The position numbers and the translations under genes were made by a program. DNA of 41,932 nucleotides, from contig JBHELW010000319.1 in the NCBI GenBank assembly GCA_046262915.1, positions 1-41,932 of the forward strand. The letters are read 5' to 3'. The notes below the pieces were generated by a model, which did no database searches, was not told the DNA's origin, and saw nothing but the letters and a program-made list of their open reading frames with translations. This DNA comes from Mycobacteriales bacterium. Lineage in GTDB: Bacteria; Actinomycetota; Actinomycetes; BP-191. Below are positions 1 to 41,932 of this stretch, in pieces (within the stretch, counting starts at the first letter, position 1; the number at the start of each line of letters is the position of its first letter).

Positions 1-64
1 CGAAGGTGCGCGCGAGCTCGATGCGGAGGAGCGCGAGCAGGCGGTCGTTCGAGAGCTCGGCCAC
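1..64 (-). CDS. 5' part of a further leftward early gene, cut by the window start
   Basis: GTG at 64..62 lies 2 nt after the TAG (69..67) of the upstream gene. All 21 visible codons end in G or C (VAELSNDRLLALLRIELARTF). Confidence 0.35.
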   Translation of the reverse strand, partial: MAELSNDRLLALLRIELARTF

Positions 65-66
65 GG

Positions 67-504
67 CTACGCGACCTTGGCCGGCACGAAGTCGGGCTGA
101 GCGGCGAGGGTCGCGCGGAGCGCCGCGCGCGCGGCCACCGCGATCGCGATCCGCCCCTCGCACCGCTGGCGGTAAGTCACCAGCAGCAACGAGGTGAGCC
201 GCGCGCTGTCGCTGTCCCACATCGGGAGGCGGATCGTCAGGCCGGCCGGGAGGCGCGTCGGGACCTCGCGCACGTGGTCGCGGAACAGCTGCTCGGCATG
301 GGCGCCGAGACGGCTGGCGAGCGCGCGGAGGGCGGCGATCGGCGCGCGACGAACGCGGTCATCGCGGTCCAGCACGCGGCGTGCTGCGTCGAGCGTGCGC
401 TCGACGTCGAGATAGGCGAGCGAGACGACGCCCCCGCGGGTCAGAAGTTCGAGCGTGGTCACGGCGAGCGTCGGCGCTCGCCCCGGGTTGAGGATGTTCT
501 CCAT
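67..504 (-). CDS. Hypothetical early-left protein (145 aa)
   Basis: ORF 67..564. The ATG at 504 is preferred because 505-564 is AT-richer and holds a promoter/operator-like sequence. Protein-like composition, no motif recognised. Confidence 0.6.
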   Translation of the reverse strand: MENILNPGRAPTLAVTTLELLTRGGVVSLAYLDVERTLDAARRVLDRDDRVRRAPIAALRALASRLGAHAEQLFRDHVREVPTRLPAGLTIRLPMWDSDSARLTSLLLVTYRQRCEGRIAIAVAARAALRATLAAQPDFVPAKVA

Positions 505-507
505 GCA

Positions 508-564
508 TTGAGTAGTAATCAACGCCGGTACATCGGTCAAGGTCGCATTTTGAGTATCTCTCAA
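508..564 (-). promoter_or_regulatory. PL-like promoter with two operator-like palindromes
   Basis: Minus strand reads TTGACC (540..535), 17 nt, TACTAC (517..512), 7 nt, ATG (504). Palindromes are TTGAGTATCTCTCAA (550-564) and TTGAGTAGTAATCAA (508-522), the same family as 1197-1211. Confidence 0.45.
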
Positions 565-787
565 CTGCGCTTGGGCGCACGCCTTCGCGAGCGCACGGGG
601 CGCTTGCGCACGACCGCCCGGGTGGCGAGCAGCTCAACCACCGCGGCGATCAGCAGAAGAGCCTCAGCATCACCACGTAAACGACGCCCGATGCTCAACA
701 CCTCTCGACGGAGACGCACGAGGTCCACAGTTGCACATCGGCAACAAGCGCAGCAATACGCCTCATGGGGCGTCGTGCGAAGAATCG

Positions 788-1165
788 TTAAGGCTTGTCC
801 CGATGCCGACGATTGCCAGCGAGCTGCTCGACCAGGTCGTCCACCAGCACGCGCTGCTCCGGCGACAGTAGGGACCACCGGGCATTGATCCGGCGCAAAA
901 CTTCATCCGCGCTGCTCACCGTGCTCGGAGCGGGCCGGCCGAGCTCTCGGTGAATTCCCGGGACGAGCCTGCTCTCGCGCGTTTCTGTGCGCCACAACAC
1001 AGTTAGGGCACCCGGCGTGCAACCGATCCTGCGCGCCATCTCGGCCGGTGAGATCCCGGCCTTCGCCATATCGAGTCGGACGCCACGTTTCCACTCGTCA
1101 TCGACGGGCCACGAGGGTCCGCGGGGTCTCGACTGGCGAGCCATCAGGGTCGGGTAGTTGACCAC
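788..1165 (-). CDS. CI-like HTH (XRE-type) repressor
   Basis: HTH segment GISPAEMARRIGCTPGALTVLW. Divergent from a second HTH gene across a short operator-bearing spacer. GTG start at 1165, alternative ATG at 1144. Confidence 0.7.
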   Translation of the reverse strand: MVNYPTLMARQSRPRGPSWPVDDEWKRGVRLDMAKAGISPAEMARRIGCTPGALTVLWRTETRESRLVPGIHRELGRPAPSTVSSADEVLRRINARWSLLSPEQRVLVDDLVEQLAGNRRHRDKP

Positions 1166-1170
1166 GGCGT

Positions 1171-1219
1171 TCTTGAGTGGGTCTTGACAGGTAGTGTTGA
1201 GAACGTCTCAATGCACTGG
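1171..1219 (+). promoter_or_regulatory. PR-like promoter with operator
   Basis: TTGACA (1184-1189), 17 nt, CTCAAT (1207-1212), 7 nt, ATG (1220). Perfect-arm palindrome TTGAGAACGTCTCAA at 1197-1211. TCTTGA direct repeat at 1171-1176 and 1182-1187. Confidence 0.45.
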
Positions 1220-1519
1220 ATGGAACGACCAATCCGGACCCGGCGGAAAAGCAAGGGCGAGCAGCGCCCCCGGCGTGTTCTTGCCGACTCCGAGCAGGAG
1301 CTCCGCGCTCGACTGATCGCCTGGCGCACGGCGACCGGGCGGAGCATGAGCGCCCTCGCGCGCGACGCGGACATCACCACGTCGTCGGTGTCGCTCTACT
1401 TCAGCGGCATGATGATGCCGTCGTACGCGACGCTGGTCGCGATGGTGGTCAAGGGGTTCGGCATCTCGATGCAGCGCTTCTATGGGCCGCTGCCGCAGCA
1501 GCCTAGAGCCGCCGCGTGA
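1211..1519 (+). CDS. Cro-like XRE-family HTH regulator
   Basis: HTH_3-like segment RSMSALARDADITTSSVSLYFSGMMMPSYATLVAMV. The track start (TTG 1184) is the -35 hexamer. Real start is ATG 1211, or ATG 1220 if the mRNA is leaderless. Confidence 0.7.
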   Translation: MHWMERPIRTRRKSKGEQRPRRVLADSEQELRARLIAWRTATGRSMSALARDADITTSSVSLYFSGMMMPSYATLVAMVVKGFGISMQRFYGPLPQQPRAAA

Positions 1520-1605
1520 TGGTCCGCCTCTCACCGGGTTGCACCGTGGAGCCGCTCAGAGGATCTCGCAAGCTGCGCGGGTGCGCAGCGGTGGCGCGGC
1601 TCACG

Positions 1606-1902
1606 TCACGGTGTTCGGCAGCGCACCACGAGCGTGACTTCCGGGAGTTCGGTCGTGCGCCGGCCGAAGACCGCGACGTGCTCGGTGCTCGTGGCGACGC
1701 CCGTCTTGTTCTCGAGCACGTCGTAGCCCGCGACGCAAACCTCGCCGGCGCGCTGCATCGCGTACCGGGTGGCGAGCGACTCGCTCACCTGCTCGTCGTC
1801 GGGCACCGAACGGATCATGTACCGCCCGTCGCTGATCGCGGTGGCCTCGGCTCGGTAGGCGTGTGCGCATCCGGCCAGAAAAAGGACTGCCAGCATCCGC
1901 AC
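1606..1902 (-). CDS. Small lipoprotein (moron)
   Basis: Signal peptide plus lipobox MRMLAVLFLAGC. Shares an EVTLVVRC-type C-terminal block with the upstream paralog. Antisense to the surrounding rightward operon. Confidence 0.7.
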   Translation of the reverse strand: MRMLAVLFLAGCAHAYRAEATAISDGRYMIRSVPDDEQVSESLATRYAMQRAGEVCVAGYDVLENKTGVATSTEHVAVFGRRTTELPEVTLVVRCRTP

Positions 1903-1905
1903 GCA

Positions 1906-2451
1906 TCACCTCCGCATGGCACAGGCCGAGCCATCGCGGCCGAAGGTCTCTTCGATCTCGGCGCAGGCGGCCGCCCCCGGAAAGCAGCCGCTCGGCGCGC
2001 AGACCGCCATGCTGCGAAATTCACATGGCGCGTACACGCCATCGGTCGCCCTTCGACGCCACAGCTCGCAGGCTCCCGGTCCGCGATCACCGCCGGCGCA
2101 GGAGCCGAATCCGTCGGGTCTAGCTGTGCACCAGAAGCCCTGAGATGTTCGCGATTCGGATTCTGGCCCACCACAACGCACAACGATCGTGACCTCGGGC
2201 TTCCGCACCTGCTGGTAGCCGTAGCTCGTCCGGAAATAGGCGGACGACGAGCCAGCGGCGCTGTCCTGGATCTCATAGCCGCCCGGGCACAGCTCGTTCG
2301 CGCGTTCGTTGGCCGCCGCGATCGCCTCGCCTTGTCCGCCGAACGCGTTGCCGCGGACGTTGACCACGTAGAGGTCCTTGCGGATGCGCGTGGCGTCGAC
2401 GCTGACGCAGGCCCCGGTCAGCACCGTCACCACGACCAGAATCTTCCTCAT
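1906..2451 (-). CDS. Lipoprotein, paralog of 1606..1902 with a Cys-rich C-terminal extension
   Basis: Lipobox VLTGAC. The domain ending EVTIVVRC matches the downstream gene, and about 70 Cys-rich residues follow. The stop lies 3 nt before the next start. Confidence 0.7.
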   Translation of the reverse strand: MRKILVVVTVLTGACVSVDATRIRKDLYVVNVRGNAFGGQGEAIAAANERANELCPGGYEIQDSAAGSSSAYFRTSYGYQQVRKPEVTIVVRCGGPESESRTSQGFWCTARPDGFGSCAGGDRGPGACELWRRRATDGVYAPCEFRSMAVCAPSGCFPGAAACAEIEETFGRDGSACAMRR

Positions 2452-2518
2452 CCCGCCACGCTATCGCCGGGCGCGCCCTTCCGCAATCCGCCGCGTTTCG
2501 CGGCACCCGAGGTCCTCC

Positions 2519-3163
2519 ATGGCCGATGACCGGTCCGACGCCGATCGCGCGATCCGCGAGCTCGCGCACCAGCCCAACAGGACGACGTGCGGCCTGCAGC
2601 GGACCGCCCTGGTCCGCAGCCTCCACCCGCGGATCGCCGCGCTCGACCTCGGCTCGCTGCGGGTGCTCGACCGGCTGGCAACCCGGCTCGAGCAGCTGCG
2701 GGCCGTGCACGGCGATCTCGAGCTCGACGTGGTGCACGGCCGGCTGGCCGCGCGGTTCGGCCACGAGGCGGTCGACGGCCTGCTCTACGCGATCAGTGAG
2801 CAACTCGCCGTTGAGGACCAGGACCACGCCGAGCTCCGCGAGGCCGCGCGGGCCGAGCTTCTTACCCAGCCCGGTGCAGGCGAGGCGATCCGCGAGTACC
2901 GCGAGCGAGTGCGCCAGTCGGTGCGGCTAGGCGCGGCGCCGATCGTGCGGCTGCCGCGTCGGCCGATCTGCAACGGGCTCACGGCGCGCTGGTGCCCGCG
3001 CTGCGGCGACTGCAGCTGCGGCGAGGGTGAGGCCGTCGAGCTGAACGATCCCGGATGCCCACTGCACGCGCCGGGTAGCAAGCACGCCGAACCGCCCGAC
3101 GAGATCGGCGGGGTCGTCGGCGCGTACGAGGAACTGACGGTCGAGCTCGGAGGCGAGGGCTGA
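2519..3163 (+). CDS. Hypothetical protein with C-terminal Cys cluster (zinc-ribbon-like)
   Basis: ATG 2519 inside ORF 2378..3163. C-terminal segment is CNGLTARWCPRCGDCSCGEG...CPLH. The stop overlaps a downstream ATG (TGATG). Confidence 0.6.
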   Translation: MADDRSDADRAIRELAHQPNRTTCGLQRTALVRSLHPRIAALDLGSLRVLDRLATRLEQLRAVHGDLELDVVHGRLAARFGHEAVDGLLYAISEQLAVEDQDHAELREAARAELLTQPGAGEAIREYRERVRQSVRLGAAPIVRLPRRPICNGLTARWCPRCGDCSCGEGEAVELNDPGCPLHAPGSKHAEPPDEIGGVVGAYEELTVELGGEG

Positions 3164-3216
3164 TGGGCAAGCGCCCGAACCCGACGCGCAACGTGCCGCA
3201 CCCCGCGCCCTTCGGC

Positions 3217-3225
3217 GGGGGGGGG
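3217..3225 (+). repeat. G9 homopolymer at a reading-frame break
   Basis: Counted directly. The ORF from ATG 3163 (frame 1) stops at 3243, while coding-like GC3 continues in frame 2 after the tract. Confidence 0.9.
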
Positions 3226-3349
3226 CGTCGACGGCATGCGTAGCCGATCGGACTTCGCGGGCTCGACGGCGCGCTTGAAGCGGCGCACCCGTTCGCACGC
3301 CGAGTGGACGGCCAACACGGTGAAGCGCAGCGACATCACCGCACCGAAG

Positions 3350-3358
3350 CCCCCCCCC
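3350..3358 (+). repeat. C9 homopolymer at a second reading-frame break
   Basis: Counted directly. Frame 2 (ATG 3236) is coding-like up to the tract. The methylase frame (frame 0) is open from 3324 and coding-like from 3360. Confidence 0.9.
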
Positions 3359-3494
3359 GCTGTTCAACCTGCACGAGGATCAGAACGACGAGCCGCTGGA
3401 GGTCGAGCCGCAGCCGATCTACGGCCAGTACCCGCGCGGGCTGATCGCGAAGCTGCTCCCCCTGCTGCGCTGCGAGCGCCGCGAGATCCTGCAC

Positions 3495-3881
3495 GTGTGC
3501 TCCGGCGCGCTTCCGCGCGGGGAAGGGATCCGGGTCGACGTGCGGCCTGAGGCTCGACCGGACATCCTGGCGGACGGTCGCGCGCTGCCGCTGCGCGACG
3601 GCTCGATCGCCGCGGTGATGTGCGACCCGCCGTACTGCGAGGAGTACGCCGAATCGCTGTACGGGGTCGAGTACCCGCGGCCGGCGCACCTGCTCGCCGA
3701 GGCCGCGCGCGTCGTGCGGCCCGGTGGCCGCATTGCCTTCGTGCACTACATCGTGCCGGCGCCGCCGGCGGGAACGCGCGTGGTGCGGATCCTCGGGCTG
3801 TCGACAGGGTTCAACATGCCGATGCGCGCGCTCACCGTGCTCGAACGCGACCAGGCCGAGCTCGCGCTGGGGGTCGGGTGA
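3495..3881 (+). CDS. SAM-dependent DNA methyltransferase (N6-A/N4-C type, DPPY motif); the ORF as it stands lacks its N-terminus
   Basis: Motif I-like ILHVCSG spans the track start, and motif IV is AVMCDPPY. The same frame is open and protein-like from 3360 (PIYGQYPRGLIAKLL) but has no ATG/GTG/TTG. See the frameshift finding. Confidence 0.7.
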   Translation: MCSGALPRGEGIRVDVRPEARPDILADGRALPLRDGSIAAVMCDPPYCEEYAESLYGVEYPRPAHLLAEAARVVRPGGRIAFVHYIVPAPPAGTRVVRILGLSTGFNMPMRALTVLERDQAELALGVG

Positions 3882-4537
3882 TGGCCCAGCTCGAGCTCTT
3901 ACTGCCGCGGCCGCCTGCGCTGGTCGCCGCGCTCTACGTGGAGGCAGGCGGCCCCTACTTCCGCATGCGGGGCGTCGACCCGTGGGACGTCGAGCGCGAC
4001 GCGCGGACCTACGCGGGGCCGCTGCCGATCGTCGCGCACCCGCCGTGCGGTCCGTGGGGTTGCCTCGCGCACCTCTACCAGGGCGCCGAGCACGACTGCG
4101 CGCCGGCAGCGATCGCGGCGGCCAGGGAATGGGGGGGGGTGGTCGAGCATCCCGAGCGCTCGCGGCTGTGGCGCGCTCTCGATCTCCCCGAGCCCGACGA
4201 GCCCGCTGACCTGTTCGGCGGATTCACGGTCGCCGTCGAGCAGTGCGCGTGGGGTCATCTCGCGCGCAAGCGCTCGTGGCTCTATGTCGTCGGCGTCCCG
4301 AGGAGCGTCGTGCTGAGCGGCGTCAGAACCGGCGGCACGCCGACGCACTGGATCTCCGGATTCCGCTCCTCGACCTCGCGCAATCCGAAGCACTACCAGC
4401 AGAACGGCAGCGCCGTCCCGCCCGGCATCAAGGTCTGCAGCGCGCAGCAGCGCCGCCGCACCCCGCCGGCGTTCGCAGCGTGGTTGGTCGAGCTCGCCGC
4501 GAGCGCGCGGCGACCGGCCGTGAGCAGGGCCGCCTGA
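3881..4537 (+). CDS. Compact cytosine-C5-methyltransferase-like protein (divergent)
   Basis: ATGA overlap with the upstream gene. Motif-like blocks appear in C5-MTase order: YVEAGG (I), AHPPCGPWG (IV), VVEHPERS (VI), CAWGHLARKRSWLY (VIII), NGSAVPPG (X). Only 218 aa. Confidence 0.45.
   Translation: MAQLELLLPRPPALVAALYVEAGGPYFRMRGVDPWDVERDARTYAGPLPIVAHPPCGPWGCLAHLYQGAEHDCAPAAIAAAREWGGVVEHPERSRLWRALDLPEPDEPADLFGGFTVAVEQCAWGHLARKRSWLYVVGVPRSVVLSGVRTGGTPTHWISGFRSSTSRNPKHYQQNGSAVPPGIKVCSAQQRRRTPPAFAAWLVELAASARRPAVSRAA
4131..4139 (+). repeat. G9 homopolymer, in frame (encodes W-G-G-V)
   Basis: Counted directly. This is the third 9-nt G/C run within 1 kb. Confidence 0.9.
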
Positions 4538-5670
4538 TGGACTGGAGCAACGAGCGGTTCGTGCGCCTGTACACCCGCGACACGCCCGAGTGGCTGTGCT
4601 GGTCATGGCAGGCGCGCGCGCTGTGGCCGCACCTGATCCGGAAGGCCGACCGCAGCGGCGTGATCGCCAACAAGCTCGGCGCGCGCGGCCTGGCGGCGCT
4701 GGTCGGGCTGCCGGTGGATCTGGTGGAGGCCGCCCTTCCCGACCTGGTCGCGGACGGCTGCCTCCAGGACCACCAGCTCGGCTACGTGATCCCGAACTAC
4801 ATCGAGGCCCAGGAGACCCCGCAGTCCGACAAACAGCGGCAGCGCGAAAGTAGGGAGCGTCGCAGGGTCGTCACAAATCGTGACAGCGAGTCACGAATCG
4901 TGACCGAACGTCACGCGGTGTCACGCGATGTCACTCCGATCCGATCCGATCCGATCCGATCCGAAGATCTCCCTCCCGCGCGCGATCCAGCGGTACCGGC
5001 CCTGGCACCTGCGCCGGCCCAGCCCCTACTCCCCGGCCCGCTCGTCACGACCCCCGCGGAGATCGCGAGGGCTCAGCCGGCCTCGCGCGAGGTCGGAAAA
5101 CCGGCAACCACCGGCGAGCCGACCCTCGACCAGCTCTGGTCCGAGCTCGAGCAGGCCCGCCAGCGCGCTGCGGTCGCCCGCGGGGTCGCGATCCGCCCGC
5201 TCGTCGCGCACGATCGCGGCCGACGCGACCTCGCGGAGGCGCTCGTCGAGGCCGCTCGCGTCGGCGAGCGCGCCAAGCTGGTGGCCGACGTGCGGCACGC
5301 CATCGCGGCCGCGGAGGCCGAGTCACGCGTCGCGCCCGAGCCCGGCAAGCCCGATCGGCTCCAGTGGTTCACGGGCGCCGTGTTCAGCCCGGACAACTTC
5401 CGGCGCCTCGCTGGCACGCCGTTGGCGAAGCGATCGGCGGACGCAGGGGCGAAGCGTCGTCGGGAAGTCGCGACGCAACCGGCCTCCGCCGATCGCAAGC
5501 GGACCGCTGCCGAGCTCGCCGAGCTGAGCGCGATGGCGAACCACGTCGCGGCGCTCCCCACAGCCGAGCTCGTGAAGCGATTTGGCTCGCCCGACGGAGC
5601 GCGAGCGCCGCCGGCGAGTGCTGCACCCACCGATCCCGACGACGAACCCCGACGAAAGGCAGCAACGTGA
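4537..5670 (+). CDS. Replication initiator/organizer-like protein
   Basis: TGATG junction. The N-terminal about 100 aa (ERFVRLYTRDTPEWLCWSWQARALWPHLIRKADRSGVI) resemble phage replisome-organizer winged-helix N-termini. An iteron array lies in the linker coding region. Confidence 0.5.
   Translation: MDWSNERFVRLYTRDTPEWLCWSWQARALWPHLIRKADRSGVIANKLGARGLAALVGLPVDLVEAALPDLVADGCLQDHQLGYVIPNYIEAQETPQSDKQRQRESRERRRVVTNRDSESRIVTERHAVSRDVTPIRSDPIRSEDLPPARDPAVPALAPAPAQPLLPGPLVTTPAEIARAQPASREVGKPATTGEPTLDQLWSELEQARQRAAVARGVAIRPLVAHDRGRRDLAEALVEAARVGERAKLVADVRHAIAAAEAESRVAPEPGKPDRLQWFTGAVFSPDNFRRLAGTPLAKRSADAGAKRRREVATQPASADRKRTAAELAELSAMANHVAALPTAELVKRFGSPDGARAPPASAAPTDPDDEPRRKAAT
4870..4964 (+). repeat. 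Candidate origin: seven GTSAC pentamers at exact 10-bp spacing followed by (TCCGA)6
   Basis: GTCAC/GTGAC at 4870, 4880, 4890, 4900, 4910, 4920 and 4930. The first four form two GTCAC-N5-GTGAC palindromes. TCCGA x6 at 4935-4964. Confidence 0.55.
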
Positions 5671-6689
5671 ACGTCCTGCTCTGGCACCTCGACGGCAAGC
5701 TGCCGAACCTCGCCCTGATGCGCATCGCTGCGCACCATCGCGAGCGCGGCGATCGGGTCGAGCTCCGCCGCGTGAGCAACGGCGCGGCGCTCGACGTCAA
5801 GGCGTGGCGCGAGATCGAGCCTCGGTTCGGTGACCCGGCATGGGATCGCGTCTACGCGAGCGCGATCTTCGAGCGCACGCGGCCGCTGGTCGAGCGGTTC
5901 GCGAAGCTGTACCCGACCGCCGAGCTCGGCGGCACCGGCACGTGGAGCCTCGGCCGCACGCTCGCCGACGTCGGCGTCCCCGTGGACGGTCCACTCGACT
6001 ACTCGAGCTACCCCGACTTCACCGCGTCGATGGGTTTCACCATGCGCGGCTGCCGGTTCAAGTGCTCGCACTGCGTCGTTCCGCGCAAGGAGGGACGCGC
6101 CCGCGCACACGGCACCGTCGCCGAGATCTATCGCGGCGCGCCGTGGCCACCGCACCTGCACCTGCTCGACAACGATTTCTTCGGCGTGGAGACCTGGCCC
6201 GATCGCATCGCCGAGATCCGCGACGGAGGGTTCCGCGTCTCGTTCACGCAGGGCATCAACGTCCGCGTCTCCAGCGACAAAGTCGCCGCCGCGATCGCGA
6301 GCGTTGACTTCCGCGCCGACGACATGGAGACGCGCCGGATCTATACCGCCTGGGACGCGCTGGGTGACGAGCGAGTGGTGTTCCGCGGCCTCGACTGCCT
6401 GAAGGCGCACGGCATCAAGCCCGACTGGATCATGGTCTACATGCTCATCGGGCACGCGTCCGGCGAGACTCACGAGCACCGCGATCACCGGCGCCGCCGT
6501 CTTCGCGAGTACGGCTGCCGGCCCTACCCGATGCCGTTCGTGCGGACGCCCGAGCTGCTCGGGTTCCAGCGCTGGGTGGTCGACGCGTACGACAAGGGCA
6601 TCCCGTGGGAGCGATGGAAGGCCGCTCGCTACAACCCGCGGCGTCTCGGAGATCGATTCTCGCTGCCGCTGTTTGGGGCGAGCTCATGA
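5667..6689 (+). CDS. Radical SAM enzyme with N-terminal Rossmann/B12-binding-like domain
   Basis: GTGA overlap start. CX3CX2C motif is GCRFKCSHCVVP. 340 aa. Confidence 0.75.
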   Translation: MNVLLWHLDGKLPNLALMRIAAHHRERGDRVELRRVSNGAALDVKAWREIEPRFGDPAWDRVYASAIFERTRPLVERFAKLYPTAELGGTGTWSLGRTLADVGVPVDGPLDYSSYPDFTASMGFTMRGCRFKCSHCVVPRKEGRARAHGTVAEIYRGAPWPPHLHLLDNDFFGVETWPDRIAEIRDGGFRVSFTQGINVRVSSDKVAAAIASVDFRADDMETRRIYTAWDALGDERVVFRGLDCLKAHGIKPDWIMVYMLIGHASGETHEHRDHRRRRLREYGCRPYPMPFVRTPELLGFQRWVVDAYDKGIPWERWKAARYNPRRLGDRFSLPLFGASS

Positions 6690-7144
6690 CCCGCGACCTC
6701 GCGCTCGACGACCCCGAGGTGCGCGCCGACATCGCGCACCGCGAGGCGAGCAGGCGCGACAGCACGCGGAGCTCGCTCGTCGACTGCGACGAGTGTGGGT
6801 GCCACGTGAAGGCGCACGACCTCGCGAGCGGCCAGTGCAACACGCCGGCCTGCGACTGCCAGGAGTTCCAGCGGGGCGGCGGGCCGACGTGGTCGCCGCC
6901 GGCGATCGTCGAGCGCCACCCCTGCGCAAAGAGCTGCGGGACCATCGTCGACGTTCCGCAGGAGGCGCTCGACGCCTTCGAGGCGGTGAACGTGCTGCTC
7001 GGCAAGCGCGGCCAGTCCGTGCCCAAGTCGAAGGGGTTCATCTGCGACGCCTGCAAGCGCCGCGACGACGAGCTCGTCGCGGCGCTGCGACGACCGCACC
7101 AGCAACAGCACCTCGGGCTCGCGCCCGGGAAAGGACGACCGTGA
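6686..7144 (+). CDS. Cys-rich hypothetical protein
   Basis: ATGA overlap. Cys clusters: CDECGCH, CNTPACDC, CAKSC, CDAC. Confidence 0.6.
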   Translation: MTRDLALDDPEVRADIAHREASRRDSTRSSLVDCDECGCHVKAHDLASGQCNTPACDCQEFQRGGGPTWSPPAIVERHPCAKSCGTIVDVPQEALDAFEAVNVLLGKRGQSVPKSKGFICDACKRRDDELVAALRRPHQQQHLGLAPGKGRP

Positions 7145-7407
7145 CACGCGAATTCCCCGAGGGAGACATCGATGAACTGCTCGAGGACTCGACCGAGATC
7201 GACTCGCAGCCGTGGCGTCATGGCCGCAAGGTCCGCCTGGTGTTCGAGGCAGATGGCGCGCACTGGGCCGCGTGGTTCGACTCGCACCACGATGAGGGCA
7301 TCCAGACCTACGGCCCGGTGAAGGCGGTCAAGGTCCACCAGGTCGAGCGCACGGTAAAGGTGTGGGAGAAGGTGCCCGACCCGGCGCCAGAGGGGTCGGC
7401 GCCGTGA
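7141..7407 (+). CDS. Hypothetical protein (88 aa)
   Basis: GTGA overlap start inside ORF 6673..7407. Protein-like only from this point on. Confidence 0.55.
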   Translation: MTREFPEGDIDELLEDSTEIDSQPWRHGRKVRLVFEADGAHWAAWFDSHHDEGIQTYGPVKAVKVHQVERTVKVWEKVPDPAPEGSAP

Positions 7408-7646
7408 AGCTGGACCTCGACGAGATCGAGCGCGAGCACCGTGAACAGGCCGACGAGGGGCACAGCTACTACCCGCACTGCGGCCCGGAGGTCGTGCTCG
7501 CCCTGGTCGCAATCGCGCGCGCCGCCGAGCGGTTCGTCGACCAGCAGGGCAAGCGTGTGCTCGACCGCGAGCTCATGGGCACGGCCGACTTCGAGGGCGA
7601 CCTGTTCGTCGAGCTGGTCAAGGCGCTCGAGGCGGCCGGCCGATGA
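7404..7646 (+). CDS. Hypothetical protein (80 aa)
   Basis: GTGA overlap start inside ORF 7362..7646. Confidence 0.55.
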   Translation: MKLDLDEIEREHREQADEGHSYYPHCGPEVVLALVAIARAAERFVDQQGKRVLDRELMGTADFEGDLFVELVKALEAAGR

Positions 7647-8557
7647 AGCCCGTCCCCGCCATCGTCGAGCCGGCGCAGGTCGACGTCGACGCCGCGGCCG
7701 AGCACATCATCGTGTCGCTCGCCGGCGAGAAAGACGCCGACCGCACCGCCGTTCGTCACGAGGGACTCGCCGCCGCAGCGCGCGAGACCGCGAAGCTCCG
7801 TCGCCTCGAGGTCGGCCGCTGGCTGAACAAGGTCCGCCCGACGTGGCCTGCGAGCGGCCCGAAGGCGCGCGGGTGGAGCGAGTTCCTCGCGCGCGTCGGT
7901 CTCGACGACTCGACCGCGGTGCGGTACATGGACGCGGCCCGGACCAGCACGGTCCACGGCGAGCCGCCCCGGCCGAGTTCTCCACAGGATCCGGCTCACG
8001 GCCGCCAGGTGAGCCAGATCTCGGGTGAGGCGCCGCCGGGCGACGTCGCGCCGGTGCTCTCGCTGGTGCCGAGCCCGGACGCCGAGGTCGAGATCGACCG
8101 CGACACGTGGTGCACCCCGCCGTGGCTCACCGAGCCGCTCGGACGATTCGACCTGGATCCGTGCAGCAACGAGCGCTCGCAGGTGCAGGCCGCGACGACG
8201 TTCGTGCTCGACCTCGGCATCGACGGGCTGGCTCGCGGCGAGGACGTCAACCCGGGCTGGCGCGTGTTCATCAACCCGCCCTACAGCGACGTGCCGCCCT
8301 GGATCGCCGCGTACAAGCACACGCGGTTCTGCTTCCTGCTCAAGCTCGACACCAGCACGAAGTGGTTCGCCGAGCTCCACGCGGCGAGCGCGCTGATCCT
8401 GATCCCTCGCCGCCGCGTGAACTTCATCCCGCCGCCGGGCGTGCCGCCCGAGCGAGCGGTCGCCCAGCAGTTCCCGCATGCGCTGTTCTACGCCAACGCC
8501 GAGGACGCGACCGACGCGATCCGCGCGATGTGCTGGAGCTGGCGCGTCGACCACTGA
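7643..8557 (+). CDS. Phage Dam-type DNA N6-adenine methyltransferase with N-terminal DNA-binding-like domain
   Basis: WCTPPW, FDLDPCSN and VFINPPYSDVPPW blocks are typical of the phage Dam family. ATGA overlap start. Confidence 0.8.
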   Translation: MKPVPAIVEPAQVDVDAAAEHIIVSLAGEKDADRTAVRHEGLAAAARETAKLRRLEVGRWLNKVRPTWPASGPKARGWSEFLARVGLDDSTAVRYMDAARTSTVHGEPPRPSSPQDPAHGRQVSQISGEAPPGDVAPVLSLVPSPDAEVEIDRDTWCTPPWLTEPLGRFDLDPCSNERSQVQAATTFVLDLGIDGLARGEDVNPGWRVFINPPYSDVPPWIAAYKHTRFCFLLKLDTSTKWFAELHAASALILIPRRRVNFIPPPGVPPERAVAQQFPHALFYANAEDATDAIRAMCWSWRVDH

Positions 8558-8581
8558 CACCTGACCCGAGAAAGGAACGCC

Positions 8582-8881
8582 ATGGCACCGAAGCAAGAAG
8601 GACTCCCCGGTATCCCGCAACCGCCCAAGCGCAAGGTGATCGACGAGATCGAGGACCTGTGCCTCGACATCGACAAGGACGCCGGGAAGCGCACCGCGAT
8701 CAGCGACAAGATCGCCGAGAAGAACGCGACCCGCCAGGGGCTGCTCGTCAAGCACAAGCTCGACGTCTACACCTACGAGGATACGAACGGCGTGCTCCAG
8801 GACGTGCAGCTCGAGAAGGTCATCAAGAAGCGCAAGAGCAAGCTCAACCCGAAGAAGCCCAAGAAGGGCGACGACGAGTGA
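8582..8881 (+). CDS. Lys-rich hypothetical protein
   Basis: Own RBS (GAGAAAGGAA) and visibly lower GC than neighbouring genes. C-terminus is KKRKSKLNPKKPKKGDDE. Confidence 0.65.
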   Translation: MAPKQEGLPGIPQPPKRKVIDEIEDLCLDIDKDAGKRTAISDKIAEKNATRQGLLVKHKLDVYTYEDTNGVLQDVQLEKVIKKRKSKLNPKKPKKGDDE

Positions 8882-9075
8882 TCGCTCGCCGCCGCATCCT
8901 CGCCCGGCGCGAGCTCGGCCCGGCGCTGCAGCACGCGAGCGCCACGACGCCCGGCGACCAGTGCCCCGCGACCATCGAGCTCGACGGCACGATCTACCGG
9001 TGCGGGCGCGGACACGTCGACGGGATCCACGACGCGTTCCGCGAGCACCACGATGGCGGGGCTGTCCGGTGGTAG
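8878..9075 (+). CDS. Hypothetical small protein
   Basis: GTGA overlap start inside ORF 8107..9075. Confidence 0.45.
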   Translation: MIARRRILARRELGPALQHASATTPGDQCPATIELDGTIYRCGRGHVDGIHDAFREHHDGGAVRW

Positions 9076-9578
9076 ACCCCGCCGAGCACATCCTGGTCGA
9101 CGCGCTCGGCGATCCCGAAGCGGCGCCCGCGAAGAAGCGCCGCAAGTCGTCGATCTCGCCGACCAGCAGGACGCTCGCCGAGTGCCGCAAGCGCGGGTGG
9201 ATCGCGCAGGTGGTCGAGCAGCACCTGCCGTTCCCGAAGCCGTTCGGGACGAAGCGCGACCTGTTCGGGGTGATCGACATCGTGGCGATCTGCCCGGGAT
9301 GCCCGTCAGACTTCAGTGATGCGCCGTTCATCGGGAGGCCCAGCATCGTCGCCATCCAGGCCACGTCAGCGCTGACCGGCGGCAACCACGCCGCGCGGCG
9401 CGCGAAGATCCTCGCCGAGCCGCGCGCCAAGGCGTGGGTCGAAGCGGGCGGGCGGCTCGAGCTGTGGTCGTGGAGCAAGCGCGGCGACCGGGGCAAGGCC
9501 AAGCGGTGGACCTTGCGCGTCGAGGCGTTCACGGCCGAGAGCTGGAGCGGCGCGGCGGCCGAGGTCAGCGAGGGCTGA
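9069..9578 (+). CDS. PD-(D/E)xK-fold nuclease, Holliday-junction-resolvase-like
   Basis: The pattern TLAECRKRGW...RDLFGVIDIVAI...IVAIQATS resembles Hjc/phage resolvase cores. Start is GTG 9069 inside ORF 8961..9578; the upstream part is Arg-rich junk. Confidence 0.45.
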   Translation: MVDPAEHILVDALGDPEAAPAKKRRKSSISPTSRTLAECRKRGWIAQVVEQHLPFPKPFGTKRDLFGVIDIVAICPGCPSDFSDAPFIGRPSIVAIQATSALTGGNHAARRAKILAEPRAKAWVEAGGRLELWSWSKRGDRGKAKRWTLRVEAFTAESWSGAAAEVSEG

Positions 9579-9988
9579 TGGCGAAGCGGCAGTCGCGGCG
9601 CACGATCAGCGTCCAGCGCGAGCTCTACATCGCGCTCGACGCCCTGGCCGCCCGCGAGCGAATCCCGCTCTCGCAGCTCGCCGGCCAGGCGATCGCCGCG
9701 TTGCTCTCCGGCCGCGTGCCGATCGAGCCGGCGCGCTCTTCGTACGAGCTCGGCGTCGCGGTCCGGCAGCTGCGAGCCCAGCGGGCGCCGCGACGCCCGA
9801 TCGTCGCGCTGCCCCAGCCACCCGCCGACCCGATCGGCGCCTGCGCCAACTGCGGCCGCGACGACCTGCCGGTGAAGGCCACGCAGTTCGACGCGGGCGG
9901 TCCGACGTACCTGATCTGCACGGCCTGCAACGACCAACCGCCGCCCGATCGACCGCGGCGGCGCCGGCGCGCCGAGGCGAGCGCATGA
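9578..9988 (+). CDS. Ribbon-helix-helix (CopG-like) protein with C-terminal zinc ribbon
   Basis: RTISVQRELYIALDALAARERIPLSQLAGQAI, then CANCG...CTAC. TGATG junction. Confidence 0.55.
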   Translation: MAKRQSRRTISVQRELYIALDALAARERIPLSQLAGQAIAALLSGRVPIEPARSSYELGVAVRQLRAQRAPRRPIVALPQPPADPIGACANCGRDDLPVKATQFDAGGPTYLICTACNDQPPPDRPRRRRRAEASA

Positions 9989-10350
9989 TCAACACCGACT
10001 TCGACCCGGTGTACGGCTGCGAGCTGGCGATCGGCCGGCGCGACAAGGACGGCTACGTGTTCGCGGGCGAGCGGCGCGCGCACCTCGTCGCCTGGGATCG
10101 AGCGCACGGCCCCGTAGCCGACGGGTTCGAGCTCGACCACACCTGCCGGCGTCGCGCGTGCTGCTCGCTCGACCACCTCGAGCTCGTCACCCGCCGCGAG
10201 AACGAGCTGCGCAAGCGCTGGTCACATCGCACGCGGATCGCCAGCTGTCCGCGCGGTCACCGGCTGAGCGAGACGGCGATCGTCACGCCCGAAGGCGGGA
10301 GGGTCTGTAGAACGTGCCGCGACCTCGCAGTGCAGGAGCAGCAGCTGTGA
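9985..10350 (+). CDS. HNH endonuclease
   Basis: ELDHTCRRRACCSLDHLELVTRRENELRK, plus CPRGH...CRTC. Confidence 0.8.
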   Translation: MINTDFDPVYGCELAIGRRDKDGYVFAGERRAHLVAWDRAHGPVADGFELDHTCRRRACCSLDHLELVTRRENELRKRWSHRTRIASCPRGHRLSETAIVTPEGGRVCRTCRDLAVQEQQL

Positions 10351-10522
10351 CCGGCTCCGAGCGCGCGAGCACTGCGTCTCTCAGCACGGGCGGCAGCGGT
10401 ACATGCAGAGAAGAACGCGCGCACCCGAATCGTGTCAATCCCCAGGCGAGCGATCCCCGGAGGGCCACCCCCTTGGAGGCCACCCCGGCTGCGGGCGCGC
10501 GCAGCTGCTCGCGAGATCTCCT

Positions 10523-10924
10523 ATGAAAAACCCAAAATCAGGTTCAAAACGCGATCGATCGCCCTCAGCGGCGCCGGATCCGGGCCCTCCGAGGACCACG
10601 CCGACCCTCGAGGGCGTCAACCAGGCCGCGATCGAGACCATGGCCCTCGGCGTCGACGCGATCCGGGCCGAGATCGAGCGCGTTCGCACCGGCAAGCTCG
10701 GCAAGAGCAAGCGCGACCCCGGCTCGCTGGTCGCGTCCCTCGCCTCGAAGGCCGGCGCGATCTACGAGGCGACGCGCAAAGCCGAGGCCGCGCGCCTGAA
10801 ACGCCTCGAATCCATCACCCCGGCGCTGGTCCTGCAGTGGTTCCGCCAGCTCGACCGCGCCGATCGCGAACACATCTTACGCGAGCTCTCGGTGATCGAG
10901 AGCCGCAGAAGTGGACTTGCATGA
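10523..10924 (+). CDS. Hypothetical protein; weak small-terminase candidate
   Basis: First gene after the 172-bp gap downstream of HNH. Basic N-terminus and helical body. No motif recognised. Confidence 0.3.
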   Translation: MKNPKSGSKRDRSPSAAPDPGPPRTTPTLEGVNQAAIETMALGVDAIRAEIERVRTGKLGKSKRDPGSLVASLASKAGAIYEATRKAEAARLKRLESITPALVLQWFRQLDRADREHILRELSVIESRRSGLA

Positions 10925-11364
10925 CCTGGCAGATCAAAGTCCGCACCGCGCCCGGCGCCCTGGTCGCCGCCGAGTACGAGTGCCCGGTGCATGGCCGGTT
11001 CGCCGTGGACGTGCCGCGCGGCGAGAACGGCGATCCGCCGGCCGAGTGGCCGTGCGCCGCCCCGATGTATCCCGGTCCCGGCGCGTCCGTCGACTACGCG
11101 TTCGCGCTAGCGATGCCGATGCGGCGCGAAGACTATGGCACGTGCGGCACGCCCTCGCCGCACGTCATCTCCGCGCCGGCGCGCTGCAAAGTGCGCCTCG
11201 TCGAAGCAGTCCGCGGGCGCGATCAGAAGCCCGAGCACAAGACCTGGACCGACATGACCAACCTGATGGAGGGTCAACCCGTGGACGAGTGGCGCGAGGA
11301 CCGCGAGCGCAAGGTCTGGGACGAGGAGCGGCACAAGGCCGTGAAGGAGATCCTCAATGGTTGA
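10921..11364 (+). CDS. Hypothetical protein
   Basis: ATGA overlap start inside ORF 10432..11364. Confidence 0.55.
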   Translation: MTWQIKVRTAPGALVAAEYECPVHGRFAVDVPRGENGDPPAEWPCAAPMYPGPGASVDYAFALAMPMRREDYGTCGTPSPHVISAPARCKVRLVEAVRGRDQKPEHKTWTDMTNLMEGQPVDEWREDRERKVWDEERHKAVKEILNG

Positions 11365-11629
11365 GATGGGTCGCGGAACGTTCCGCATCTACTTCAACCG
11401 CCACGGCGCGGCGCCGCTGGTCTGGTGCGTGGCCACCGACGAGTGGGAGCTCGCGGTCGCCGCCGTGTCGATCCGGACGGCGGCCGGCACGCGGTACGAG
11501 CCCAAGGCGACCCCCGACGGCGAGGACGGCAAGCCGAGCGCCTGGATCGTGGCCGCCGGCGTACTCGCGCTGAACGGCAGCGAGGCGATCATCATCGGCG
11601 GATCCGACCCGGAGATCGCCGAGCGATGA
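11357..11629 (+). CDS. Hypothetical protein
   Basis: ORF 11357..11629 with an 8-nt overlap with the upstream gene. Confidence 0.55.
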   Translation: MVEMGRGTFRIYFNRHGAAPLVWCVATDEWELAVAAVSIRTAAGTRYEPKATPDGEDGKPSAWIVAAGVLALNGSEAIIIGGSDPEIAER

Positions 11630-12171
11630 AGGTCTACGGCCTCGCCGACCTCTCGCCCGGCTCCGACGATCGCGCGTTCGTCATCGCGACCTGGTCGAGC
11701 TCCTACAAGAGCTCGCACTTCGCCGGGATGATCGCGGCCGAGGACTGGGCCACGGTGATGCACGCCCAGATCGGCAAGCTGCTCGACCGGCCTGACACCC
11801 GCACGCTGGTCGCCCGCGGCGGCCGCGACTTCCTGTACGGGTTCATCGCCGGTGACCCGGACCTGCGCGTGACCCTGAGCGAGCCCGCCGGAGGGCGTCG
11901 GTGGGTCGACGTCGAGTACGTCGGGGTCGTGCACTACGTCTACGTCAAGGACGCATTCCGCAGCGAGGCGCACCCGGATGGCTCGCGGGGCGGCCCGCGG
12001 ATCGCCCGCGGACTACTCGGCGCGCTCGGAATCGAGCCCGCGCAGCCGTTCCTCTACACCTGCCGGACCGGGGTCGTCGCCCGGCTGCAGGAGAAGATCC
12101 CCCGCGCCCGCTTCGCCCCCGCGGCGGCGCGATACACCAACTACCGGGACCACCAACATGAGCAACGATAA
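11626..12171 (+). CDS. GNAT-like acetyltransferase-fold protein
   Basis: ATGA overlap. VHYVYVKDAFR followed by RGGPRIARGLLGALG resembles GNAT motif A. Confidence 0.4.
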   Translation: MKVYGLADLSPGSDDRAFVIATWSSSYKSSHFAGMIAAEDWATVMHAQIGKLLDRPDTRTLVARGGRDFLYGFIAGDPDLRVTLSEPAGGRRWVDVEYVGVVHYVYVKDAFRSEAHPDGSRGGPRIARGLLGALGIEPAQPFLYTCRTGVVARLQEKIPRARFAPAAARYTNYRDHQHEQR

Positions 12172-12475
12172 CCGCGATCGCCCGCGCGCCGCCGCGCCCC
12201 TCCTCGAGCCCATCCGGGTGCGCGAGCTGTGGTTCTTCATGCCCGGCGGCCCGCCTCTGCCGATGTCGAACAGCGGCGGCGGCCGCGGCAAGATCGCGGC
12301 GCGCGAGAAAGAGGGCACGCGGATCACGATCCAGTTCGAGCCCTGGCTGCGGCACCATCGCGTGCGTGAGGTCGTCCACGGCAAGCTGAAGGTCGAGTTC
12401 TGCATCCCCGAGTCGGCGGTCGTCTACGTTCCCGAGGACCAGCCGGCCGAGCCGGAACCGGAGCGCAAGGCGTGA
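12158..12475 (+). CDS. Hypothetical protein
   Basis: ATG 12158 inside ORF 11978..12475. Confidence 0.5.
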   Translation: MSNDNRDRPRAAAPLLEPIRVRELWFFMPGGPPLPMSNSGGGRGKIAAREKEGTRITIQFEPWLRHHRVREVVHGKLKVEFCIPESAVVYVPEDQPAEPEPERKA

Positions 12476-12990
12476 TCCGGCTCGCCACCATCGTGAGCAC
12501 CGCAGATGCCGGCGCGGCGCGCGGCGCGCTCGAGGGCGCCATCGAGCTCGAGCTCGGCGCCGGCGGCTGGACGGCAGCCGAGGACCTGCCCGCGATCTTC
12601 GCCGAGCGCACGAAGCGCACGGTCTCGCCGCGGATGGCCGCCCGGCTGAACGTCCAGGACAGCGACGGCACCCTGATCGTGTCCTTCCGGTCCGATCTCG
12701 CGCCCGGCACCCCGGTGGCGTACGTGGACCAGGCCATCGAGCAGCAGCGCAAGCCGGCGCTGCACGTCGTGCTGCCCGCCGGCGAGCGATCGCGGGTCAC
12801 AGAGGACCTGCGCAAGGGCGTCGTGGCCTGGCTCGCGGAAGAGAAGATCAACACGCTGCACGTCACCGGGCCGCGCGAGGTCGACGAGCCGGGCATCCAG
12901 CAGGCCACGCGGGACGCGCTGGTGTGGCTGCTCGAGGACGAGCTCGCGCCGGCGATCGGCGCCGCGCCGCAGCCCGCTGCCGGGGGCTGA
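12472..12990 (+). CDS. YpsA-like SLOG-family protein (putative molybdenum-carrier family) with degenerate GGQTG motif
   Basis: NVQDSDGTLIV, QRKPALHV, and VAWLAEEKINTLHVTGPREVDEPGI match the family blocks. The N-terminal IVSTADAGAARGALEGAIELELGAGGW aligns to ISGGQTGADRAAL..GGW. Confidence 0.65.
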   Translation: MIRLATIVSTADAGAARGALEGAIELELGAGGWTAAEDLPAIFAERTKRTVSPRMAARLNVQDSDGTLIVSFRSDLAPGTPVAYVDQAIEQQRKPALHVVLPAGERSRVTEDLRKGVVAWLAEEKINTLHVTGPREVDEPGIQQATRDALVWLLEDELAPAIGAAPQPAAGG

Positions 12991-14651
12991 TGGCCGGTCG
13001 CCGGCCCCGCGCCGAGCCGCACGAGCGCGTGAAGGCCGAGCGGCGCGTGCTTTCGCCTGACGAGCGCTGGGCTACCGAGATCCGCGAGCGCATCCTCGCC
13101 GACTGCCACCCGTTCCAGCGCGCCGCCGTCGAGGATCCGTCGCGCCGCGTGTCGATCCTGGCTGGCCGCGGCGGCGCCAAGACGACGACGCTGCGGTGTC
13201 GCGCAGCGATCAAGCTCACGTCGATCCGCGAGGCGGAGATCCTGTTCTTCGCCCGGACCAAGGGCCACGCCAAGAAGCTCTACTGGAACCCGCTCCAGCG
13301 GATGAACGAGCACTACGGGCTCAAGTTGAGGTTCAAGGAGAGCGAGCAGACGGCCACCTGCACGCGCACCGGCAGCGTCATCACGATCAAGGGGATGGAG
13401 GATGACTCGGACATCGAGATCCACCGCGGCTACCCGTTCAACGAGGTCCAGGTCGACGAGGCGGCGAGCCATCCGGTAGCTCGCGTCGCGAAGCTCAAGG
13501 ACGAGATCGTCGGCCCGCGACTCGGCGAGCGCGGAGGCTGTTTCGTGCTCGCCGGAACCGCCGGATTCGATCTGAAGGGCGACTTCTACGACGCGACGTT
13601 CCCGGGCTCGAAGGAGCACGCGCGGTACGTCGATCGCGGAAACGAGGGGTACGAGGAGCGCTACTGGTCCTCCCACTACTGGACCGCGAAGATGGTCTAC
13701 GAGCTGCCGCGAGCTCGGCAGCTCTACCCGGCGATCGCCTCGAACTGGGAGGAGGCGCTCCTCGAAAAGACCAAGAAGGGCTGGTCCGACGACAACCCGA
13801 TCTGGCTGCGCGAGTACATCGCGCAGTGGGCCGCGAACGACACCAACATGGTGTTCCACTACCGGCCCGAGCTGAATCAGTGGGACCCGTTCGGCGGCGC
13901 GAAGCTCGAGGGGATTCAGGGCCTGGTGATCGCGCTCGCGAAGCTCCGCGAGATGGGGCTGGTCGACCTGCGGTTCGTCTACGGCGGCGACATGGGAACC
14001 GCTCTTCCGTACGCGCTGAACATCTTCGCGTTCTCGCCGAAGGATGCGAAGCGCGGCATCTGGCACGTGATGTTCTTCGAGCGGACCGGGATGCACGCGC
14101 GTCCGATCGCCGAGCTCCACATGGGGCCCGAGGCGGCCGAGCGAGCGTTCCTCCACCGGCCGGCTGAGCCGTACGCGGGCGCGCTCGGCGTCACCGGCTG
14201 GCCCGACGCGCAGGTGATGGACACCGATCTCGCCACGCTGGCCGAACTGACGAACACCTACGGCCTGCCCTACAAGAAGGCGGAGAAGAACCCACACTAC
14301 AAGAAGGGCGCGATCGAGCTCACCAACGGCGACCTGATCGACAGCCGGATCCACGTGATCAAGGGCTCGCCGCTCGAGGACCAGCTGACCAGCCTGCAGT
14401 GGCGCGAGAACCGCTTCGGGCACGTCGAGGAGGATCAGCGCCAGGCATCCCACAGCTCGGACACCCTGGTGTACGGCCGCAAGGAGATCGCCGGACTGTT
14501 CGAATCCGGCGCGGTCGAGCAGGAAGCTGGCCCCGGCGCCCCGACCCCGCCCCAGCCCGTGACGCGCCGCGAGCCGGGGATCTATAGCCAACCCGCGGGG
14601 GGTGGCTTGAGTACGACGCGCCGCCCTGTAGATCCTTGGCGCAAGCTGTGA
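12990..14651 (+). CDS. terL: Terminase large subunit
   Basis: Walker A-like ILAGRGGAKTT and Walker B-like EVQVDEA. 553 aa, with the portal gene downstream. Confidence 0.85.
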   Translation: MAGRRPRAEPHERVKAERRVLSPDERWATEIRERILADCHPFQRAAVEDPSRRVSILAGRGGAKTTTLRCRAAIKLTSIREAEILFFARTKGHAKKLYWNPLQRMNEHYGLKLRFKESEQTATCTRTGSVITIKGMEDDSDIEIHRGYPFNEVQVDEAASHPVARVAKLKDEIVGPRLGERGGCFVLAGTAGFDLKGDFYDATFPGSKEHARYVDRGNEGYEERYWSSHYWTAKMVYELPRARQLYPAIASNWEEALLEKTKKGWSDDNPIWLREYIAQWAANDTNMVFHYRPELNQWDPFGGAKLEGIQGLVIALAKLREMGLVDLRFVYGGDMGTALPYALNIFAFSPKDAKRGIWHVMFFERTGMHARPIAELHMGPEAAERAFLHRPAEPYAGALGVTGWPDAQVMDTDLATLAELTNTYGLPYKKAEKNPHYKKGAIELTNGDLIDSRIHVIKGSPLEDQLTSLQWRENRFGHVEEDQRQASHSSDTLVYGRKEIAGLFESGAVEQEAGPGAPTPPQPVTRREPGIYSQPAGGGLSTTRRPVDPWRKL

Positions 14652-14911
14652 CCGCCCAGGAAGCTGCCGAGCTGCTCGATACCATCGCGGATCGCGCCCC
14701 CAAGCTGCGCGCGGCCGGGGTGTTCGGCGAGGTCAGGCTCGGCGACATCGTGTTCATCGTCGCGCCGGCGGACCCCGGCCCCGGCCTCGCCGAGGAGAGG
14801 CCGCTGATCGATCCGCTCAAGGATCCGGCGACGCACGGCCACTTCGGGCGCGGCGCCGCGGATCGTGTCCCCCGGTTCACGCGGACGCCGCTCATCCCGG
14901 GTGAGAAGTGA
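14648..14911 (+). CDS. Hypothetical small protein between terminase and portal
   Basis: GTGA overlap start (track start is TTG 14636). Confidence 0.5.
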   Translation: MTAQEAAELLDTIADRAPKLRAAGVFGEVRLGDIVFIVAPADPGPGLAEERPLIDPLKDPATHGHFGRGAADRVPRFTRTPLIPGEK

Positions 14912-16845
14912 TGCTGAACCCGTTCGAGCACTGGTACGACGCGACGCAGGACGACTGCCACGCGCAGGTGTTCCGCTTCGTGAACAAGATCGAGCAGGAG
15001 CAGGCCGACGTCTATGACCGGCTGATGACCCTCGAGTCGCTGTACGACAAGCACAGCCCCGAGGGCAGCCTCGCCGAGGACCCGCGCGCGGCTGGCGAGA
15101 TGCTCAACGACATGTACGAGAACGTCGTTGCGTCCAACGTCGACACCACGTACGCGTCGATCGCGACGGCCGAGATCCGGGCGCGTTTCCTCACCGACGG
15201 CGCCGGCTGGTCCACCCAGCGCCGCGCTGCGAAGATGGAGCTCTACGCCGAGGGCCTCGGCAAACAGCTCGCCATCCACCGGAAGTGCCGACTGGCGTTC
15301 CGCGAGGCGGCCAAGATCGGCGGCGGGCTGGTCAAGGTCTACGCCGACCGGTGGGATCAGGTGTGCGTCGAGCACATTCCCCTCGTGGAGATCGTGGTTC
15401 CCGACGCCGATCACCAGAGCGGCGCGCCACCGCTGCAGCTGCACCACGTGATGCGGAACTACGACCGCGACCGGCTCAAGGCCGAGTTCCCCGAGTACGC
15501 CGACGAGATCGAGGCCTTCCGAGGGACGACGCTGCCGGCCAACGTGATGGACCGGCACCCCACCCGGTCGAGCTGGGCGCACAACAAGGTCACCGTCATC
15601 GAGAGCTGGCGGCTGCCGATCGGCGTCCGTCCGGCCAAGGACGGCGAGAAGAGCTCGAAGGGCGCCAGATACGTCCCGGGCCGGCACACGATCACGATCG
15701 CCACCCGGACGCTGCTCGACGAGCCGTACCACAAGCCGTACCACCCGATCGCGGTGATCGAGTGGTCGGCGCGGAACGGTTCGTTCTTCCCGATCAGCGG
15801 CTCCGAGCGGATCGTCGGCCTGCAAAGGGCCCTGAACCTGCGCAACTGGACCATCGAGCAGATGCTCCAGCAGAACGCCCGGGTCACGACCTGGGTGCGC
15901 CCGGCCGACTTCGGGGCCGTGACGAAGATGCAGGCGACCGAGGTCGGCAACTTCATCCCGATCAAAGGCGAGTACCCCAAGACGGAGACCCCGCCCGCGG
16001 TGCACCCCGAGCTGCTCAACAGCCGGATCCAGCTCAAGCAGTCGGCGGCGGACGAGTTCGGCCAGAGTCAGGCCCGGCAGCGCGGCGAGATCCCCGCGGG
16101 GCTCCAGACCGGCGCCGCGGTGCGCGAGGCGACCAGCGCCCAGACGCAGCGCTACGCGCCCCAGGAGGCTGCGTTCGAGCAGCTCGTCCTCGACGTCAAC
16201 TGGCTGATGATCGACGCGTGCAAGGACCTCGGCAAGGCGGCGCCGACCGTGCTCGAGAGCCGCTGGCAGCAGCCGATCGGGTGGGGGGAGGTCGACATGG
16301 GCCAGGTGAAGATCCAGATCGCCGCCGCTTCGACGCTGCCGCGCACCGCCGCCGGCCGCGAGCAGACGATCCTCGAGTGGGCGCAGGCGGGGGTGATCAG
16401 CACCGACACGTTCCGGCGACTGATCGGACATCCCGACCTCGAGAGCGAGATGTCCCAGTACACCGCCGCGCTCGACGTGATCGACCTCGAGATCGAGGCC
16501 ATCCTCGACGGCGGAACCGCGGTCCCCGAGCCATACGACAACCTGAAGATGATCGAATGGCGCGCGACGCAGATGTACAACCGGATCCGCCCGAGCGGCC
16601 GCCGGAAGGGCGCGCCGGAGGCCGTGCTCGAGTCCTTGCGCGATTATATCGACCAGGCCGCCTTCCTGGCCTCGATGCAGGCGCAGAACGACAACGCCGC
16701 ACCCGGCGCGATGCCCGGTGCCGCACCCGCGGGCCCGCCCGGCCAGGACGCCATCGCGACTCCGCCCGGCGGTGGGCCGCCGACTGCCGCGCTGTCGCCC
16801 CAGGCGATGCAACTCCGCGGTACGGCGATCCCGTCCGCCGCCTGA
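14908..16845 (+). CDS. Portal protein
   Basis: 645 aa, immediately after terL and before the scaffold and capsid genes. Called from position and size only. Confidence 0.7.
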   Translation: MMLNPFEHWYDATQDDCHAQVFRFVNKIEQEQADVYDRLMTLESLYDKHSPEGSLAEDPRAAGEMLNDMYENVVASNVDTTYASIATAEIRARFLTDGAGWSTQRRAAKMELYAEGLGKQLAIHRKCRLAFREAAKIGGGLVKVYADRWDQVCVEHIPLVEIVVPDADHQSGAPPLQLHHVMRNYDRDRLKAEFPEYADEIEAFRGTTLPANVMDRHPTRSSWAHNKVTVIESWRLPIGVRPAKDGEKSSKGARYVPGRHTITIATRTLLDEPYHKPYHPIAVIEWSARNGSFFPISGSERIVGLQRALNLRNWTIEQMLQQNARVTTWVRPADFGAVTKMQATEVGNFIPIKGEYPKTETPPAVHPELLNSRIQLKQSAADEFGQSQARQRGEIPAGLQTGAAVREATSAQTQRYAPQEAAFEQLVLDVNWLMIDACKDLGKAAPTVLESRWQQPIGWGEVDMGQVKIQIAAASTLPRTAAGREQTILEWAQAGVISTDTFRRLIGHPDLESEMSQYTAALDVIDLEIEAILDGGTAVPEPYDNLKMIEWRATQMYNRIRPSGRRKGAPEAVLESLRDYIDQAAFLASMQAQNDNAAPGAMPGAAPAGPPGQDAIATPPGGGPPTAALSPQAMQLRGTAIPSAA

Positions 16846-16899
16846 TCGGGTGAGATCCCGACCCGGCGTCACAATCCGGCGCAGATCGTGTAGCCCTCA

Positions 16900-18126
16900 A
16901 TGCACATGCCAGCTCCGGCCGCCGATTCAGCCCCCGTGACCAACGGCGCGCAGACCCAGGGCACCGGGGATGAGGTCGCGTCGCTGCTCGCCGAGCTGGA
17001 GGCCGAGGGCAAGACGAAGCCGGCGGACCCGGCCCCGGCCAAGCCGGCCGCGAAGTCTGCGAAGCCAGCGCCGTCGGTCGAGCCCGCCGGGGATGCGGCG
17101 GACGACGCCGATCCGGACGACGAGCGCGCCGACGACCGGGGCAAGGACCGCGATCGCGACGAGGACGACGAGGATGAGGTCGACGCGGATGCGGACGATC
17201 CCGACGACGAGGACGCCGATCCGGACGACGACGAGGACCGCGACGGCGACCAGGACGACGAGCCCGACGAGGACGCCGATGCCGATCCCGAGACCAAGAA
17301 GCGGATGGCGGCGGTGCGGCGCACGGACCGTCGCCTGCGCGAGCGACGCGACGCCGAGCGCGCACAGCTCGACCGCGACCGCGCCGCGTTCCAGACCGAG
17401 ACCCGGCAGCTCCGCGGCGAGGTCGACCAGTTCAAGAAGCTGATCGCGCGCGCCAAGATCGACCCGGTCGCGCTGCTCGAGGCCGCCGGGCTCGGGCCGG
17501 ACGACATGGAATACGCGGCGACGCAGGCGTTCGCGCGCTCTGCCAAGGCGTCCGGCAAGCCCGAGTACCGCACCGCGGCCGAGCGCGCGATCCGCGAGCG
17601 CGAGTCCGCCGACAAGGCGACCGCCAGTGAGAAGCGGATCGCCGACCTCGAAGCCAAGCTCGAGGCCAAGGAACGCCAGGCCGCGGAGGACGCCGAGCTC
17701 GAGGCCTACTTCAAGCGCGCGCTCCGCAAGGCGACCGACGCCACCCCGATCACGAAGAAGTTGATCGACACGCGCCCCAAGCTGGCGCGGCGCGAACTGA
17801 CCGCCACCGCCGGCGAGCTCGCCCAGAAGCTCGGGCGGCTGCCCAAGGTCGCCGAGCTCCTGGTCGAGCACGAGCGCAAGGAGGCGCGCGCGCTGCGGGC
17901 CCGCGGGATCGCGGTGCCCGGCGCCGCTGCGCCGGCGGCCGAGACCGAGGCCGCCGCCAAGGACACGAAGGCCGCGCCCGTGAAGCCGGCCAAGGGCGCG
18001 AAGCCCGCGGCGGCCGCAAAGCCCGCGACCAAGCCGGCCGCGAAGCCAGAAGCCGAAGTCGGCGCGGGGCTGCCGTCCACCGACGATCTCCTCCGGGAGA
18101 TGAGGGCCGGCGCCCACCTGATCTGA
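16900..18126 (+). CDS. Scaffolding protein with extreme acidic tract
   Basis: Sits between portal and capsid. Long charged helical/coiled-coil segments, an Asp/Glu run of about 65 aa and an Ala/Lys/Pro-rich tail. Confidence 0.65.
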   Translation: MHMPAPAADSAPVTNGAQTQGTGDEVASLLAELEAEGKTKPADPAPAKPAAKSAKPAPSVEPAGDAADDADPDDERADDRGKDRDRDEDDEDEVDADADDPDDEDADPDDDEDRDGDQDDEPDEDADADPETKKRMAAVRRTDRRLRERRDAERAQLDRDRAAFQTETRQLRGEVDQFKKLIARAKIDPVALLEAAGLGPDDMEYAATQAFARSAKASGKPEYRTAAERAIRERESADKATASEKRIADLEAKLEAKERQAAEDAELEAYFKRALRKATDATPITKKLIDTRPKLARRELTATAGELAQKLGRLPKVAELLVEHERKEARALRARGIAVPGAAAPAAETEAAAKDTKAAPVKPAKGAKPAAAAKPATKPAAKPEAEVGAGLPSTDDLLREMRAGAHLI

Positions 18127-18253
18127 TTCCCGGCGCGCCACCGCGCGCCTGCTACCGCCTGCGACCGAAGTCCTTACCCTTCCTGCCATAAGTCGACGGC
18201 ACACAACCCACTGAAGTTCGCCACCTCGACGAGGTGGCTCGAGGGAACCGTGC

Positions 18254-19477
18254 ATGTCGACCATTCCGGCCAGTGACTTTCAGACGGTGGCGTTCATTTT
18301 CAAGCGCCGCTACTCCGACGCGGGCGTCGCGGACATCACCCAACGCGACAAGCCCACGTACACCATGATCTCGAAGCGTCAGGGCCTCGGCGGCCAGGAC
18401 TTCGCGTACGCCACGGTGACCGGCAATCCGCAGGGCGTGGGCAATACGTTCGATGCGTCGCGCTCCGCCGCGTCGCCGCTCAAAGGCGAGCAGTTCATCG
18501 CCACCGACGTGGTGAAGTACGGCTATCTGACCCTCGACGGGCCGTCGATCCGTCGAAACAAGGCCAACAACGCGGTGTTCGTCGACTTCGTGGTGCGCCA
18601 CGTCGATGGCATCCTCGCCCAGCTCGGCAGCGAGATCTCTTTCGACCTGCACCGCGATGGCGCCGGCCTCCGCGGCCGGCGCGCCTCGGCTGCGGGCAAC
18701 ACGATCACCCTGACCAAGGCGTCCGACGTCCACTACTTCTACCGCGGCATGACGATCATCGCCGCGCAGAACGCCGACGGGACGTCGCCGCGTTCCGGAT
18801 CGACGACGGTCATGAAGATCCTTCGCGCGTCCAAGCAGATCGTCGTGGCCGACGCGAGCGCGATCTCGTCGTTCTCCGACAATGACTTCCTGTTCCGGCT
18901 CGGGCAGACCGCCTCGAACGGAATCCAGGGTATGGGCGCGTGCACGCCGCTCGCGGCCCCGACGGCGGGCGTGCTGTTTCGCCAGGTCGAGCGCACCAAC
19001 GACCTCGAGGCGCTCGCTGGCACGCGGATCGACGATCCCGACGTGCTGCCGGAAGATCAGATCGGCAACCTCGCGGTGCAGGCGAGTCTGATGGGCAAGA
19101 AGCTGGAGCGGGCGACCGTCTACCCGACCGAGTTCCAGGCGATGGTCAAGCGCCTCGGCGCGAAGATCCAGTACACGAACCCTGGCGGCCAGGCGAAGAT
19201 CGGATTCCAGTCGATCGTCATCAACGCGGCCAGCTACGCGATCGAGGTCATGGCCGAGCCGGACATCGTGCCGGCCGAGGTTCGCGCGTACGCCAACGAC
19301 GCGCACAACATCACCTACCTCGGTTCGACGGTGGTGTACCTGATCCGCGACGACGCGGGCGTGGCGCACAACATCGGTGACGCCGATGGCCTCGAGTACC
19401 GCGCGGTGTTTCAGGGCAACTACCTGCAGCCCGACCAGGCGGCGCACGGCGTCGCGTCGTTCCAGTCCGCCAGCTGA
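18254..19477 (+). CDS. Major capsid protein
   Basis: 407 aa, follows the scaffold gene, strong RBS (GAGGGAA). Called from position only. Confidence 0.65.
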   Translation: MSTIPASDFQTVAFIFKRRYSDAGVADITQRDKPTYTMISKRQGLGGQDFAYATVTGNPQGVGNTFDASRSAASPLKGEQFIATDVVKYGYLTLDGPSIRRNKANNAVFVDFVVRHVDGILAQLGSEISFDLHRDGAGLRGRRASAAGNTITLTKASDVHYFYRGMTIIAAQNADGTSPRSGSTTVMKILRASKQIVVADASAISSFSDNDFLFRLGQTASNGIQGMGACTPLAAPTAGVLFRQVERTNDLEALAGTRIDDPDVLPEDQIGNLAVQASLMGKKLERATVYPTEFQAMVKRLGAKIQYTNPGGQAKIGFQSIVINAASYAIEVMAEPDIVPAEVRAYANDAHNITYLGSTVVYLIRDDAGVAHNIGDADGLEYRAVFQGNYLQPDQAAHGVASFQSAS

Positions 19478-19544
19478 TCCCTTCCTGACACCCAGCAACG
19501 CATCCACCGCGGCGCTTCACCGGTGCCGCTGAAACGAGAACGAC

Positions 19545-20327
19545 ATGAGCGACCTGAATATCGCAAAGACCATCTGGGCCCGGCTCTCGCGCGCGCTGCC
19601 GCAGCCCACCGACGACGGCCAATACGGCGCGGTGCGCGGCAACCGCTACGGCGAGCTCTTCTCCGCGCCCACGGGGAAGTGGCGCCACAACCGCGCCGCG
19701 GAGGGGACCTACTTCATCGCGCACAACGCGACGAACGACGCCGCGACCACGCTCGCCGGCCACGCCGCGCCGGCTCTCGCGGATGCCGACGCGACGCTCA
19801 CCAAGCCGTTCATCTTCATCCGCAACCCGACGGCCACGACGGACAAGCGCCTGATCGAGCTCGACTTCATCGAGATCGACGTGATCACCGCCGGCGCGAC
19901 CGGCGCGTCGGCGAACTGGGCCGCGCAGCTCGACACCGGCGCTACCCGCCTCTCGAGCGGCGGCACGGCCCTGACGATCGTGAACCCCAACATGCAATCG
20001 ACCGCGGCGTCGGTCCTGACTTCGACCAACAGCCTGCTGGGTGGCGCGGTCGTCGTCGGCGCCGAGAGCAGCGTGCGCGAACTCGGCCACGGTCAGATCC
20101 GCCCCTCGATCGAGATCGCCGGCGATCAGTACATGTTCGTGTTCGGCGGCGATCCCGAGGCCATCGGCTCGGCGGGCGCGACGGCCGCGGCCGCGGTCCG
20201 GCGCAGCATCATCGGTCTGCCGCCGGTGCAGCTGGGGCCGACCGATCAGTTCCTGCTCGCGCTGTACGCGCCGAGCCAGAACGCGGCCGGCGTCTACAAG
20301 GTCCGCATGGGCTGGACGGAGCGCTGA
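19545..20327 (+). CDS. Virion structural protein, function unknown
   Basis: Clean ORF in the head/tail module. Confidence 0.5.
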   Translation: MSDLNIAKTIWARLSRALPQPTDDGQYGAVRGNRYGELFSAPTGKWRHNRAAEGTYFIAHNATNDAATTLAGHAAPALADADATLTKPFIFIRNPTATTDKRLIELDFIEIDVITAGATGASANWAAQLDTGATRLSSGGTALTIVNPNMQSTAASVLTSTNSLLGGAVVVGAESSVRELGHGQIRPSIEIAGDQYMFVFGGDPEAIGSAGATAAAAVRRSIIGLPPVQLGPTDQFLLALYAPSQNAAGVYKVRMGWTER

Positions 20328-20330
20328 GCC

Positions 20331-20693
20331 ATGGGACCGAGCAGGTCGGATCTCGACAACGAGCAGGTTCATCGGATCCGGGTACTCGGCACCGGAGCCG
20401 CCGACGTCACCAAACAGCTGGGCGTCGAGTGCACCGTTGTTCGCCGCGCCGTCGGCGTCCACCGCATCACGTTCACGAAGACCCCGGGGACGTTCGTCAT
20501 GATCGGGGGCTACATGTTCAGCGCGACGACGGCGGCCGACGTCAAAGGCCAGACCCTGACGGCCAGCGACTACACCAAGGCGACGGCGACGGCGCACGGT
20601 TTCATCGACATCTCGATCTGGAGCTCCACGTTCGCCGCCGACGATCTCCAGGCGACCGAGCACCTGGACCTCTCGCTCGTGTTCCGGGCCTGA
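20331..20693 (+). CDS. Virion structural protein, function unknown
   Basis: Clean ORF 3 nt after the previous stop. Confidence 0.5.
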   Translation: MGPSRSDLDNEQVHRIRVLGTGAADVTKQLGVECTVVRRAVGVHRITFTKTPGTFVMIGGYMFSATTAADVKGQTLTASDYTKATATAHGFIDISIWSSTFAADDLQATEHLDLSLVFRA

Positions 20694-20697
20694 CCCC

Positions 20698-21381
20698 ATG
20701 GCGAGCTCGGTCTCTGTCGGAACCCTCGTCGGGCGCATGAAGCGCCGGGCGAACCGCGACGGCGACAACCAGCTCGATGACACCGAGTGGAAGGAGCTCC
20801 TCGGCGAGAAGTACGAGGAGCTCCACGCGCTCGTCAGTGAGAAGGGCTCGCGGTACTTCGAGACCGAGGTCGACGTCGATCTCGGCGATCTGGCGCTGCC
20901 CGACGACTGGATGTCGACGATCGGCGTCGACGCGGTGCTGAGCGGATCGACGGGGCCGCGGCGGCCGCTGTACGGACCGATCGCGGTGCAGGACCGCACG
21001 TACCTGGTCGGCATCGCCGGCGGTGATCCGGCGTGCGCGTACGGCCTCGAGGCCGGCAACCTCGCGCTGTACCCGACGCCGACGGCCGGGTCGTACAAGC
21101 ATCTGTACCTCCCCCAGCCGATCGACTACTCCTCGGCGAGCGACTCGACCGCGGTGGACGCGATCAACGTCTACGGCCGGAAGTTCCTGATCTGGGGCGT
21201 CGCGGCGATCGCCGCGTACCGCGGGTCCGAGGCGCAAGATCGCGCGCTCGCCGAGGAGGCCCGGGCGAAGGGCGATCTCGAGTATTGGGCGTGCCAGGTC
21301 GCGATGACTCACGGCCCGCGCCGGCCGATCGTCGCGCCGTGGGCCGGGCGGCCGCCGAGCTGGCGGTGGTGCCCGCGATGA
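20698..21381 (+). CDS. Virion structural protein, possible head-tail adaptor
   Basis: Position after the capsid genes. The N-terminal pattern TLVGRMKRRANRDGDNQLDDTEWKELLGEKYEEL resembles gp6-like connectors. Confidence 0.4.
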   Translation: MASSVSVGTLVGRMKRRANRDGDNQLDDTEWKELLGEKYEELHALVSEKGSRYFETEVDVDLGDLALPDDWMSTIGVDAVLSGSTGPRRPLYGPIAVQDRTYLVGIAGGDPACAYGLEAGNLALYPTPTAGSYKHLYLPQPIDYSSASDSTAVDAINVYGRKFLIWGVAAIAAYRGSEAQDRALAEEARAKGDLEYWACQVAMTHGPRRPIVAPWAGRPPSWRWCPR

Positions 21382-22160
21382 AGTTCACCCGGCCGCACGC
21401 CGGCACGCTGCGCGATCCGATGGCCGAGACGATCCGCGGCGTGCAAGACCAGCAGATCGCGGAGCTGCAGGACGCCGCGCGGGCGGTCGACACGGCGCTG
21501 ACCGCCGGGATGCGCCTGCTCCGCGGGCCGACGTTGCTCACGGCGAGCTCGGGAACGCACCAGCTCGCCGAGGGCACCTGCCTGGTGGTAGGCATCACGC
21601 AGGGCGCCGGTGGCGGTGGTGGTGGCGCGGGTGGCGGGGTCAATCAGGCCGCCGGCGCGGGTGGCGGCGCCGGCATCACGCTGCACTGGACGCGTGGGGA
21701 GCCTGGTGTTCGGATCGCGAATCGCTCGTGCCCGTACACCTGCGGGGCGGGCGGGGCGGGCGGGGCGAACACCGGCGGCACCGGCGGCACCGGCGGCGAC
21801 GCGCAGATCACGGTCACCGGGATCCCGTTCGTCGCCAAGGGCGGCGGCGGCGGCGGCGGCCTGGCGAGCACGGCGCTCGGAACCGTGTTCGGCGGCGTTG
21901 GGCAGCCCGGCTCGTCGGGCTACCCCGGCACGTTCACGACCGCGCTGCGTGGGAACATGGGCTTCGTCGTGGGGGGTGCGGGCTTCAGCGGCGCCGGCGG
22001 CGCGTCGCCCTTCGGTATCAGCGGTGCGCCGGGGCTACTGGGCGACGGCGGAGCCGCTGCCGGGTTCGGCGCCGGCGGCGGTGGTGGCAACGCGACGGCC
22101 GCGGGCAAGGTCGGCGGGACCGGAACCGGGGGCTGTCACCAGATCTGGGAGTTCGGCTAG
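21378..22160 (+). CDS. Glycine-rich virion protein
   Basis: ATGA overlap. Repeated GAGGGGGGAGGG / GAGGAGGANTGGTGGTGG / KGGGGGGG blocks alternate with short beta-like segments. Confidence 0.6.
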   Translation: MKFTRPHAGTLRDPMAETIRGVQDQQIAELQDAARAVDTALTAGMRLLRGPTLLTASSGTHQLAEGTCLVVGITQGAGGGGGGAGGGVNQAAGAGGGAGITLHWTRGEPGVRIANRSCPYTCGAGGAGGANTGGTGGTGGDAQITVTGIPFVAKGGGGGGGLASTALGTVFGGVGQPGSSGYPGTFTTALRGNMGFVVGGAGFSGAGGASPFGISGAPGLLGDGGAAAGFGAGGGGGNATAAGKVGGTGTGGCHQIWEFG

Positions 22161-25100
22161 TGCCGCCGAGCGGTCTCAACTGGACGTCGCTGGTCCTGCG
22201 ATTCGACGGCTCACTCGAGAGCAAGGTCGACGCGCGCGCGCTGGCGCCACCGAGCCTCGCCCTGGCGCAGGACGTCCAGTTCGAGGAGATCGGCGCGCTG
22301 GGCACGCGGCCGCCGTTCGGCGAGGTGATGGGCGGCGGCGCCATCTTCGGCGGTGGGGCGCTGTCGAACTGTCGGAAGCTCGCCACGGTCAACGGTGAGC
22401 TCTGCGTCTTCACCGACACCGGGTTCTACAGCTGGAATGCTCAGCTCTCGAGCTGGGTGCTGCGCGGGACGCATCTCGCGGTGTCGGTCGACGAGACGCC
22501 CCGGCTCGCGACCACCGGCGATCAGATCGATGGCGACCGTGCCGAGCTCGCGGGGACCGTCGTGGTCGCGTGGGTCGAGAACAATCAGGTCTATGCCGGC
22601 GCGATCGACAAGGTGACGGGATCGGTGCTGGTATCGCCGACTGCGGTATCGACGGCGATCGGCCGACCGCGGCTCGTCGCGCTGGCCACGAAGATCCTGC
22701 TGTTCGTCGAGGCGAGCACCACGCTGCTCACCGTGCGGGCGATCGACCCGGCCTCGCCGGGCGGCGGCATCAGCGGCGCAGGCACGACGGTGCTCGCCAC
22801 GAACTACAGCCTACATTACGACGTCGTGCGCGCCGGAACTCAAGATCTCGTTGTCGGCGCGTGCCGCCGCGTGCCGACCACGAGCTACCAAGTTTTCACG
22901 GTCACTCCGGGCCTCGTCGTTACCAGTTCAACCAAGGCGCGCGTGAGCAGTGGGGCGATAGCGGTGTCGGCAGTCCCTGATGGCACCCAGACGCAGATAG
23001 TGCGCGTGGACAACGCTGCAAACATCCTGGGCGATCTCATTACGACGAGTACGCTCGCCGATGTCTTCACAGGCCAGCCGATTGGCACAGCGGACTTCGC
23101 GCCCTTCCAGATCGCCGCAGCCCATCGGAGCGTCCAGAATGGCGGAGCATATCGCTGCTACGTCTTCTGGAGCTATGTGATAACCACCTTCAGCAGTCCG
23201 CGAACACGGTCAAATTGGGTCGACACGTCAAATTCGCTTGGTACGCAGGGGCTGTTCAAGGAAGTGCTGTCCATCGCTTCGCGTGCATTCGAATACGCAG
23301 GATCGGTGTACCTATGGCTCGCATTCGGCGAGTCGACGGCGTTTACCGGATCCGGCGGCGGCGGCTTCCCCAACATTCAACTCCAGAACACTTACTTTTT
23401 GTACCGAGATGACGGCACATTGGCCAATGCGAAGTCCGTTTTTGACCATGGTGGCGGCACCGCGCCAACGGCCGGACGACTGCCGGCCGTGTCGCTCACG
23501 GCGGGATCGACCACATATTCATGGTGCGCCACCGAGCGACGGAAGTTCGTGTCTGGAGGTGCAGGCCACGTTGATTTCGCAGCGCGCTCCCCCGTTGACG
23601 TGATCTTCGCGTTCGACAGCAACGAAGCGAGGAGGAGTGCGCAGCTCGGCGCCACGCTCTATCTGTCCGGCGGTGAGCTCATCGCCTATGACGGCGTCAG
23701 GCTCGTGGAGGTCGGATTCCACGTCTACCCGTGGACGTTCGTTGCAGCCGATGCGGCGACCGGATCGGTCGCCTCCGGCACTTACACGTACAAGGTGACA
23801 TGGCGCTATCAAAACGCGACAGGGGAGAGCGAGCGCTCAACCACCGCTACAACAGGCATCGTCGTCGTCAGTTCAGGGCGTGTGACGTTCGCATTCACGC
23901 AGCCGTTGACGCCGACGCACAAGCTTACCGTGCCACCAGCGGTGGAGATGTGGCGCACCCAGGTCGCGCCAGGCGCCGATGCGCCCTTCTTCCTCGTGTC
24001 GAGCAACGATCCTGCCTCCCTCACGAATCCGAATCGTTATCTCCCCAACGATCCGACGTCGGCGGCTCTTCCGACGTTCAATGATGACCTTGCCGATGCT
24101 TCGATCGAGGGCAACGAGACCAATCCCGAGAACGAGACGATCCTCGAATTCCTGGCCCCACCGGCCGCGAGGATCATCGTCCCGACCGAGACGCGTCTCC
24201 TGCTCGCGGGTATCGCTGGCGATCCGGACGCGTGGAGGTACTCGCGCGAGCGAGGCGACGGCGAGATCGTCTCGTTCCACGACGAGCTCCGCGTCGAGGT
24301 TCCGCCGACCGGCGGCTCCATCACCGCGCTGTGGGCAGATGACCAGTTCGTGTACGTCGCCCGGCAGACCGCGCTCTACGCGTTCGCCGGGCCCGGCAAG
24401 GCGAACGACGACAGCGGGCAGAACTTCAGCTTGGTCCGCACGATCTCGCGCGACGTCGGCGTGGTCTCACAGGAAGCCCACGCTGCGGCCGGTTCGCTCG
24501 GCCGGCTCCTCAAAACGGCAAAGGGCTGGTACCTGCTCACCGGCGGCGAACTGCGCTACGTCGGCGGCGCGGTCTCGGCGTTCGACAGCGACACCGTGCT
24601 CGCGGTCCACACGATCACTGCCAAGCACCAGGTCCGGATCCTGACCAGCAGTCGGATGCTGCTGTGGGACTACCGCGGGCTCATCGCGTCGACCAACCAG
24701 GACCCCGGCCGCTGGGGTGTGTGGTCGATCTCCGACGGTCTCGACGCGGTGATGTGGAACGGGACCTATGTCTACCTGACCGCGAGCGGCCCCAAGCAGG
24801 AGAGCACGACCTTCACCGGGGTCACCTACGGGCTCGATGTCGCGACGTCGCACATCAAGCCGGCCGACCTGTTCGGCGCGGTCGCGGTGCGCAAGGTCCA
24901 GCCGCTCGGCGAGTACCGAGGTGGGCATCTGCTCCGGCTGCGCATGTACTACAACTTCGACGACAGCGCGGCGGTCGACGACGTGGTGTGGAGCCCGTCG
25001 CCCACGGTGGTCGGCGGGCCGCTGCAGTTCTCGCACGGGCCCCGGCGCCGCAACTGCCAGAGCTTCAAGATCCGACTCACCGCGGTGACCGACCAGGCGC

Positions 25101-25645
25101 GCGCGACGCTGGCCACGACGGGGATGGCGATCTCGACCGACGGCGCGCCCTGGGCGGCGACATGGCAGGCCGCGCGCGTGGCCACCGACCAGGTCGCCTA
25201 CGGTGAGCTCGGCAACCGGCTCACGATGTCGGTCGCGTTCACCGAGTTCGATGGCGCGACGATCGCCGGTCTGCCGGTCACGCTGCCGTTCGACTTCGTG
25301 AGCGAGACCGGGCTCGTCGAGGTCCGCGACCACCTCGCGTGGGATCCGGACGGCGAGCGTTGGGTGGAGGACCTCGACAACATCGGCGTCCTGGTCGCCG
25401 GCACGGTGACGGTCGCCGAGCTCGAGGCGGCGATCGCCGCTGACACCACCCTGGCGACGCTCGCGATCGCCGACAGCTCGCCCGCCAAGGTACTCGCGGC
25501 CGGCGACGCCGCGGCCGGCCAGTTCGCCGGCGGGACGTTCGGCGCGCCCACCGGCGAGGCGCTGAAGCTCACCGGCCTCGGCCTCGAAGTAGGGATCGCC
25601 GCCCCCGGCCTCACCCGGCGGCTACCAGGGAGCCAGCACGCATGA
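22160..25645 (+). CDS. Large (1161 aa) tail/host-recognition structural protein
   Basis: GTG overlapping the upstream TAG. Long, beta-rich sequence. The central third has clearly lower GC. Confidence 0.6.
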   Translation: MPPSGLNWTSLVLRFDGSLESKVDARALAPPSLALAQDVQFEEIGALGTRPPFGEVMGGGAIFGGGALSNCRKLATVNGELCVFTDTGFYSWNAQLSSWVLRGTHLAVSVDETPRLATTGDQIDGDRAELAGTVVVAWVENNQVYAGAIDKVTGSVLVSPTAVSTAIGRPRLVALATKILLFVEASTTLLTVRAIDPASPGGGISGAGTTVLATNYSLHYDVVRAGTQDLVVGACRRVPTTSYQVFTVTPGLVVTSSTKARVSSGAIAVSAVPDGTQTQIVRVDNAANILGDLITTSTLADVFTGQPIGTADFAPFQIAAAHRSVQNGGAYRCYVFWSYVITTFSSPRTRSNWVDTSNSLGTQGLFKEVLSIASRAFEYAGSVYLWLAFGESTAFTGSGGGGFPNIQLQNTYFLYRDDGTLANAKSVFDHGGGTAPTAGRLPAVSLTAGSTTYSWCATERRKFVSGGAGHVDFAARSPVDVIFAFDSNEARRSAQLGATLYLSGGELIAYDGVRLVEVGFHVYPWTFVAADAATGSVASGTYTYKVTWRYQNATGESERSTTATTGIVVVSSGRVTFAFTQPLTPTHKLTVPPAVEMWRTQVAPGADAPFFLVSSNDPASLTNPNRYLPNDPTSAALPTFNDDLADASIEGNETNPENETILEFLAPPAARIIVPTETRLLLAGIAGDPDAWRYSRERGDGEIVSFHDELRVEVPPTGGSITALWADDQFVYVARQTALYAFAGPGKANDDSGQNFSLVRTISRDVGVVSQEAHAAAGSLGRLLKTAKGWYLLTGGELRYVGGAVSAFDSDTVLAVHTITAKHQVRILTSSRMLLWDYRGLIASTNQDPGRWGVWSISDGLDAVMWNGTYVYLTASGPKQESTTFTGVTYGLDVATSHIKPADLFGAVAVRKVQPLGEYRGGHLLRLRMYYNFDDSAAVDDVVWSPSPTVVGGPLQFSHGPRRRNCQSFKIRLTAVTDQARATLATTGMAISTDGAPWAATWQAARVATDQVAYGELGNRLTMSVAFTEFDGATIAGLPVTLPFDFVSETGLVEVRDHLAWDPDGERWVEDLDNIGVLVAGTVTVAELEAAIAADTTLATLAIADSSPAKVLAAGDAAAGQFAGGTFGAPTGEALKLTGLGLEVGIAAPGLTRRLPGSQHA

Positions 25646-26805
25646 CCACCACCTTCTCCAGCCTGCCCGCCGACAAGATCGACTCCGCTGGCGGATCGTC
25701 TCCCGTCGCGGTCAACCCGAAGCGGAAGTGGTCACCGAACGACGCGAACGCGGTGCTCCAGCTGTTGCGCCAGCTCTCGGCCTACCTGGCTAGCGGAACG
25801 CTCGACGCGGCCACCACGCACACGATCGCCGACCTCGACGTCGTGAGCAGCGCGAGCCCGTCGGTCGGCCCGGAGATCGACCTCGCGGGCAACCGCGGGC
25901 GATGGTTCCTCGGGATCGACGTGGCCAACGCGCAGACGTCGCGCGACCTCGTGTTGGTCGGCCAGCGCGGCACGTACTCGTTCGGCGACGGCGTGACGAC
26001 TAGCGGCTCGCCAACGCTCACCAGCGCGAGTGGCGGCGGGTTCACGTCGTCGCTCGTGGGCGCGTCGATCGGCGGCGCTGGCATCCCGAACGGGACGACG
26101 GTCTCGGCCGTCGGTGGCACCACGAGCCTCACGCTGTCGGCGAACGCTACGGCGACCGCGTCGAGCGTGGCGGTGACGGTGACTCGCGGCACCGCGAGCG
26201 ACCTCTTCTACGTGAAGCACCGGGGCGCCCTCGCCCCGACATTCGGTATCGGCGTCACGCCCCCGGACGGCACGGCGCGCCTGCAGGTGTCGCCGGACGA
26301 CAGCGAGCCAGCAATGGGCGGGATCGCGCTGCGCATCGGACCGTCGCAGACCGGCAAGGCGTGGAGGGTCTTCACCTCCGACGGCACCGATCGGCTGTGG
26401 GTCGACGCCGGCGGCTACGTTAGCGGGCTTCACTCGACCGGCGGCGCCCTGGTGGTGCAGGCCACGGCGGCAACGCCGGGACCGACCGATGCCCGGGCGT
26501 TGGTCATGACCGACAACGCGAAGTCGAACTTCTACGGATTCACGTTCCAGGGCGGGAACGAGTGCACGTTCCGCTGCATCAGCGGAGGGGCCGACAGCTT
26601 CAAGATCGGCACGAATGGCCTGCTCACCGCGCAGGTCGCGCTCAGAGGAACCGGCGCGCGCGCCGCGGCGCCAAGCACCGGCACGCACGTCGCCGGCGAG
26701 ATCGTGTTCAACGCCGACCCCGTCGCCAGCGGGAAGATTGGATGGGTGTGCGTGACAGGCGGGACGCCCGGAACGTGGAAGGCGTGGGGGGCGATCGACG
26801 CGTGA
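25642..26805 (+). CDS. Tail fibre / tailspike protein
   Basis: ATGA overlap. Gly/Thr/Ser-rich beta repeats. The C-terminal GEIVFNADPVASGKIGWVCVTGGTPGTWKAWG motif is common at fibre C-termini. Confidence 0.6.
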   Translation: MTTTFSSLPADKIDSAGGSSPVAVNPKRKWSPNDANAVLQLLRQLSAYLASGTLDAATTHTIADLDVVSSASPSVGPEIDLAGNRGRWFLGIDVANAQTSRDLVLVGQRGTYSFGDGVTTSGSPTLTSASGGGFTSSLVGASIGGAGIPNGTTVSAVGGTTSLTLSANATATASSVAVTVTRGTASDLFYVKHRGALAPTFGIGVTPPDGTARLQVSPDDSEPAMGGIALRIGPSQTGKAWRVFTSDGTDRLWVDAGGYVSGLHSTGGALVVQATAATPGPTDARALVMTDNAKSNFYGFTFQGGNECTFRCISGGADSFKIGTNGLLTAQVALRGTGARAAAPSTGTHVAGEIVFNADPVASGKIGWVCVTGGTPGTWKAWGAIDA

Positions 26806-26867
26806 CCAACCACCGAAAGCACCACTACGCAACCGCGCGCGACGCGCACAGCCAGGAGACATAGACC

Positions 26868-28142
26868 ATGGGCTTCGACTTCGGCGACGTGTGGAATCCG
26901 CTCGAGCAGATCAAGGACCTCTGGAACGGAGGTTCCAGCGCGCTCGGGAACACCGGGGGCGGCACCGGCACATACGCGAACGTCCGTGGTCCGGACGGCA
27001 GACCGGTTCAGATGGTGACGCCGTACGGCAAGCTGCTCTCCCAGCAGACCGGATTGGCAGCGCCGGTGGACGTCGCCGATCCCACGCGCCAGGCGCTGCT
27101 TGCGCAGCAAGGCGGGCTCGCGGGCCAGTTCGCCGACCAGGCGCAGACCGGGTACAACGCGTATGGCCAGCAAGCGCAGGGCGCACTGGCTGCGCTGCAG
27201 CGCCAGGCGTCGGGACAGGACTCCGTTTCGGCGATGCAGCTGCGCCAGGCGCTCGGCCAGCAGCTCGCGCAGCAGCGCTCGTTCGCCGCTGGCGCCTCGC
27301 CGCGCAACGCCGCCGGCGCCGCGCGCACCGCGGCGATCCAGATGGGGCGTGCATCGACCGCGGCGGCCGGTCAACAGGCGGTTGCCGGACAGGCTGAGCG
27401 CAACGCGGCGAATCAGCAGTACGGCCAGCTGGTCGGGCAGCTCCGCGGCCAGGATCTCAGCGCGGCGACGCAATCGCGGCAGAACGCGCTGGGCGGTTAC
27501 GGGGCCCCGAATACGGGTGTCGCGCAGCCGTCGTGGATTCAGCAGTACGGCCCGGCGATCGCGGGCGGTGCCGCGGCGGCGGCTTCCGATCGCCGGCTGA
27601 AAACGGACCTCGGGCCCGGCGACGACAAGGCAAATGCCGCGATCGACGCGCTCCGGCCGTACGCCTACCGGTACAAAGACCCGCAGCAGTACGGCACCGG
27701 GCCGCAGCTCGGCACCACGACGCAGGACCTCTCTCGCGCCGGGCTCGGCCAGGCCGTGGTCAAGACGCCCGCCGGCGAGATGGTCGACCCGGGCAAGCTC
27801 AGCGGCGCGAACACCGCCATGATCGCGGCGCTCGGTCGTCGCGTCGCCGAGCTCGAGGGGCAGAGCCCAGCCGAGCGGTACGACAAGAGCCCGCTCGGGC
27901 AGAGGCAGGAGCGAATGGATCTGGTGCGGGAGGGCGATCCGCGAGCCTACGCCGCGCAGCAGGCGCTCGATCACCGACGTTCACTCCTGCAGGAAGTCGA
28001 TCTGCGCCGAGCCGGCGCGTACCCTGGTGGCTTCCGGCCGCTGCCCAGCGACGAGTACTGGCAGACCCCCGGGCAGCGGCACGCCGCGGCCCTCGCGGCC
28101 CTCAGGCGCGCGGGTGCGCTGGTGGACAACGGGGGGGAGTAG
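26868..28142 (+). CDS. Fibre-like protein with peptidase S74 intramolecular chaperone domain
   Basis: SDRRLKTDL autocleavage-type motif, followed by ALRPYAYRYKD...GTTTQDL...MIAALGRRVAELE. Gln/Ala-rich N-terminal half. RBS GGAGAC. Confidence 0.65.
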   Translation: MGFDFGDVWNPLEQIKDLWNGGSSALGNTGGGTGTYANVRGPDGRPVQMVTPYGKLLSQQTGLAAPVDVADPTRQALLAQQGGLAGQFADQAQTGYNAYGQQAQGALAALQRQASGQDSVSAMQLRQALGQQLAQQRSFAAGASPRNAAGAARTAAIQMGRASTAAAGQQAVAGQAERNAANQQYGQLVGQLRGQDLSAATQSRQNALGGYGAPNTGVAQPSWIQQYGPAIAGGAAAAASDRRLKTDLGPGDDKANAAIDALRPYAYRYKDPQQYGTGPQLGTTTQDLSRAGLGQAVVKTPAGEMVDPGKLSGANTAMIAALGRRVAELEGQSPAERYDKSPLGQRQERMDLVREGDPRAYAAQQALDHRRSLLQEVDLRRAGAYPGGFRPLPSDEYWQTPGQRHAAALAALRRAGALVDNGGE

Positions 28143-30458
28143 ATGCCCGATCCGACCTACGACGACGCGACCGGCGGGTTGTCGCTGGACGCGTTCGACC
28201 TCGGGCCGGACCTCGGCTCGCTGTCCTACCCGTGGGACCCGCCGCCGCCCGCGCCGGCGGAGACGCCGGCCGCTGCGCCGCCGCCCCCCGACGCGACCCC
28301 GCCGCAGCTCGAGCCCACCCAGCCAGGGCTCGGCATCCCGGTGAGCACGCTGGACGCGTTCGTGCCGCCGGCGCCGAGCTCGAGCGAGCCCCCGCCGTTG
28401 CCGGCCGAGGTGACCGCGGCGCCGGCGGATCCTGGCAGCTGGACGCCGGAATCCGCAGCGCCGTCGGGTGCACCGGCGATCGACAGCACCTACGGCTACT
28501 ACACCGGCGCAGCACAGGGCTCGACGCTCACGCCCGAGCAGCAGTGGCAGGAGGCCGAGCGGCGGTACCAGCAGGTTGCCGGCGAGTACCAGCGCAACCC
28601 CGGCAAGCTGCTCGACCGGCTGCTCACCGCCGGGCCGGACGCCCCTATCGACGCCGACACGCAGCGTTACCTCAACGAGTTCAAGAAGCGCGACCCCGAG
28701 GGCGAGGCGGAGCTCGAAACGCGCATGGGCGACGCGCAGCTCAAGTACATGGCGGCCAAGCGGCAGGAGATCGAGAACGCGAACCACGATCGCCAGATCG
28801 AGAACGCCCAGTTCCGCGACAAAACGCGCGCGGAGATCCGGCAGAAGTCGGAGGCGATCGACGCGGAGGCGCAGAGAATCGCCGACACCAAGATTGGCTA
28901 CCACCCGACGACCCTCCAGCGGATCGCCGGGGTGATCGCTGCGGTCGTCGGTGGCCTATACCAGGGCCGCACCGGCAGCGCGCGCAACCCCGGCCTCGAC
29001 GCGCTGAACGAGGTCATCAACCGCGACCTCCAGGAGCAGCACTTTAACCTCGTGAACCGGCGCGACGTTCTAGGGATGCGCAAGAGCGTGCTTGCCGAGC
29101 AGTATGCGCGCACCGGCGATATGTACGAGGCGGCCGAGGTGAAACGCCTCGCCGACCTGAAGCACGCCGACGAGCTCCTGGCACAGGAACAGCTCAAATT
29201 CGCCCCTGACGGAATGCGCGCGCTGCGGATCGCAGGGATCCGAACCGGGATCGCGGGACAGATCGCCGCCAACAAGCAGGCGCGCGACCAGAAGTTATTC
29301 GACAACTCGATGAAGCTGCAGAACGCCTCGCGTGAACAGCAGCTCGCGGACGAGACCGCGCGCCACAATCGAGTGGGCGAAGGCATCGAGTACGGCAAGC
29401 TCCAGCTCGAGAAGGACAAAGAGTCCGGCAAGGACGGCCCGACGTTCACGCCGGAGCAGTGGGCGATGATCCACCCGGACAACCCGGTGCCGCCCGTCGC
29501 GTACAACAGCAAGGAGTACAAGGCATTCCTCGATCAGCGCAAGACCGGCGGCGAGATCGCGAATCAGGCGCCCGTCACCCAGCGCGGCGTCCCAGGCGTC
29601 ACGGTGCCCGATCCCAAGACGGGCAAGGACACGACGTTCATCGCGACCGGCGAGCCGAGCGAGGTCGCGAAGCTGCGCACAAAGAAGGCAGCCTCGGTCA
29701 CGATCGTGCATCTGCTCGACAATGCACTCCGCATTCGAGACGGCTACTCGAACAACAACGTCGCGGACCGCGCGCAGTGGCAACAGTTGCAGCAGATCTG
29801 GGGCGCCGCGAAGGCCAAGGGTAAAGACTCACTCGGTCTCGGAGCACTTTCGGCCGATGACTACAAGCTCCTCGACGGCTACCTCGGCACATCCGATCCC
29901 ACCTCGTTCCGCGATCCCACCAAGGGCATTGAGCAGGCGCGGCGCACCGTGCTGCTCGATCTGAATGACAGCCTGCACGCCTCAGGCTTTCCCGAGGATC
30001 GTCACTTCGACGTGCCCGACACGAGCAAGCCGGCCAAGCCAAGGGACACTGTCAATGATCGGATGCTCAAGATGCTCCTCGACGATCCTGAGAATGTCGC
30101 CAAGTCGCAATACGACCCAACAGGCGCCCCCCGTCCGGCGCGGGGTGACAGCGAACCGTTCCCCGAACAGAAGACGCGCTTCCGTGGCGACACGGCGAAT
30201 CAGCGGCCGGACTATCACGGCCACGGCATTCTGCTGCAGAGGCAGGGACTCGACGAAGTGGCCTCCCGCGCGCGAGATCCGAACGCCCCCGATCACGATG
30301 AGGCCATCACCATGATCGCCGACGTGGCCGCTCGCGAGGGCGGCGGGCGGGGCGCGGTGACCGCCGAGGTGCGCGATTATGCGCGACAGCTCCTGTACGG
30401 GCCCGACGGCATCATCGCAGCCGGAATCAACGCCATCCCGTCGGCCGGAGGGCAGTGA
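28143..30458 (+). CDS. Large internal-virion/ejection-type protein (771 aa)
   Basis: Pro-rich N-terminus and long charged helical body. Called from position and size. Confidence 0.5.
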   Translation: MPDPTYDDATGGLSLDAFDLGPDLGSLSYPWDPPPPAPAETPAAAPPPPDATPPQLEPTQPGLGIPVSTLDAFVPPAPSSSEPPPLPAEVTAAPADPGSWTPESAAPSGAPAIDSTYGYYTGAAQGSTLTPEQQWQEAERRYQQVAGEYQRNPGKLLDRLLTAGPDAPIDADTQRYLNEFKKRDPEGEAELETRMGDAQLKYMAAKRQEIENANHDRQIENAQFRDKTRAEIRQKSEAIDAEAQRIADTKIGYHPTTLQRIAGVIAAVVGGLYQGRTGSARNPGLDALNEVINRDLQEQHFNLVNRRDVLGMRKSVLAEQYARTGDMYEAAEVKRLADLKHADELLAQEQLKFAPDGMRALRIAGIRTGIAGQIAANKQARDQKLFDNSMKLQNASREQQLADETARHNRVGEGIEYGKLQLEKDKESGKDGPTFTPEQWAMIHPDNPVPPVAYNSKEYKAFLDQRKTGGEIANQAPVTQRGVPGVTVPDPKTGKDTTFIATGEPSEVAKLRTKKAASVTIVHLLDNALRIRDGYSNNNVADRAQWQQLQQIWGAAKAKGKDSLGLGALSADDYKLLDGYLGTSDPTSFRDPTKGIEQARRTVLLDLNDSLHASGFPEDRHFDVPDTSKPAKPRDTVNDRMLKMLLDDPENVAKSQYDPTGAPRPARGDSEPFPEQKTRFRGDTANQRPDYHGHGILLQRQGLDEVASRARDPNAPDHDEAITMIADVAAREGGGRGAVTAEVRDYARQLLYGPDGIIAAGINAIPSAGGQ

Positions 30459-32827
30459 TGCCGGACCCCGCGCCACCGCTCCTTCCGACCCCGCAGTCGT
30501 TGACGATGATCGACCCGGCGACCGGCCGGGCCGCGGACGTGCCGCTCGATCAGGTCAGCGCGTACCAGGACCAGGGCTTCACGCCCGAGACGCCCGACCA
30601 GCACTCGACGCGGCTGTCGGCGGAGACGGCCGAGGGCCTATACGGCGGCGCGCGCGGGAAGGTCGCGGCGGGCCTGGCCGGCGTGGTTCGTGGGGCGACG
30701 CTCGGCGGCAGCGATCTCGTGGGCCGGCTGACCGGCGGTGAGGATGCCGCGATCGCGCTGCGCGGCTACCAGGAGCAGAACCCGGGCGTGTCGTTCGGCT
30801 CCGAGCTCGCCGGGATGATCCTGCCGACGCTCCTGACCGGCGGCGCCGCCGCGCCCGCGGGCCTGGCCAGCCGGCTCGGTGCCGGGGTGGCCGAGCGCGC
30901 GGGCGGCGGCTTGGTCGGCGCGCTCGCCGGCGGCGCCGCGGAGGGCGCGATCTTCGGTGCCGGCCAGGGCGTCTCCGAGCTCGCCCTCTCGCAGGATCCG
31001 CTGACCCTCGAGCACGCCGCGGCCGCGATCAGCAGCAACGCGCTCTACGGCGCGGCCGGCGGCGCGATAGGCACCGGCGTGTTCAAGGGCGTCGAGGCCG
31101 GACTCGGCGCGGCCAAGCGCGCGCTCGACCGCACGCTCGCCGAGCGGGCCGCCGACCGAGCTGCCAAGGAGGCGGCGAGCAAGATCTCCGAGATCGGACC
31201 CGAGACCGACGTGAGCCTCCTGGACCGCCGCGGCCTGAAGGTCGCCCGGGACCAGGAGATCGAGGCGGTCTCGGCGGCGCAGGAGCCGGAGCGCAAGGCG
31301 TTCGTCGACGAGCTTCGGGCGTCGCGCGATGCGGCCGAGGCGGAGAAGACGTGGATCGCTACCCAGGGCGGCAGAACGCGCGAGGTGCGCTCGATCGGTC
31401 GAGCGACGCTCGACGCCGACAGGCGGATCGATTCGCTACTCAAGGTGGAGGCCGACCTGGTCGACAAGCCACAGCGCGCGCTGTCGGCGCTGCGCCAGCA
31501 GGAGCAGGCACTGGGCAAGCTCAGCGAGTGGGGCGAGCGCGAGACGCAGCGCTACCTCGACGAGGTCGCTGGCGCGCGGGGCACGATCCGGACCGAGCTG
31601 CTCGACAACAAGGTCGACGGCTTCCGGTTCGGCAAGGGCGGCATCTCGCGTGAATCGCCGGTGATCGACGACATCGTCGAGCGCCTGTTCCAGGAGAAGT
31701 ACCCGCACCCCGATCGCCTGCCGACCAACCTCCAGGTCCTGAACGCGGTCCCGGGCGCGCTCGAGCGGAACCGGGCGCTGCAGGACAAGCTGGCCAAGCT
31801 CGCCGAGGCCCCGACCTCGCCGCGGCTGTCGGCGATCGACGCGGCCGAGGATGCGCTCGGCATCAAGCGTGAGGCGCCGAGCTCGGCGCTCGGCGACGTC
31901 CTCAAGGTCGCGGCGAGCGCGGTCCCGTTCGGGGGTATGGCGGAGAAGGCCGCCGGCGCTCTGTCCGGGCTGCGCAAGGCGGTCGGCGAGGGAGCGGAAC
32001 GGCTCGGCCGGGCGACCTCGACGTTCCTGGGCAAGGCCGGCCCCGCGGCCGGCAAGGCGGCCAAGCTGGCGCCGCCGGTCGCCACCGAGGTCCTGTCGAA
32101 GCTGCGCTACGGCGAGTCGACCACCGACGACCGTGGCAAGCGCAAGCCCGAGCCCAAGACGCTCGCTGAGCTGTACAAGGCGCGGACCGGCGAGATCCAG
32201 GCCCAGGTCGAGCTCGCGCCCGACGGCACGTACAAGATGAAGCGGGCCGCGCGCGAACGGATGGCCGCGCGACTCGCGGGGCTCGGCGTGGTCGACCCGG
32301 TCGCCGCCGATCGCCTCGAGACCGCCGGCGCCCGGCGGATCGCCTGGCTCGCCTCGCAGATACCGCGGCGGCCGGACATCACGGCGGTCCAGATCGGGCC
32401 CGACACGTACACGCCGAGCGACCTCGCCATGCGCACGTGGGCGCGCAAGGCCGGCGCCGCGGACGACCCGTATGGCGTGCTCGAGCGCGCCGCGCAGGGT
32501 CGCGTGACCCCAACCGAGGTGATGACGCTGCGCGCGACCGCGCCCGAGATCCTGCAGTCGTACATCAACCAGGTCGCATCGGAGCTCTCGACCCTCGAGA
32601 AGAAGCTGCCGTACAAGCGGCGCCTGACGCTGTCGATCCTGACCGGAAAGCCGGTCGCGGCGGCGACGCATCCGCCGGTGCTGCGCGAGCTGCAGAGCAT
32701 GTACGCGCGCGAGCCAGGCACCGCCGGCGGGACACAGGAACCGACGGCCAACCCGCGGTTCGGCTCGGTGAAGCGCAGCGACCCCGGCACGCCGGCCCAG
32801 CGCCGCGCGGGGATGGGGCCGTCGTGA
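30455..32827 (+). CDS. Large internal-virion/ejection-type protein (790 aa) with Gly/Ala-rich hydrophobic segment
   Basis: GTGA/ATG overlap. GMILPTLLTGGAAAPAGLASRLGAGVAERAGGGLVGALAGGAAEGAIFGAG, then long helical regions. Confidence 0.5.
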   Translation: MMPDPAPPLLPTPQSLTMIDPATGRAADVPLDQVSAYQDQGFTPETPDQHSTRLSAETAEGLYGGARGKVAAGLAGVVRGATLGGSDLVGRLTGGEDAAIALRGYQEQNPGVSFGSELAGMILPTLLTGGAAAPAGLASRLGAGVAERAGGGLVGALAGGAAEGAIFGAGQGVSELALSQDPLTLEHAAAAISSNALYGAAGGAIGTGVFKGVEAGLGAAKRALDRTLAERAADRAAKEAASKISEIGPETDVSLLDRRGLKVARDQEIEAVSAAQEPERKAFVDELRASRDAAEAEKTWIATQGGRTREVRSIGRATLDADRRIDSLLKVEADLVDKPQRALSALRQQEQALGKLSEWGERETQRYLDEVAGARGTIRTELLDNKVDGFRFGKGGISRESPVIDDIVERLFQEKYPHPDRLPTNLQVLNAVPGALERNRALQDKLAKLAEAPTSPRLSAIDAAEDALGIKREAPSSALGDVLKVAASAVPFGGMAEKAAGALSGLRKAVGEGAERLGRATSTFLGKAGPAAGKAAKLAPPVATEVLSKLRYGESTTDDRGKRKPEPKTLAELYKARTGEIQAQVELAPDGTYKMKRAARERMAARLAGLGVVDPVAADRLETAGARRIAWLASQIPRRPDITAVQIGPDTYTPSDLAMRTWARKAGAADDPYGVLERAAQGRVTPTEVMTLRATAPEILQSYINQVASELSTLEKKLPYKRRLTLSILTGKPVAAATHPPVLRELQSMYAREPGTAGGTQEPTANPRFGSVKRSDPGTPAQRRAGMGPS

Positions 32828-33180
32828 CCGAGGCCGAGCTCGTCACGCTCATCACGGCCGGCGGCACCGCGATCGCGGCCGGCCTCCGCTGGGCCCTCCG
32901 CCTCTGGGCCACCGTGCGCCGCGAGGCGATCGCCGCGGCGGCCGCGAGCGCCGCGCAGGCCAGCGCCGATCACCGCCAGATGATCGACGCCCTGATCGCC
33001 CAGGCCCGCTCGATGGCCGAGCTCGGCGGCAAGATCGAGGCGCTCGCGGTCCGGCTCGACGCGTTCATCGAGCGTCGCGAGCGAACGCCGGTCGAGTTCG
33101 ACGACGACACCCGGCCACCGCGCCACCGCACCAACCCGCACGGCTACCGGCCACCGCGAGCCGGCGGCCGCGACGACTGA
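32824..33180 (+). CDS. Small membrane protein (lysis-module accessory, holin/spanin-like)
   Basis: GTGA overlap. N-terminal TM segment LVTLITAGGTAIAAGLRWAL followed by a coiled segment. Confidence 0.4.
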   Translation: MTEAELVTLITAGGTAIAAGLRWALRLWATVRREAIAAAAASAAQASADHRQMIDALIAQARSMAELGGKIEALAVRLDAFIERRERTPVEFDDDTRPPRHRTNPHGYRPPRAGGRDD

Positions 33181-33225
33181 TCACCAGGCAACCGGCGCCC
33201 TCGCGCGCCTCGAAAGGACCAGACC

Positions 33226-33957
33226 ATGCGACAGACCCTGATCGACCTGTTCACCTCGAAGAAATTCCTCACCGCCCTGACCGCCGTGATTGTTTACCTC
33301 GCTGGCCGGTTCGGCTTCGACGTCGACACCGCCGTGCTGGATCGCGTGTTCGCTGCGTTCCTGGTCTACATCGGCGCCCAGGGCGTGGCGGACCACGGCA
33401 AGAGCGCCGCCGAGGTGCAGTTCGCCGCGTTCCGGACGCCGTTCGGCGTGCCGACGGGGCTCATGAGCGGCGCAGCGATGCGCGACTCGGCCGGGCGCGG
33501 CGAGCCCAAGGACCTCAGCTCCAGCCCGCCGCGCGACCCCCAGGCGGGGTTCGTCGCGCTCTGGATCCCCGCTGGCCTGGTGATCGCCGGGTTCGTCGCG
33601 CTGTTCATCGCCATCGCCTGCACCGCCGCGCAGCGCACCGCCACCCCGCCCGCGGTCGTCGACTGCACCGCGGCGAGCTCGACGGCGATCGCCAGCGCCG
33701 CGGCCTCGATGCGCGCCGAGAAACCCGAAGGGTGCGCGGTTGCCGGCGTGACCGACTGGCACTGCGTCGAGAACAAGGCGATCGCGGCGGGCGTGGCGAT
33801 CGGCGGGTGCGCGTTCCTCGAGGTCGCCATGGCGGCGGACCAGGCGCCCGCGGCCGTCGCGCCGGTCGATCCCCGGCCCGGCCGCGCGGCGTTCGAGAGC
33901 TACCGGGCGAGCGTCGCCGGCGGCGCGCAGTTCCGCACCACGAGCGGGCTGCGGTGA
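33226..33957 (+). CDS. Holin-like membrane protein with extra third TM segment and Cys-containing C-terminal domain
   Basis: Two N-terminal TM helices (FLTALTAVIVYLAGRF, VFAAFLVYIGAQGVA) and a third TM (FVALWIPAGLVIAGFVALFIAIA). Directly precedes the endolysin. Confidence 0.5.
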   Translation: MRQTLIDLFTSKKFLTALTAVIVYLAGRFGFDVDTAVLDRVFAAFLVYIGAQGVADHGKSAAEVQFAAFRTPFGVPTGLMSGAAMRDSAGRGEPKDLSSSPPRDPQAGFVALWIPAGLVIAGFVALFIAIACTAAQRTATPPAVVDCTAASSTAIASAAASMRAEKPEGCAVAGVTDWHCVENKAIAAGVAIGGCAFLEVAMAADQAPAAVAPVDPRPGRAAFESYRASVAGGAQFRTTSGLR

Positions 33958-34511
33958 CCGGCCCGCGCCCCCTCCACGACGCCGACCGGGCCGTCGCTCG
34001 CGCGCTCGCCCTGATCGGCCGCGGCACCTACGTGTTCGGCACCGGGGACATCGACAGCTCCGGCGACGACGCGCGCGACTGTTTCGGGTTCGCGTGCTGC
34101 GAGCTGTTCGGGATCCCGCGCCACCGGCCGGGCTTCAACCGCGGCAGCTGGGCGACGGTGTCGGATGCCCTCAACTGCAACAGCGCGATCGAGGATGCCG
34201 ACCACGCCGGCGAGCTGTTCGAGCGGCTGTCCACGCCGATGCCCGGCGCGCTGATCCTGTACCCGACGATCCACCTGCCCGGCCACCCGACGCCCTGGAT
34301 CGGCCACGTAAAGCTCGTGGTGGGCGTGTCGCGCTGCACCGCCTGGGATCGCGACCGGCCGGACTGGAGCCTGCTCGACACCGTGGAGTGCCGCGGGCCG
34401 AACGGCGCCCGGCCCGGCATCGTCGCGGGCAACGGCCTGGGCATGGTGACGCACGACGGGCTGTGGCCCAAGCCCGAGCACCGCACGGCGATGATCCGGG
34501 TCAAGTCGTAG
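33954..34511 (+). CDS. Endolysin, NlpC/P60 (CHAP-like) cysteine peptidase
   Basis: GTGA overlap. Catalytic-type DCFGFACC and WIGHVKLVV. Confidence 0.65.
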   Translation: MTGPRPLHDADRAVARALALIGRGTYVFGTGDIDSSGDDARDCFGFACCELFGIPRHRPGFNRGSWATVSDALNCNSAIEDADHAGELFERLSTPMPGALILYPTIHLPGHPTPWIGHVKLVVGVSRCTAWDRDRPDWSLLDTVECRGPNGARPGIVAGNGLGMVTHDGLWPKPEHRTAMIRVKS

Positions 34512-34606
34512 TCGTTACCAGCTCAACCTGCGGCACTTGCGACGGAATCGGCGGCTTGGAAATGAAAGCGCCGCGCAAGTGACCGGATCGCCGGCATCGG
34601 CCTGTC

Positions 34607-34656
34607 TTGAGGTGCTAGTGGGTAACACCGTGGGGGTTCGAGTCCCCCTTCGCGCA
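34607..34656 (+). other. 3' half of a tRNA-Leu(GAG): candidate attP core
   Basis: Anticodon loop TTGAGGT, stem GCTAG, class II variable arm TGGGTAACACCGT, T arm GGGGG-TTCGAGT-CCCCC, acceptor TTCGCGC, discriminator A. The 5' half (34573-34606) is only degenerately tRNA-like. The integrase gene is adjacent. Confidence 0.6.
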
Positions 34657-34995
34657 CGAGGACTTAGCTCCACTCCCGTTCCCAGCCGGGTCGTCCTGGG
34701 AACGGGATGAAGCTGGGTCGTTTCCAGCGGCGAGCTCGAGCACGCGCTCGAAGGTGGCCGCCACCGCGACGCAGGACCCAACCGGAGTGTCCGGGCACCA
34801 CGTGAGCACCCAGACCTCGCCGGTCGCCCGGATCGCCGCGAGGTCCTCAGGGCGGATCGCCTCATCGCGCGGCTCGCCGCCAGCGTCCGCCGCGAGCAGG
34901 TGGCTCTCGATCCAGGTCTCCAGCGGGAGGTAGTCGCCCCGGTGGGGGTTGTGCTGGAGCGAGAGCTCGATGTGCTTGGGCCACTGGACCGGCAT
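34615..34995 (-). CDS. Hypothetical protein translationally coupled to int; its 3' end runs through the tRNA fragment
   Basis: ATGA overlap with the int stop. The C-terminal ...KGDSNPHGVTH is the antisense reading of the tRNA T arm. Confidence 0.5.
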   Translation of the reverse strand: MPVQWPKHIELSLQHNPHRGDYLPLETWIESHLLAADAGGEPRDEAIRPEDLAAIRATGEVWVLTWCPDTPVGSCVAVAATFERVLELAAGNDPASSRSQDDPAGNGSGAKSSCAKGDSNPHGVTH

Positions 34996-36005
34996 CAGTT
35001 CGCCTCATCGTGTAGCACGCGCTGCATCGCCCGCGTGCGCCCGTCCTGCTCGGCCCCGGGGGCCAGGTAGTGGCGCCGCGTGACCTTGGGCCCGATCTGC
35101 CCCAGCGCCGCCGCGACGTGCTCGACCGACACGGCGCCGGCGGAGATCGTCGCCTGGGTGCCGCGCAGGCCGTGCGGGCAGACCTCGGGCACCTTGGCGA
35201 CCGCGCACAGCCGGCGCACGTGGTACGCGACCCAGTGCCGATCGCGCCCCCCGAACAGCAGCTCGTCGCCGCGGCGCCCGGCGGCGAGCGCGGCGAGCGG
35301 GGCGCGCAGCACCCGGGGCACCTCGAGCGCGCGGTCGCCCGCAGGCGTCTTGGCGCGCTCGATCCAGAGCACCCGGGCTCGGTCGTCCACGTCGCGCACC
35401 GCCCGGCCCGCGATCTCGCCGGCGCGCATCCCCATCAGCAGGGCCATCGCCGCGGCGAGCCCGGCCTCGCTCTTCTCCGCCAGGGCGACGGCCGCGTACC
35501 GGCGCGCCTCGTCGATCCGCAACTTCTTCTTGCCGCGCCGGCGCGGGCCGGTCGGGACCAGGCCCGCGAACGGGTCGCCGCCGGCGAGCCAGCCCTGCCC
35601 CCGGCACCACGCCGCGAACCGCCGCGCGGTGCCGAGCTCGCCGAACTGGGTGTCGGGGCCGACGTCCGCGCAGCGCGCCTTCCACAGCTCGCGGCCGAGC
35701 TCGGGCGTGAGAGCGCTGAGCGGCCGATCGGGGCCGTCGGTCTGCAGCAGCCCCGCGAGGCGGTAGCCGATCGTCACGACCGACCGGAGCCCCCGCGCCC
35801 GGCAGTGCTCGACGTAGGCGTCAACGGTGCTGGCGATCGTGCGGCCCTCGATCTGGGCGCGGGCGATGCCGAGTGCCGTGATCGCCTCGGCCTCTGTCGC
35901 AAAGCTCGGAGAGCTTCGCTCACCGTCTGCTCGATCGATCGTGATCCGCCATCGGTTGCCGTGGGGGTAGGGTCCATTGACTCGCTCCTGTTTCTTCCGT
36001 CGCAC
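34995..36005 (-). CDS. int: Tyrosine integrase
   Basis: HGLRGTQ (HxxR), RRHYL (catalytic Tyr region) and an arm-binding-type N-terminus GNRWRITIDRADGERSS. Confidence 0.85.
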   Translation of the reverse strand: MRRKKQERVNGPYPHGNRWRITIDRADGERSSPSFATEAEAITALGIARAQIEGRTIASTVDAYVEHCRARGLRSVVTIGYRLAGLLQTDGPDRPLSALTPELGRELWKARCADVGPDTQFGELGTARRFAAWCRGQGWLAGGDPFAGLVPTGPRRRGKKKLRIDEARRYAAVALAEKSEAGLAAAMALLMGMRAGEIAGRAVRDVDDRARVLWIERAKTPAGDRALEVPRVLRAPLAALAAGRRGDELLFGGRDRHWVAYHVRRLCAVAKVPEVCPHGLRGTQATISAGAVSVEHVAAALGQIGPKVTRRHYLAPGAEQDGRTRAMQRVLHDEAN

Positions 36006-36124
36006 GTGGGTATCTCCTGACCCAGCGCGCCGATTCCGTTCGGAGACGGTCCTCCGGAGCGGAGAGCGCGTGCAAACTCGGCGGCGAGCGCCCGGATGTC
36101 GTCGGGATGCAGGCGCACGATCAC
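35774..36124 (-). CDS. Small ORF upstream of int (excisionase position); true 3' end uncertain because it overlaps int by 232 nt
   Basis: GTGA-coupled start. The N-terminus IVRLHPDDIRALAAEFARAL is protein-like, but the part overlapping int is not. Confidence 0.25.
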   Translation of the reverse strand: MIVRLHPDDIRALAAEFARALRSGGPSPNGIGALGQEIPTCDGRNRSESMDPTPTATDGGSRSIEQTVSEALRALRQRPRRSRHSASPAPRSRAARSPAPLTPTSSTAGRGGSGRS

Positions 36125-36258
36125 GGGACGCCCTCGCCTGCCTGCCTGGCGCGCTCCTTGCGCAGCTGCGGCGTCATCACCCGGCGCGTCTGCGTCTTCC
36201 GATCGTCAAGGATCGGCGGGATCATCGCGCCGCTGAACAGGATCGGGCGCTCCTTCAC
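36121..36258 (-). CDS. 45-aa protein matching only the N-terminal motif of ASCH-like phage proteins (possible remnant)
   Basis: GTGA overlaps at both ends. ILFSGAMIPPILDDRKTQTRRV. Confidence 0.4.
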   Translation of the reverse strand: MKERPILFSGAMIPPILDDRKTQTRRVMTPQLRKERARQAGEGVP

Positions 36259-36422
36259 CGCGACCTCCGCAGCGGCCAGGGCAGCAGGTCGAGCACCACC
36301 TCGCCGGCGAGCACCGCCACCGTCCACCAGCCGAGCCAGCGGATCAGCGCGGCCAAGATCGCCGCGCCCGCGATCACCGAGACCACGCCGCGCGCGATGG
36401 CCGTGAGCTGGTCGTGGTTCAC
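36255..36422 (-). CDS. Small two-TM membrane protein
   Basis: GTGA overlap. GVVSVIAGAAILAALIRWLGWWTVAVLAGEVVL. Confidence 0.5.
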   Translation of the reverse strand: MNHDQLTAIARGVVSVIAGAAILAALIRWLGWWTVAVLAGEVVLDLLPWPLRRSR

Positions 36423-36673
36423 CACGCGTTGCCCCGGATCGCGCAGCTGTGGCGCTGCATCGAGATCGCGGTGTCGGTATCGACCATGATCCAGCACGGC
36501 TCGGTGGTCGACTCCGTGCGCTTCATTCGGTACTCGCACCGCTTGAGCCACATCCACAGGCAACCCGGCGTGTTGCTGGTGTGCTCCCATCCGTGCGAGC
36601 GCAGGTAGCGATGCTTCGCCTGCTCCAGTTCGTTCTTGGCGTCCTCGATGTCATTGCCAGATCGTTTGCGCAT
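36419..36673 (-). CDS. Hypothetical protein (84 aa), lower GC
   Basis: Strong SD (GGAGGAGG) before ATG 36673. Ordinary globular composition. Confidence 0.65.
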   Translation of the reverse strand: MRKRSGNDIEDAKNELEQAKHRYLRSHGWEHTSNTPGCLWMWLKRCEYRMKRTESTTEPCWIMVDTDTAISMQRHSCAIRGNAW

Positions 36674-36957
36674 CACCGCCTCCTCCCGGGCTCGCGCGGC
36701 GCGGCCGCGAGCGACAGGGCCATGTCCTGCTGCATCAGGTCCTCGAGCGCGGACTCGCAGATCTTGCACCGGGCCAAGTGCTCGCGGAACGCCGCGGCGC
36801 GATCCGGCGCGAGCTCGCCGGACTGGAAGTCGACCAGGTCGCCGCACCGCAACTGCTCGACCAGAGCCTCGAGCTGGAGGATGCGACGGCGGGCCAACGC
36901 CCGACCGAGAGCGCCGGCGGTCGCCGCGGCGACCACGGCGGAGAGGATCGAGATCAT
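36673..36957 (-). CDS. Membrane-anchored zf-HC2 (anti-sigma-factor-type zinc finger) protein
   Basis: N-terminal TM segment ISILSAVVAAATAGAL, then CGDLVDFQSGELAPDRAAAFREHLARCKIC (HxxxCxxC). Confidence 0.55.
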   Translation of the reverse strand: MISILSAVVAAATAGALGRALARRRILQLEALVEQLRCGDLVDFQSGELAPDRAAAFREHLARCKICESALEDLMQQDMALSLAAAPREPGRRR

Positions 36958-37124
36958 CAGCGCACCGCCTGTGCCGCGCGCATCTCGGCGATCCACTCGG
37001 TCGCGCGCTCGTCGGCGTCCCAGCGGTGCAGCCGGGCGGTGCGCACCTTGTCGCGGCCGCCGATGACCAGGCACCGGCCGACCCGCGGGTGGTGGTCGGA
37101 GCCGCACTTGCACGTGCGCGGCAT
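36957..37124 (-). CDS. Hypothetical small Cys protein (55 aa)
   Basis: ATGA overlaps at both ends. MPRTCKCGSDHHPRVGRC. Confidence 0.5.
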   Translation of the reverse strand: MPRTCKCGSDHHPRVGRCLVIGGRDKVRTARLHRWDADERATEWIAEMRAAQAVR

Positions 37125-37375
37125 CAGGCCAGCTCCTCGATCCGCTGGATCACCTTGTCGATCTCGGTACCCTCGGGCAGACCGCACGCCTCGGCGATCC
37201 GCGAGACCGCCAGGAGCAGGCCATCCCGGTCCGCGGTGACCTCGGCGAGCTGGCGGTGGAGTTCGGCGATCGTCGCGGTGTCGTCCGGCGGGATCGACGT
37301 GCCGCTCGGCGGGGTGACGCAGCGCGGGTGGCGATGTTGGGCGAACGGCGCTGGCGCGAGGTAGCTTCGGGTCAT
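37124..37375 (-). CDS. Hypothetical protein (83 aa)
   Basis: ATGA overlaps at both ends. Confidence 0.5.
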   Translation of the reverse strand: MTRSYLAPAPFAQHRHPRCVTPPSGTSIPPDDTATIAELHRQLAEVTADRDGLLLAVSRIAEACGLPEGTEIDKVIQRIEELA

Positions 37376-37587
37376 GGCCGCACATGCTCCAGCCGCTCGC
37401 GCGTGCGCCACGCGAACCCAGGCGGCTCCCTCCACCAGGGGCCCTCGGTGCGCACACCGTCCGGCGCCTCGTGGCGCTCGCAACCCTTGCCCTCGAGCGG
37501 GTCCGCGCCGCCGTTGCAGATCCAGCCCGGGAACGCGGCCGGGCGCATCGGCGCACCGCAGCAGTACGGCGGGTTGTCGCCCTTCAT
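37372..37587 (-). CDS. Hypothetical Cys-containing protein (71 aa)
   Basis: ATGA overlap start at 37587 (track start is 37608). Confidence 0.5.
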   Translation of the reverse strand: MKGDNPPYCCGAPMRPAAFPGWICNGGADPLEGKGCERHEAPDGVRTEGPWWREPPGFAWRTRERLEHVRP

Positions 37588-37987
37588 GACCGCGGCCTCG
37601 CGATCCATGCCTCCACGAGATCCTCGCTGCCCCAGCAGACATCCGGCAGCTGGGTGCGCACGTACGCGACGATCGCGGGCATCGCCAGCAGCGACTCCGG
37701 ATCGGCGCGTTTGAACGCGTCGAACAGGTCGCCGCTCAGCACGGCCTGCAGGAAGCTGCCCGTGCGGATCCCGGCATCGGCGTAGCGGTCGAGCCCGGCA
37801 CGGATCGCCGGCGGGATGCGCTCGGGCGCGTCGATCGCGGGCAGGCGATCGATCTCCTCGATGAAGAGCCTGGCGGCCTGCGCCTGCGTGGCGCAGACAT
37901 GCGCTCCGGCCTCACCGACCTCGGCGCGGACGCGTTCAGCCTCGTCGATAAGCCCCTGCGCGAACGTGCGCAGCCCTCCCGCGTCGG

Positions 37988-37991
<4 letters not shown>
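37584..37991 (-). CDS. Hypothetical protein (135 aa)
   Basis: Clean ORF with ATGA overlaps at both ends. Confidence 0.6.
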
Positions 37992-38847
<856 letters not shown>

Positions 38848-38851
<4 letters not shown>

Positions 38852-39036
38852 CGGTGCGCCTCCTTGTAGAACAGCGTGATCGTCAGGCAGTGGAACTCGC
38901 TGTCGCTGGACTGCGTGACCACCTTGTCGACGACCTCGACGGGGTTCGCGCGCAGCCAGGCGGTGATCTGGTCGCCCATCTGACGACGGTCCAAATGCTT
39001 CGTCTCCGAGAACACCTTGACTCCAGTGAATTGCAT
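38848..39036 (-). CDS. Small conserved-looking protein (62 aa)
   Basis: ATG 39036 preceded by AAGGGTGGA. MQFTGVKVFSETKHLDRRQMGDQITAWL...SSDSEFHCLTITLFY. ATGA overlap with the next gene. Confidence 0.6.
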
Positions 39037-39060
39037 GTTGTCCACCCTTGTTGTTGTCCC

Positions 39061-39162
39061 TGGTCCCTCGGGCCGGACTCGAACCGGCGTTTCCGTACTA
39101 TGAATTGCGACCACATTCCTGGAGGGGCCGCACGGTGTGTCTGCCATCCACACTGCCGAGGG
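39061..39162 (-). ncRNA. tRNA-shaped gene (102 nt) with an expanded anticodon region and encoded CCA
   Basis: CCCTCGG/CCGAGGG acceptor (7 bp). D arm GTGT-GGATGGCAG-ACAC. CCGTG...TACGG closes 33 nt. T arm GCCGG-TTCGAGT-CCGGC. Discriminator A, then CCA. Confidence 0.6.
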
Positions 39163-39270
39163 AGACACCGACGCTGATTCGTCGGTGCTGGCGTCGACGG
39201 GTCTCCCCGTCCCGGAGCCGCCCGGTTGCCGCGCGTTGAGCGTTGGAGACATCCTCCGCGCGGCAAAGCG

Positions 39271-40164
39271 TCAGTCGCGACTGCCCTCCTTCCCGGCATC
39301 CTCGACCCATTCCGGATCCGCGATCGCCGGCCCGAGGTCGTGCAGGATCTCGAGCGGCTCGATGCCGGTCGAGTACCCGCCCCACAGGTTCGTGGCCTCG
39401 TAGATCTGCAGCCGCTCCAGCCATGCGAGCCGCAGCTTGTCGCCCTGCTCCAGCGTCGTCGGCGTGAGCTCGTAGACCTGGACCACGTACGGCGGCACGT
39501 TCTCGACCGCCACGATGTACACCTCGCGCGGCGCCCGGCCGCCGTTCTCGTGCTTGATCGCCGCGCGCTGGTCGGCGAGCTGCGCGTGGTAGCCCATGTT
39601 CGCGGCGTCGCGCACGAACCGCCACGGCGCGGCACACCTGGTGGTCTTGAGCTCGACTAGGTGGTCGGCGCGGCGCGCGTCGGGCGTCGACTGCCGGGCC
39701 CGGCCGAGCTCGGACCAGACGATGGAGCGCTCGTACACCATGCCGGGCCCGAACAGCAGGCGTGCGGCGACCGGATGGCCGTGTAGCGCGTCGCGGATCC
39801 GCTGCGCGTGGTCGTGCTCGGCGATGGTCAGCATCGCCTTGCCGGCGTGCTTGACCTGGAACTCCTTCCACACGTCGCCCGAGCGCGGGGCGATCTTCTT
39901 CGGGTTCTTCTTCGCCGGCTGGTTCCAGACAGCGATCGGCTTGTCGAAGGTGACCGCGTGCGCGCCCGTGCCGAGCCGGCGCGCCAGCGTGTCGGCGCCG
40001 TCGCCCTGGAACGCGTGGAGGCAGAGCGCGCCGCACGCGCCGGCCGCCTTCAGGTGGTGAAAGCGCGCCGGCAGCGTGCGCGGGTCGACCACCTTGCGGC
40101 GCGGGGCGTCGAGGTCGGGCTCCTCGTCATCGAAGGGCGAGGTGTCGTCGGCGTCCAGCATCAT
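39271..40164 (-). CDS. PD-(D/E)xK exonuclease (RecE/exonuclease VIII-like)
   Basis: STPDARRADHLVELKTTR (D...ELK) and GYHAQLADQ. ATGA-coupled start at 40164. Confidence 0.6.
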   Translation of the reverse strand: MMLDADDTSPFDDEEPDLDAPRRKVVDPRTLPARFHHLKAAGACGALCLHAFQGDGADTLARRLGTGAHAVTFDKPIAVWNQPAKKNPKKIAPRSGDVWKEFQVKHAGKAMLTIAEHDHAQRIRDALHGHPVAARLLFGPGMVYERSIVWSELGRARQSTPDARRADHLVELKTTRCAAPWRFVRDAANMGYHAQLADQRAAIKHENGGRAPREVYIVAVENVPPYVVQVYELTPTTLEQGDKLRLAWLERLQIYEATNLWGGYSTGIEPLEILHDLGPAIADPEWVEDAGKEGSRD

Positions 40165-40640
40165 CGGGTTCCTTCCTGCGCCTCGCGGCGCGCGATCTCG
40201 GCCAGCTCCTCGGCGTCGGGCCCGCCGCCGGTCTCGGTCGGGCGCGATCCGTTCGTGGCCCTGCGCGGGCGCTCGGGGGCGATCCGAATGACGTCCATGT
40301 CCTCGAGCTTCTCCGTCGTCGGGTCGCGCATTCGCCCGTGGACCACCACGAGCGTGATCCAGCCGCGCCAGTCGCCCCAGTGATCGGAGCCGCAGATCTT
40401 GGTGAGCTCCTTGGCCATCGTGGCATTGAGGCCGAGCTTCTTGCTCTTGCCGCGGAACGCGATATAGAGCGTATCCTTGGCGCCGCCGGGGTTCTTGATG
40501 CGGCACTTCCCGCTGTCGACGATCTCGACATCGAGGGTGGTGCCCGGTCCGCCGAGGTCCTCGGCATAGAGGTACTCGGGGTCCATCCGCTTGATCACGG
40601 TCCTCCAGTGGGGTTTGCGGTCGGGCTTGCGGTCAGCCAT
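40161..40640 (-). CDS. Hypothetical protein coupled to the exonuclease (159 aa)
   Basis: ATG 40640 with GAGGAG RBS. DLGGPGTTLDVEIVD...LGLNATMAKELTKICGSDHWGDWRGWITLVV. Confidence 0.55.
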   Translation of the reverse strand: MADRKPDRKPHWRTVIKRMDPEYLYAEDLGGPGTTLDVEIVDSGKCRIKNPGGAKDTLYIAFRGKSKKLGLNATMAKELTKICGSDHWGDWRGWITLVVVHGRMRDPTTEKLEDMDVIRIAPERPRRATNGSRPTETGGGPDAEELAEIARREAQEGTR

Positions 40641-40923
40641 GGGTGTGCTCCTCGTCGAAGGCGCTAACGTCGACCAGCTCGACATCGGGCGCCGCGACGA
40701 CCGGCAGCTGCGCCCGCCGGTGCTCGTCCATCCGCAGCACGACGCCCGCGCGCATCGGCTGCATGACCGAACGCAGGTCGGCACGGTTGCGGCGCGCCGC
40801 GCGCGCGAGCTGTCCGGTGGTGGCCGGCGGCAGCGCGCGGGCCCGGCGCAACTTGGTGACAGCGATCGCCACGACGACGACCGCGCCGCCGAACAGCGCC
40901 CCGGCGAGGAAGATGATGATCAT
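40633..40923 (-). CDS. Small membrane-anchored protein
   Basis: ATGA overlap. MIIIFLAGALFGGAVVVVAIAV. Confidence 0.5.
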   Translation of the reverse strand: MIIIFLAGALFGGAVVVVAIAVTKLRRARALPPATTGQLARAARRNRADLRSVMQPMRAGVVLRMDEHRRAQLPVVAAPDVELVDVSAFDEEHTHG

Positions 40924-41228
40924 GATGCGAGTCCTTGCGCGGGCCGGCCCGCCGCGATCTGCGCCACGGCGCGCGCGACGTCGCTGTCCCGGTTGGCGCG
41001 GTGGGTGCCGGGCGACCAGCTGATCGCGAGGACCTCGCGCAGGTTGTGCACGGCCCACCACCAGCCGCGGACCGACCGGCCATCTCGCTCGATCGATCCG
41101 GTCCAGCCCGTGACGTGGTGGCGGCCGCCGAGGATCGTGTAGAACTTCGCGCCGCCGTCCCACGTGCTGGCGACGGCGGCGTGGAGCTCATCGAGCGACG
41201 GGCGCGGGGTGTTGCTGGTGGTGGACAT
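40920..41228 (-). CDS. Hypothetical protein (102 aa)
   Basis: Clean ORF. Trp-rich segment RGWWWAVHNL. Confidence 0.55.
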   Translation of the reverse strand: MSTTSNTPRPSLDELHAAVASTWDGGAKFYTILGGRHHVTGWTGSIERDGRSVRGWWWAVHNLREVLAISWSPGTHRANRDSDVARAVAQIAAGRPAQGLAS

Positions 41229-41243
41229 GGGGGCTCCGGCGGA

Positions 41244-41588
41244 CTACGGGCGTTGTCCTTTGATGCACTTCTTCCTGAAGCACGGCACTGATGCGCCGCT
41301 GTCGTCCTCGCAGCATCCCGATGCGAAGGGATGTTGGATGCACGTCGATATCTCGACGGAGGTGTAACCCGGGCAGTACGCCTGCTCGCCGCAGACGGAC
41401 GTGCAGGCATCGTCAGAAAAGAACGGGTTGAGGGCGTCGCACGTGTAGATCCCGCCACAGAACTGGAAGTCGGGTTGTGGTGCCGGCGGCTTCGACTGCT
41501 CGACAGAGCCGACGCCCCCGGTCGGCGTCGAAAGGTCGACGGCGCATGCGGCCATGAACATCGCGAACATCAAAATCGTTGTCTTCAT
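41244..41588 (-). CDS. Cys-rich secreted lipoprotein (moron)
   Basis: RBS GAAGGAG. MKTTILMFAMFMAAC lipobox. 12 further Cys residues. Locally lower GC. Confidence 0.65.
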   Translation of the reverse strand: MKTTILMFAMFMAACAVDLSTPTGGVGSVEQSKPPAPQPDFQFCGGIYTCDALNPFFSDDACTSVCGEQAYCPGYTSVEISTCIQHPFASGCCEDDSGASVPCFRKKCIKGQRP

Positions 41589-41670
41589 CGCAATCTCCTT
41601 CGGGCTGGGGCATGCCCTCGTCGGCCCCGGCAGTGGCGTGCTCCGACGCGCCACCGCGGAGGCGACGAGA

Positions 41671-41932
41671 TCAGAGCCAGCCGACGACCAGGGCGAGAAC
41701 GGCGAACGCGACGCCCACGGCCATGCCGATCGCGATCGCGCAGAGGTAGGGCCGGTTGCGCGACCACCAGGACCGGCTCTGTTCGCCGGCGGCGATCCGG
41801 CGCGCGACCTCGGCTTCCCAGTGGAGCGGCGGCTCGTAGCGCGGGGCGTTGATCACCAGGAGGCCCGCCACCCAGGCATCGGTGCCGGGACCGGCCTCGA
41901 TCGCCCGGACGAGGGTCTGCCGACGATAAGGG
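41671..41932 (-). CDS. Small protein with C-terminal TM segment; the frame stays open to the window end, so it may be 5'-truncated
   Basis: ORF 41671..41871 (GTG start). The same frame is open and coding-like through 41932. C-terminus is LCAIAIGMAVGVAFAVLALVVGWL. Confidence 0.5.
   Translation of the reverse strand, partial: PYRRQTLVRAIEAGPGTDAWVAGLLVINAPRYEPPLHWEAEVARRIAAGEQSRSWWSRNRPYLCAIAIGMAVGVAFAVLALVVGWL

Follow-up and report, generated by a model that had tools for sequence, protein, structure and literature searches.

Why should a phage methyltransferase gene be broken twice, each time at a nine-base homopolymer and each time by a single base? The window, that is the whole 41,932 nucleotide stretch of DNA that was analysed, carries such a gene. 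The initial annotation, made from the letters of the sequence, offered three explanations for it: homopolymer miscalls, a decaying pseudogene, or slippage-controlled expression as in the phasevarion Mod genes. The features on which the argument turns are as follows.

2378 to 3163, forward strand: upstream gene, function unknown, whose product has a Cys-rich C-terminus; the start of the methyltransferase gene is translationally coupled to it; no family match in Pfam or PHROGs.
3163 to 3881, forward strand: methyltransferase gene (PHROG 3816), lying in three successive +1 frames, so that the enzyme is untranslatable as sequenced.
3163 to 3216, forward strand: piece 1, the conserved start of the N-terminal leader (MGKRPNPTRNVPHPAPFG) in alignment A1.
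3217 to 3225, forward strand: G9 tract, site 1, encoding the GGGG of FGGGGVDG; an in-frame G8 plus one base.
3226 to 3349, forward strand: piece 2, the middle of the leader (VDGMRSRSDFAGSTARLKRRTRSHAEWTANTVKRSDITAPK), in the +1 frame.
3350 to 3358, forward strand: C9 tract, site 2, encoding the PPP of PKPPPL; an in-frame C8 plus one base.
3359 to 3881, forward strand: piece 3, the catalytic Rossmann-fold core including the stop codon, without a usable start before GTG 3495.
3486 to 3506, forward strand: motif I, the SAM-binding loop ILHVCSG; alignment A1 shows no variation at its H, V, C, S and G.
3624 to 3635, forward strand: motif IV, DPPY, the amino-methyltransferase catalytic motif, with D154, P155, P156 and Y157 invariant in A1.
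3881 to 4537, forward strand: next gene, phrog_12600, function unknown; its ATG at 3881 overlaps the methyltransferase stop codon.
4131 to 4139, forward strand: a third G9, in frame (TGG GGG GGG GTG, WGGV) inside the ORF at 3881 to 4537.

The positions of the three runs and the in-frame placement of the third were verified in the window, as was the TGATG coupling, in which ATG 3163 and the TGA of the upstream ORF (3161 to 3163) have the A in common. From ATG 3163 the first frame reads MGKRPNPTRNVPHPAPFGGG and meets a stop 8 codons past the G run. The second frame, at +1, reads ...GVDGMRSRSDFAGS...APKPPP, and the third, at the next +1, reads PLFNLHED...YGQYPRG...ILHVCSG...CDPPY... to the TGA at 3879 to 3881. 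With each run shortened by one base, the frame is open over 238 aa, as had been proposed. The earliest ATG, GTG or TTG in the frame of the core is GTG 3495, the V of HVCSG in motif I. Two routes around the breaks were considered and rejected. A start at ATG 3236, with the G9 as its ribosome-binding site, does not fit with residues 1 to 24, whose conservation is at the protein level and which are subject to purifying selection, and an internal restart past the C9 has no ATG, GTG or TTG available before motif I.

Comparison with homologues, which the initial annotation had named as a check, supports the repaired frame. The 238-aa reading covers 100% of the intact homologues, hundreds of which align end to end, with an E value of 3e-140 and up to 92% identity to those of the 235-aa class. 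Across both tracts the sequence matches the family consensus, FGGGGVDGMRSRSDFAGS and PKPPPL. Both tracts fall in a disordered N-terminal leader that is conserved at the sequence level, its R4, N6, R9, V11 and P12 being invariant in A1.

The enzyme itself has only a marginal Pfam match, to Methyltransf_11 (21-22 bits), and none to PF01555. PHROG 3816, 'DNA methyltransferase', is matched at an E value of 1e-18. The AlphaFold model (AF2) of a 92%-identical homologue (P0001) has a core pLDDT of 81-97; its best fold match in the PDB is Trm11, a tRNA m2G methyltransferase, with other class I methyltransferases among the top matches. Motif I followed by DPPY on a Rossmann fold is the arrangement of the class I (D/N/S)PP(Y/F) amino-methyltransferases, and the 150-residue core has no room for a TRD. 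No restriction-enzyme family was matched among the neighbouring ORFs in Pfam or PHROGs. A radical SAM gene (5364-6689) and a Dam-like gene (7643-8557) lie in the same context. Judged from its sequence and modelled fold, the protein is a (D)PPY amino-methyltransferase, a small, Trm11-like Rossmann enzyme that stands as an orphan in a temperate phage of an environmental high-GC bacterium. It is probably a DNA-modifying enzyme of the early/replication module, with the PHROG annotation and the genomic context pointing to DNA as the substrate.

The suspicion that three 9-nt runs within 1 kb are non-random proved firmer than could have been known from the window. Runs of 9 occur just three times in the entire 2.37-Mb MAG, in each case inside these 923 bases, and runs of 8 occur five times. 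The window has one further run of 7 or more, a G7 at 28131. By our arithmetic the chance of three random points lying this close is about 5e-7.

One rival explanation is that the gene is intact in the true phage, with a G8 and a C8, and that both 9-mers are homopolymer overcalls in the MAG. It is consistent with this that both lesions are exactly +1 and fall in the longest homopolymers of the contig, and that no second copy of the phage was found as a replicate, either in the MAG or through exact-protein records of the 104-aa and 218-aa products. Against it, the third G9 is in frame at a distance of 770 bases, and the rest of the MAG yielded no frame break linked to a homopolymer. The MAG has 47 runs of 7 or more; 19 of them clearly lie in frame, and the frame-change scan is too crude for 27; the sole candidate frame change was rejected as the boundary between nuoA and nuoB. 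The C8 runs that were checked are in frame or non-coding, and the rpoB reading frame is open as far as the contig end.

The related phages bear on the same point. The closest relatives are 83-91% identical in nucleotide sequence and come from short-read assemblies of independent SRA runs. Among the related phages compared, site 1 can be G8, in frame (L026, L027-31, L032/33, L134), or G9, out of frame (L131, L132), as in the window; at site 2 there is C8, in frame (L025, L026, L027, L131), or C9, out of frame (L134, L042, L048, L049), again as in the window. All four combinations are found in the closest clade: G8/C8 (L026, L027), G9/C8 (L131), G8/C9 (L134) and G9/C9 (the window). The out-of-frame G9 and C9 recur in independent assemblies. 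Near-identical replicate assemblies are never discordant. All of L027-31 have G8/C8, all of L037/38/39/66 (99.9% identical) have G10, and run lengths agree within each of the sets L032/33, L034/40, L008/72 and L022/69. Run length is therefore a property of the DNA rather than random noise, and an assembly or sequencing error is considered quite improbable. Replicate samples of one phage share one length, so switching, if it occurs, is not extremely fast. As a point against a switch, the closest pair with discordant tract lengths is 91% identical, and no near-identical phages differing in tract length were found among the relatives compared.

In a further sample, made independent of frame by retrieving loci through peptide patterns downstream of the tracts, additional out-of-frame tracts were present: G7 in L005, G10 in L037, C9 in L042, L048 and L049, and C10 at a third site in L012 and L015. 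Of the long tracts within ORFs in this sample, about one in two is out of frame. Site 2 has either a run of 5 or fewer or one of exactly 9, and never C8; as a counterpoint to a switch, its in-frame C8 state is missing from this sample. Run lengths across the related phages go from 7 to 10 bases, in frame and out of frame, and long runs recur at several different positions across the family, with many relatives lacking any such run. When IMG/VR was scanned with a DNA pattern for the conserved stretch that directly follows the G tract, the only matches were the contig of L005 and L076, a deletion remnant retaining only the 49-aa leader. Within the family, 12 of 13 frameshifts fall within a G or C run, the exception being L067.

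These observations could also be read as a mutational hot spot in a dispensable gene, in which the runs are a by-product of a Gly/Pro-rich leader at 70% GC and this copy has recently died, with no adaptive switching. The gene has been inactivated twice, the out-of-frame fraction in the frame-independent sample is about one half, L076 keeps the leader alone, L067 has a frameshift outside any tract, and the runs are altogether absent in many relatives, all of which would be expected of such a gene. Composition is a poor account of the runs themselves. Gene sequence totalling 36.4 kb has 21 runs of 8 or more, and the flanks, at 175 kb, have 7 (odds ratio 14, p 3e-11). The distribution of run lengths peaks at 9 rather than showing geometric decay, and site 2, with its runs of 5 or fewer or of exactly 9, fits this pattern. 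The codons that the runs require are minority ones (GGG is 20% of Gly, CCC is 30% of Pro), and the runs recur at several positions in the family and persist over dS values of 0.35-0.78. No lesion besides the two tracts was seen in the methyltransferase gene, broken copies show no secondary decay, and dN/dS is 0.13-0.19 for the gene and 0.06-0.25 for the leader (residues 1-66), indicating purifying selection in the family. The phrog_12600-type neighbour, used as a negative control, has no homopolymer frameshift and no ORF run of at least 7 in 28 IMG/VR homologues, which makes the third G9 private to this phage. A hot spot without adaptive switching is therefore unlikely, and the old decaying pseudogene of the initial annotation is disfavoured by the lack of other lesions and by the dN/dS values.

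The direction of the length changes calls for separate consideration. Among the 12 out-of-frame tracts, 11 have one extra base (two in the window, and those of L131, L132, L134, L037, L042, L048, L049, L012 and L015) and one, in L005, has one base fewer. A two-sided sign test, by our arithmetic, gives p of about 0.006, with the lineages not being independent. A symmetric switch would not predict this. It is what would be needed if the extra base were decoded, through +1 ribosomal slippage at GGG_G and CCC_C (with poly-Gly and an EF-P-dependent PPP stall) or through RNA-polymerase slippage, so that the tracts set low expression rather than OFF. P-site tRNAs can re-pair perfectly at +1 within either run, and CCC_N and GGG_N are classical +1 sites. 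The +1 requirement extends to lineages down to about 70% identity, and L042, L048 and L049, diverged in the gene to just 82-84% identity, all have a C9 that needs the +1 shift, and in each the flank on either side is intact. Candidate stimulators of a frameshift are the PPP stall and an SD-like, G-rich sequence.

The resemblance to prfB-type, CCC_N and GGG_N frameshifting lies in an extra base skipped where the P-site tRNA re-pairs at +1. The phage tracts differ from programmed sites in several ways. A programmed site is normally fixed, but here neither the shift site nor the out-of-frame arrangement is conserved: in-frame homologues are many, in-frame G8 and C8 alleles are common in the closest relatives, and the closest clade has a mixture of tract states. 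The codons after the runs are CGT and GCT, neither a stop nor a known hungry codon. The G7 of L005 would need the opposite shift, and two low-efficiency events in series would give very little protein. Short G/C tracts, such as the poly-G tracts of Campylobacter, reportedly have an insertion bias, which would account for the direction more simply. Recoding is thus improbable, and equally so its corollary that tract length would tune methyltransferase dosage as a two-stage rheostat in series instead of an on/off switch.

The best-supported reading, to which we give a probability of roughly 0.6, is that this orphan phage methyltransferase is expressed phase-variably through slipped-strand mispairing, and that in this contig it is OFF at both tracts. 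Of the three explanations first offered, slippage-controlled expression is the one that gained support: the same two tracts vary in length in relatives, and long runs are enriched and kept against codon bias. Miscalls lost ground, with replicate assemblies never discordant and no other homopolymer frameshift found in the MAG. Three features of a contingency locus are present, namely slippable tracts (about 7 or more) inside the ORF (the G9 and the C9), frame-changing length differences among relatives in an otherwise intact gene, and an excess of tracts over the expectation from composition and codon usage. Frequent and reversible differences in length inside a single clonal population, which define phase variation, would be expected as well. 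Slipped-strand mispairing in replication would gain or lose one G or C. G8 with C8 would give the full 238-aa enzyme (ON), and other lengths a truncation (OFF). The phage population behind the contig would be OFF at the G9 and at the C9, and would need contraction of both tracts to make the enzyme; with both OFF, reversion should be rare. A candidate selective reason is bet-hedging, in which protection from restriction enzymes is set against exposure to methylation-dependent restriction or Pgl/BREX-like defences. We infer the slippage mechanism, its rate, its reversibility and its selective reason from comparison of the sequences. Neither MutS nor MutL was found in the MAG, and MutS was not found in 12 genomes of the MAG's family. 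If the MAG is the host, slippage indels would therefore stay unrepaired.

Switches of this kind are known elsewhere. In Campylobacter jejuni and Helicobacter pylori, contingency runs of G or C are 8-11 bases long, with a mode near 9-10. Their poly-G and poly-C contingency genes include Type II/IIG methyltransferases, and ON and OFF alleles are common among isolates (PMC6321876). Those runs stand out in low-GC host genomes, whereas the phage runs sit at 70% GC and are recognised here by comparison alone. In the phasevarions, a repeat tract within a methyltransferase ORF alters its length by slipped-strand mispairing (PMC12707154). The SSR-switched Type III mod and Type I hsd genes of Haemophilus, Neisseria, Helicobacter and others are alike in that a tract in the 5' part of the ORF puts the methyltransferase in or out of frame. 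The likeness to Mod that had been suggested extends to this mechanism and not to the enzyme. Mod is a chromosomal restriction-modification subunit with a PF01555-type domain, a central TRD and a partner Res; the phage gene encodes a 238-aa Trm11-like orphan with two tracts in series, no PF01555 match, no TRD and no adjacent res or other restriction partner, and is not a Type III Mod. An actinomycete precedent is pglX of the BREX-related Pgl system in Streptomyces coelicolor, where a poly-G tract in the methyltransferase gene switches ON and OFF at 1e-2 to 1e-4 (PMC4365076). It too is a length-changing G tract in a methyltransferase gene of a high-GC organism, but pglX has a single tract and encodes a large methyltransferase of host defence, and the phage gene is small, on the phage side, and has two or three.

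No nucleotide match to the phage was found among the INPHARED phages, no prophage copies in 400 same-class genomes, and no cultured relatives, there being just distant archaeal-virus matches of 28-36% identity. A literature search found no published account of phage-carried homopolymer-switched methyltransferases; the phiE125 paper (Woods, 2002) may describe one.

Phase-variable methyltransferases are textbook in small-genome bacterial pathogens, where they belong to the host in the restriction-modification conflict. In the present case it would be the phage that has the device. The temperate phages concerned are environmental, high in GC and of an uncultured family; the enzymes are small and of an uncharacterised family, and there are two tracts in series. 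G/C-run frameshifts in methyltransferase genes of phages and MAGs should not be auto-corrected or labelled as pseudogenes before relatives and reads have been checked. If the switching is real, phage populations would hedge by having some progeny methylated, and thereby protected from restriction enzymes, and others unmethylated, and thereby safe from defences that depend on methylation; lysogens could vary epigenetically too.

The methyltransferase gene (3163-3881, plus strand) is read in three successive frames, as the initial annotation had proposed. The ATG at 3163 shares sequence with the stop codon of the ORF before it, and its frame enters the G9 tract (3217-3225) and then stops 8 codons on. 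The +1 frame after G9 stays open as far as the C9 tract (3350-3358), and the next +1 frame encodes the catalytic core, with its stop at 3879-3881. Within the core frame the earliest start codon is the GTG at 3495, which falls in motif I. Two motifs mark this frame:

3486-3506, core frame, ILHVCSG
3624-3635, core frame, DPPY

A third G9 (4131-4139) lies in frame within the next gene (phrog_12600, 3881-4537). The 9-nt runs had been called non-randomly clustered, which holds across the metagenome-assembled genome (MAG): homopolymers of length 9, 8, and 7 number 3, 5, and 39, and all three of length 9 are here, far from chance. The third G9 encodes WGGV, with the minority codon GGG for both glycines, and the phrog_12600 gene may be a second slippage-prone gene adjoining the methyltransferase, currently ON (in frame). 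One of the five 8-mers of the MAG (G000) is a G8 on a host contig (C286:678-685), 2 nt ahead of an ATG (GGGGGGGGATATG).

For comparison only, one base was removed from each run (G9 and C9). A search with the resulting 238-aa protein gave 624 homologs (E ≤ 0.001); the best are 229-251 aa long, with query coverage of 99-100% and identity of 73-92%. In the alignment, the residues spanning both tracts conform to the consensus of the family, FGGGGVDGMRSRSDFAGS and PKPPPL. Comparison with four intact homologs gives dS of 0.35-0.78 and dN/dS of 0.13-0.19 (0.06-0.25 for the first 66 residues alone), and the gene has no further stop or indel besides the two runs. All three pieces are thus coding and under purifying selection, and the leader ahead of ATG 3236 belongs to the methyltransferase protein.

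The 238-aa reading matches PHROG 3816 'DNA methyltransferase' (E 1e-18) and has just a marginal Pfam match, to Methyltransf_11. An AlphaFold model of the intact homolog P0001 (92% identical; 44-sequence alignment) has a confident Rossmann core, with pLDDT of 81-97 from residue 90 onward. Its first ~80 residues, which contain both tracts, are modelled with low confidence and are probably disordered. The best solved-structure matches are the m2G tRNA methyltransferase Trm11 and generic class I enzymes, with M.RsrI matching weakly at the DPPY region. The product is accordingly a DPPY-motif amino-methyltransferase. Its substrate is inferred to be DNA, given the PHROG label and the phage setting. 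No close relative was found in any cultured phage.

Two routes led to the relatives' DNA. Exact protein look-up favours ORFs that had been called; peptide patterns located past the tracts find loci whatever the frame ahead of them.

Tract states in the window and in relatives (L numbers are loci on relatives' DNA)
Site 1 (G tract), in frame: G8 in L026, L027-31, L032/33, L134; G9 in L035; G7 in L036, L133
Site 1, interrupted: G5TG4 in L025
Site 1, out of frame: G9 in the window, L131, L132; G10 in L037/38/39/66; G7 in L005
Site 2 (C tract), in frame: C8 in L025, L026, L027, L131; C9 in L034/40, with a different preceding codon
Site 2, out of frame: C9 in the window, L134, L042, L048, L049
Site 3 (third C tract, further downstream in the catalytic core, VHY..PNPPP), in frame: C9 in L007 (3427)
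Site 3, out of frame: C10 in L012 (3433), L015 (3426)

The site 2 C tract is missing from the remaining relatives. Every pairing of G8 or G9 with C8 or C9 is present in the clade nearest the window, at 83-91% nucleotide identity over this gene. Twelve of the 13 frameshifts seen in the family fall within a G/C run. The exception, near EYPxP at about 1820-1845 of L067/L068, is the same in both assemblies and is probably a truly broken copy. L076 7068-7217 (IMGVR_UViG_3300024182_000014) is a deletion remnant, in which a 49-aa ORF retains the conserved leader with G8 and the methyltransferase core is lost.

About half of the long tracts in the family are out of frame. Tract length was identical among near-identical contigs of different samples in every comparison: the out-of-frame G10 is shared by four assemblies (99.9% identical) and G8/C8 by five, and four further pairs are concordant. 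No homopolymer-linked frame break was found elsewhere in the MAG. Judged from these sequences, this concordance and the intact frames elsewhere indicate that random miscalls cannot explain the out-of-frame tracts across the family; for the window contig itself, miscalls are an unlikely explanation. The sole automatic frame-break candidate in the MAG is the boundary between nuoA and nuoB, and a C8 run on contig 267 preserves the frame, within a tail rich in Pro and Thr.

Across 55 loci, runs of 8 or more number 21 in the gene region (36.4 kb) and 7 in the flanks (175 kb), an odds ratio of 14 (p 3e-11). Run lengths decay geometrically in the flanks, whereas in the gene they peak at 9. At site 2 the run is 5 or fewer, or else exactly 9, and in the frame-blind sample it is never C8. 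Such runs need GGG and CCC, which are 20% of Gly and 30% of Pro codons in the window phage. In the control phrog_12600 family, 28 IMG/VR phage contigs have neither an in-ORF run of 7 or more nor a homopolymer frameshift, so the third G9 is private to the window phage.

The best reading of these sequences is slipped-strand phase variation of the methyltransferase gene at the G and C tracts, with the window phage putatively caught OFF (out of frame) at both. Of the out-of-frame tracts, 11 of 12 have one base too many and the other one too few. Slippage of the ribosome or of transcription that decodes the +1 state would account for this excess, and is an unlikely explanation. Insertion bias of 8-mers, described for Campylobacter poly-G tracts, would be a mundane cause.

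The window, a complete contig of 41,932 nt, is the largest of 384 in the 2.37-Mb MAG (70.8% GC) and carries, among others:

12924-14651, large terminase
14908-16845, portal
34995-36005, minus strand, integrase
39271-40506, minus strand, RecE-like exonuclease
5364-6689, early module, radical-SAM protein (phrog_9298)
7643-8557, early module, Dam-like methyltransferase (PF05869) with a long N-terminal extension

This gene content identifies it as a prophage or the genome of a temperate phage; a terminal repeat was not detected. With the radical-SAM and Dam-like genes in the same early module, the phage has several nucleic-acid-modification genes. Long runs within this cluster are confined to its first two genes.

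The contig is attributed to the MAG organism by binning only. Searches of this MAG (92% complete) detected neither MutS (PF00488) nor MutL (PF01119), MutS was likewise undetected in 12 of 12 same-family genomes, several 97-100% complete, and NucS gave just a weak sub-threshold match (C210:2124-2246). Canonical mismatch repair may be missing from the putative host lineage; if the MAG organism is the host, slippage loops would be poorly repaired, which fits the phase-variation reading. A documented precedent for such switching is the pglX methyltransferase gene of a high-GC actinomycete, in which a G tract switches at 1e-2 to 1e-4 (PMC4365076).

A second subfamily has a G8-G11 run 2-8 nt ahead of the codon at which a shorter methyltransferase appears to start (L011 2932, L041 581, L054 1382, L073 1356, L022/L069 2865, L067 1430, L021 2807), frequently preceded by the conserved peptide EMQxGWA. 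An upstream leader-like ORF with an RSRTDFAG motif is in the same frame in L011 and in another in L041, L054, and L073. This run may switch the product between a short version and a long, fused one, or be a variable Shine-Dalgarno sequence. At about 2880-2917 of L021, ~70 nt past G10 and just upstream of the methyltransferase homolog, an (AGGC)n tetranucleotide repeat is another type of simple sequence repeat near such a gene.

The proposed switching mechanism is the same as in bacterial phasevarions and pglX. Membership of the Type III Mod group was rejected, since Mod has a PF01555 domain, a TRD, and a res partner, and the window methyltransferase lacks all three. Literature searches found no published account of phage-carried homopolymer-switched methyltransferases; phage phiE125 may carry one. 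The distinctive features here are the family of the enzyme, its high-GC environmental setting, and the two tracts in series in a leader predicted to be disordered.

Follow-up and report, generated by a model that had tools for sequence, protein, structure and literature searches.

The segment between positions 4870 and 4988 is probably the origin of theta-type replication of a phage, placed inside the linker-coding part of the phage's own initiator gene, and we put the probability of this reading at about three in four. The whole stretch of DNA that was analysed, 41.9 kb and called the window here, is a complete contig of a fragmented 2.37-Mb metagenome-assembled genome and has ~70% GC. It is a temperate phage, in which genes for an integrase, an exonuclease VIII-like protein, a tail fibre, a large terminase, a portal and an HNH endonuclease were recognised, and it encodes a Dam-type methylase. 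The initial annotation of this DNA had proposed a candidate origin inside an initiator-like gene, and every computational test able to refute that proposal was found to support it. The origin reading is supported because a chain of seven short phased sites is unique in the window and phased sites recur at the same place in 44 of 46 homologous loci, because selection appears to act on the DNA and the protein appears to covary with its sites in a modular arrangement, because the protein resembles replisome organisers in fold and has relatives that carry PF09524 or, in the case of P0082 and P0086, match PF09681, and because the position of the array corresponds to that of the proven origins of lambda, P22 and SPP1. 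From these observations we infer origin activity, as well as protein binding, unwinding and helicase recruitment at the segment.

The iteron array (4870-4934) is made of the pentamers GTCAC and GTGAC. By direct reading GTCAC starts at 4870, 4890, 4910, 4920 and 4930 and GTGAC at 4880 and 4900, and all seven pentamers that had been described in exact 10-bp steps from 4870 to 4930 are present, in the order '><><>>>'. The first four form two convergent pairs (4870-4904, not assigned to a strand), GTCAC-aaatc-GTGAC at 4870-4884 and GTCAC-gaatc-GTGAC at 4890-4904. Three direct GTCAC iterons on the forward strand (4910, 4920 and 4930, spanning 4910-4934) follow and are oriented toward the pentamer tract next to them. 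The two pairs had been called 15-bp palindromes; inverted arms do exist, of 5 bp in the first and 6 bp in the second (GTCACG/CGTGAC), but the centres are non-symmetric. Similarly, the last three sites are indeed direct GTCAC repeats, but GTCACGCG is found in two of them only, and the third continues directly into TCCGA. The window contains 81 GTSAC pentamers, and the only exact 10-bp chain of two or more among them is this 7-mer; the longest GTSAC chain in 300 shuffles was at most 2, as compared to 7 observed. GTSAC-N5-GTSAC with zero mismatches is likewise unique to the array within the window. Scans for phased GTSAC chains and for GTSAC-N5-GTSAC revealed no second, oriR-like array within the window, and a cluster of sites at 10221 was rejected as a second array for being unphased. 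The array codes for residues 112-133, and iterons and pentamer tract together code for residues 112-143, which comprise the end of a basic helix and the start of a linker.

Six perfect TCCGA units had been reported directly after the array. They are read at 4935-4964 on the forward strand, in phase with the last iteron, and Tandem Repeats Finder agrees (period 5, 6.0 copies, 100% matches). This 5-bp-periodic (TCCGA)6 tract is presumed to be the unwinding or loading region. Six GATC sites lie between 4938 and 4969, five of them inside the tract. The tract runs into GAAGATCTCCCTCCCGCGCGCGATCC (4963-4988, not assigned to a strand), which consists of a GATC, a C-rich run and the GC palindrome CGCGCGCG (4977-4984) and forms the right edge of the module that is common to relatives. 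Motifs near-identical to 4963-4988 exist in three related loci (L002, L046 and L069), and the window reads its copy in another frame. It had also been claimed that the segment is locally AT-richer than its surroundings. This is true in a mild sense, as GC over 4870-4964 is 0.58 against 0.705 in the whole window and 0.70-0.76 in the remainder of the gene, but this does not make it AT-rich. Within the gene, the 30-mers of lowest stability fall in 4870-4964 (98.8th percentile of the window). An adjacent AT-rich DNA-unwinding element was looked for, and what lies there is the (TCCGA)6 tract, which is 60% GC and only mildly unstable. No special single-strand structure was detected over 4860-5000, where folding is no better than in shuffles (z = +0.96).

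The gene that carries the segment (4537-5670, forward strand) is ATGA-coupled to its upstream neighbour and GTGA-coupled to its downstream neighbour. On translation, both its 377-aa product, P0001, and the peptide VVTNRDSESRIVTERHAVSRDVTPIRSDPIRS that the initial annotation had given were correct. An AlphaFold2 (AF2) model of P0001, built on 73 homologues, displays an N-terminal winged helix at residues ~15-95, with pLDDT above 90 over residues 20-90, followed by a basic helix at residues 98-116 (SDKQRQRESRERRR...); this part, delimited with AF2 and Foldseek, is coded by 4537-4884 on the forward strand. Residues 117-196 form a low-confidence linker, which was read as disordered. Residues 197-350, coded by 5125-5586 on the same strand, form a helical C-terminal domain in the AF2 model, and the same domain is found in P0026, P0028 and P0046 (alignment A1). 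The winged helix together with the basic helix is presumed to be the iteron-binding module, and the helical C-terminal domain is presumed to recruit a partner. The array had been placed in the linker between the N-terminal and C-terminal parts, and this was right, with residues 112-133 to be compared with 15-116 for the winged and basic helices and 197-350 for the C-terminal domain.

The description of the protein as initiator-like with a winged helix holds at the level of fold and by the domain architecture of relatives, P0001 itself being without a match to any family in Pfam or NCBIfam. Its best matches in the viral structure library BFVD (E 5e-5 to 1e-1) are named 'Replication initiation and membrane attachment', 'Replisome organizer', 'Replication initiator protein', 'Primosomal protein 1', 'Phage replisome organiser N-terminal domain' and 'lambda Replication protein O N-terminal domain', and these replisome organisers and replication initiators support the designation of the gene as initiator-like (replisome-organiser-like). 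Its top Foldseek matches in the PDB are all winged-helix DNA binders and are weak, with E near 0.1; a PDB profile search gave nothing useful. P0001 did not match the Pfam family Phage_rep_O (PF04492), for which the controls lambda O and P22 gp18 scored 123 and 130 bits, and hhalign of A2 against lambda O returned a probability of 0.1. When the N-domain was compared by hhalign with lambda O and with G38P of SPP1 no relation was found, with a shallow profile (Neff 1.6). PF09524 (Phg_2220_C, the G38P-type C-terminal domain) is absent from P0001. PF09681/TIGR01714 (Phage_rep_org_N) did not match P0001 and matches 3 of the 73 members; P0082 and P0086 score 26.4 and 25.0 bits against the PF09681 cut-off of 23.3, and they are distant members that are homologous to the P0001 N-domain at E 5e-23 and 4e-21.

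A word-indexed homology search revealed 93 metagenomic homologues of P0001. An exhaustive search with the N-domain revealed 2,759 clusters (50% identity), of which 2,315 have E <= 1e-10, and in the best 150 of the 2,759 cluster matches the N-domain is found at the N-terminal end of the protein or close to it. Within the family, C-domains have been shuffled. PF09524 (control: the experimentally characterised SPP1 G38P at E 2e-20) is present in 5 of the 73 members that share the N-domain of P0001, weak DnaT-domain matches in 5 of the 73, and a T5orf172/MUG113 insertion in 4 of the 73. Bins of Myxococcota, Chloroflexota and Actinomycetota include related contigs, and BLAST of the window, P0001 and the array against 50,697 GenBank phage records, for relatives among isolated phages, gave no match. 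A total of 66 homologous loci were fetched from viral, genome and metagenome collections, of which 46 had enough sequence. In 44 of these 46 at least three phased GTNAC sites lie directly past the N-domain, and exact 10-bp chains of at least three sites occur 37 times in the linker regions (17.2 kb) and 0 times in 151 kb of flanks. These 44 loci carry 1-3 convergent GTCAC-N5-GTGAC pairs, then 3-8 direct GTCAC at 10 bp, and then an in-phase tract of 30-45 bp with a 5-bp period. The order '><><>>>' recurs in most homologues, and the form found in the window is the canonical one. The convergent pairs have the family consensus GTCAC-R-A-A-W-C-GTGAC, and the sixth base of the direct unit is a purine in 99% of 123 units from homologues.

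In nearly all loci the tract comes right behind the last GTCAC and keeps its phase. For the family tracts, self-match reaches 0.58 with a period of 5 and 0.50 with a period of 10, as compared to 0.26 ± 0.08 in controls. Tract units follow the consensus [G/T]CC[G/T][A/T], with GCCTA, TCCGA, GCTGT and GCCGT as the most frequent ones, and a minority of lineages has GANNA-type units (GAGGA, GAATA, GACGA). Copy number differs between relatives. Tract GC is mostly 0.47-0.70, with one AT-rich outlier at 0.23, in loci whose GC ranges from 0.45 to 0.72. Tracts of the common unit class stay near 0.5-0.7 GC irrespective of genome GC, and several relatives of low GC have a tract that is richer in GC than the locus itself; this pattern argues against a purely thermodynamic weak spot. 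In most loci the tract is succeeded by a small palindrome rich in GC or by a C-run/G-run motif. A Dam-methylated GATC cluster was considered as a family-conserved feature of the tract and was rejected, GATC being absent from most tracts; the idea could hold for lineages with the C-domain found in the window.

Origins inside initiator genes are textbook knowledge for lambda, P22 and SPP1. The arrangement is already well known, and the present layout is a variant of it that differs in cores, order and tract. The four iterons of lambda (39034-39118) begin at nt 349 of gene O (38686-39585), the annotated rep_origin of P22 begins at nt 353 of gene 18, the repeats of SPP1 occupy nt 361-448 of gene 38, and in the present phage the array begins at nt 334 of 4537-5670. 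The parallel with lambda that had been drawn earlier is sound as to position (nt 334 here, 349 in lambda, 353 in P22; the repeats begin ~330-350 nt into the gene) but fails as to the classical AT-rich unwinding element, which is not present here. The lambda origin is situated in the middle of O, and the O protein also binds single-stranded AT-rich DNA (PMC7466680). The likeness to lambda O and P22 gene 18 is that the origin would lie within the initiator gene, in the linker DNA after a winged-helix N-domain for which binding is predicted here, and that, read along the transcript, the repeats are followed by a region to be opened and then by a small palindrome or C/G-run motif. The differences are several. 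This protein has no sequence relation to Phage_rep_O (PF04492), and it has 5-6-bp cores at 10 bp in the order '><><>>>' whereas lambda has four iterons of 18-19 bp that are ~20 bp apart. In lambda an AT-rich region comes after the iterons and in P22 the iterons are followed by an AT-rich stretch and then by CCCCCTTACCCCCTAAAGGGGG, whereas a 5-bp-periodic tract of ~60% GC replaces the AT-rich region here. Finally, there is no P-like or DnaB-like gene after 4537-5670.

In SPP1, oriL is embedded in gene 38 and combines AB boxes, to which G38P binds, with an AT-rich unwinding element; 356 bp of it suffice for in vitro replication (PMC5737612). The present system is like it in having a non-AAA+ initiator whose own gene carries repeats beside an unwinding element (both binding and unwinding are predictions here), and the G38P C-domain PF09524 is found in five relatives that share the N-domain of P0001. 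It is unlike it in that the C-domain of P0001 differs and has no detectable sequence similarity to G38P. Moreover SPP1 has AB boxes, an AT-rich element, its own loader and helicase, and oriR, whereas the window has one array.

The N-domain and the site cores seem to change together. Lineages with GTAAC cores arose independently on the N-domain tree, where well-supported branches force 4 changes. Among the 44 DNA-verified loci that were compared, position 98, in the basic helix, is Asn in 4 of 4 GTAAC lineages, while in GTCAC lineages it is Asp in ~35 of 39 and Asn in 1. In a larger set, for which the core type was inferred from the peptide, GTCAC-type linkers are also seen together with Asn98. 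Asp98/Asn98 as a strict specificity code was rejected on account of this larger set, and Asn would therefore be permissive, not determining. The covariation between residue 98 and the core remains suggestive of a coupling between protein and site, and the change from Asp to Asn with the change from C to A suggests that a specificity swap may be possible. The system also appears modular. The C-domain of P0001 stands behind unrelated N-domains in P0028 (L068) and P0046 (L069), and these two loci have different linker repeats, of ACCAGCC type and GGGGACC type, after which both show a GATC-rich tract of short period; L069 continues with a near-copy of GAAGATCCCCCTCCCGCGCGCGCGATCCC, the window motif at 4963-4988. 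As the linker repeats change with the N-domain, the iterons would travel with the N-domain. Similarity between the window and locus L013 stops directly after GCGCGATCC, and comparison of these sequences points to mosaic joints at the origin edges.

DNA conservation and covariation of this kind show a binding array and not its role, and a genuine binding array could be mainly regulatory, acting as an autorepression site or transcription roadblock in its own gene while replication starts elsewhere or by another route. In keeping with this, the PDB fold neighbours of the winged helix are transcription regulators for the most part, and cumulative GC skew along the window gives no origin signal, with no turning point near 4.9 kb; the skew is uninformative here because its minimum near 38 kb tracks the switch in gene strand. 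We nevertheless consider a mainly regulatory role improbable. Relatives join the N-domain to the G38P C-domain, the viral fold neighbours are replisome organisers, the conserved tract and palindrome past the sites have no obvious role in autorepression, the layout is like that of three proven origins, and the window offers no other candidate origin array.

Still less likely is a role in partition or packaging, in which a winged-helix adaptor would bind the array as a centromere-like site or as a recognition site for packaging. Short repeats in helical phase are a usual feature of plasmid centromeres, and the archaeal centromere binder AspA is among the weak fold matches, but the window yielded no ParA, ParM or ParB-like gene, no gene for a partner NTPase (ParA, ParM, TubZ) lies next to the array (~38 ORFs, Pfam or PHROGs), and the phage has an integrase. 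The same scan of ~38 ORFs (Pfam/PHROGs) found none for partition, helicase, helicase loader or primase. Packaging deserves mention since pac sites inside small-terminase genes are known, but the gene is 8 kb upstream of the terminase. Against both roles, the domain relations point to replication proteins.

It should be noted here that homologues which keep the peptide and lose the repeats had been named beforehand as evidence against an origin. The opposite was found, as the phased sites are kept in 44 of the 46 loci while the peptide varies. Each of the three frames is used for the phased sites (118:93:80), which are translated as VT, as [R/G/S/C][H/D] or as x-S-[Q/R/H/L/P], and the residues that flank them are exactly those permitted by nGT, nnG and Cnn codons. 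The last iteron is in frame 0, 1 and 2 in 22, 14 and 8 loci, respectively. GC3 is 0.81 in the N-domain and drops to 0.61 over the array. Between the window and L013, whose N-domains are 95% identical, there are 5 differences in the array, all in spacers and 0 in cores. Four lineages have GTAAC or GTTAC cores, with GTAAC confined to frames 0 and 1; the frame-2 site of the GTAAC lineages is GTTAC (L014), GTCAC (L036, L063) or GAAAC (L049), and it is always swapped because GTAAC in that frame would create a TAA stop. As judged from these sequence comparisons, the array is conserved at the level of DNA and not at the level of peptide. The view that the repeats arose by coding accident or by slippage, in a low-complexity linker and with no function as DNA, is hardly credible: the region does code for a disordered linker, and the perfect (TCCGA)6 does resemble recent slippage, relatives varying in copy number, but pentamers and 10-bp phase are kept over three frames where the peptide is not, stop avoidance alters frame-2 sites only, close relatives differ in spacers only and comparable chains number 0 in the 151 kb of flanks, so that frame use, stop avoidance and the empty flanks all contradict it.

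If the segment is an origin, the following course of events could be proposed. With its N-terminal winged helix and its basic helix, the 377-aa protein would bind the GTCAC(R) sites, and since the sites are one helical turn apart the bound proteins would lie on one face of the DNA. They would form an oligomer comparable to the lambda O-some, in which the convergent pairs would be occupied by dimers and the three direct sites head-to-tail. The strained duplex would then open at (TCCGA)6, where the single strands would be held, and the GC-rich palindrome would limit the opened region. The C-terminal domain would bring in the host helicase machinery; recruitment from the host is proposed because no gene of the phage could be recognised as coding for a helicase, loader or primase. 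Next to 4537-5670 there is no gene for a helicase loader, unlike the case of lambda P or SPP1 G39P. The gene directly downstream codes for a radical-SAM-like protein of 340 aa and is missing from L068, and no conserved downstream partner gene was found among the loci.

It is conceivable, and we offer it as a tentative idea, that the pentamer tract is a sequence-specific opening or loading element that is read in 5-nt steps, either by the initiator oligomer or by a protein that the C-domain recruits. What speaks for a specific reading of the tract is that it is in phase, has a unit consensus and, in the common unit class, keeps its GC at ~0.5-0.7 whatever the GC of the genome, exceeding the GC of its surroundings in several low-GC relatives. 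DnaA-trios and the DnaD recognition element are short-period motifs that lie beside double-strand initiator sites and are read single-stranded during opening (PMC10201434). By analogy only, the pentamer tract is like these in directly abutting the last iteron in phase; it differs in its period, which is 5 nt here as against 3 nt or TnnT, and the initiator is neither DnaA nor DnaD. If the idea is true, the tract would be the counterpart of the DnaA-trio or DnaD recognition element for a non-AAA+ phage initiator, and this would account for the working of such origins in 70% GC genomes with no AT-rich region.

To our knowledge, origins inside initiator genes have been worked out only in few model phages of AT-rich or moderate-GC genomes. 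The present layout belongs to a large uncharted initiator family, with its 2,759 clusters, in soil and sediment phages of high-GC bacteria, and a literature search found no paper on this initiator family or on GTCAC iterons. The family raises the question of how an origin of 60-70% GC is opened without an AT-rich element, and whether the tract could be acting as a specific single-strand motif. The layout also provides a rule for finding the origins of the family, namely an N-domain ending in ...SRERRR, followed by GTCAC sites at 10 bp in the order '><><>>>' and then by a 5-bp-periodic tract. In addition, it is an example of dual coding, in which the candidate binding sites run through three reading frames and stop codons are avoided at each site individually. 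Among the motifs that lie past the tract, the CCCCC...GGGGG class keeps without exception to a single frame, in which it codes for PPxxPx(K/R)G, and it may therefore be a peptide motif instead of a pure DNA element.

Comparison of the gene for the 377-aa initiator-like protein (window 4537-5670) with that of a close relative by N-domain (L013:1124-1720) revealed a sharp mosaic joint. The two DNAs are ~93% identical over the N-domain, the iteron array, the pentamer tract and GCGCGATCC, and are unrelated from window ~4990 on. The C-domain and the putative origin module are swapped as separate cassettes. A further domain has entered several homologues. In the loci L003:3001-4450, L027:1358-2058 and L061:3001-4280 (proteins P0013, P0017 and P0037), a T5orf172/MUG113 (GIY-YIG-like) domain is found as an insertion at the precise junction of the N-domain, after ...RRR, with the iteron array. 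In L027 and L061 the insert is followed by the iteron array and the pentamer tract. L003 has iterons of degenerate appearance and retains the tract as three copies of ACCGT, together with a C-run motif. Owing to a duplicated stretch, the gene of another homologue, L049 (2232-2300 and 2420-2460), contains one iteron array at offsets 363-423 and a second at 552-582, and the frame-dependent GTAAC, GTAAC, GAAAC pattern is identical in both.

The motif CCCCC-N3-5-CCCCC-AA-GGGGG lies at the right end of the annotated origin of phage P22 (L072:2960-2985). Several members of the present initiator family, which is unrelated to that of P22, also have it 3' of their pentamer tracts, and it lies just past the tract in L018, L058, L047, L009 and L035. 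It is read in a single frame throughout, giving PPxxPx(K/R)G, and it may be either a hairpin in the DNA or a motif of the encoded peptide.

Lineages having the C-domain of the window protein (the window, L068 and L069) carry a GATC-rich short-period tract, which is not a feature of the whole initiator family. The window has 7 GATC sites within 50 bp in this region (4938-4987), and the tract contains four CCAGAT units in L068 (4455-4500) and GGATCT/TGATCT repeats in L069 (4430-4510). A gene for an N6-adenine methylase of the Dam (PF05869) or D12 class is present in all three phages (window 7643-8557, L068:2495-3472 and L069:6919-7905). It is possible that the origin is under methylation control in these lineages. 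GATC is not avoided by the phage, and the whole window contains 495 such sites as compared to ~113 expected by base composition.

Elsewhere in the window, the gene upstream of the terminase (12472-12990) gives a hit to PF12694, the family of circularly permuted YpsA SLOG proteins (E 8e-19).

Follow-up and report, generated by a model that had tools for sequence, protein, structure and literature searches.

Genomic context of the tRNA-like module

The window, i.e., the whole 41,932-nt stretch of DNA that was analyzed, is apparently the whole genome of a temperate siphovirus-type phage with a G+C content of approximately 70%. Its structural genes are located on the plus strand up to ~33 kb, and overlapping minus-strand genes run from 41.9 kb down to the integrase gene. 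The genes and the module considered here are as follows.

34606-34656: attP tRNA-Leu fragment
34995..36005, minus strand: tyrosine integrase gene
38848..39036, minus strand: 62-aa ORF, preceded by a Shine-Dalgarno-like GGGTGGA
39061..39162, minus strand: tRNA-like module (type A), 102 nt including an encoded CCA
39271..40164, minus strand: gene of a RecE-like PD-(D/E)XK exonuclease (DUF3799, exonuclease VIII family), 297 aa (PF12684; phrog_412, E = 2e-31)

The exonuclease gene overlaps the next gene upstream, and the NCBI product P0124 (297 aa) is 100% identical to the protein that it encodes. The original prediction placed the tRNA-shaped gene at the head of the leftward operon, but the module begins 108 nt after the stop codon of the exonuclease gene, and the minus-strand ORFs continue to 41.9 kb. 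The 62-aa ORF was correctly placed, its ATG (39036) lying 24 nt after the CCA. No promoter or terminator consensus was found near the module or in the leader preceding it. In the window, the exonuclease frame, the leader, the module, and the 62-aa ORF are all in one frame. Read-through of the exonuclease stop codon into the leader was considered and rejected, since the corresponding spacing in the related contig L001 is 236 nt and out of frame.

Among 50,697 phage records, neither a DNA match to cultured relatives nor a match of the 62-aa protein was found, and the exonuclease gave distant matches only (≤36% identity). The 62-aa protein belongs to a family of ~65-aa proteins that are otherwise chromosomal in Myxococcota, and an identical protein was found in an NCBI metagenome-assembled genome labelled Mycobacteriales. 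Its structure was predicted with confidence (pLDDT 90.5), but fold searches gave nothing at E < 0.1, and domain searches did not assign it to a family. These uncultured temperate phages are probably phages of Myxococcota.

Structure of the module and its detection

The minus-strand sequence of the module can be read as a cloverleaf with the following parts, all on the minus strand.

39162-39156 with 39071-39065: acceptor stem CCCTCGG/CCGAGGG, 7 of 7 pairs
39155-39154: positions 8 and 9, C and A
39153-39150 with 39140-39137: D stem GTGT/ACAC, loop GGATGGCAG
39136: single A between the D arm and the anticodon-position stem
39135-39131 with 39097-39093: anticodon-position stem CCGTG/TACGG, 5 bp with one G.U, closing 33 nt
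39098..39130: 33-nt expansion replacing the 7-nt anticodon loop
39110-39106: TCGCA family motif within the 33-nt expansion
Between the anticodon-position stem and the T arm: variable loop AAAC
39088-39072: T arm GCCGG TTCGAGT CCGGC, canonical
39064, then 39063-39061: A, then CCA

The tRNA-shaped sequence with an expanded anticodon loop was thus confirmed letter for letter, and so were its perfect 7-bp acceptor stem, D arm, T arm, encoded CCA, and 5-bp stem closing 33 nt. All four cloverleaf helices are in register, together with the T-loop consensus and G18G19, and sequence reading showed that G15/C48 is retained as well. A C/U-rich tract, CCCCTCC, lies within the expansion. What the module lacks is a 7-base anticodon loop bearing U33 and R37.

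Standard tools gave divided results. ARAGORN with default settings, without introns, found no tRNA genes in the 41.9-kb window. Among the checks named in the original prediction, ARAGORN with the intron option (-i) did return the gene that had been envisaged there, a tRNA-Met(CAT) of 76 nt with a 26-nt intron after position 32, but the Rfam tRNA model did not: Rfam 15 at gathering scores (29 bits for the tRNA model RF00005) gave no match in the window, and a search of a 451-nt region at E ≤ 10 gave no tRNA match. The 33-nt loop and the failure in the tRNA covariance model mean that the window copy cannot decode. A tmRNA was not detected by ARAGORN -m, and pair 3-70 of the module is C-G instead of G3.U70.

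A strict positional scan, which demanded the T-loop motif and, in register, a T stem of 5/5, an acceptor stem of 7/7, a D stem of 4/4, and an anticodon stem of 5/5 pairs, found exactly one site in the window, namely the module, and none in 500 dinucleotide shuffles; therefore, the cloverleaf frame is not a product of chance. The minimum-free-energy fold by itself was unremarkable (z = −0.84).

Relatives carrying a module at the same slot

Relatives were collected by way of proteins homologous to the exonuclease or to the 62-aa protein. This afforded a small set of 13 distinct phage contigs, all metagenomic, in which the exonuclease gene is followed by a structured leader of ~110 nt and then by a tRNA or tRNA-like module. 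Exonuclease synteny was observed in L001-L003, L007, L331, L332, L338-L342, and L344, and in each family member the module follows the exonuclease gene on its 3′ side. Scans of IMG/VR with loose DNA patterns were rejected, since they returned mostly chance matches.

The slot is occupied by several kinds of RNA. Two relatives carry ordinary tRNAs, a tRNA-Arg(TCT) in L002 and a tRNA-Val(TAC) in L339, which scored 62.8 and 60.7 bits with the Rfam tRNA model. Two more modules are of tRNA size without a usable anticodon loop: L341 has a GCAA-capped hairpin in its place, and L338 has C33 and C55. Nine modules carry inserts of 12-80 nt. Decoding is thus dispensable at this slot, as seen in L341, L338, and the nine insert modules. 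Six of the modules, those of the window, L001, L006, L009, L331, and L344, constitute type A, which is characterized by C8/G14, a GYGT/ACRC D stem, and an anticodon stem of 5-7 bp closing 23-39 nt. The unusual C8 and G14 pointed out in the original prediction are real and common to five relatives. The modules of L007 and L332 lack a D stem and carry a 10-12-bp arm, and L342 harbors two modules in tandem, one of them with an insert of ~80 nt. The inserts are unalignable apart from TCGCA, which occurs in seven of the nine insert-bearing modules and in two body types (window, L001, L006, L009, L331, L344, and L007); C/U-rich tracts recur. In the relatives without an encoded CCA, the next gene has its Shine-Dalgarno sequence, GGAGG, beginning 2 nt past the discriminator, so the module and the downstream mRNA are tightly juxtaposed.

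An obligate link between the module and the 62-aa gene was rejected, as none of ~165 chromosomal or metagenomic loci with the gene has a module. In L331 and L332 the module precedes a different gene, and in L328-L330 the 62-aa gene is present without a module. Phages in which the 62-aa gene comes after RecT show no gap there. The module is tied to the exonuclease gene and the leader, not to the 62-aa gene.

Selection on the fold

The modules were aligned without gaps over the stems and the T-loop, anchored by hand on the T-loop and the acceptor ends. Among 10 modules, 98.1% of 210 cells were paired, and double changes were found at 15 of 21 pairs, a count to be read with the reservation that covariation among modules of different isotype is partly a comparison of different tRNAs. 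The pairing score was reached by none of 500 shuffles, and slid-partner controls were 24-46% paired. The count restricted to the six type-A modules avoids that reservation: 99.2% of the stem cells (125/126) were paired, and 12 of 21 pairs showed compensatory changes. The proteins flanking the type-A modules are 59-76% identical. Pairing in the anticodon stem was 100%, and 4-5 of its pairs covary. The acceptor stem, the anticodon stem, and the last leader hairpin (H4, see below) contain G.U pairs, which would be A.C on the opposite strand; therefore, the structure is one of the sense RNA.

A covariance model built from the five type-A relatives, leaving the window out, found the window module (39162..39064) at 61.4 bits with an E-value of ~4e-12, the E-values of this home-made model being rough, and gave no other significant match in the window. 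Ordinary tRNAs and non-type-A modules scored 27-44 bits with the same model. The window module bears the full type-A signature, namely C8/G14, the D stem, the TCGCA-containing expansion, and a position behind the leader and 3′ of the exonuclease gene. Judged by these sequence comparisons, the fold of the module is under selection and the family exists. The suggestion of a decayed tRNA does not agree with four helices maintained by compensatory changes. The original prediction had regarded ordinary tRNAs in related phages, along with random decay of this copy, as speaking against function; ordinary tRNAs are indeed present at the slot in L002 and L339, but the window copy is not decaying. The type-A family is newly defined here among the known tRNA-like mimics and processing elements. 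Standard tRNA finders and Rfam miss it, and such modules are likely to be under-counted in phage genomes.

A bare processing signal would need the acceptor/T half only; the anticodon stem is nonetheless fully paired.

A conserved leader RNA upstream of the module

Four hairpins lie between the exonuclease gene and the module, all on the minus strand.

39228..39264, minus strand: hairpin H1, 8-bp stem GCCGCGCG/CGCGCGGC (39264-39257 with 39235-39228), 21-nt loop carrying TGTCTCCA
39212..39225, minus strand: small hairpin H2, CCGG GCGGCT CCGG (39225-39222 with 39215-39212)
39196..39211, minus strand: hairpin H3, GACGGG GAGA CCCGTC (39211-39206 with 39201-39196), GNRA-type tetraloop
39165..39188, minus strand: hairpin H4, (G)CACCGACG AATCAG CGTCGGTG(T), 8-bp stem (39187-39180 with 39173-39166)

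The three hairpins of the original prediction lie where they had been placed and are conserved with covariation; the stem at 39228-39264 has 8 bp and not 7, and the small H2 is an addition. In the family, H1 has a GC stem of 8-11 bp and the loop consensus TG(T)TCTCCA; the stem covaries while the loop motif is kept (L001, L006, L009, L331, L338, L339, L341, and L344). H3 is usually capped by GAGA, which sits atop covarying stems in L001, L006, L331, L338, L339, and L341. The loop of H2 pairs with the stretch just before H4, forming a pseudoknot that comprises 4-6 Watson-Crick pairs in 11 relatives and is built there from six different pairs of sequences; this interaction is down to 3 bp, which is chance level, in the window and L001. 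H4 has G.U at two positions and is hence strand-specific. It ends 2 nt (CT) before module position 1, and nearly every relative retains ...CGTCGGTGTC(T/C).

The leaders of the window and of L001 have 86 identical nucleotides, whereas the exonucleases of the two are only 59% identical. In the relatives collected, the leader is always coupled to a module. Rfam searches with the leader at E ≤ 1 to 10 gave no family match, and no second copy of the leader was found in the window; weak Rfam "Plastid-ycf2" matches correspond to antisense tRNA halves. The hairpins noticed at first are part of a new conserved structured leader RNA with a covarying pseudoknot and a GNRA hairpin. The sigma-54-like TGGCA in the H2 loops was dismissed as a promoter, since it is out of register across relatives and covaries as RNA. 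The leader is far more elaborate than a 3′ protective hairpin requires.

Intron and antisense analyses

In the window copy, excision leaves CTCATAG or TTCATAG, with U33, CAU, and A37. All eight single-block removals that leave seven bases were tried in each insert-bearing relative, and no single excision gave a U33/R37 loop in any of six relatives (L001, L006, L009, L331, L344, and the first module of L342, L342m1). ARAGORN -i assigned Met to the window and Cys, Val, Gly, Cys, Pro, and Glu to the relatives, with differing intron sites. A bulge-helix-bulge could not be drawn from the sequence and predicted fold of the window module: the inner helix CGGCC/GGUCG continues the stem directly on the 5′ strand, and the only bulge, of 10 nt, is on the 3′ strand; such a one-sided bulge is not a bulge-helix-bulge. 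The insert, of 26-33 nt, compares with the ~200 nt or more needed for a group I intron, and no Intron_gpI match was found in Rfam. No splicing endonuclease or ligase domain was found among the 10 neighboring ORFs scanned. Since only the window copy "splices" to a textbook loop, the intron reading fails, and it is best to regard CTCATAG as coincidental or as a relic. A textbook "spliced" anticodon loop can thus arise by coincidence, which is exposed by comparative data only.

The insert was also compared with both strands of the 42-kb window, where the best duplex, at −38.4 kcal/mol, was no more stable than the best ones of shuffled inserts. Words in the phage exactly complementary to the insert and the leader loops were at chance level, with chance 10-mers only, and pairing of the insert with the downstream ribosome-binding region was no better than in shuffles in eight modules. 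An antisense regulator was rejected on these grounds. A local hairpin or switch formed by TCGCA and the GCG of the anticodon stem was likewise discarded, its 3 bp being too weak.

Comparison with known tRNA-like RNAs

The nearest counterparts are the ordinary phage tRNAs of L002 and L339, which share with the window the slot, the leader, and the junction ...GGTGTCT|, and presumably the maturation enzymes. The acceptor and T arm of the L339 tRNA (GCCTCGG..GCCGG TTCGATC CCGGC CCGAGAC) are related to those of the window (CCCTCGG..GCCGG TTCGAGT CCGGC CCGAGGG). However, the ordinary tRNAs have a 7-nt loop and U8/A14, whereas the window module has 33 nt and C8/G14 and fails the tRNA covariance model.

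The mascRNA of MALAT1 and the MEN-beta element are non-decoding tRNA shapes cut by RNase P and RNase Z, a reaction that fixes where the upstream RNA ends on its 3′ side and sets free a small tRNA-like RNA. The window module resembles them as a tRNA-shaped structure inside a longer transcript, and cleavage would be expected by analogy. They belong to eukaryotic nuclear lncRNAs, whereas the module lies between protein genes of a phage operon, and the anticodon arm is reduced in mascRNA but expanded here. The C4 antisense RNA of P1/P7 and the CI RNA of P4 are matured by RNase P because their precursors mimic tRNA, and their loops pair with their own transcripts. These are likewise small structured phage RNAs with variable loops within an operon transcript; unlike them, the window element has a complete cloverleaf, no such complementarity to sites on the same transcript, and no Rfam C4 match.

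Intron-containing pre-tRNAs of archaea and eukaryotes, and bacterial tRNAs hosting group I introns, also have extra nucleotides inside the anticodon loop. The window module differs from them in having neither a bulge-helix-bulge nor a mature loop common to its homologues, a group I intron is ten times longer than its insert, and its surroundings are bacterial and those of a phage. The tRNA-like domain of tmRNA and the Bacillus cereus tRNA-Other are non-decoding and keep the acceptor/T-arm half. The modules of L007 and L332 recall tmRNA, since the D stem is missing from them and a long helix replaces the anticodon arm; the G3.U70 pair, the tag reading frame, and the pseudoknots of tmRNA are missing from the module. 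The module is thus not a member of the tRNAs, intron-containing tRNAs, group I hosts, tmRNAs, or C4 RNAs, the defining feature of each having been looked for and not found. In its workings, by analogy, it would be most like the tRNA-like processing modules of the mascRNA type and the RNase P-matured phage RNAs C4 and CI.

In the engineered tRNA scaffold, an insert replaces the anticodon loop, and the tRNA body gives correct processing and protection from nucleases. The likeness lies in a tRNA body with a foreign RNA for an anticodon loop, and the difference in the laboratory origin of the scaffold; the family could be called its natural counterpart only on condition that the RNA set free is stable and that the insert has a function. 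A passage in PMC3753655 refers to the use of the tRNA scaffold for recombinant RNA expression.

Proposed function of the module and alternative explanations

The module may best be explained as a tRNA-derived, non-decoding, L-shaped tRNA mimic that serves as a processing module in the leftward early operon of a temperate phage; this reading of the sequence comparisons has, in our judgment, about even chances. True tRNAs stand in the same junction in L002 and L339, and therefore RNase P and the 3′ tRNA enzymes must act there in those phages. By sequence reading, the features of an RNase P substrate are present in the window as well, namely U at −1, a coaxial 12-bp acceptor/T stack, the T-loop/D-loop elbow, and ACCA, and the features for RNase P and 3′ processing are also kept in the relatives. 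Since the window keeps the acceptor/T stack, the elbow, U-1, and ACCA, it may be read as an excised non-decoding tRNA mimic. The module would be transcribed within a polycistronic RNA, right after the structured leader, and would fold like a tRNA, with an acceptor/T-arm stack and an elbow between the GG of the D-loop and the T-loop. Host tRNA-maturation enzymes would then excise it, RNase P presumably cutting between U39163 and C39162 and 3′ processing taking place at or after A-CCA. The operon RNA would be split into an upstream piece ending in H4, which may protect its 3′ end, and a downstream mRNA that would start ~24 nt before the 62-aa ORF. The released RNA of ~100 nt, unable to read a codon, would probably be stable and would display an elongated, fast-evolving arm with a short conserved UCGCA, for which a role may be supposed. 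Among the four readings offered in the original prediction, the tRNA-like processing handle fits the comparative data best, and a decoy against anticodon nucleases is possible.

Two alternatives take the window copy for a tRNA that has been damaged or awaits splicing. A phage tRNA inactivated by insertion into its anticodon loop, and drifting without function, would account for the ordinary tRNAs in the slot of relatives, for the rejection of the window copy by the Rfam tRNA model and default ARAGORN, and for inserts that cannot be aligned between close relatives. However, in six lineages with flanking proteins only 59-76% identical, 125 of 126 stem cells are still paired and 12 pairs are compensated, the C8/G14 signature is maintained along with the T-loop, G18G19, and G15/C48, and the leave-one-out model finds the window copy at 61 bits; the pseudogene reading is strongly disfavoured and quite improbable. 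Still less credible, and in our view close to excluded, is a tRNA(CAU), for Met or Ile2, in which positions 32 and 33 are separated by a novel 26-nt intron that a bacterial or phage activity removes. The solution of ARAGORN -i and an excised loop with U33, CAU, and A37 are what one would expect of it, but the short-intron tRNA of the original prediction was rejected because none of the six relatives has a recoverable U33/R37 loop, the ARAGORN isotypes and sites are discordant, and there is neither a bulge-helix-bulge nor an insert long enough for a group I intron; C8/G14 is also atypical of a decoding tRNA.

The other two alternatives grant the module a function and place it elsewhere. In one, the tRNA body mainly provides maturation and stability for an effector RNA, whose expanded arm, with UCGCA and the C/U tract, would be a decoy, sponge, or aptamer directed at a factor of the host or the phage, such as a defence nuclease that targets tRNAs or a protein that binds RNA. 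In its favor, the anticodon stem is preserved and in many cases lengthened (5-7 bp in type A, 10-12 bp in L007 and L332), TCGCA persists within otherwise unalignable inserts in 7/9 modules and two body types, C/U-rich tracts recur, and L342 has tandem modules, one with an insert of ~80 nt. But complementarity of the insert to the 42-kb phage or to the ribosome-binding region does not exceed chance, the inserts vary highly in length (12-80 nt) and sequence, and plain tRNAs suffice in the slot of some relatives, so that we hold this reading as a tentative one, possible and not probable. We consider somewhat more doubtful a larger cis-acting RNA of ~215 nt, composed of H1-H4 and the module, that would control how the operon is transcribed or translated, e.g., through processive antitermination shielding the untranslated stretch from Rho in the manner of boxA/nut, put, or EAR elements. 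The element is intergenic and inside the operon, the leader is always coupled to the module, the window and L001 agree in 86 nt of it in spite of exonucleases of 59% identity, it contains a covarying pseudoknot and a GNRA hairpin, and the H1 loop UGUUCUCCAAC gives a lead toward boxA. The H1 loop, UGUUCUCCAAC or TG(T)TCTCCAAC in the family, may resemble boxA, UGCUCUUUAACAA, and the H3 GAGA hairpin may resemble boxB, the likeness to boxA being partial. BoxA recruits NusB/E (reviewed in PMC12360218). Against this alternative, the similarity to boxA is incomplete, the leader matches no Rfam family at E ≤ 1 to 10, no second copy and no downstream terminator consensus were found in the window, and a module that can be swapped with ordinary tRNAs is unlikely to be an integral domain.

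Returning to the processing module, the strict anticodon stem, the lengthened arm, and TCGCA are not explained by a plain cut site, which suggests that the released RNA may itself have a role, as a scaffold or a decoy. The elaborate leader, and the pseudoknot that is at chance level in the window, also speak against the processing reading. An extension of this idea, speculative and to our mind improbable as a whole, is that the conserved pseudoknotted leader behind the exonuclease gene might be a launch pad for interchangeable tRNA-shaped RNAs, including natural scaffolds whose 12-80-nt inserts would serve as stable decoys or aptamers, e.g., against host tRNA-targeting defence nucleases or RNA-binding factors. 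If the processing reading is true, uncultured temperate phages use a non-decoding tRNA-shaped RNA as a built-in cut site, and this RNA may also be a protected chassis that carries a variable arm. The family would also be a possible natural precedent for RNA display on tRNA scaffolds, and it offers a compact natural test case for separating the tRNA features needed for maturation from those needed for decoding.

A conserved structured leader upstream of the tRNA-like module

The stretch of about 110 nt between the RecE-like exonuclease gene and the 102-nt tRNA-like module of the window is itself an unannotated conserved structured RNA, and the same region was found in 13 related phage contigs.

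Window 39166-39270, minus strand: leader of about 110 nt; same region in L001, L002, L006, L007, L009, L331, L332, L338-L342 and L344

The leader features a covarying pseudoknot, a hairpin with a GAGA tetraloop and a loop with the motif TG(T)TCTCCA; the window and L001 copies share 86 identical nt. A search of Rfam with the leader returned no match.

Further tRNA-like genes in related and other phages

In one of these related contigs, L342, another tRNA-like module follows the first in tandem, and a tRNA-like gene was also located next to tRNA-Val(AAC) in three large, AT-rich phage contigs.

L342 (NCBI JAXOUH010036725.1) 3286-3418: second tandem tRNA-like module
L308 7983-8094, minus strand: 111-nt tRNA-like gene
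L320 9999-10110, plus strand: 111-nt tRNA-like gene
L323 2400-2511, plus strand: 111-nt tRNA-like gene

The second module of L342 has a canonical D arm, an insert of about 80 nt between the D and T arms, and G3.U70, the alanine identity pair; the next gene's Shine-Dalgarno sequence lies directly 3' of the module. The 111-nt genes share the unusual D arm of the window element (C8, GTGT/ACAC, loop GGATGGAG) and have an expanded middle part; they were detected neither by ARAGORN with default settings nor by Rfam.

Rfam also gave weak "Plastid-ycf2" matches at three loci.

Window 39063-39126, plus strand
L339 3058-3130, minus strand
L341 3090-3164, minus strand

These matches reached 23-29 bits, where the gathering score is 65.7; they lie on the antisense strand of the acceptor/T halves of tRNAs or tRNA-like modules, and were rejected as an artefact of the model.

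Genes downstream of the module

Two overlapping genes follow the module of the window.

Window 38848-39036, minus strand: 62-aa ORF, a member of a family of about 65 aa
Window 37988-38851, minus strand: 287-aa ORF, with a 4-nt overlap at the 62-aa ORF's stop codon

The highly conserved family of the 62-aa ORF comprises more than 2,500 clusters (about 70% identity) and is found on the chromosomes of Myxococcus, Corallococcus, Nannocystis, Archangium, Anaeromyxobacter and others. It matched nothing in Pfam, NCBIfam, PHROG or PDB; two JGI members carry the odd name TrmFO/GidA. The AlphaFold model of the 62-aa protein is confident (pLDDT 90.5) with a beta-alpha-beta-beta topology, and fold comparison gave no match below E = 0.1. 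The C-terminal half of the 287-aa ORF consists of Ala/Asp/Val low-complexity repeats (…AAAADADAYAAAVAAAADAAAVAAAADAYDAAYAAAV…).

Probable host and integration site

A MAG contig of 42,056 bp, labelled "Mycobacteriales bacterium" at NCBI, encodes identical 62-aa and exonuclease proteins. Gene content and relatives point to phages of Myxococcota instead of Mycobacteriales, and the contig may therefore be mis-binned. The 3' half of a type-II tRNA adjoins the integrase gene (34995-36005, minus strand).

Window 34606-34656, plus strand: tRNA fragment

The fragment has a Leu-GAG-like anticodon loop (TTGAGGT) and a long variable arm; its T arm reads GGGGG TTCGAGT CCCCC and its acceptor 3' strand TTCGCGC-A. 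It is very probably the attP core, and the phage would therefore integrate into a host tRNA-Leu gene.
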